A DNA stretch of 32,000 nucleotides, taken from the NCBI RefSeq assembly GCF_000011805.1, contig NC_006840.2; one strand, given 5' to 3'. This DNA is from Aliivibrio fischeri ES114. GTDB lineage: Bacteria; Pseudomonadota; Gammaproteobacteria; Enterobacterales; Vibrionaceae. Under the pieces are notes generated by a model. It worked only from the letters and a program-made list of their open reading frames with translations. It was not told the DNA's origin and did no database searches. Shown piece after piece: positions 1 through 32,000 of the stretch; the stretch's first letter is position 1; the number at the start of each line of letters is the position of its first letter. The position numbers were made by a program, and so were the translations under genes.

Positions 1-21
1 TAAATACACTTTAATTAGAAC

Positions 22-52
22 AAAGGCGAGCCTTAATGGCTCGCCTTTTTTT
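22..52 (+). terminator. Rho-independent terminator of a gene ending upstream of the window
   Basis: Stem GGCGAGCC (25-32) pairs with GGCTCGCC (38-45), 5-nt loop, 7-T run at 46-52. AAA at 22-24 can extend the stem. Confidence 0.6.
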
Positions 53-226
53 GTTTGATTTCTCAAATGTGAAAAGATTAACATTAAGATTACATTGACT
101 TCACATTTGCGGCGTTATTTGTTGGACTTTAATTTAACCATGAGTAATGTGAACTTGCTAATAAATGAATCTATTATAAAAACGATAGTTAGGTATTTAT
201 CTAAATAAAGTTTAATAATCAAGGAG

Positions 227-1159
227 ATGATTGTGTTTAAACGTAATTTTATACTTGCTCTACTCTTTATCATTCCATCAGTTGTTAATGCTGAAAATTA
301 TACTATTGGCACCGGTGGTCAAAGTGGTATTTATTATCCATTTGGAGGTGCATTAGCGAAGGTTTGGACTGAACATGTTCCAGATGTAACAGCAAAAGCA
401 GAGGTGACTGCTGCGTCAGTTGAAAATACCATTAAGGTTGTTCGTGGCGATATGATAGCAGGTATTGCAATGGGGAATGTGGTACTTGATGCCTATAATG
501 GTGAGGGGAAATTTCCACAAAAAATGCCAGTTAAAACCCTTTTTGCACTATACCCAAATTTAGTTCATACCATAACTCTTGAAAAATCTGGTATTACATC
601 ATTATCGCAATTAAAGGGTAAACGAGTGTCTTTAGGCGCTCCTGCAAGTGGTACTGCTGTAACTTCAGCTGCTCTACTTGAGTCTTTAGGTATTGATGTG
701 AAAAAAGACATTAAAGCGGTGTATTTAAACTACTCTGAAACTACGAATGCATTAGCAAACGGACAAATTGATGCTGGTTTTATTGTCGGTGGACAAGGGG
801 TTGGTGCTGTAACACAAATTGCATTAACACATAAAATAAAAGTGCTTTCAATTACACCAGAAGAAAGTGCACTGTTTATGAAAAAGTACCCAGCCTACAG
901 TACATACAATATTCCTGGAGGCGTATATAACAACGTTGATGAAGTGTCGACATTAAGCGTTTGGAATGTATTAGTGGTGAATGCAAAAATGAGTGATGAC
1001 ATGGCATATAACCTGACAAAAGCAGCATATGAAAATATAGGTGACGTTCGTAAAGTTGTAAAAATGGCTGAAATGACAACACCAGAAAATGCAAACAGTT
1101 TACAGGGTGTACCTCTTCATGCGGGAGCTCAAAAATATCTGGATTCAATCTTGAAGTAA
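227..1159 (+). CDS. TRAP transporter solute receptor, TAXI family
   Basis: 310-aa ORF with signal peptide (…FIIPSVVNA|ENY). The N-terminal pattern TIGTGGQSGIYYPFGG is typical of TAXI receptors, and a fused TRAP permease lies directly downstream. SD AAGGAG (221-226) abuts ATG227, so GTG233 may be the real start. Confidence 0.88.
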   Translation: MIVFKRNFILALLFIIPSVVNAENYTIGTGGQSGIYYPFGGALAKVWTEHVPDVTAKAEVTAASVENTIKVVRGDMIAGIAMGNVVLDAYNGEGKFPQKMPVKTLFALYPNLVHTITLEKSGITSLSQLKGKRVSLGAPASGTAVTSAALLESLGIDVKKDIKAVYLNYSETTNALANGQIDAGFIVGGQGVGAVTQIALTHKIKVLSITPEESALFMKKYPAYSTYNIPGGVYNNVDEVSTLSVWNVLVVNAKMSDDMAYNLTKAAYENIGDVRKVVKMAEMTTPENANSLQGVPLHAGAQKYLDSILK

Positions 1160-1186
1160 TTAAACTGTTTTACTCAATATTAAATG

Positions 1187-1220
1187 GAAGGGTAAGAGTT
1201 CTGCTTACCTTTCTTCTTTT
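1187..1220 (+). terminator. Intercistronic hairpin between receptor and permease genes (partial terminator or mRNA stabiliser)
   Basis: GAAGGGTAAG (1187-1196) pairs with CTTACCTTTC (1204-1213) with one G-U pair, 7-nt loop, followed by TTCTTTT. It sits in the 86-bp gap inside the TRAP operon. Confidence 0.4.
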
Positions 1221-1245
1221 CTGACTTTATCCTACAGGCATTAAT

Positions 1246-3156
1246 ATGGACATTATAACTGATAAAAACCAAAGCGATGTCGATGAGTATTTACCTCATG
1301 AAAGAACGGTCACTGTATTTGGATTCTTAATTTTAAGCATTGCTGTTGCATTATCCGCTTTTCAAATATGGCAGGGAATAAGCTCGACAATCTCTGCTAC
1401 TTATTTTAGGCCTATCCACTTATGTTGGGTTCTCATTCTCATCTTTTTGCATTACCCGTTAATTAATAATCGAAAGAGTTCTTTGTATTTAGCTGGGAGA
1501 GTTATCGATCTTATTTTGTGTGGTTTGATTGTTTTTGCTGCTTATCGAATGACGATATTTGATTATAACGATATCAACCATCTCTTTTATGGGTTGCAAT
1601 TACCCGATATGGTTGCGGGTTGTTCATTGATTATTTTATTAATGGAAGGCTGCCGTCGTACTGTTGGATGGGTAATGGTACTTATTGCTGTGTTATTTTT
1701 ATCTTATAGCGCATTTGGAGATATGTTACCTGCAGGTTTCGCAATTAAATCATATACCTTACAAGAGCTTATTCAGTTTCAAATTTTTTCTGCTAACGGC
1801 ATATTTGGTTCTGCATTAGGGATTGCTGCAACCACCGTTTTTGTCTTTGTTTTATTTGGAGCTTTTCTTGAGGTAACCGGGGCCGGGAAATTTTTTATTG
1901 ATTTAGCCTTTTCTATTGCGGGTAAATATCGAGGTGGTCCAGCAAAAGCGGCGGTATTAGCATCGGCCGGATTAGGTTCTATTTCTGGTTCTGCAATTGC
2001 GAACACGGTAACAACCGGTTCGATCACCATTCCAATGATGAAGAAACTCGGTTATAAGCCAGAACAGGCTGCAGGAATAGAAGCCGCTGCATCAACTGGT
2101 GGGCAAATAATGCCACCAATTATGGGGGCTGGGGCATTTGTAATGGCACAATTTACCGGTGTCCCTTATAGCGAGATCATGCTTGCATCTATTGCTCCTG
2201 CAATTTTGTATTTCTTTTGTACCTTGCTCTATGTGCATTTAATGGCATGTAAACTGAATCTTAAAGCAGCAAATCGAACTGAAGCTGTAATGAGTGTTAT
2301 GAAAGAGGGAGCTCATCATTTAATTCCACTAGCATTAATCACAACATTATTGATGATGGCGTATTCTCCATTATTAGTTGGCGTCGCTGGTTGTGCTGCA
2401 ATTTTAGTGACCGCAGCTTTAAGAAAGCACAGCCGAATAGGATTACAAAAATTCATTGAAGGCATGAAAAATGGAGCTTTAATGGCATTACCTATTTCGG
2501 CTGCATGTGGTGCTGCTGGGATAATTGTTGGTGTGGTTGGACAAACCGGAATTGGATTACAGTTTACTCAATTTGTTATGGATTTTTCGGGAGGTTACTT
2601 ACTTATAGCTCTTGGGTTAATAAGTATTGTAGCGTTAGTACTCGGAATGGGGTTACCTGTAACAGCCGCTTATATTGTATTAGCCGTAATGGCGGTTCCG
2701 ATGTTAAGTGACTTTGGTTTATCACTATTAACAGCACATCTTATTGTTTTTTGGTTATCGCAGACATCAAATGTAACGCCACCAATTGCGCTAGCTGCAT
2801 TTGCTGGAGCAGGAGTTGCTAATGCTAATCCAATGAAGTCATCAGTAGAAGCATTTAAATTGGCTGGTGGTTTGTTCATTATTCCAATAATGATGGCATA
2901 TACAAATCTGGTTGATTCTAGTGCAGGAGCTTGGAGTTTAACCTTATCGATTGTGCAAACATTGACGATTATTATAGCGATTGCCGTATCAATTGAAGGG
3001 TATTTATTACGTGTACTAACAACAGCTGAAAGGTTATTGGCTTTCTCTACTATTCCTTTAATTTTGTTAAATCCATTCGGTGCCGGTTTCGTTGGAATTA
3101 TCATTATTGCGGGATTGATATTGACTCAATGGCGAGGAAAACCTCAAGTAACATAA
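1246..3156 (+). CDS. TRAP transporter fused permease (4TM/12TM, DctQ-DctM type)
   Basis: 636-aa polytopic membrane ORF immediately after the TAXI receptor. Its size and Gly/Ala-rich TM pattern fit the fused permease that partners TAXI receptors. Confidence 0.88.
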   Translation: MDIITDKNQSDVDEYLPHERTVTVFGFLILSIAVALSAFQIWQGISSTISATYFRPIHLCWVLILIFLHYPLINNRKSSLYLAGRVIDLILCGLIVFAAYRMTIFDYNDINHLFYGLQLPDMVAGCSLIILLMEGCRRTVGWVMVLIAVLFLSYSAFGDMLPAGFAIKSYTLQELIQFQIFSANGIFGSALGIAATTVFVFVLFGAFLEVTGAGKFFIDLAFSIAGKYRGGPAKAAVLASAGLGSISGSAIANTVTTGSITIPMMKKLGYKPEQAAGIEAAASTGGQIMPPIMGAGAFVMAQFTGVPYSEIMLASIAPAILYFFCTLLYVHLMACKLNLKAANRTEAVMSVMKEGAHHLIPLALITTLLMMAYSPLLVGVAGCAAILVTAALRKHSRIGLQKFIEGMKNGALMALPISAACGAAGIIVGVVGQTGIGLQFTQFVMDFSGGYLLIALGLISIVALVLGMGLPVTAAYIVLAVMAVPMLSDFGLSLLTAHLIVFWLSQTSNVTPPIALAAFAGAGVANANPMKSSVEAFKLAGGLFIIPIMMAYTNLVDSSAGAWSLTLSIVQTLTIIIAIAVSIEGYLLRVLTTAERLLAFSTIPLILLNPFGAGFVGIIIIAGLILTQWRGKPQVT

Positions 3157-3179
3157 AACAGAATTTAGTTTCAGATATT

Positions 3180-3211
3180 AAAGCCCTTAGAGATAAGATC
3201 CTAAGGGCTTT
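3180..3211. terminator. Bidirectional terminator between convergent TRAP permease and chemoreceptor genes
   Basis: AAAGCCCTTAG (3180-3190) pairs with CTAAGGGCTTT (3201-3211), an 11-bp perfect stem, with T-rich sequence after it on the + strand. Confidence 0.7.
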
Positions 3212-3229
3212 TTATTTAAGTACAATTTT

Positions 3230-4873
3230 TTAAATTTTAAAGAATGCCAGCTCTTCTTTTTGTGAAACAGCCAGTTGTGATAGTTCTTTTGCGGCTTGTT
3301 GAGTTTGATTAATCGCAGCTACATTTTGATTAACAAGATCAAAGGTGTTGGTTGTATTTAATGCGATTCGTTCTGTGAGTGTGAACTGCTCTTGAGAGGT
3401 GCTAGCCACTAAGGTGTTCATCTTCGATATAGATTGAACCGAATTCTCAATGTAGCTGAAAGAGGATTTTACATTCTCTGATAAAGCCACAGACTCTTGA
3501 ATAAGCTCCACGTTACTTATCATGTTGTCGTTTGCTTTTTCAGATTGAGCTTGCAATTGAGCGATAATTTCTTGAATACTTTGTGTGGATTCTTGAGTTT
3601 TTGATGCAAGATTACGAACCTCATCAGCAACCACGGCAAAGCCTCGACCATATTCACCAGCACGAGCCGCCTCAATTGCAGCATTAAGTGCTAATAAATT
3701 TGTTTGGTCTGAAATGGTACTGATAACTGCAGTTACTTCCCCAATGTCCATTGCATTGGTTTTTAGCTCAGCAATCATACTCGCTGTTAGTTGTACAGAT
3801 TCATTGATTTTTTGAGTTAAATGAATCGATTCATCTAAGGTTTGGTTGCCTTGAGAAACACTGTCTATCGCTTTACTCACTTCTTCTTCAGCGTGAACTG
3901 CATTAGATGTTACTTCTTTTGACGTTGTCGATAGCTCACTGATTGCGTGTGAAATCTCTTCAACTTGGGCTAATTCATGTTGAGCATTATTTGCTGTGTT
4001 TTGCATCACCTCAGTTAGCTGTTCTGATGATGTTGCAACGTGAGTTGAAATATCACTGCTATTTCTGATTGCAGCGCCGACTTTTTCATTAAGAATAATT
4101 AATGAATTGTAGATGCCAACCGCACTTGAAGCGTTATTAAAACGTTGGGATAGATTACCTTCAGAGATCTTCTTAATCATCTCAGATAGCTCCCAAGGTT
4201 CACCACCTAAAGAAACTCTAAAACTACGCTCGATAATCAAACCAATAAATAATGAGGTAGCTAAAGCAAACATGCTAAGAATTAGCATTAATTGTTGGAA
4301 GCCACCAGCAACATTTCTTGCTTCAGGTGTAAGGATTTGGTTTCGGGTTTCTTGATAATCAATAAACTGGTTAATGTCATCTAGCCATTGAATAAACGCC
4401 GGTCTAATCGAGTCTAAAACAACATCAGTAGTGAGTTTACCTGACTTTTTATCACGAATAACTTGGTCGATTAACGGTAATGTCGTTTTTTGAATTTTTT
4501 CGATATTAGCTAAAATGCTGAGTTCTTCACTGGTAAATGCGATACCATCTTGGCGCATTTTTTTCATTTGTGCTTCTGAATCACGATAGAAGGTTTGTAA
4601 TCGGTTAATCTCTTTTTCTAAATGTGATATTTCTTGTGGGGTTCTTGCGATAGCAATATCTCTAATAGCAATTGCACGGTCATGTACACTGCCACGGTAA
4701 TTGATTGCATAGCGTTGTTTAACTGAATTAATGTCAGTCATTTCAGTTAAAGTATGATCAATAATATTTACTTTTTGTATTCCTAAAATGGTAAGTAGAA
4801 GCATTAGGAATAAAGTAATACCAAATCCTATTATTAAGCGAGCGCGAATAGTTAGCTTTGAAAATTTGTCCAA
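3230..4873 (-). CDS. Methyl-accepting chemotaxis protein, four-helix-bundle (4HB_MCP) sensor
   Basis: 547 aa: TM1, a periplasmic region with [19 protein letters not shown] (4HB_MCP pattern), TM2, HAMP, and a signalling domain with tip motif [30 protein letters not shown]. Confidence 0.9.
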
Positions 4874-5097
4874 AATATATACTCTTATTTATTGTTTAAA
4901 TTGTGGGGGTATATTTTTCGTTTGTAAGTGTAATATCGAAAAATAGTGTTGAGCGACCCTTAAATCTAGTATCTAATTTTATATGCCTAATTTAAAGGCT
5001 TAATAAGCGTATTTTTTGGTATATTTTTTTAATGAAATGATGATGTTAAGTTACGTTATTATTTTCATAACTTATAATGGAAGGTAATAACTGAATC

Positions 5098-5121
5098 GCC
5101 CACTTGAGTTAACAAGTGGGC
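5098..5121 (-). terminator. Hairpin downstream of the NIT chemoreceptor gene (terminator-like, no clear U-tract)
   Basis: GCCCACTTG (5098-5106) pairs with CAAGTGGGC (5113-5121), 9-bp perfect stem, 6-nt loop, 8 nt after the stop codon on the - strand. No T-run follows on that strand. Confidence 0.35.
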
Positions 5122-5129
5122 ATGATAGG

Positions 5130-7136
5130 TTAACTTAATTTAAATAAAGCGATTTCAGATTTCTGCTGGTCAGCGAGTTTTGCCAACTCTTGGCTTACTA
5201 GTTGTGTTTGATGAATTGATGATACATTTTCATTGACTAAATCAAATGTGCGAGTTGTATTTTTAGCGATATCTTCAGTAACAGAATATTGTTCTTGAGA
5301 AGCCGTGGCTACTAATGTATTGATATCTGAGATGGCTTGAACTGAGTTTTCTATATCATTGAAAGACAGTTTCACATCTTCAGCTAATACAACTGATTGT
5401 TGAATTAACGTAACATTTTCAATCATATTATTATTTGCTTTTTCTGATTGATATTGAAGCTTTGAAATAATTTCTTGAATATGTTGTGTAGATTGTTGTG
5501 TTTTAGCTGCTAGGTTACGTACCTCATCAGCAACGACGGCAAAGCCTCGACCTTGTTCGCCGGCTCTTGCTGCTTCAATGGCAGCATTTAGGGCAAGAAG
5601 ATTAGTTTGATCTGAAATAGAGCTGATCACATTAGTCACTTCACCAATGTTAACTGTATTTGCTCTTAATTCTTCAATCATTGATGCTGTTTGTTGAACA
5701 GAATCATTAATACTACGAGTTAAAGACATCGAATTTTCTAAATGCTGTTTACCAATATCGACATTATTAATAGCTGATTGAGCTTCTTCTTCAGCATGGG
5801 TCGCATTGGTCGTTACTTCTTTAGATGTACTCGATAGCTCACTGATTGCCGTTGAAATTTCTTCTACTTGCGCCAACTCATGCTGAGAGTTATTTGCGGT
5901 TACTTCCATTACTACATTGGATTCTTCTGCACTGGTGGCCAGTTGGGTGCTACCAATATCCATTTTTTGTAAAACCGAATGAAACTCAGCGAGCATTTCA
6001 TTTAAATATTTAGTACTCACACCTAATTCATCTTCAGATAATACTTTAGCCCTTATGGTTAAATCTTTATCTTTAGATACCGTTTCAATTACTTGTGATA
6101 GCTGTACAGCTTGGCCAATTAATAGTTTAGATATAATGACTGATGAAACGATAGTAATAGATAAAATAAGCAAGATAATGAATAGGCTTGAATAAATAGC
6201 CGTATTAACTTCACTATTTAGACGTGAGATTACTTTCTCAATATCATCAACCAGTAAATCTTCGTATTGTTTAAATTCATTAATTCGATTCGTAGAGGCT
6301 TGATACCATTCGCTGCCTGATACAGTAAATTTACCAGAAACATATTGCGCATTTACCATGTCACGGATGTTCGATACTTTTTGTGAAATGGAATCAGAGA
6401 GTATTTTATTTAAAGCATCAACTTGCTCAGAGGTTGCGTATTCGACGAATGTAGCAAGGTAGGCATTTTGAGTTGAATCAAGTGCTACAAATGTTTTGTA
6501 TAAGGTTAAAGGGACAGGACCAGAACTTGATAAAATGTTATTTAAGCTGGCGCGTTCTTTTCCTGCTGATTCTTTGATCTCTAAAAATAATGAATAGTTT
6601 CTCAAATGAGGTGTTAGTGTTCGCTCAGTTGATGTTTTAACGATCATATTACTTAAAGATAAGAACAGTCGGTTAATATCCGTATAATATTTTGCTGCAT
6701 TTGATGCTGATATTGTCAAATTATCAACATTATTACGAATAGTGTCTAATTGATTTAATTGCGTAAATATTGTCTGCATATCGTTATACACGGCAATATT
6801 TGTTTTTTGTATCGATTGTGCTTTTTCTTTTAATGATTGTAGATACGTATTTAGTACAGAATCGGTTTCTTTTCGTTGCTCAAGCATTTCACTTTTAAAG
6901 TTTACCCCTTTTGAACTAACAAATCCTGCAGTAGAGCCACGTTCTTTTTGAAGTTCGTGAACAATTAAACTGCCTTCAATTGAAATATCGGTCATTGAAG
7001 TAATGTCTTGCAGTTCAGAACGTAGTGAAACGGTTTTGTATAGGGTATCAAGTGAAAAGAAGAGCATCCCAATAATCGGAAGGGTAATGATTAAAAGGAT
7101 TTTTTGCTTAAACGAGAGTTTTTTTATGAAATTCAT
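5130..7136 (-). CDS. Methyl-accepting chemotaxis protein with periplasmic NIT (nitrate/nitrite-sensing type) domain
   Basis: 668 aa: TM1, a ~285-aa periplasmic domain containing [18 protein letters not shown]…EQRKETD (NIT-domain signature), TM2, HAMP, and a signalling domain with [30 protein letters not shown]. Confidence 0.88.
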
Positions 7137-7526
7137 GATGCTTAATCTTCGTAAATAATATTTTTTGGTTATTAGTATTTGTCAATTGCATTGTGTTAGC
7201 TTTACGTGTTTTTTTCATATTTCGTTTTGCTTTCTCAAAAGCAAGAATATTTTATATGATTAGCATTTAATCTTATCTACCACTTTGGGGTGATTATTTA
7301 TACTAAAATCAACTGAAATCATTGTTAATAATAGATTTTATGAAGGTGTTAGTTTTTTATTTTAGATGGCTTAAGATGGGGAAAATTTCAATTTTATTCT
7401 TAATATGGACTAGGTGAATCGCTGTAAAATCAATAACAAATATTCGAGATTATTTATAACCACTGCTACCTTTTAATATAGATATAAATAAAAAGAGTAA
7501 GCTCTATATTTTAAGGAGTTCATATT

Positions 7527-8627
7527 ATGCAGGGAGATAGGGTAAAGCGCTTGTGGTGTAAAGGAGTGATACGTTTATTCTCAATTCTATTGATTTTTAG
7601 TTCTTTTTTTGTACAAGCACAGCCGCAATTAAAGGTGGGTGCTTATCATTGTCCTCCATTTATTTTTGAATCTAGCGAAGAGCAGTATGACGGTTTGAGT
7701 ATGATTCTTTGGCAACGTATTGCTGAAATCATGCAAGTTGAATACAAGGTAAGTCATTATGGGCTTCAAGAGTTACTTAGTGCGGCTGAAGTGGGTGAAA
7801 TAGACGTAGGTGTTTCATGCATATCAATAACCCCTGACCGTGAAGAACATGTCGATTTTTCCCATTCCTTTTATGAAACTCACCTTGCCATAGCGGTTAA
7901 AAATCGAAGTTATCTTGATTCATTTATTAGCATTATTACTAATAAAACCTTATGGAAGGCTATTTGTCTCTTCTTATTTGTAGCGATCTCAGTAGGTACT
8001 TTTTATTACTTATTAGAGCGTAAAAATAACGATAAATTATATTCGATGCCAACCAAACGAGGACGCATAGCTGAAGCGTTTATTTTAGGGGTGTTGTTTA
8101 TTACTAAAGGGCCATTTAATTATTTTGAATTTAAAACATTGTCGGCAAGAGTGGTAACGGTATTAATTGCCATGTTTTCTACCGTATTTATCGCTAGTAT
8201 CACAGCAGTACTAGCAAGTTCACTCACATTAGAGCAGTTAAGGTTTGATGTAAAAGGCATCAATGATTTATCAAAAGTAAAAACGGGTGCGAAGCAAGGA
8301 ACTACCGCTTCATTACTACTGAGTAATCACAGCATTGCCCACGATACCTACAAAGATATGGATGCGCTTTTATTGGCTCTTGAAAAAGGTCAATTAGATG
8401 CCGTTGTCGCTGATGATGCTGTATTGCGATATATGATTAAGAAAGGAAAGGGAAAAGACTTATTTTTAGATTTAACGGTATTACCATATCAGTTAGAGAA
8501 GCAAAATTACGGTTTAGTATTAATTGAAAATAGTCCTTATGAAGAGAAAATTAATCGAGCACTATTACAAGTTCGAGAAACCAACGAATGGCATCAAATA
8601 CTATTAGAGTATTTTGCTGAAAAATAA
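7527..8627 (+). CDS. Ionotropic-glutamate-receptor-like ligand-gated channel (S1-M1-P-M3-S2, GluR0-type topology)
   Basis: SD AAGGAG lies upstream of ATG7527, followed by a signal peptide (…FFVQA|QPQ). A binding-protein fold is split by three hydrophobic segments (aa 142-163, 181-200, 205-235). SITAVLASSLT resembles the iGluR gate motif [11 protein letters not shown], and ISITPDREEHVDFSHSF resembles the iGluR S1 ligand-binding segment. Confidence 0.8.
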   Translation: MQGDRVKRLWCKGVIRLFSILLIFSSFFVQAQPQLKVGAYHCPPFIFESSEEQYDGLSMILWQRIAEIMQVEYKVSHYGLQELLSAAEVGEIDVGVSCISITPDREEHVDFSHSFYETHLAIAVKNRSYLDSFISIITNKTLWKAICLFLFVAISVGTFYYLLERKNNDKLYSMPTKRGRIAEAFILGVLFITKGPFNYFEFKTLSARVVTVLIAMFSTVFIASITAVLASSLTLEQLRFDVKGINDLSKVKTGAKQGTTASLLLSNHSIAHDTYKDMDALLLALEKGQLDAVVADDAVLRYMIKKGKGKDLFLDLTVLPYQLEKQNYGLVLIENSPYEEKINRALLQVRETNEWHQILLEYFAEK

Positions 8628-8715
8628 CAGAATTTGTGAGTAAAAAGTATCAGGTTTAGGTTGTGTCACGTATTATTGAAATTGCGACAATATAGAGTGA
8701 ATTTAGGAGTAATTG

Positions 8716-9417
8716 ATGTCGAGTATGTACACAACATTCGCAGAGCAATATGACAATGTGGTTCAGGATAATATTTATAATGCATACCTAGAAAGACCGT
8801 CACTCCAGGCTATGTTAGGTGATGTGAACGGTTGTGATGTGATTGATCTTGGCTGTGGCTCTGGTGTCTATGCCGATTATTTTATTCATCGTGGGGTAGC
8901 AAAGCTAACTTGTATCGATTACTCACCCAATATGATTGAAATTGTTAAGCGAAAATTTGGTGATCGAGTTACCGCTTATGCACAAGATGCGTCTATTGGG
9001 TTAATAAAAGAAGCAAGTGAAAGCGCTGATTTGATTATTTCGCCACTGATGATTCATTATTTAGAAGACCTCTCGGTACTTTTTAATGATGTTGCTCGTG
9101 TTTTAAAAAATGGTGGAAACTTTGCTTTTTCTACTCATCATCCGTTTGCTGACTTTGAATGCACATTATCAGGAAACTATTTTGAAAGAGAATTCATTAC
9201 TGAAATGTGGAATACCGTTGGCGAGCCAGTTGAAGTGACATTCTATCGTCGTTCATTAACAGAAATAATGAATGCGATTACAGACAGTGGTTTAGTTGTA
9301 ACGCAGTTATCCGAAGGTAAAGTGGCTGAAGAAGTAAAACAGATATCTCTAGAAAAATATGAGTATTTATCTAAAAACCCTAATTTCATTTTTATAAAAT
9401 GCCAAAAGCTAGTTTAG
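8716..9417 (+). CDS. Class I SAM-dependent methyltransferase
   Basis: Motif I VIDLGCGSGVY. ATG8716 is preceded by AGGAG (8705-8709). The ORF track begins one codon earlier at TTG8713. Confidence 0.85.
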   Translation: MSSMYTTFAEQYDNVVQDNIYNAYLERPSLQAMLGDVNGCDVIDLGCGSGVYADYFIHRGVAKLTCIDYSPNMIEIVKRKFGDRVTAYAQDASIGLIKEASESADLIISPLMIHYLEDLSVLFNDVARVLKNGGNFAFSTHHPFADFECTLSGNYFEREFITEMWNTVGEPVEVTFYRRSLTEIMNAITDSGLVVTQLSEGKVAEEVKQISLEKYEYLSKNPNFIFIKCQKLV

Positions 9418-9478
9418 TCTTACCATCTAGTGTTACTATCTGCGCCCCAATTTTCCTTTGAGTTTGAGGAGCAGATAG

Positions 9479-10414
9479 ATGCATGACCGAGCGAGTCAAA
9501 TGGTGATATTTTACGCCTTAGCGAAAGCTGGGAGTTTTACTGCTGCAGCAAAGCAAATGGGCGTATCAACCTCACATGTCAGTAAGCAGCTTGGTGCTTT
9601 AGAAGAAACGCTTAATCTAAAATTGGTGCATAGAACAACACGCTCTCTTATTTTAACGGATGCGGGACAACAGTTTTTTCTGTATTGCGAGACCATTTAT
9701 AATGCAATGACAGAAGCAAGTGCCATTATGGATGATGAACGAGATGAAGTCGCAGGTATTCTACGTTTAGGTTTATCCCAATCTTTTGGCACTATGCATA
9801 TCATTCCGGCTATTGATAAGTTGCGAAACCAATACCCTGATTTACAAGTTGAAGTTCGCTTATTTGATCATCAAGCTGACATGTTAAAAGATGGTTTAGA
9901 TTTATGGGTAACTAATTTTGAAGACTTGCCTGAAGGTTATGTTGCACAGCGTTTAGCTGATTCTAATTTTGTTTTAGCGGCATCTCCTGATTACCTTATT
10001 GATAAAAAAGTTCCGCATCATCCTTTGGATCTTGTTGAACATAATTGTCTTACTTACCAGAGTCGCTATCGTGATTACAGTAATTGGGATTTTAGTAAGG
10101 GTAATGAATCTCTATGCGTAAAGGTATCTGGTAATTATCGAGTTGATTTAGCTGAGGCTGTTAGAGATGCAACCATATCAGGGTGGGGCATTGCTTATTT
10201 AGCCAGTTATTTGCTAACTAATGAGTTTAATGATGGAAAACTCATTCAATTATTACCGGGTTGGAAAGCAAGTCAGAAAATGCCGATTTATGCGGTATAT
10301 CCAAGTCGAAAACACCTTCCAAGAAAGATAAGTGCGGTCATCGATTTTCTTCGAGAACATATAGGCCAACCGCCATATTGGGATAAAGCACTCATGAAGC
10401 GAGTGAAGTTGTAA
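9479..10414 (+). CDS. LysR-family transcriptional regulator
   Basis: N-terminal HTH (FTAAAKQMGVSTSHVSKQLGALEETLNLKLVHRTTRSLILTDAGQ) plus a ~200-aa LysR-type effector domain. SD GAGGAG lies upstream. Confidence 0.9.
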   Translation: MHDRASQMVIFYALAKAGSFTAAAKQMGVSTSHVSKQLGALEETLNLKLVHRTTRSLILTDAGQQFFLYCETIYNAMTEASAIMDDERDEVAGILRLGLSQSFGTMHIIPAIDKLRNQYPDLQVEVRLFDHQADMLKDGLDLWVTNFEDLPEGYVAQRLADSNFVLAASPDYLIDKKVPHHPLDLVEHNCLTYQSRYRDYSNWDFSKGNESLCVKVSGNYRVDLAEAVRDATISGWGIAYLASYLLTNEFNDGKLIQLLPGWKASQKMPIYAVYPSRKHLPRKISAVIDFLREHIGQPPYWDKALMKRVKL

Positions 10415-10582
10415 CGTTTGCTATTCCTCATTGATTGAATTTCATACTTTAAATTGTTGTCTTTTTAATCAATGAGTTATATCGATTATGTGCCGTGAAA
10501 TAAATATCTTTTCCATATGGAAATAATCTTATTTCTGATTGTTTTTATTACAGGAAATCAATCAGTTAATTGCTGCACATAA

Positions 10583-10598
10583 TGTGACCTGTGTCTCA
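10583..10598 (+). promoter_or_regulatory. Candidate cAMP-CRP binding site upstream of nupC
   Basis: TGTGAcctgtgTCTCA against consensus TGTGA-N6-TCACA (9 of 10 core positions), 87 bp upstream of the nupC ATG. Confidence 0.5.
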
Positions 10599-10627
10599 TT
10601 AACAGAGTGGTAGCAAAGTCGACTTGC

Positions 10628-10643
10628 ACGCAAACCTTTGCGG
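10628..10643 (+). promoter_or_regulatory. Candidate LacI-family (PurR/CytR-like) operator upstream of nupC
   Basis: ACGCAAACCTTTGCGG matches the PurR-box consensus ACGCAAACGTTTGCGT at 14 of 16 positions. CGCAAA/TTTGCG arms are perfect around a CC centre. It lies between possible -35 TTGCAC (10624-10629) and -10 TAGAAT (10646-10651). Confidence 0.4.
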
Positions 10644-10684
10644 ATTAGAATGCGAACTCATTTTCGATAGCATAGGTTTCTATC

Positions 10685-11890
10685 ATGACATCTTTACTTG
10701 GTATTTTTGCCATTTTACTGTTTGCTTATTTGTGTTCGACTGACCGCCGTAACATCCCTCTTAGAACTGTCTCTTTGGCGTTTGGACTACAAATTATTTT
10801 TGCCTTACTGGTTCTATATGTTCCTGCTGGTAAAGAGGTTTTAAACTCTGTTACAGCAGGCGTATCAGGCGTGATTGATTATGGTCAACAAGGTATTGCC
10901 TTTTTATTCGGCGGTTTAGCTACTGGCAAAGTTGGCTTTGTATTTGCCATTAACGTGCTTGGTATTATCATTTTCTTCTCGGCACTCATTTCTGCGCTTT
11001 ACCACATTGGTGTGATGCCTAAAGTGATTAATTTCATTGGTGGTGGATTACAACGTCTACTTGGTACAGGGCGTGCAGAATCCCTTGCAGCAACGGCTAA
11101 TATCTTTGTTAGTATGGTAGAAGCTCCATTAGTTGTTCGTCCTTACTTAAAGCACATGAGTGATTCTCAGTTTTTTGCTGTGATGACATGTGGCCTAGCT
11201 TCTGTAGCTGGCGGAACCATGGTTGGTTATGCATCATTAGGTGTGGATCTAAACTTCCTTATCTCTGCTGCATTCATGTCTGCACCAGCAGGATTATTAA
11301 TGGCTAAGATGATGGTTCCACCGGGTGATGAAGCAAATAATGATGATGAAATTACCTCTGTTGAGATTGATCATGCAACTAATGTATTTGAAGCATTAGC
11401 TGATGGTGCTATGTCTGGCTTGCGTATCGCTGTTGCGGTAGGTACGACGTTATTAGCGTTTGTCAGTGTGATTGCTTTACTTAACGGCTTACTAGGGCAT
11501 GTTGGTGATATCTTTGGTATCAAACTAAGTTTTGAATTAATTCTTGGTTACTTGTTTGCTCCTGTAGCTTTCATCTTAGGTGTGCCATGGAATGAAGCGA
11601 TTCTTGCTGGTTCATTAATCGGTAATAAGATCGTGGTAAATGAATTTGTTGCCTTTATTCAATTAATGGAAGTGAAAGATCAACTAAGTCCACATTCTGT
11701 TGCGATAGTTACATTCGCACTGTGCGGCTTTGCAAATATTTCAACCATGGCAATTTTGATTGGTGGTTTAGGTAGTCTTGTTCCTGAACGTCGTCCATTT
11801 ATTGCGAGAATGGGGTTCAGAGCGATTACTGCAGGTGTATTGGCTAACTTAATGAGTGCAGCGATCGCTGGTGTGATTTTGTCACTTTAA
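10685..11890 (+). CDS. nupC: NupC-family concentrative nucleoside transporter
   Basis: 401-aa polytopic ORF with the conserved CNT segment [27 protein letters not shown]. Overall length and pattern match NupC. Confidence 0.9.
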
Positions 11891-11916
11891 GTTAATTGCT
11901 TAATTTCAAATAAAGA

Positions 11917-11953
11917 AAAGGTTGCGATCAAAAAGTCGCAACCTTTATTTTTT
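11917..11953. terminator. Rho-independent terminator (nupC; usable from both strands)
   Basis: AAAGGTTGCGA (11917-11927) pairs with TCGCAACCTTT (11936-11946), 11-bp perfect stem, 8-nt loop, then ATTTTTT. The reverse complement is followed by TCTTTATTT. Confidence 0.8.
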
Positions 11954-12035
11954 CTAGTCCCTAGTCCCTAGTCCCTAGTCCCTAGTCCCTAGTCCCTAGT
12001 CCCTAGTCCCTAGTCCCTAGTCCCTAGTCCCTAGT
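11954..12035. repeat. Perfect heptanucleotide microsatellite (CTAGTCC)x11 plus CTAGT
   Basis: Counted by hand: 11 identical 7-bp units from 11954 to 12030 plus a partial unit at 12031-12035, with no variant positions. The last CTAG supplies the stop codon (12031-12033, - strand) of the Bax-like gene. Confidence 0.97.
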
Positions 12036-12939
12036 TTTCAAATCTCACTCGAATCGGCGTTGAGCTATCAAATGTAACCTGATCAAAACTATCTAATTTA
12101 TGATGTTTAATTAATGCTTGCAGATTCTCAACATAAGCTTCACCACGGGTAGAGTAGTGAGATAAAGACTCGACTAGCTCATAACCTGATAATTTTCCTT
12201 CTTCGCTTAGTTGTTGGCGTAGTTTCCAAAGGTCTTTATAAGCAGATGTGGTGTTTAAGTTATACATGTAGCGTGCAGTACCTGCGAATAAATTGTCGAA
12301 TGCTGCAACTTTTACATGGCCGCCAGGAGTACTTAAATATTTACCACCTTTAGACGATAGATGTTCGCCATATAAGCTATTGCCATTAATTGCAAAATAA
12401 CTGGTTCCCCAACCACTCTCATCGATACCTTGTGCTAATACCATTCCTACTGGAATTACATTTAGACGTAAGAGTAGATCATCAATATTTTGGGTTTTTA
12501 CGAAATAAGAATCCATTAGGTTATGCATCCATAATGTTTCTTCTTTTGTCCATTCGCTCGTTGGACGTTTAGAAAGGGTAATCACTTCCTCTCTAACAGC
12601 ACTAATGTGTTCATTTACTTCAATAATTGTTGGTAACAATAAACGAATAAATCCTGAAATCTTTTCTTGAACAGGAAGCGCATTTAAATCATCCGGTAGA
12701 TTCTCTACAAAAAAAGTCGGCATAGAGTGTTCTTTGATAACACGATCTAATGAATATTGATGAGTCGTAAATTCCTTAATAAGAGATTGTGCAGAATTAA
12801 GAGAAGTCACTTTTACATTAGGGTAGGGTGAGCTTATCTTTTCTGGCGATAACGGAAGTGTTGTATCGGCTAAGCAAATTGAAGAGATGAAAAAAAGCAG
12901 AGAAGCAAAAATATGTTTTAACGTTTTAGATAAAGACAT
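12031..12939 (-). CDS. bax: Bax-like protein with glucosaminidase (GH73/FlgJ-type) domain
   Basis: QGIDESGWGTSYFAINGNSLYGE matches the muramidase/glucosaminidase catalytic region (ESGWG…N.LFG). Signal-like N-terminus MSLSKTLKHIFASLLFFISSICLA from ATG12939. The ORF track extends to TTG12960. Confidence 0.75.
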   Translation of the reverse strand: MSLSKTLKHIFASLLFFISSICLADTTLPLSPEKISSPYPNVKVTSLNSAQSLIKEFTTHQYSLDRVIKEHSMPTFFVENLPDDLNALPVQEKISGFIRLLLPTIIEVNEHISAVREEVITLSKRPTSEWTKEETLWMHNLMDSYFVKTQNIDDLLLRLNVIPVGMVLAQGIDESGWGTSYFAINGNSLYGEHLSSKGGKYLSTPGGHVKVAAFDNLFAGTARYMYNLNTTSAYKDLWKLRQQLSEEGKLSGYELVESLSHYSTRGEAYVENLQALIKHHKLDSFDQVTFDSSTPIRVRFEN

Positions 12940-13031
12940 AAATGAAGTTCCATATTTCAAATAGATAATAACATGGGATTATCTTTAGGTTATTTGTATT
13001 GTCCCAGAAAAATCAATTAGAGGGGCGATCG

Positions 13032-13059
13032 AAAACGGTGCTGTAATTAGCACCGTTTT
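13032..13059 (-). terminator. Hairpin terminator downstream of ppiB
   Basis: AAAACGGTGCT (13032-13042) pairs with AGCACCGTTTT (13049-13059), 11-bp perfect stem, 6-nt loop. The A/T tracts on both sides give a U-run in either orientation. Confidence 0.6.
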
Positions 13060-13084
13060 TTGTTTTATCGGGTGATTTCGGGGG

Positions 13085-13582
13085 TTATTCGCCTACGATA
13101 GTCACTTTCTCGATAACAATACTCTCTTTTGGAACATCGTCAAACTCACCGATGGATTTAGTTTTAATTTTGGCTATTTTCTTAACCACATCCATGCCCA
13201 TTGTTACTTCGCCAAATACAGCATAACCCCAACCTGCATTGGTAGTTGCTGTATGGTCAAGGAACGTATTGTTAGCAATATTAATAAAAAATTCGCTTGT
13301 TGCAGAATGAGGGGCATCGGTACGTGCCATTGCAATTGTACCGTTTAAATTCTTTAAACCGCGATTCGCTTCATTAACGATAGGTGCACGCATTTCTTTT
13401 TCTTGCATATCAGCAGTAAAACCGCCGCCTTGAATCATAAATCCTTTGATAACTCGGTGAAAAATGGTGCCTTCGTAGAAACCATCTTGGCAATATTTTA
13501 AAAAGTTCTTTGAGCTAACAGGGGCTTTCTCTTTGTTTAGCTCAATGTGAATATCACCAAAGTTGGTAGTAAAAATGATCAT
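13085..13582 (-). CDS. ppiB: Peptidyl-prolyl cis-trans isomerase B (cyclophilin type)
   Basis: From ATG13582 the product [21 protein letters not shown]…[15 protein letters not shown]…[21 protein letters not shown] aligns end to end with E. coli PpiB (MVTFHTNHGDI…[15 protein letters not shown]). The 28 extra codons in the ORF track overlap the bla 3' end and are rejected. Confidence 0.92.
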
Positions 13583-13592
13583 AATTTTGTTC

Positions 13593-14444
13593 TTAATTAA
13601 TTTTAAATTCTTTGAAAATAGCATTACCAACTTCAACAATAACTTGATTACGTTCAGCCATATCAAGCTTTGTTTGAGTTAAGTAAATACTAATGATTAT
13701 AGGTTGGTGTTTGTCGTTCCAGATAGCGGCAGTGATACCACGCGAACCAAAACCACCAGCACCTGAGCGATCAGCAATAGACCAGTCATTAGGTAAAATA
13801 GAGCGCAGTAGTGGATCAGACACTTTGTTGTTCATCATCCAAGATTTTAATGTTTGTTCATCCTGTGAGTTTAAAGTGTTTCCAAATAACAAAGCGTTGA
13901 GTGTTTGCGACATAGCAACGGGTGTTGTTGTATCTCGTTTATCGCCATTTTTAGATTCATTTAATTCTGGTTCAATGCGATCAAGGCGAGTTTTTGTATC
14001 ACCCATAGCACGCAAGAATTGCGTTAAAGAACTTGGCCCACCAATTTCATTTAGAACAATATTCGCAGCAGTATTATCACTCATTAGCATGGTTGCTTCA
14101 CACGCTTTTTGAGTCGTAATCATATTACCGATTAAAGGTTCTGTAACGGGTGACCAAGGCATGATTTGTTCTTTAGTTATAGAGGTGGTTTTGTATTTAT
14201 CAATGCCACCGACACTTGAGTCGTAAAGCATTTTTGCACAGGCAAGGGTTTTAAATGTACTCATCATAGGAAAGCGTTGGTCGCCTTTATATGCCCATGT
14301 TTTGTTTGTTTCTGTATTCAGTACTGAAACCCCAATGTAACCTCCGCTTGATAGCTCGATAGCTTCAATATTTTGAGTAAGAGAGCCCGCAATTGCATTG
14401 TTTGCTAAAACAATAAGGCCAAATAGAAATGGTTTGATTTTCAT
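13593..14444 (-). CDS. bla: Class A beta-lactamase, CARB/PSE-like (carbenicillinase type)
   Basis: Signal peptide, then the class A motifs STFK (Ser70 box), [11 protein letters not shown] (omega loop, Glu166) and RSG in place of KTG (Arg234). Cys residues sit at the Cys77/Cys123 positions. Confidence 0.9.
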
Positions 14445-14474
14445 CAGAAGTCCTAAAGATAATTTTTATACAGC

Positions 14475-14502
14475 TATATATATTAATATTAAAATTAGTC
14501 AA
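14475..14502 (-). promoter_or_regulatory. Near-consensus sigma70 promoter for bla
   Basis: On the - strand: -35 TTGACT (14502-14497), 16-nt spacer, -10 TATATA (14480-14475), about 30 nt upstream of ATG14444. The -35 overlaps the stop codon of the upstream gene. Confidence 0.5.
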
Positions 14503-15413
14503 ACTTTCGTTTGTATCTTGGAAGCATACTTTCATTCCCAAGTAATCCACCTTGGTGAATATACATTAAGGTCTGGTCGGTATTTTTAGGTAGCCAGTCA
14601 GTTAAACAGCGCCACATGAGAGGGTCATACAATAACTCGAATTCAACTTGAGTCTGTTGATATAGCTCTTTCCAGATCTCGTAGTTTTCTCGATATAGTT
14701 TACCAAAATGGTGTTTTTTCTCTGGGGTCAGAACTTCAGGGAAATCGGTTTCACCTAATTGATAAAATTGTTTTTCAAGATACTCATCGCCGCCAACACA
14801 AGAACACGTAATAACCTTAACGTCGTGAGGTTTTAAGTGTTTATGTAAAAATAGTGCGGTGGTTCCTGTTCCTGATGGTAATGCGACAGTTAGGTGCTCT
14901 ATATTTGCTTCTTTTTTCCAAGCTAATACTTCTTCTGCTAGCTTCTGGACACCACTTTCAGCTAAACGACAACGACCACCTTCAGGAATATAAATTTCAT
15001 CTTCTTTTGGTTGTCGTATCTTACAAATGTATTCAGCAGATGAAGTAGTAGAACCATCGTCGTCTTTGGCGTGTTCTAACTTATTTAGAGGAATGATCTT
15101 AGCGCCTAATTCTAAAGCCGCTCGATAATTACCAATTGGATTTTCTTTTAAATAGGATGGAATATGATCCACATAAAAATGAAGATGCCACTGTTTCAAT
15201 TTAGCCAGAGCCGCCATCGAATATAAGGAGTTCGCTTGCGGAGAACCATAGCCAATGATGGTTTTTATGTTTTGGGAATTCACTCTCTAGCAGCCCCATG
15301 AATTTTCGAGCTTTGTTACCTGAGAATTGAGGGTGGAGTAGGTCATCACGTTTTAGATAAAAGCGCGTACCATTAAAGTCATGTTGTGTTACAGGACTGT
15401 TTTCGATCTTCAT
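14495..15413 (-). pseudogene. ACC deaminase / D-cysteine desulfhydrase family (PLP-dependent) gene interrupted by a +1 frameshift
   Basis: The 70-aa ORF (15413-15201) carries YLKRDDLLHPQFSGNKARKF (PLP-lysine motif). The 262-aa ORF (15283-14495) continues the family as KTIIGYGSPQANSLYSMAALAKL. The two frames overlap at 15201-15283 next to A4 and A5 runs (15270-15273 and 15262-15266). Confidence 0.7.
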
Positions 15414-15436
15414 TCTTACAACTAGCCAAATTTAAT

Positions 15437-15462
15437 ATGGCCTTTATTTAATTAAAGGCCAT
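15437..15462 (-). terminator. AT-rich hairpin downstream of yajD
   Basis: ATGGCCTTTA (15437-15446) pairs with TAAAGGCCAT (15453-15462), 10-bp stem, 6-nt loop, with A/T-rich flanks on both sides. Confidence 0.4.
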
Positions 15463-15474
15463 TATTTTTAATTA

Positions 15475-15819
15475 TTATTTTTTCATCATTGCTTTTAGAT
15501 CAGCAAATGGATTGTGTGTTGCTGCTTTATGGTCATCTTCACCAGCTCTAATTTCAGTGCCGTATTGATCATGTTCAGTGTATTTAGAGTGTTCATGATC
15601 ATGGCAGAAAAGACACAGTAATTCCCAGTTGCTGCCGTCACTTGGGTTATTAGTATGATCGTGATCTTTATGGTGAACCGTTAATTCACGAAGATTTGAA
15701 TAAACAAATTCACGAGCACAATTGCCACAAACCCAAGGGTATAATTTTAGTGCTTTTTCACGATAACCACTTTCTTGGCGAGCGTAAGCGGCACTAGTGC
15801 CATAAAAATCAGATGACAT
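15475..15819 (-). CDS. yajD: HNH nuclease family protein YajD
   Basis: 114 aa with YPWVCGNCAREF…LTVHHKDHDHTNN…NWELLCLFCHDHEH (HNH/zinc-ribbon pattern). Length and sequence resemble E. coli YajD. Confidence 0.85.
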   Translation of the reverse strand: MSSDFYGTSAAYARQESGYREKALKLYPWVCGNCAREFVYSNLRELTVHHKDHDHTNNPSDGSNWELLCLFCHDHEHSKYTEHDQYGTEIRAGEDDHKAATHNPFADLKAMMKK

Positions 15820-16044
15820 GTTTCTTGTATCCTTTTAACCATTCAATTTTGAACGTTGTACTTAAAAAATAACTAAATGTATAACCTATACACATCTAAA
15901 CATAGAATGGTCAATAAAGGTATTAATTTTGAATAAATCAAAGATTTCAGATCACATTTGTTGCGATCTAGCGCCGAAGAAATAGAGCAATGCTATTGCA
16001 TTTGAACTCGTACAGGTTAACTTCATTGAGTTATCATTTTTGAG

Positions 16045-16416
16045 ATGGAAAGAAGCATGAGCGCAGATGTAAACATCATCTATAAAATATTGTGTCTATG
16101 GGGTAAGCCGAAGACTTATGCCGACTTATCAAGTGACTATAAACAGCACACAAATGAATGGTATTCTCCACACTCTTGGGAAAAGGTTTTAAATGAGTTA
16201 AATGTAATTTTGTCTCAAAATGGAGCACCGCCACTAAGTGCTTTAGTGGTATCGTTAGGAACGAATGAGCCAAAGTTGTCGTTTTGGTCGGGTGGGGCAT
16301 CAAACGTGCCCGCATTACCAAATAACCCATTACAGCGCACTTTATTATGGCAAAATTTAGTGAATGATATTAATCATTACTCATGGCCTTCTCAACTAAC
16401 GGACAAAAAAGAATGA
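16045..16416 (+). CDS. Hypothetical protein (no family recognised)
   Basis: 123-aa ORF, divergent from yajD across a 225-bp spacer, with ordinary local composition. ATG16057 is an alternative start. No motif I can name. Confidence 0.5.
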   Translation: MERSMSADVNIIYKILCLWGKPKTYADLSSDYKQHTNEWYSPHSWEKVLNELNVILSQNGAPPLSALVVSLGTNEPKLSFWSGGASNVPALPNNPLQRTLLWQNLVNDINHYSWPSQLTDKKE

Positions 16417-16527
16417 TGGTTTTATCCTGAAAGTGATGAGAAGTGCTATTCTTATGTTAGAAAGCATTGATAAAAAGTAATAATAAACGGTTATACGGAT
16501 TTAATCGGTTATATTTAAGGATAAATA

Positions 16528-16995
16528 ATGTGTTCCAAGCTTGAGTTAAAAGTACCGCCACCTCTTGTTATGTTGCTATTAATGGGAACCGTTTTTCTCT
16601 TTGATAGATTACTTCCTTTCCAAATTTTTTATATACCAACACTGACGGTAACATTGAGCATTATGTTTGTCGTTCTTGGTGCTGTGATTTCATTATCAGG
16701 TGTTCGAGAATTTAAACGTGCTCAAACAACCGTTAACCCTTTAAAACCAGAAAACAGCTCATCTCTTGTCGATTCAGGTATCTATCAATACACACGTAAC
16801 CCTATGTACCTTGGATTTTTATTAATATTAATAAGTTCAGTTGTTTACACTCAAAATCCGCTAGGTCTGGTCAGTGCTCTTTTATTTGTTACCTATATGA
16901 ATCGTTATCAAATTGAGCCAGAAGAAAGAGCGTTGGTAAAAATATTTGGTGATGAATTCAAATTGTATGCAGAGCAAGTTAACCGCTGGTTTTGA
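16528..16995 (+). CDS. Isoprenylcysteine carboxyl methyltransferase (ICMT/PEMT-like) family membrane protein
   Basis: 155 aa with 4 hydrophobic segments and the family motif GIYQYTRNPMYLGFLLIL…EPEERAL…FGDEF..Y. SD AAGGA upstream. Confidence 0.8.
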   Translation: MCSKLELKVPPPLVMLLLMGTVFLFDRLLPFQIFYIPTLTVTLSIMFVVLGAVISLSGVREFKRAQTTVNPLKPENSSSLVDSGIYQYTRNPMYLGFLLILISSVVYTQNPLGLVSALLFVTYMNRYQIEPEERALVKIFGDEFKLYAEQVNRWF

Positions 16996-17107
16996 ATTTA
17001 CATTACTCTGACATTATTAGCTCTGATTCGTCTAACAGCTCACGAATTAACCACTTAAATTAATTTAAAATTGTTTCATAAACGAGGCATCATGGCTGGG
17101 GTGTATT

Positions 17108-17884
17108 ATGAAAAAGAAAATTAAATTAATTATAAAAATCGTATTGTTTTTAGCATTTGTTGGTGTAGTTGGGCATGTGTTTGCCGCAGAGCCCATGTCA
17201 GCAGATAAGGTCGTTGCAAAGTCAGATGAGCAAATGCGTGGTAAATCGAGTTATTCAGAAATTACGATGAATATTATTCGTCCCGATTGGACTCGTAGTA
17301 TGAGTATGAAGAGTTGGACGAAAGAGCAAAACCTTTCTTTAGTATTAATCACAGGCCCGGCCAAAGATAAAGGCAATGCTTCTCTTAAGCGTGATAAAGA
17401 GATGTGGAGCTGGATACCTAGCATTGAACGAGTGATTAAAATAGCCCCATCGATGCTTGGGCAATCTTGGATGGGATCAGATTTCACCAATGATGACTTG
17501 ATTAACCAGTCTTCGATCGTCGTGGATTATGATCATAAGTTTGTAAAAGAAGAGACCATTGATGGTGATAAAACATGGGTAATCGACGCCATCGCAAAAC
17601 CAGATGCACCAGTAGTATGGAGTAAGGTTCGTCTTTGGATATCTCAAAAAACGTTTATTCAACGTAAGGTTGAGTCTTATGATGAGTTTGATGAGCTAGT
17701 AAACACGATGACGACTTACGATATTCAAGAAATGGGCAATCGAATGATAGCAACAAGAATGGTCATGATCCCTGCCGATAAGCCTGAAAATAAAACAGAA
17801 ATGATCACCCATAAGGCGCAGTTTAACTTCTTAATTAATGATGAATTCTTCTCTCAAATGCAAATGAAGGCATTACGATACTAA
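17108..17884 (+). CDS. LolA-like outer-membrane lipoprotein-sorting family protein (periplasmic)
   Basis: 258 aa with a type I signal peptide (…VGHVFA|AEP, no lipobox Cys). The pattern SYSEITMNIIRPDWTRSMSMKSWTKE…MWSWIPSIERVIKI…SWMGSDFTNDDL is typical of the LolA_like family, and the gene heads an FtsX/ABC operon. Confidence 0.75.
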   Translation: MKKKIKLIIKIVLFLAFVGVVGHVFAAEPMSADKVVAKSDEQMRGKSSYSEITMNIIRPDWTRSMSMKSWTKEQNLSLVLITGPAKDKGNASLKRDKEMWSWIPSIERVIKIAPSMLGQSWMGSDFTNDDLINQSSIVVDYDHKFVKEETIDGDKTWVIDAIAKPDAPVVWSKVRLWISQKTFIQRKVESYDEFDELVNTMTTYDIQEMGNRMIATRMVMIPADKPENKTEMITHKAQFNFLINDEFFSQMQMKALRY

Positions 17885-17899
17885 CTATAGGTGCTGAAT

Positions 17900-19129
17900 A
17901 TGCTTATTAAATTAGCTTGGCGAAACCTATGGCGACAGAAAAGAAGAACGATATTAACGGCCTCTGCATTAGCCTTGGCCTTATTACTTTCGTTGTTGAT
18001 GCGTAGCATTCAAGAAGGGAGCTATACAGCAAATATCGAGAATGCCGCACGTTTATCAACTGGCCTTATTCAACTGCAAAATCCCGAATTTAAAGAAACG
18101 CAAAGTATTGATGATTTGTTACCAATGAGTGACGACTTCATCGCTCCCACTAAGCAACAACCTAATATCCAATTTACCTTACCTCGAATTGAAACGTTTT
18201 CACTTGCTGCCGCAAAAGATAAGTCCAAGGGTGTATTAGTTGTTGGTGTCGATCCTCAACCTGAAAATACCTATTCATCTTTGGCAGATAAAGTGGTGCA
18301 AGGAGCGTATTTTACCGCAACGGATAAATCGGTATTGTTATCAGAAGGACTGGCGAGATATTTTCAGTTAAATGTAGGGGATGAAATTGTTCTTTATGGG
18401 CAAGGTTATCGAGGGCAGACTGCAGCAGGCTTATATGTAATAAAAGGCATTGTTCACTTTCCAATGCCAGATCTAAATAACCAATTAATCTACCTTCCGA
18501 TTCAAGAAGCGGTTCAACTCTTTAGTACCGAGAATCAAGTAACGTCATGGGTGTTGCATACACGTGATTTTTCTTTGTTACCACAAACGGTTGATAACCT
18601 ACAAAAAGGGTATGGGCAAGTAGTGTCTGTACGTCCGTGGAATGATCTTAGCCCTGAAATGGAACAGCAAATTCAAATCGATAGAGTGAGCGGTATTATC
18701 ATGATGTACATTTTATATGGCATTGTGGGCTTTGGTTTGTTCGCCACATTATTAATGATGACGCTTGAAAGACAGCGCGAATTTGGTGTGATGTTAGCGA
18801 CTGGAATGGTTCGGTTTCGATTATTAAAGCTGTTAGTAATTGAATCTTTCTTTATTGGCTTATTAGGTATTCTTTTAGGCTTAGTTATCGCTATTCCGGT
18901 TCTTGGTTATCTTTATATCAATCCAATTACATTAACGGGTGAAACCGCCAAAGCGATGCTTGAAATGGGGTATGATCCTGTTATTCCAGTATTAATCAGT
19001 GGGTGGCTTTTTATAAACCAAATGTTGATTGTTACAGGTTTACTGCTTTTATGCCTATTATATCCATTATGGCGTGTTTATCACCTCGATATTGTTACTG
19101 CATTAAAAGGAGGTTCTCATGCTGCTTAA
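17900..19129 (+). CDS. ABC transporter permease, FtsX/MacB type (permease 1)
   Basis: Starts MLIKLAWRNLWRQKRRT, parallel to its paralogue. N-terminal TM, ~220-aa periplasmic domain, and three C-terminal TMs with ERQREFGVMLATG. AGGTG lies 8 nt upstream of ATG17900. The track begins at GTG17891. Confidence 0.9.
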   Translation: MLIKLAWRNLWRQKRRTILTASALALALLLSLLMRSIQEGSYTANIENAARLSTGLIQLQNPEFKETQSIDDLLPMSDDFIAPTKQQPNIQFTLPRIETFSLAAAKDKSKGVLVVGVDPQPENTYSSLADKVVQGAYFTATDKSVLLSEGLARYFQLNVGDEIVLYGQGYRGQTAAGLYVIKGIVHFPMPDLNNQLIYLPIQEAVQLFSTENQVTSWVLHTRDFSLLPQTVDNLQKGYGQVVSVRPWNDLSPEMEQQIQIDRVSGIIMMYILYGIVGFGLFATLLMMTLERQREFGVMLATGMVRFRLLKLLVIESFFIGLLGILLGLVIAIPVLGYLYINPITLTGETAKAMLEMGYDPVIPVLISGWLFINQMLIVTGLLLLCLLYPLWRVYHLDIVTALKGGSHAA

Positions 19130-20336
19130 ATTAGCGTGGCGTAATGTGTGGCGCAATAAAATGAGAACCTCAATCATGCTGGGCGCTATGATCTTCGGTG
19201 TCGTAGGCGTGATTTTAATGATGGGGTTCATGTCTGGCTTTATCGATAATATGGTGAAAAATACCATTCAGTGGCAAACCAGCCATATTCAAATTCATCA
19301 AAAGAATTATGCGTTAAATCCGGATATCAATCTTGTTATTGATGAAGAAAAGGAAATCACTCCGCTATTAAATGATTCCTCAGACGTGAAAGCATGGTCA
19401 AGTCGTACTTTAGTTAACGGCATGATAGCGTCAGCACGAAGTACCAGAGGCATAAAGATAAATGGCATCAATCTTCAAATGGAGAAAAAAATAACCCCGT
19501 TATCGGCACATATCATTGATGGTGAATGGCTAAGTGAAACTGGGCGAAATCCCATTTTAGTATCACAAAAAACCGCAGAGCGATTAAAACTGCGCGTGGG
19601 TTCTAAAGTCGTGCTTACTTTTAGTGATACGACAGGCGAAGTTACTGGAGCTGCGTTTAGAGTCAGTGGCATATTTAAAACATCGTCGAGCACGTTTGAT
19701 GATGCCAACACTTACGTTCGTAAAGCAGATTTACAGAAAGTTGGAAAAGTATTTCAAGATCATGAAATAGCGATTTTATTAAACGACAATACAAAAGTAG
19801 AGGCGTTTAGAGATCACTTAATAACAAATATAAATTCAGATAATAGTGTGCAAGATTGGCTGCAATTACAGCCTATTTTGTCAACGATGATGAGTTCGAT
19901 GAACGCTGGTAATCAAGTTATTTTAGTCATTTTTATTGTCGCAATGGGCTTTGGGATCATTAATATTTTATTGATGTCCGTGTTTGAGCGCACTCGAGAG
20001 TTTGGTGTTCTGATGGCCGTTGGCATGAAGAAAGATCGGATTCGTTATCTAATTATTTTGGAGTCTGGATTCCTAGGGTTATTAGGAGGAGGGATAGGAG
20101 TACTGCTGTCCATATTATGCATAGCGGTGTTCAACCATACCGGTATTCCACTAGAGTCCATGGCACAAGGCCTTAATGCATTTGGTATTGATTCGGTACT
20201 TTATCCTAGTATTTCATGGCATCAATACGCAGTGGTATCCATTATGGTCTTCTTTGTTAGTGTGTGTGCGGGGTTATATCCAGCGCACCAGATCATTAAA
20301 AAGAATCCTGTTCAAGCAATGGCAGAAAAGCAATAA
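19119..20336 (+). CDS. ABC transporter permease, FtsX/MacB type (permease 2)
   Basis: Starts MLLKLAWRNVWRNKMRT, has the same 1+3 TM topology and ERTREFGVLMAVG. Its start overlaps the upstream stop by 11 nt (ATGCTGCTTAA). Confidence 0.9.
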   Translation: MLLKLAWRNVWRNKMRTSIMLGAMIFGVVGVILMMGFMSGFIDNMVKNTIQWQTSHIQIHQKNYALNPDINLVIDEEKEITPLLNDSSDVKAWSSRTLVNGMIASARSTRGIKINGINLQMEKKITPLSAHIIDGEWLSETGRNPILVSQKTAERLKLRVGSKVVLTFSDTTGEVTGAAFRVSGIFKTSSSTFDDANTYVRKADLQKVGKVFQDHEIAILLNDNTKVEAFRDHLITNINSDNSVQDWLQLQPILSTMMSSMNAGNQVILVIFIVAMGFGIINILLMSVFERTREFGVLMAVGMKKDRIRYLIILESGFLGLLGGGIGVLLSILCIAVFNHTGIPLESMAQGLNAFGIDSVLYPSISWHQYAVVSIMVFFVSVCAGLYPAHQIIKKNPVQAMAEKQ

Positions 20337-20345
20337 GGTGAGTGT

Positions 20346-21029
20346 ATGACAATTCAAATTAAGCAATTATGCAAAACATACAATCAAGATACAGAGTTTC
20401 CAGTTCACGCCGTTGATCATCTCGATCTTACTATTGAGCAGGGGGAGTTTGTTGCTGTTATTGGTCCATCAGGTTCAGGCAAAACCACCTTACTTAATAT
20501 GCTAGGCGGTATTGATGCCGTAACGTCAGGAAAAGTGAGCATTGATAATCATGAATTAACCGAAATGGATGAAAAGCAACTGATTGAGTTTCGACGAGAC
20601 AATATCGGCTTTATTTTTCAAGACTACAGTTTATTACCTGTTTTAACTGCATTAGAGAATGTTGAGTTTGTTATGCTGTTACAGGGTCACGAAGAGGCTG
20701 AATGTAAATTACGAGCACAGCAATTATTAAAGCGAGTTGGACTAGAAGATCAACAGCACAAGCGACCAGCCCAATTATCTGGCGGTCAACAACAACGAGT
20801 AGCGGTGGCCAGAGCATTAGCCCCACGACCTCGTTTTATTATGGCAGATGAGCCAACGGCAAATTTAGATGCAAAGAGTACCGCAGAGCTGTTAGATATT
20901 ATGGAAGCGCTAAACCAAGAAGAGAATACAACGTTTATTTTTTCTACCCATGATTCTCGCGTATTTGAAAGAGCCAAAAGAATCATCGTGTTTGAAGATG
21001 GCCAATTAAAAGAAGATAAACAGCAATAA
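20346..21029 (+). CDS. ABC transporter ATP-binding protein (LolD/MacB-type)
   Basis: Walker A GPSGSGKTT, signature LSGGQQQRVAVARAL, Walker B FIMADEPT, H-loop STHD. It lies 9 nt after permease 2. Confidence 0.95.
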   Translation: MTIQIKQLCKTYNQDTEFPVHAVDHLDLTIEQGEFVAVIGPSGSGKTTLLNMLGGIDAVTSGKVSIDNHELTEMDEKQLIEFRRDNIGFIFQDYSLLPVLTALENVEFVMLLQGHEEAECKLRAQQLLKRVGLEDQQHKRPAQLSGGQQQRVAVARALAPRPRFIMADEPTANLDAKSTAELLDIMEALNQEENTTFIFSTHDSRVFERAKRIIVFEDGQLKEDKQQ

Positions 21030-21151
21030 TAATGTGAGATAGATCTTGACCTAAATCTGATAGTACATAAACTCCAATGATTAGTTTTTATTAAAGAAAG
21101 ACGTAAGAGTTTGTTCTTACGCCTGATTCTATTCATTGACGAGGTTAAGTC

Positions 21152-22057
21152 ATGTCTAAACGTGATTATTATGAAGTCCTTGGTGTTTCTAAAAGCAGCA
21201 CAGAAAAAGAGATTAAAAAAGCATATAAACGTCTTGCGATGAAATACCACCCAGATAAAAATCAAGGTGATGCACAAGCCGCTGATAAGTTTAAAGAAAT
21301 TAAAGAAGCATACGAAGTATTAACTGATCCAGATAAGCGTGGTCAGTATGATGACTTTGGTCATGCAGCATTCCAAAATGGCGGTAACGGCGGCTTCGGT
21401 GGTGGTTTTGGAGGCGGCCATAGCCAAGGTTTTGGTGGATTTGAAGATATTTTTGGTAGTGCCTTTGGTGGTCGTTCGCGTGGCGGTTTTGGTAGTGGTG
21501 GATTTGAGGATATGTTCTCTCAACATCGTCAACCACGAGCACAAAAAGGACAAGATCGTCAGTTTAACCTGACTGTTGATTTTGCTGATGCAATTAAAGG
21601 TTGTGAGCAAATCATTGAGCTGCCAGTGAATGGCGTAAATAAAAAGATCAATGTAAAAGTACCAGCAGGTATTGAAGACGGTGAAAAGATCCGTTTTGCG
21701 GGTAAAGGTGAATCAGGTATTAACGGTGGCCCAGCTGGGGATCTACTGATCCAAATTAATACTCGACCACACGCAACATTAAAACGTGATGGAAATGATT
21801 TAATTTGTCCTGTGACAACGGATTTTGTTACTGCAGCTTTAGGTGGTGAAGTTGAAATTCAGACTTTAGAGAGTCGTTTTAAACTAAAAGTACCAGCAGG
21901 AACACAAAACGGTCGTAAATTCCGCATGAAAGAAAAAGGTGTGAAAAGCCGTAAAGGTGTAACGGGCGACTTATTGGTTGAAATTACCGTAGCAACACCA
22001 ACAAATTTAACCGAAGAGCAGAAAACATTGCTCATGAAGTTTAAAGAAATCGCATAA
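21152..22057 (+). CDS. J-domain co-chaperone, CbpA-like (type II: no zinc-finger domain)
   Basis: J-domain DYYEVLGVSKSSTEKEIKKAYKRLAMKYHPDKN, then a Gly/Phe-rich linker with repeated GGFED(I/M)F, then DnaJ C-terminal domains (GPAGDLLIQI…, GDLLVEITV). No CxxCxGxG repeats. At 301 aa it is close to E. coli CbpA in length. Confidence 0.88.
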   Translation: MSKRDYYEVLGVSKSSTEKEIKKAYKRLAMKYHPDKNQGDAQAADKFKEIKEAYEVLTDPDKRGQYDDFGHAAFQNGGNGGFGGGFGGGHSQGFGGFEDIFGSAFGGRSRGGFGSGGFEDMFSQHRQPRAQKGQDRQFNLTVDFADAIKGCEQIIELPVNGVNKKINVKVPAGIEDGEKIRFAGKGESGINGGPAGDLLIQINTRPHATLKRDGNDLICPVTTDFVTAALGGEVEIQTLESRFKLKVPAGTQNGRKFRMKEKGVKSRKGVTGDLLVEITVATPTNLTEEQKTLLMKFKEIA

Positions 22058-22095
22058 CTAGCGGAAATATTTAACGAGAAAGGAGGCGTGAATAT

Positions 22096-23280
22096 ATGAT
22101 GAGAAAAATCGGATTATTCATGCCTTTTTTGTTGTTTGTTAGTTATGAAATACAAGCAGAAATTCCGGGTCTTGCACCAGAGAAAAAATGGGATTTAAAT
22201 GGCTATGTAAAGTACATGGCAACCAATACCATTCCTAACTCCTCCTCATATCCATCTACCTTTGATAATTTAATTCATCAGCGTTTTAATTTTGAATATC
22301 GCTTTTCGGATCATTTACGTGTGAATCTTGGTATGCGTAATCGTCTTATGTTCGGTGATACAGCTGAATACCCAAATTATGGAGAGTACATCTCTTATGA
22401 TCCTGGTTACGTTGATTTATCGAAAAACTGGCTGGATAAAAAGGGCGTTGTGGGGAACTCGCAGTTTGATCGTGCTTATATCAACTGGAATAAAAATGAT
22501 TGGCAAGCAAGAGTTGGACGATTCCGTATCAACTGGGGAATGACGACGGTTTGGAATCCGAATGACATTTTCAATTCTTATTCCATTTATGATTTTGATT
22601 ATGAAGAGCGTCCAGGAACGGATGCCATAATGGTAAGCAAAAAACTTGGTTTTGCTAGCTCAATTGATATGGTGTTTAACCCTAATTCAAACAGTGAGCT
22701 TGATAGCTATGCAACACGATACCTGTTTAATAAACAAGGGTGGGACATGCAAGTTCTATTAGGTAAATCTCACCTTGATTATGTGCTTGGTGCCGGTTTT
22801 GCTGGGGACATTTATGGAGCAGGGTTGAGAGGCGAATTCAGTTGGTTTGAACCCACTCAGAGTCGTTATGACAACCAAGATCTCGTTGCATCCAGTGTAT
22901 CAAGCCTTGAAATGGATTATCGATTTAACAGTGTGAATAATTGGGTGCTACAAGGCTCTGTGATGCATATCTCTGAACCGCAAGATGTAGATAGTGTAAT
23001 GAGCTATTTAAATCTCCCATTAACGGCACGAACCCTCAGTTTTACCCACTGGACTTGGTACTCAAGTTTAGGTTTTGATATCTCTTCTTTGTCACGCATG
23101 AATATCATGGGAAGTTATTATGACGATGGTTCTTATTTTATAGGGTTAAACCAAACCTATTCGTTATCCGATAACTGGCAGCTTATTGGGGTTGTGCAAT
23201 ATTTTGATGGCATGAATGATAGTGTATTTGGTGAAAACCCAAGTACTTTATTGTATGCGCAAGTGAAGTGGAGTTTTTAA
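22096..23280 (+). CDS. Putative outer-membrane beta-barrel protein (unknown family)
   Basis: Strong SD AGGAGG (22081-22086) and a signal peptide (…VSYEIQA|EIP). Alternating amphipathic strands are rich in Tyr/Asn/Gly, and the C-terminal beta-signal YAQVKWSF ends in Phe. Confidence 0.65.
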   Translation: MMRKIGLFMPFLLFVSYEIQAEIPGLAPEKKWDLNGYVKYMATNTIPNSSSYPSTFDNLIHQRFNFEYRFSDHLRVNLGMRNRLMFGDTAEYPNYGEYISYDPGYVDLSKNWLDKKGVVGNSQFDRAYINWNKNDWQARVGRFRINWGMTTVWNPNDIFNSYSIYDFDYEERPGTDAIMVSKKLGFASSIDMVFNPNSNSELDSYATRYLFNKQGWDMQVLLGKSHLDYVLGAGFAGDIYGAGLRGEFSWFEPTQSRYDNQDLVASSVSSLEMDYRFNSVNNWVLQGSVMHISEPQDVDSVMSYLNLPLTARTLSFTHWTWYSSLGFDISSLSRMNIMGSYYDDGSYFIGLNQTYSLSDNWQLIGVVQYFDGMNDSVFGENPSTLLYAQVKWSF

Positions 23281-23327
23281 TATAATCACTTGCTCTCAAG
23301 TCTTTTTCTTTCGCTACTTCTGATTAA

Positions 23328-23585
23328 TTACTGTGATTGGTATAAGTCTAGGTTGCTTTTTGCTTTATCACGACATAACCATGCTGCAAACTCTCTAATC
23401 TTAGGAAGAATGGTAAGGTTGGCAGTAATTGCCACAGGCCAAGCAATGGTAAAGCCATTCATCCATGCTGATACCCACTCAACACTGAATCCTCCCATTC
23501 TAATTGCCGACATAGAGCCAGACATTAATAGTGCCATGGTAACTGACGAAAGTAAGGCGGACACCCAAAATTGTTTTCTACTCAT
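23328..23585 (-). CDS. DUF2798-family small membrane protein
   Basis: 85 aa with two hydrophobic helices. The pattern WVSALLSSVTMALLMSGSMS…WVSAWMNGFTIAWPVA matches my memory of DUF2798. It is divergent from a LysR gene, a common context for the family. Confidence 0.65.
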   Translation of the reverse strand: MSRKQFWVSALLSSVTMALLMSGSMSAIRMGGFSVEWVSAWMNGFTIAWPVAITANLTILPKIREFAAWLCRDKAKSNLDLYQSQ

Positions 23586-23677
23586 CTTTTCTCTCTTATT
23601 TTTAATAAATTAACGGTTAGTTATATTGGTAAATTTAATAAGAGTGAGTATATTAGTTTCATTAATGATAGAAAATA

Positions 23678-24559
23678 ATGAGTTCTAGAAGTATGAATTC
23701 CATATTTGGAAGTATTGATGATTTATTTCTTTTTTGTAAAGTGGCTCAGCTTGGGTCACAACAAAGTGCGGCAAAAGAGCTGAAAGTGCCCGTTTCAACG
23801 GTTTCACGCAGGATTTCATCTATGGAAGAGAAGTTAGGCGTTCGCTTATTAGAGAAAAGAGGACGAGAACTCGTACCAACAGAAACAGGAAAACACTATT
23901 ACCAATTGCTTGAAAGTCAGTTTTCAGACCTAGAAAGTAACTGTCATCAACTTAATGAGCACGTTGATGAAGTGACAGGGATGATTCGTTTATCTTTACC
24001 ATATCGATTTTATCATCATTATGTTCGTGATTTGATCGTGGATTTTTTACTGGAATACCCAAAGGCGCAAATTGAAGTCAACCTATGTGCAGAAGATACA
24101 CTACCAGCCACAGATCGAGATTTAGTACTGACTTTTGATATTAGCAGAGCCGATGGAATGATAGCTCGTCCTCTGTTTTTAGCAAAGCACGGTGTATTTG
24201 TGACCAAATCTTATTGGGAACATAATCAAACAAAGAATATTGAAGAGTTGGATTGGATTCGATTGAATGATCAGAAAAACCTAACTTATACCGATGAAAA
24301 GCAAACTTTAAAGGAAATACATGTCCGCCCTAGATTAGAGGTGAATGATCTTGACCAAGTACTTCATGCAACGGTTAAAGGGTTAGGGGCTGCTCGATTA
24401 CCAGTACACCTTGTTACTTCTGATATGGACTTAGTTGAGATCTTTCCTGATTACTCGTTTCCGCCAAGGCAATCGTATTTAGTATATAAACAACGAAAAT
24501 ATCAACCTAGAGCATTAACGATTCTAGTAGAGCGAATTATTAGCGTGATGGAACGATAA
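23678..24559 (+). CDS. LysR-family transcriptional regulator
   Basis: HTH region LFLFCKVAQLGSQQSAAKELKVPVSTVSRRISSMEEKLGVRLLEKRGRELVPTETG plus an effector domain. ATG23693 (MNSIF…) is an alternative start. Confidence 0.9.
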   Translation: MSSRSMNSIFGSIDDLFLFCKVAQLGSQQSAAKELKVPVSTVSRRISSMEEKLGVRLLEKRGRELVPTETGKHYYQLLESQFSDLESNCHQLNEHVDEVTGMIRLSLPYRFYHHYVRDLIVDFLLEYPKAQIEVNLCAEDTLPATDRDLVLTFDISRADGMIARPLFLAKHGVFVTKSYWEHNQTKNIEELDWIRLNDQKNLTYTDEKQTLKEIHVRPRLEVNDLDQVLHATVKGLGAARLPVHLVTSDMDLVEIFPDYSFPPRQSYLVYKQRKYQPRALTILVERIISVMER

Positions 24560-24561
24560 AA

Positions 24562-24583
24562 TCCAAGTGCGTTAACACTTGGA
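24562..24583. terminator. Bidirectional terminator between convergent LysR and HAD-hydrolase genes
   Basis: TCCAAGTG (24562-24569) pairs with CACTTGGA (24576-24583), 6-nt loop. CTTTATT follows on the + strand and TTTTAT on the - strand. Confidence 0.6.
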
Positions 24584-24607
24584 CTTTATTATTGAAATGT
24601 GAAAGCG

Positions 24608-25603
24608 TTAGTAAACAGTACACCACTCATTTTTCATATCGATTAAGTACCAGTTATCACGCTGGTTAGCTTCATCCATCGCTTTATCTAAATGGCCAAC
24701 ACTTGATTTACGATCGTATTTCCATTCACGAGCTTCGTCTGTGTGATGAACGATCATCGCCATTGAATTTGGCTGGCTAGTTGCCCATTGCATCATTGCA
24801 TGGTCACCATCTGAGTTACCAATGGCTAATACTGGTTTCTTACCAATGATGTGTTGAATATTTTCAACCTTACCTGCTTTGTCATCAATGGTCAGGATTT
24901 CACCTAGTTTAGTGACCGTTGGATTGCTGTTGTTGTAATCGTATTTGTATTTTAATGCGCTACCAATGATTTGCTCTTCAGGAATACCATACACTTCTGG
25001 TGCCCATGTACGCATGAAATCAACGCCACCGCCAGAAACGATATAAACTTTAAAGTCATGATCTTGTAGGTAAGTGACCATTTCACGCATTGGTTTGTAA
25101 GTAAGCTCAGTATAGGCTTTATTAAAATGTGGGTCTTTTGCTACTTCTAACCATTGTGCGACAGTTTGTTGGTATTCTTCAACGGTCATGCCACTGTGAG
25201 TTGCTGTAACTATGTCGAGTAGGGCTTTTTCACCACCAGCAAACACGTTTTTGATGTCATTATTTAGAACAGATTTAAATGGTTCTTGTGTTTTCCATTC
25301 AGGATGCTCTTTTGCCATGTTCTTTACTTGGTCCAGCGCAAATGCTAGCTGAAAATAGTAAGGTTTTTCTGACCATAATGTTCCATCATTATCGAAGACA
25401 GCAATGCGGTCTTGTTCAGGAATAAAGGTTTTTTTTGAAGCATCCGTAGATTGATCAACGTAGTTGACGATTGCTGTTTTACTTGCTCCATCTTGCCATG
25501 AAGGTAGTAGATTTGGGTCACAATCTAAAGCCATCGCTGAAAAGGATAAGCCAGATAAGACTGCTAGGGCACAGATATTTTTCTTATTCATATTATTATT
25601 CAC
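24608..25603 (-). CDS. Secreted HAD-superfamily hydrolase (phosphatase-like)
   Basis: Signal peptide (…LSFSAMA|LD). HAD motif I VFDNDGTLW, motif II YIVSGGG, motif IV GNSDGDHAM. Confidence 0.8.
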   Translation of the reverse strand: MNNNMNKKNICALAVLSGLSFSAMALDCDPNLLPSWQDGASKTAIVNYVDQSTDASKKTFIPEQDRIAVFDNDGTLWSEKPYYFQLAFALDQVKNMAKEHPEWKTQEPFKSVLNNDIKNVFAGGEKALLDIVTATHSGMTVEEYQQTVAQWLEVAKDPHFNKAYTELTYKPMREMVTYLQDHDFKVYIVSGGGVDFMRTWAPEVYGIPEEQIIGSALKYKYDYNNSNPTVTKLGEILTIDDKAGKVENIQHIIGKKPVLAIGNSDGDHAMMQWATSQPNSMAMIVHHTDEAREWKYDRKSSVGHLDKAMDEANQRDNWYLIDMKNEWCTVY

Positions 25604-25704
25604 CTAATGTTTGTATCGTTTGAATACATTTATAAAGTCTAGCAATAAATGTCATGAAAAAAGGTTATAAGTGGTATAACAGCTTATATTGACTGTTAGT
25701 TATA

Positions 25705-26556
25705 TTAGATCCTATTCATAGTAGATGAGATTTCATCAATCAACAGCTTAGCTTTATCACTTTTTATTTGTAACAACGTCATGAAGAGTAAATCCGTGAT
25801 GACATTCTGAGCGGTTCTTGATGAAATGGATGAACTACGAAATTGTCTTTCATCTGCAATAGTATCAATACAAAAGTTAGCCAACTTACGTAGAGGGCTT
25901 TTCTTTGTACTTGTTAACGCAATCACCGTTGCTCCTTTATCCATTGCTGTTTGTGCAGCCATTAGGATTTCTTTTCGACTACCAGAATATGAGATAACGA
26001 TTTGAACATCTTGTTTGGTTAAGGTATTTGCCGTTGCAATTTGAACATGACTATCTTGCTCGGTCAGTGCTGTCATTCCAATTTTCAGTAATTTGAAGGC
26101 CAGATCTTTCGCTGTTAATGCGGAGCCACCAATCCCTACAATTTGAATACGTTGCGCTTGGTTAAGCAGAGTTGTGACGAGTTCAAATTCAGAGAAGTTA
26201 ATCGCGTTTGTTGTAGCTATCAGTGCGTGAGTTTTTTCTTGTACTAACTTCTGAGCAATGGTCAGGGAGGAGTCGTCACTATTGATCTTGTTATGGATAG
26301 GACGCTCAGGTTCGAGGATCGCTTGTTTTCGACCAAGATCTTCAATAATCGCTAACTTGAATGCTGTAAATCCTTTAAACCCGAGCCGTTGAGTAAGTTT
26401 CACAATACTTGATTGCGATACGCCTACTTTAGCGGCAAGAGCTTGGCTCGAATAGGAGCTGATTGAAGCTGGATCATCAAGAATAAAGTCCAAAATTTTA
26501 ATCCCGTTTGAGGATAAATTGCTTCTTTGGTTCTGTATCTTTTCTAAAATATTCAT
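25705..26556 (-). CDS. murR: MurR/RpiR-family transcriptional regulator (HTH + SIS domain)
   Basis: N-terminal RpiR-type HTH (SSQALAAKVGVSQSSIVKLTQRLGFKGFTAFK) and a SIS domain (IQIVGIGGSALTAKDLAFKL). It is divergent from murQ-murP, as in E. coli. Confidence 0.85.
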   Translation of the reverse strand: MNILEKIQNQRSNLSSNGIKILDFILDDPASISSYSSQALAAKVGVSQSSIVKLTQRLGFKGFTAFKLAIIEDLGRKQAILEPERPIHNKINSDDSSLTIAQKLVQEKTHALIATTNAINFSEFELVTTLLNQAQRIQIVGIGGSALTAKDLAFKLLKIGMTALTEQDSHVQIATANTLTKQDVQIVISYSGSRKEILMAAQTAMDKGATVIALTSTKKSPLRKLANFCIDTIADERQFRSSSISSRTAQNVITDLLFMTLLQIKSDKAKLLIDEISSTMNRI

Positions 26557-26729
26557 TCCATCTCATTTTTATTGAATTAATTATTCCAAATTTGCTTATA
26601 TTATTCTTTTGTTTTTATCTTTCTGTAACTTGTTGTATATGAATGAGTTGTGCCATTTATTGAACTGTTTTTACTTAATTTTAAAATGTATTTATTCCAT
26701 CTATTTTGAGAGTTTAGAATAACTTTTGT

Positions 26730-26771
26730 TGTGATTTTGGTCACTTTATGGAATTTTTTATTCTTTATGAT
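26730..26771 (+). promoter_or_regulatory. Candidate class II CRP-dependent murQP promoter
   Basis: CRP site TGTGAttttggTCACT (26730-26745, 9 of 10 core positions). -10 TATGAT at 26766-26771 puts the site centre near -41.5, with no good -35, as expected for a class II activator-dependent promoter. Confidence 0.5.
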
Positions 26772-26816
26772 AGCAAGCATCAAAATTAAGCATTTAACTT
26801 TTAAAGAGTACAGATT

Positions 26817-27719
26817 ATGAAAATCGATTTAACAACATTAGTAACAGAGAGCCGTAACAAAGCGAGTGAAAATATCGATGTGTTATCAACGGTAGAAATG
26901 CTAACCGTTATTAACCAAGAAGATCAAAAAGTTGCATTGGCTGTTGAAGCGATTCTTCCTCAAATTGCAGATGTTGTTGATGCTATTGCCGTTGCTTTTC
27001 AATCTGGCGGTCGTTTGATTTACACAGGTGCGGGTACTTCAGGGCGTTTAGGTATTTTGGATGCAAGTGAATGTCCTCCAACGTATGGTTCAAACCCTGA
27101 TTTAGTTGTCGGCTTAATTGCTGGCGGACACAAAGCGATTTTAAAAGCGGTTGAGAATGCTGAAGATAACCGTGAATTAGGCGCATCGGATCTACAAGAC
27201 CTCGGTCTTAATGAGAAAGATGTTTTAGTTGGTATTGCGGCAAGTGGTCGAACGCCTTATGTACTTGGTGCGATGGAATATGCGAAATCAGTAGGAGCAA
27301 CGGTTGCGACACTAAGTTGTAATCCAAATAGCCCAATGACAGAGCTTGCAGATATTAACATGACACCTGTTGTAGGCCCTGAAGTAGTGACAGGTTCTTC
27401 TCGAATGAAGGCGGGAACAGCACAAAAATTAGTACTGAATATGCTAACAACAGGGGCGATGATCCGCACTGGTAAAGTATTTGGAAATCTAATGGTTGAC
27501 GTAGAAGCAACCAATGCAAAATTAGTTCAACGACAAAAAAATATTGTGATTGAAGCAACAGGTTGCTCAGAAGTCGAAGCTTCAGAAGCATTATCTCAAT
27601 GTGATAATCACTGTAAAACAGCCATTTTAATGGTCTTGTCAGGGTTAGATGCACAAAGTGCGAAAGCAAAATTAGCACAACATAATGGCTTTATTCGAAA
27701 TGCACTTTCAGACCAGTAA
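26817..27719 (+). CDS. murQ: N-acetylmuramic acid 6-phosphate etherase
   Basis: 300 aa with the SIS-fold pattern [28 protein letters not shown]…[11 protein letters not shown]…[17 protein letters not shown], characteristic of MurQ. A MurNAc PTS gene lies downstream. Confidence 0.95.
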
Positions 27720-27805
27720 TTGGTAACAAGGCCTTATACCAATCTGGATGAATCAAATTTTATCTAGGTTGGTACCTCAACGAACAAATTAAAAAGGAAC
27801 AGAAG

Positions 27806-29260
27806 ATGGCTAAAATAACCACTTCCATGATTCAAGAGATACTGACCGCAATTGGTGGCAAATCAAATGTCATTAAGTGTGGAAACTGTATGACACGTCT
27901 GCGCCTTACCCTTCATGATGATAATTTAGCAGATAGAGACACTATCAAACGTATTGCAGGTGTGATGGGACTTGTTGAGAGTGATGATCAATTTCAAATC
28001 GTATTAGGTCCGGGTAAAGCACAAACGGCAGCTGAGATGATGAATGAAATGATGGAAGGAGAGGAAGATAACTCAGCTTCAACAACGGCCGAAAGCCGAG
28101 ATTTAAAAGACGTTGCATCAGAACATAAACAGAAGTTAAAGAAAAAACAAACCAGCGCAGCACAACGTTTTTTGAGCAAGTTTGCTACCATTTTTACTCC
28201 ATTAATTCCGGGGTTCATTGCTGCTGGTCTGTTACTTGGTTTCGCAACCTTACTTGATCAAATTTATATCATAGGTAATGAGTCACCAAATGCGAATCTG
28301 GTGGATTTAATTCTTTATATGAAAGTCTTTAGTAAAGGCTTATTCAGCTTCTTAAGTATTTTAATTGGCTACAATGCACAACAAGCATTTGGTGGTTCAG
28401 GTGTAAATGGTGCGATCCTAGCGTCATTGTTTGTACTTGGTTATAACCCTGATGCAACCTCTGGTATTTATTCTGGTATGACGGACTTCTTTGGTCATGG
28501 TATTGACCCAAGAGGTAACATTATTGGTGTATTGATTGCCGCTATTATAGGTGCTGGCGTTGAGAAGAAAGTTCGCCAATACATGCCTGATAACCTAGAT
28601 ATGATTTTAACTTCGGTTGTGACGTTACTTATTATGGGTGCGGTTACCTTTGTGGTTATCATGCCGATAGGTGGTGTGTTATTCCAAGGTATGTCATGGT
28701 TATTCATGAACTTAAACGGCAACCCAATTGGTAGTGCAATTCTTGCGGGTCTGTTTTTAATCTCAGTAATGTTTGGTATTCACCAAGGCTTTGTACCGGT
28801 TTACTTTGCTCTAATGGATGCACAAGGCTTTAACTCACTGTTCCCAATCCTTGCGATGGCAGGTGCAGGTCAAGTGGGGGCGGCATTGGCTCTGTATGCA
28901 AAAGCAAATAAAGACGCGTTGTTACGTACTCAAGTAAAAGGTTCTATTATCCCAGGCTTTTTAGGCATAGGTGAGCCACTTATTTACGGTGTAACACTTC
29001 CACGAGTGAAACCATTTATCACAGCTTGTGTAGGTGGTGCTGCAGGTGGCTTCTTTATCGGCTTAGTTTCATACATGGGCTTACCAGTAGGTTTGAATAC
29101 TGTATTTGGTCCATCAGGTATCGTTGCTCTACCTCTTATGACATCTAACGCAGGTATCTTTGCCGGAATGCTAGTCTTTGCAGCAGGTTTGGTCATCTCA
29201 TATGTCGCTGGCTTTCTTGCAACTTGGTTCTTCGGAACAAAGAATGTTGATTTAAGCTAA
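27806..29260 (+). CDS. murP: PTS N-acetylmuramic acid-specific EIIBC component
   Basis: N-terminal EIIB with active-site CGNCMTRLR, a charged linker, then a ~10-TM EIIC domain. Its position after murQ matches the E. coli murQP operon. Confidence 0.9.
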
Positions 29261-29319
29261 GAGAAGAGTTCATAGAATAAATTAACGAATAAAAAGTACT
29301 TTCCCCTATAAGTACGCTA

Positions 29320-29353
29320 AGGCCTCACAGGTACCACTGTGGGGCCTTTTTTC
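29320..29353 (+). terminator. Rho-independent terminator of murQP
   Basis: AGGCCTCACAG (29320-29330) pairs with CTGTGGGGCCT (29337-29347) with one G-U pair, 6-nt loop, then TTTTTT. Confidence 0.75.
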
Positions 29354-29602
29354 TTGATTTAGTTTTTTAATTTATCTGAAAAAATCTAAAATTGAGTTCT
29401 AACATGTTGTTATGCATGGTTTAATTTTTTATTGATTTATAAGTGATATTAAATTTAGTCGTTTTATTTTTTTTGGTGTTTTTTTTAAAGAAAATCTTGG
29501 TATTGTTGTTTTAACTTTATTTGATTCAGAAAGTATCTTTATTTTAAAGAATTGTTTACTACTGAATATTTATCATAAAAAATCCATATTTAAGGTTGTT
29601 TA

Positions 29603-29725
29603 ATGAAACTACATATCAAAGGAGATATTTTGAAATTAATTAATATTTTGTCAAAAAAGAAAAATGTTACAGAAGAAGAATTAATTTATTTGGCTGTGAT
29701 TTCTTATTTTTCTAAAATTGAATGA
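29603..29725 (+). CDS. Possible 40-aa ribbon-helix-helix (CopG/Arc-like) mini-protein
   Basis: An ORF I translated by hand, below the track cutoff: MKLHIKGDILKLINILSKKKNVTEEELIYLAVISYFSKIE. It shows a strand-helix-helix pattern (KLHIK; GDILKLINILSKK; TEEELIYLAVISYF) like RHH proteins. AAGG lies 8 nt upstream. It could be a chance ORF in AT-rich DNA. Confidence 0.25.
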   Translation: MKLHIKGDILKLINILSKKKNVTEEELIYLAVISYFSKIE

Positions 29726-29774
29726 TTTAATTATTCATTTACTATTAATTAGACTTTGTAATTATTGGATTTAA

Positions 29775-30008
29775 ATGGAAATAAATAAAACATATATTTC
29801 GCACTCTATTGGTAGTTTTACAGATTTAATTGATTCACATGTATTTAATTTGGAAGGTGTAAATATACACTGTACGTTCACAATTAATAAGGATGAATAT
29901 TGGTTTTATAAAGTAATAGAGATGGCTTTTGAAAGAGGTATAGGGAAGGTTAGCTTAACTGATGGTACTAAATATCTTAATACAAAGACAAATGAGAAAG
30001 TTACATAA
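29775..30008 (+). CDS. Hypothetical 77-aa protein
   Basis: ORF in the AT-rich block, co-oriented with its neighbours. Weak SD and no recognisable motif. Confidence 0.35.
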   Translation: MEINKTYISHSIGSFTDLIDSHVFNLEGVNIHCTFTINKDEYWFYKVIEMAFERGIGKVSLTDGTKYLNTKTNEKVT

Positions 30009-30053
30009 ATGCTATAATATGGTTATTAAATATGTTTGTGTAGAATTGTTAAA

Positions 30054-31334
30054 ATGAAAGTAAGAATATATGATAATGTGATCTTTTTAGAAGAGCAAAA
30101 TTGTATAAAAATAAATGAAGTGAAGCATTTAATAGAGGGGAAACAGTCAAGTTTATTAAGTTTTTTAATTAGAAATGAAGGGGTTGTCTTTTCAAAAGAA
30201 GAAATTCTAGAAAAAGTATGGAAGAGTGTTGTTACAGATCAAGTTGTTGTCCAAGCCGTATTCAAATTAAGAAAATTATTTAAAGATAACAATCTCGAAT
30301 CTCCAATAGTAACAATACCTCAAAAGGGATATTTGTATGAATCACGTACTATTAAGGAAGATAGTTCTTGGTTTAGAAAAATTAAAAGAAAAGTTAATTT
30401 AAATAATATTTTTCTTACCATATTGATGGTATCTATATTTATGGTCGGCCTTTATTATTGTTCATTAGAAAAAGTTGAAGATAATCGCTGTGATACAATT
30501 AATTGTAATAATATCGTATATGTGAAATATGATAAAATTTCTTCAGAGCAACAAGGGCTATTAAATTTTATTAATTGGCATTTTTCAGTCAATCATAATG
30601 TTAATTTTTCATCTTCACTTGCTTTTAAAGAATTATCTTCAAGAGTTTTAGATATAGATTTTAAGAAAAATAAAATATCATTTTATGATGATAATTTAAA
30701 AGGTGATTATTTTGAGATAGTTTACAGTGGTAAGATAAGTAAATCCGAATTTTTATTATTGATGATGAATTTAGAAGAAAGGATATTACTTGATTACGAA
30801 CATGAAGAGCTGACATCATTTTATAATGGATTACCAAATGAAGCTGAAGCATTTAATCTGTTTCTATCCTCAATAGGGGACCCAAAAGGAGATTTATTTA
30901 ATAAGTTTAATATAAAAAAGTTGGAGTTAGCTGCTAATGTTGATTTAGGTAATCAATATATATTTTCAATGGAATATATAGTGAAGTTATTTTACCTATA
31001 CGATATATATTATAAAGATCCTGTGCTCAAATTAAAGATAGAGAAATTAAATAATCACTTTCTATCTGACTTGAAAAATATAAAGGTAGAAAAATATAAT
31101 TATAAAACATATGAAGCTCTTGCTGCATATGAGTTATCCATTGGTAACCCGTATAAAGCACTAGAGTATTTAACTAATTTAGATTTGAAAGAAAAGACAT
31201 TATATGGACTTTTCTTAAAAGCTAAAACTGAAGAATTATTACAAGAAAAAGATATTTCTAATGCTAAGTACATGAAAATTTATGAAAATATTGGCAGTAG
31301 GAATTATAAAATAATGATGAAATCATTTAAATAA
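30054..31334 (+). CDS. ToxR/CadC-like membrane-bound transcriptional regulator (winged helix - TM - periplasmic domain)
   Basis: OmpR/PhoB-type DNA-binding pattern LLSFLIRNEGVVFSKEEILEKVWKSVVTDQVVVQAVFKLRKLF…IVTIPQKGYLY. Basic stop-transfer RKIKRK plus TM IFLTILMVSIFMVGLYYCSL (nt 30405-30467), then a ~285-aa external domain. ATG30054 is preferred over TTG30036. Confidence 0.75.
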   Translation: MKVRIYDNVIFLEEQNCIKINEVKHLIEGKQSSLLSFLIRNEGVVFSKEEILEKVWKSVVTDQVVVQAVFKLRKLFKDNNLESPIVTIPQKGYLYESRTIKEDSSWFRKIKRKVNLNNIFLTILMVSIFMVGLYYCSLEKVEDNRCDTINCNNIVYVKYDKISSEQQGLLNFINWHFSVNHNVNFSSSLAFKELSSRVLDIDFKKNKISFYDDNLKGDYFEIVYSGKISKSEFLLLMMNLEERILLDYEHEELTSFYNGLPNEAEAFNLFLSSIGDPKGDLFNKFNIKKLELAANVDLGNQYIFSMEYIVKLFYLYDIYYKDPVLKLKIEKLNNHFLSDLKNIKVEKYNYKTYEALAAYELSIGNPYKALEYLTNLDLKEKTLYGLFLKAKTEELLQEKDISNAKYMKIYENIGSRNYKIMMKSFK

Positions 31335-31348
31335 TATGGAGAGTAAAG

Positions 31349-32000
31349 GTGCTTTTAAAAAATAAGATTCTAGTATATTCATCGATATTGGTGGTGGTTG
31401 TTGCAACTTTATTAACAATGAATGGATATAGAGCATTTTATAATTTCAATGAAAAAGTAGCGATTGAGTCTATTAATGACCGTTCTAAATTGTTAGCATC
31501 TTCACTTGAGGAAAAAATAAATGGGTATTTTTCATCTTTAAATTCATTTTCTATTTATTTTAAAGATGATGGTAGTTTTGATGAAGAAGCTACTGCAAAA
31601 AGCTTAAAATTACTGGCTGAAGCTAATGATGTACAAAATGCATTTATTGGGTTTAAAGATGGAAAAGTATTTAGTATCGATGGAAATTTATCTAATTTAA
31701 ATGCAAAAGAATCAAGAAGAGAGTGGTATACAAAGATCTTCTCTGGTGAAGATAGAGTAATAACCAAAGTATATAAAGATGCTAATAACCTAAATGTATT
31801 TGCGTTTGCCGTTCCTATTTTAAATAATAATAAAGAAATAATTGCTACTGTTGCATTTGGTATTAAACAAGATACTTTGAATGAAGCAATGTTAAAGCTG
31901 TCAAATAAGAACCAGATTTATACATTCATACACGATGGATATATTATCACTGCACAGAATAAAGAAAATATTGGTAAAAATATCAATGTTCTTGCTAAAG
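31349..32000 (+). CDS. dCache-type sensor protein, N-terminal part (chemoreceptor or other signal transducer; runs off the window)
   Basis: Translated by hand and absent from the track because no stop is reached. GTG31349 lies 5 nt after GGAGAG. TM ILVYSSILVVVVATLLTM is followed by a Cache-like periplasmic region (…ESRREWYTKIFSGEDRVITKVYKDANNLNVFAFAVPI…). The frame is open for 217 codons to the window end. Confidence 0.75.
   Translation, partial: MLLKNKILVYSSILVVVVATLLTMNGYRAFYNFNEKVAIESINDRSKLLASSLEEKINGYFSSLNSFSIYFKDDGSFDEEATAKSLKLLAEANDVQNAFIGFKDGKVFSIDGNLSNLNAKESRREWYTKIFSGEDRVITKVYKDANNLNVFAFAVPILNNNKEIIATVAFGIKQDTLNEAMLKLSNKNQIYTFIHDGYIITAQNKENIGKNINVLAK

Follow-up and report, generated by a model that had tools for sequence, protein, structure and literature searches.

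What is encoded at 7527..8627, on the + strand, of the 32,000-nucleotide stretch of the Aliivibrio fischeri ES114 genome analysed here (the window)? The 366-aa product matches AAW85588.1 / WP_011261724.1 of A. fischeri ES114 residue for residue. That protein has been given two quite different names: the original GenBank entry calls it a 'glutamate-gated potassium channel' and RefSeq currently calls it a 'transporter substrate-binding domain-containing protein'. An earlier note on this DNA proposed a channel resembling the ionotropic glutamate receptors (iGluRs), with no K+-channel filter. Is the protein a K+ channel, a component of an uptake system, or a channel of another kind?

Prokaryotic iGluRs bear on how a binding protein and a K+-channel pore gave rise to the neurotransmitter-gated cation channels. 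GluR0 of Synechocystis was reportedly found by Chen and colleagues in 1999 to be K+-selective and glutamate-gated, and to our knowledge functional recordings among the prokaryotic iGluRs come from this K+-selective type only. Our search of the literature found no functional study of the 366-aa protein or of any prokaryotic iGluR without a K+ filter.

The identity and classification of this protein are already published. Ger et al. 2010 (PMC2950845) list a 366-aa 'putative glutamate-sensitive ion channel' of Vibrio fischeri ES114, YP_204476.1, as entry #42 in their 'Group 2', which takes in the prokaryotic iGluRs that lack a K+ filter; that this entry is AAW85588.1 is judged from organism, length and product name. 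The earlier note had therefore overrated the novelty of the protein. Group 2 is heterogeneous, with members in cyanobacteria, alpha-proteobacteria, Vibrio and Photobacterium, and is described as having the order S1-TM-P-TM-S2, a P region that is not K+-like, and a conserved Arg in S1 and Asp in S2 (PMC2950845). The window protein, a listed member, has all of these features. Its interest lies not in its existence or class, but in the physiology of a non-K+ iGluR and in the signature of its clade. A tightly conserved clade of this kind, present in a genetically tractable squid symbiont, is a convenient system in which to ask which ion a bacterial non-K+ iGluR conducts, which ligand it senses, and why periplasmic amino acids should be coupled to membrane conductance.

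The gene and its surroundings

The open reading frame at 7527..8627 is complete (366 codons and a stop), and its translation is exactly that quoted in the earlier note. A strong Shine-Dalgarno sequence, AAGGAG (7513..7518, +), can be read 8 nt upstream of the ATG. The open reading frame is a real gene. Members of the clade to which its product belongs occur in at least 53 species-level genomes, from the genera Aliivibrio, Vibrio, Photobacterium and Moritella. There were no Rfam matches anywhere in the window. Within 7000-8800, promoter-like sites were no more frequent than in shuffled sequence and the search found no terminator.

The genes that flank the orthologues differ between A. wodanis, the V. 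harveyi group, P. damselae, Moritella, Ferrimonas and Desulfosediminicola. Across these six orthologue loci and the window, the only shared neighbours are LysR and NupC, and these are shared within Aliivibrio only. There is no conserved partner gene in the six orthologue loci, the context gives no hint of a role, and an assignment of function from gene neighbourhood was rejected for this reason.

Architecture and topology

All of the features of the protein are given on the + strand. The first 31 residues (7527..7619) have a basic n-region, a hydrophobic core and the sequence V-Q-A followed by Q, and are predicted to be a cleaved signal peptide. The AF2 model (pLDDT 88.2) has a helix here at aa 3-27, and identity within the family is just 12.7%, which is typical for signal peptides. 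The S1 lobe follows directly (aa 35-127, 7629..7907) and contains C42, C98, S100, T102 and R105. Next come a pre-M1 helix and the M1 transmembrane helix (aa 129-164, 7911..8018; AF2 helices 129-138 and 140-164), the M1-M2 loop (aa 165-176, 8019..8054), and a re-entrant pore helix (aa 177-194) with an extended filter segment (aa 195-204), which together occupy 8055..8138. The M3 inner helix, with the beginning of the M3-S2 linker (aa 205-238, 8139..8240), is helical in the model over aa 205-232 and is aligned by HMMER with M3 of kainate, NMDA and delta receptors. The S2 lobe (aa 245-365, 8259..8621), which contains T260 and D296, ends at the end of the 366-aa protein. There is thus neither an ATD nor an M4, and the order S1-M1-P-M3-S2 that the earlier note had read from the hydrophobic segments agrees with the modelled ones and is that of GluR0. 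Proteins of the GluR0 type likewise have no ATD or M4, are about 360-400 aa long, and have a periplasmic clamshell split by M1-P-M3. In the AF2 model of the 366-aa protein the lobes span aa 35-125 (S1) and aa 246-365 (S2).

Profile searches find both halves of this architecture, and with this falls one refuting case of the earlier note, the lack of a significant Lig_chan match. A single SBP_bac_3 envelope (72.3 bits, aa 38-364) is split by the membrane domain, and that domain is matched by Lig_chan, PF00060, over aa 141-252 at 39.8 bits against a curated cut-off of 30.8. Lig_chan-Glu_bd is matched at 31.0 bits (cut-off 30). Neither Ion_trans_2 nor BPD_transp_1 has a match in the 366-aa protein, even at E<=1.

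Between aa 165 and aa 180, around the M1-M2 loop, there are six K/R residues and one D/E. This is as expected for a cytoplasmic loop under the positive-inside rule, so S1 and S2 should both be periplasmic. In the predicted structure M1, the re-entrant pore helix and M3 are folded together with both lobes on the outer side. The case that the earlier note had set against its own reading, in which the lobes lie on opposite sides of the membrane, is contradicted by this predicted topology.

Membership of the iGluR superfamily

The 366-aa protein is a genuine member of the iGluR superfamily, a stand-alone prokaryotic homologue with a bilobed, SBP-like ligand-binding domain divided into S1 and S2 by a channel domain. 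In a PDB sequence search its best iGluR-type match was 2pyy, the LBD of a bacterial homologue (E 2.6e-24), to which both lobes align (aa 34-127 and aa 235-363; 'davvaDdavl' on 'davvfDapvl'). GluN2A was matched over aa 95-355 with an E of about 1e-12, and the TMD alone as query matched M1-M3 of kainate, NMDA, delta and AMPA receptors. When the family profile was aligned by hhalign with the PDB-verified S1-TMD-S2 of GluA2, the probability was 97% (E 1e-10, 256 columns). Of 1,870 Foldseek matches to the AF2 model (E<=10), each of the best 50 is an iGluR LBD-TMD chain; the matches listed include AMPA, kainate, NMDA and delta chains, with E about 1e-19 and TM 0.5-0.63.

GluA2 (for instance PDB 3kg2 and 5weo) shares the LBD-TMD fold at this Foldseek level of about 1e-19. 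The 366-aa protein differs from GluA2 in having neither an ATD nor an M4 or C-terminal domain, and a GluA2-type LBD disulfide is likewise missing. The two are about 18% identical overall, and their pore loops are not confidently alignable.

The ligand site

The earlier note had assigned the binding of the ligand alpha-carboxylate to an Arg in S1. This residue is R105 and is conserved in 118 of 118 homologues. D296 is also invariant among them and T260 is present in 115. The positions of R105 and D296 match those in 2pyy and the residues used by Ger et al. (PMC2950845) for classification, and the two probably form the Arg/Asp pair that binds an alpha-amino acid. They are also shared with the GluR0 type.

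A call of the specific ligand from the pockets of GlnH or 2pyy was attempted and rejected: the residues that bind the ligand backbone transfer, but the side-chain determinants differ. The 2pyy structure, which we take to be Nostoc punctiforme GluR0 with L-glutamate, is of a soluble LBD alone. Because the side-chain-specific residues of its pocket differ from those of the 366-aa protein, its ligand cannot be carried over. A further difference in S1 is the C42/C98 pair, which is found only in this clade and is absent from 102 of 102 K+-filter representatives.

The M3 gate

The gate motif of M3 is S224-I-T226-A-V-L-A230-S-S-L-T234. This SITAVLASSLT sequence has 7 of 11 identities when compared with the SYTANLAAF-related gate motif. 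All 118 homologues keep T226 and T234, and 115 of them have A230. In ungapped register T226, A230, T234 and L238 fall on GluA2 T617, A621, T625 and M629. The GluA2 strings quoted in the earlier note match PDB GluA2 chains exactly, and its count of 14 identities in 35 ungapped M3 positions is exact as well; 20,000 shuffles gave a mean of 3.2 and a maximum of 12.

Does this make the gate a eukaryote-type trait that sets the protein apart, as the earlier note had it? It does not, since the gate threonines are equally kept in the K+-filter (GluR0-type) relatives, which have the equivalent of T226 in 93/102 and that of T234 in 94/102. Nor did its clade come out as more eukaryote-like than the GluR0 type. 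With GluA2 as the sole eukaryotic reference and 140 representatives picked by similarity to the clade profile, phmmer gave the opposite result: the mean score with the GluA2 TMD was 32.4 bits for K+-filter relatives and 11.6 bits for this clade, and with the GluA2 LBD-TMD it was 60.2 and 28.5 bits. The clade has the lowest GluA2 TMD scores of the prokaryotic groups compared. The claim that Group 2 is nearer to the eukaryotic iGluRs (PMC2950845) is thus not supported for this clade when GluA2 is the reference.

The pore loop

The pore loop reads ITKGPFNYFEF and, as the earlier note had observed, lacks the T-x-G-Y-G signature of K+ channels. The clade motif is T193-[K/R]194-G195-P196-F-N-Y-[F/Y]-E201-F202. 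In a MAFFT alignment T-K-G-P-F-N falls on the T-T-V-G-Y-G columns of the K+-filter relatives, so that T-[K/R]-G-P-F-N-Y in this clade stands in place of the T-T-V-G-Y-G-D of the GluR0 type. Position 194, at the end of the pore helix, is Lys in 91 and Arg in 27 of the 118 family members, and P196 replaces a Gly of G-Y-G in all of them. Other invariant residues of the family include E183, G188, G195, F202, R208, A227, L229 and S231, together with the gate threonines. E183 and G188 are features of the clade, absent from 102/102 K+-filter representatives. The TxGP filter and the C42/C98 pair are not described in PMC2950845. Together with the strong conservation of the pore set out below, they appear to be previously undescribed details of the Vibrionaceae clade.

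The pore helix and filter are the most conserved domain of the protein. Across 117 homologues identity is 73.7% in M2 and the filter and 66.1% in M3, compared with 58.4% in S1 and 56.5% in S2, a distribution that we count in favour of a working pore. The equivalent of the eukaryotic Q/R/N site is ambiguous, being T193 by HMMER, G195 in ungapped register from M3 and Y199 by hhalign; placement goes as far as the apex of the pore loop, with K/R194 at the end of the helix.

Function and alternative explanations

The protein is probably a periplasm-sensing, amino-acid-gated, tetrameric channel of the inner membrane, with a selectivity that is not of the K+-channel type. After Sec export and cleavage of the signal peptide, the S1/S2 clamshell is predicted to lie outside the inner membrane, its halves linked through M1, the cytoplasm-facing re-entrant pore loop and M3. 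By homology, four subunits would form the pore. An alpha-amino acid would be held between the lobes, R105 contacting its alpha-carboxylate and D296 its alpha-amino group, with S100, T102 and T260 as likely backbone and hydroxyl contacts, to judge from their conservation. Closure of the lobes would then pull on the M3-S2 linker and open the M3 bundle crossing at T226/A230/T234/L238. Ions would cross the T-[K/R]-G-P-F-N-Y-x-E-F filter, and because this replaces T-V-G-Y-G, the selectivity should not be that of a K+ channel. The tetramer, the gating and the conduction are all drawn from homology with other iGluRs.

Might the protein instead not conduct at all? Some delta-type and chemosensory relatives of the iGluRs were long suspected to be non-conducting, and the scaffold might be retained here in a periplasmic amino-acid sensor, as a membrane anchor, for oligomerisation or to signal to a partner. 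A ring of Lys or Arg near the pore apex could make for a poorly conducting pore, and the basic residue 194, after which come G-P and a stretch rich in aromatic residues, could occlude a pore for cations; the low scores of the clade against the GluA2 TMD are in keeping with this. Against it, conservation within the protein is highest in the pore helix, filter and M3, and the gate positions are invariant. In addition, the six orthologue loci offer no conserved partner gene, and the protein stops after S2 and so has no cytoplasmic signalling domain. We consider such a sensor unlikely.

Rather less probable still is the suggestion that the clade represents a new type of selectivity. Four basic residues in a ring at or next to the Q/R/N site might make the amino-acid-gated pore permeable to anions, or at least closed to mono- and divalent cations, and C42-C98, beside the binding strand, might retune the pocket away from glutamate. 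If true, the anion reading would give the iGluRs their first natural anion-type member, and bacteria a new kind of transducer from periplasmic amino acids to membrane potential.

A glutamate-gated K+ channel like that of Synechocystis, the reading behind the GenBank name, is very improbable. The architecture is that of GluR0, and 102 of the 140 nearest full-length representatives, from outside or inside the clade, carry the K+ filter. However, T-K-G-P-F-N occupies the filter columns in the 366-aa protein, with Pro throughout the family at a Gly of G-Y-G. The P loop has neither the T-V-G-Y-G nor the Ion_trans_2 match that mark the GluR0-type 'Group 1', and Ger et al. place the protein outside their K+ group (PMC2950845).

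Least credible of all is the reading in the RefSeq name, in which the protein binds substrate for an ABC transporter or some other uptake system, possibly with the remnant of a fused permease. SBP_bac_3 is the strongest Pfam match, GlnH and LAO-binding proteins are the strongest NCBIfam matches (far below cut-offs; GlnH 77.8 bits against an equivalog cut-off of 303) and the GlnPQ substrate-binding domains (PDB 6h30) are the top PDB sequence match, with a common type II SBP fold and backbone-binding Arg and Asp. Here, however, a channel domain of 110 aa that passes the Lig_chan cut-off interrupts the fold at the S1/S2 junction. Transporter partners are lacking too: in none of seven genomes (the six orthologue loci and the window) does an ABC permease or ATPase gene lie next to it. 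The permease remnant, which the earlier note had named as a refuting case, is contradicted by the absence of BPD_transp_1 at E<=1 and by a fold whose listed Foldseek matches are iGluR TMDs and not permeases. The TRAP genes of the window (227..3156) are set off from 7527..8627 by two chemoreceptor genes and have a TAXI-type binding protein of their own.

Family assignment and predicted structure

The ORF at 7527..8627 (+) encodes 366 aa and has a Shine-Dalgarno sequence, AAGGAG at 7513-7518, 8 nt 5' of its ATG. The protein letters quoted in the earlier note match this translation exactly. In some A. fischeri assemblies a 330-aa version is annotated (cluster member P0125), which presumably begins at an internal codon and is without the signal peptide. 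The shorter version is probably a start-codon miscall, given the strong Shine-Dalgarno site at the start of the 366-aa form.

The profile searches proposed in that note placed both models above their curated cut-offs in Pfam. SBP_bac_3 matched with 72.3 bits in a single envelope (aa 38-364), and Lig_chan (PF00060) with 39.8 bits at aa 141-252, for a cut-off of 30.8 bits. For Lig_chan-Glu_bd the score was 31.0 bits and the cut-off 30. Amino-acid binding proteins of NCBIfam matched below threshold only; GlnH, for one, reached 77.8 bits where the cut-off is 303. The possibility that the hydrophobic core is the remnant of an ABC permease fusion found nothing in its favor, there being no match to BPD_transp_1 even at E<=1.

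The AlphaFold2 model, built with 58 homologues as input, has a mean pLDDT of 88.2. It contains an N-terminal helix at aa 3-27 (the signal peptide, with V-Q-A then Q), the ligand-binding lobe S1 (aa 35-125), a pre-M1 segment (aa 129-138), M1 (aa 140-164), a pore helix (aa 177-194), an extended segment (aa 195-204), M3 (aa 205-232) and the second lobe, S2 (aa 246-365). This agrees with the S1-M1-P-M3-S2 order read from the sequence; there is no M4, since the chain stops after S2. Could the two lobes lie on opposite sides of the membrane? The M1-M2 loop (aa 165-180) has six K/R and one D/E, the pattern expected of a cytoplasmic loop, and S1 and S2 are therefore both placed in the periplasm.

In a Foldseek search of the PDB, the best 50 matches were solely LBD-TMD chains of AMPA, kainate, NMDA and delta receptors (E about 1e-19, TM 0.5-0.63). 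With hhalign the family profile aligned to a GluA2 S1-TMD-S2 construct across 256 columns, at a probability of 97% and an E of 1e-10. The GluA2 sequence used for comparisons had beforehand been matched residue by residue to PDB chains, with which the strings quoted in the note also agree exactly. All three refuting conditions set in the note were checked, and each check went in favor of the idea. The assignment to the iGluR family is sound, and the observation of a bacterial iGluR-like channel gene is confirmed.

The encoded protein has exactly the sequence of A. fischeri ES114 AAW85588.1 / WP_011261724.1, first named 'glutamate-gated potassium channel' and now 'transporter substrate-binding domain-containing protein'. 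Ger et al. (2010, PLoS One, PMC2950845) searched prokaryotes for proteins with S1 and S2 on either side of two TM helices and a P loop. Entry #42 of their supplementary table is a 366-aa 'glutamate-gated potassium channel' of Vibrio fischeri ES114 (YP_204476.1, NC_006840), which their Table 2 assigns to Group 2, the non-K+ class. The central interpretation has therefore already been published for this exact protein. No functional work on it, or on any non-K+ prokaryotic iGluR, was found in the searchable literature. What remains of interest is its physiology, together with a clade-specific filter and Cys pair.

Pore-loop classes and distribution

Close homologues, with 45-81% identity, are present in Aliivibrio, Vibrio, Photobacterium, Moritella, Ferrimonas and one Desulfosediminicola. 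The survey of distribution that the note had suggested, run on a single genome for each species, yielded 53 loci, almost all of them in Vibrionaceae and Moritella. When a profile was run against 1.84 billion cluster representatives, 18,110 matched at E<=1e-3 and 969 of them reached E<=1e-30, with scores falling steeply from 345 to 245 bits past about a dozen representatives.

We aligned 140 full-length representatives and sorted them by pore loop. The K+ signature of GluR0, T-V-G-Y-G, is carried by 102, and 12 make up the clade of the ES114 protein, with T-[K/R/Q/S]-G-[P/A/T]; the other 26 have various loops. Further non-K+ loops recur among the prokaryotic iGluR-like representatives, L-L-G-H-K-G-[VI] and T-A-Q-E-P-D being examples (P0155, P0156, P0181, P0213, P0230; P0184, P0242, P0270). 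Beyond the K+ and T-x-G-P filters there are therefore several other distinct types.

The clade-specific pore loop and cysteines

As the note had stated, the K+ filter is absent. Ion_trans_2, the K+ pore model, has no match even at E<=1, and in the alignment of the 140 representatives T-K-G-P-F-N falls in the very columns of T-T-V-G-Y-G. Among 118 close homologues the loop I-T193-[K/R]194-G195-P196-F197-N198-Y199-[F/Y]-E201-F202 is almost invariant (K in 91, R in 27); position 194 is Q or S in remoter clade members. In the AlphaFold2 model the pore helix ends at K194 and the G-P break follows, which would put the basic residue at the loop apex. The register against eukaryotic receptors is uncertain: HMMER sets T193-K194-G195 on GluN1 N-S-G and GluD2 Q-Q-G, the ungapped register from M3 sets G195 on GluA2 Q586, and hhalign sets Y199 there. 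All that is claimed here is a place for K/R194 no more than about one residue from the apex.

Two lobe 1 cysteines, C42 and C98 (codons 7650-7652 and 7818-7820), are invariant in 118/118 close homologues. They occur together in all 12 clade representatives and in none of the 128 other prokaryotic iGluR representatives. C98 is two residues ahead of S100, in the ligand-binding strand, and it is reasonable to infer from the sequences a clade-specific periplasmic disulfide adjoining the pocket. No earlier description of the clade's pore loop, Cys pair or pattern of domain conservation was found in the searchable literature.

Identity by domain is highest in the pore, at 73.7% for M2 plus filter and 66.1% for M3, compared with 58.4% for S1 and 56.5% for S2. 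This pattern is an argument that selection maintains a functional pore.

Ligand-site residues and the M3 gate

R105, the S1 arginine proposed to bind the ligand alpha-carboxylate, is invariant in the 118 homologues. So is D296, which aligns with the Asp of 2pyy, the LBD of a bacterial iGluR homologue.

The 14 of 35 ungapped M3 identities to GluA2 were reproduced exactly; 20,000 shuffles gave a mean of 3.2 and a maximum of 12. In this register T226, A230, T234 and L238 correspond to GluA2 T617, A621, T625 and M629, which form the bundle-crossing gate of GluA2. Is this gate, called eukaryote-type in the note, a distinguishing trait? It is not: T226 is kept in 93/102 and T234 in 94/102 K+-filter representatives, as conserved as in this clade. 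With GluA2 as the sole eukaryotic reference and representatives selected by similarity to this clade's profile, the K+-filter group also scored higher than the clade in mean M3 identity (13.6/35 against 11.1/35), in phmmer with a GluA2 TMD query (means of 32.4 and 11.6 bits; ES114 protein, 16.4) and with an LBD-TMD query (means of 60.2 and 28.5 bits). The gate motif is thus a common iGluR feature, presumably ancestral, and by sequence comparison with this single reference the clade resembles GluA2 less than the K+-filter group does.

Proposed mechanism

Family membership, topology, conservation of the backbone-binding residues and of the gate, and a non-K+ filter are each shown or predicted, and by homology a working cycle can be proposed. 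The subunits would form a tetramer, an amino acid would drive clamshell closure and so a pull on the M3-S2 linker, and the M3 bundle crossing would then open. AMPA and kainate receptors with Arg at the Q/R site conduct less and let some Cl- through. Basic residues forming a ring at the pore apex would be expected to disfavor cations, which we offer as a lead and not as a result.

Gene neighborhood

The nearest transporter to the channel gene in the window is an upstream TAXI-TRAP pair (227-3156, +), unrelated to it, which comprises an NMT1_3 binding protein (227..1159, +) and a 636-aa DctM-family membrane protein (1246..3156, +; DctM match at aa 129-552). Two chemoreceptor genes, adjacent to each other and divergent from the channel gene, also lie upstream, one with a 4HB_MCP_1 sensor (3230..4873, -) and one with a nitrate/nitrite-sensing NIT domain (5130..7136, -). 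A class I SAM-methyltransferase ORF with a TTG start (8713..9417, +) separates the channel gene from a LysR regulator, and a NupC-type nucleoside transporter is also downstream of the methyltransferase.

The syntenic site in A. wodanis (locus L004) has neither chemoreceptor, DctM abutting the orthologue there, and the pair therefore has the look of an insertion or deletion particular to one lineage. A. wodanis also lacks the methyltransferase at the position corresponding to that ORF, where there is only a short spacer (L004 7101-7159). The orthologue's neighbors are all different in the V. harveyi group, P. damselae, Moritella, Ferrimonas and Desulfosediminicola. The channel gene therefore stands alone, without ABC partners, and across the window and the orthologue loci the gene context gives no lead on its role. 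Rfam had no match in the window, and the 390-bp region upstream of the channel gene gave promoter matches at chance level only.

At one Vibrio harveyi group locus (L001, CP025793.1) an IS element with HTH_28 and rve transposase ORFs (2478-3895) lies upstream of the orthologue's divergent neighbor; L002 and L003, which are the same in all other respects, do not have it. Elsewhere in the window, at 17108-21029 (+), the gene for a LolA-like protein precedes those for a pair of MacB/FtsX-type permeases and for an ABC ATPase; together they look like an ordinary export operon of a lipoprotein-release-like or MacB type.
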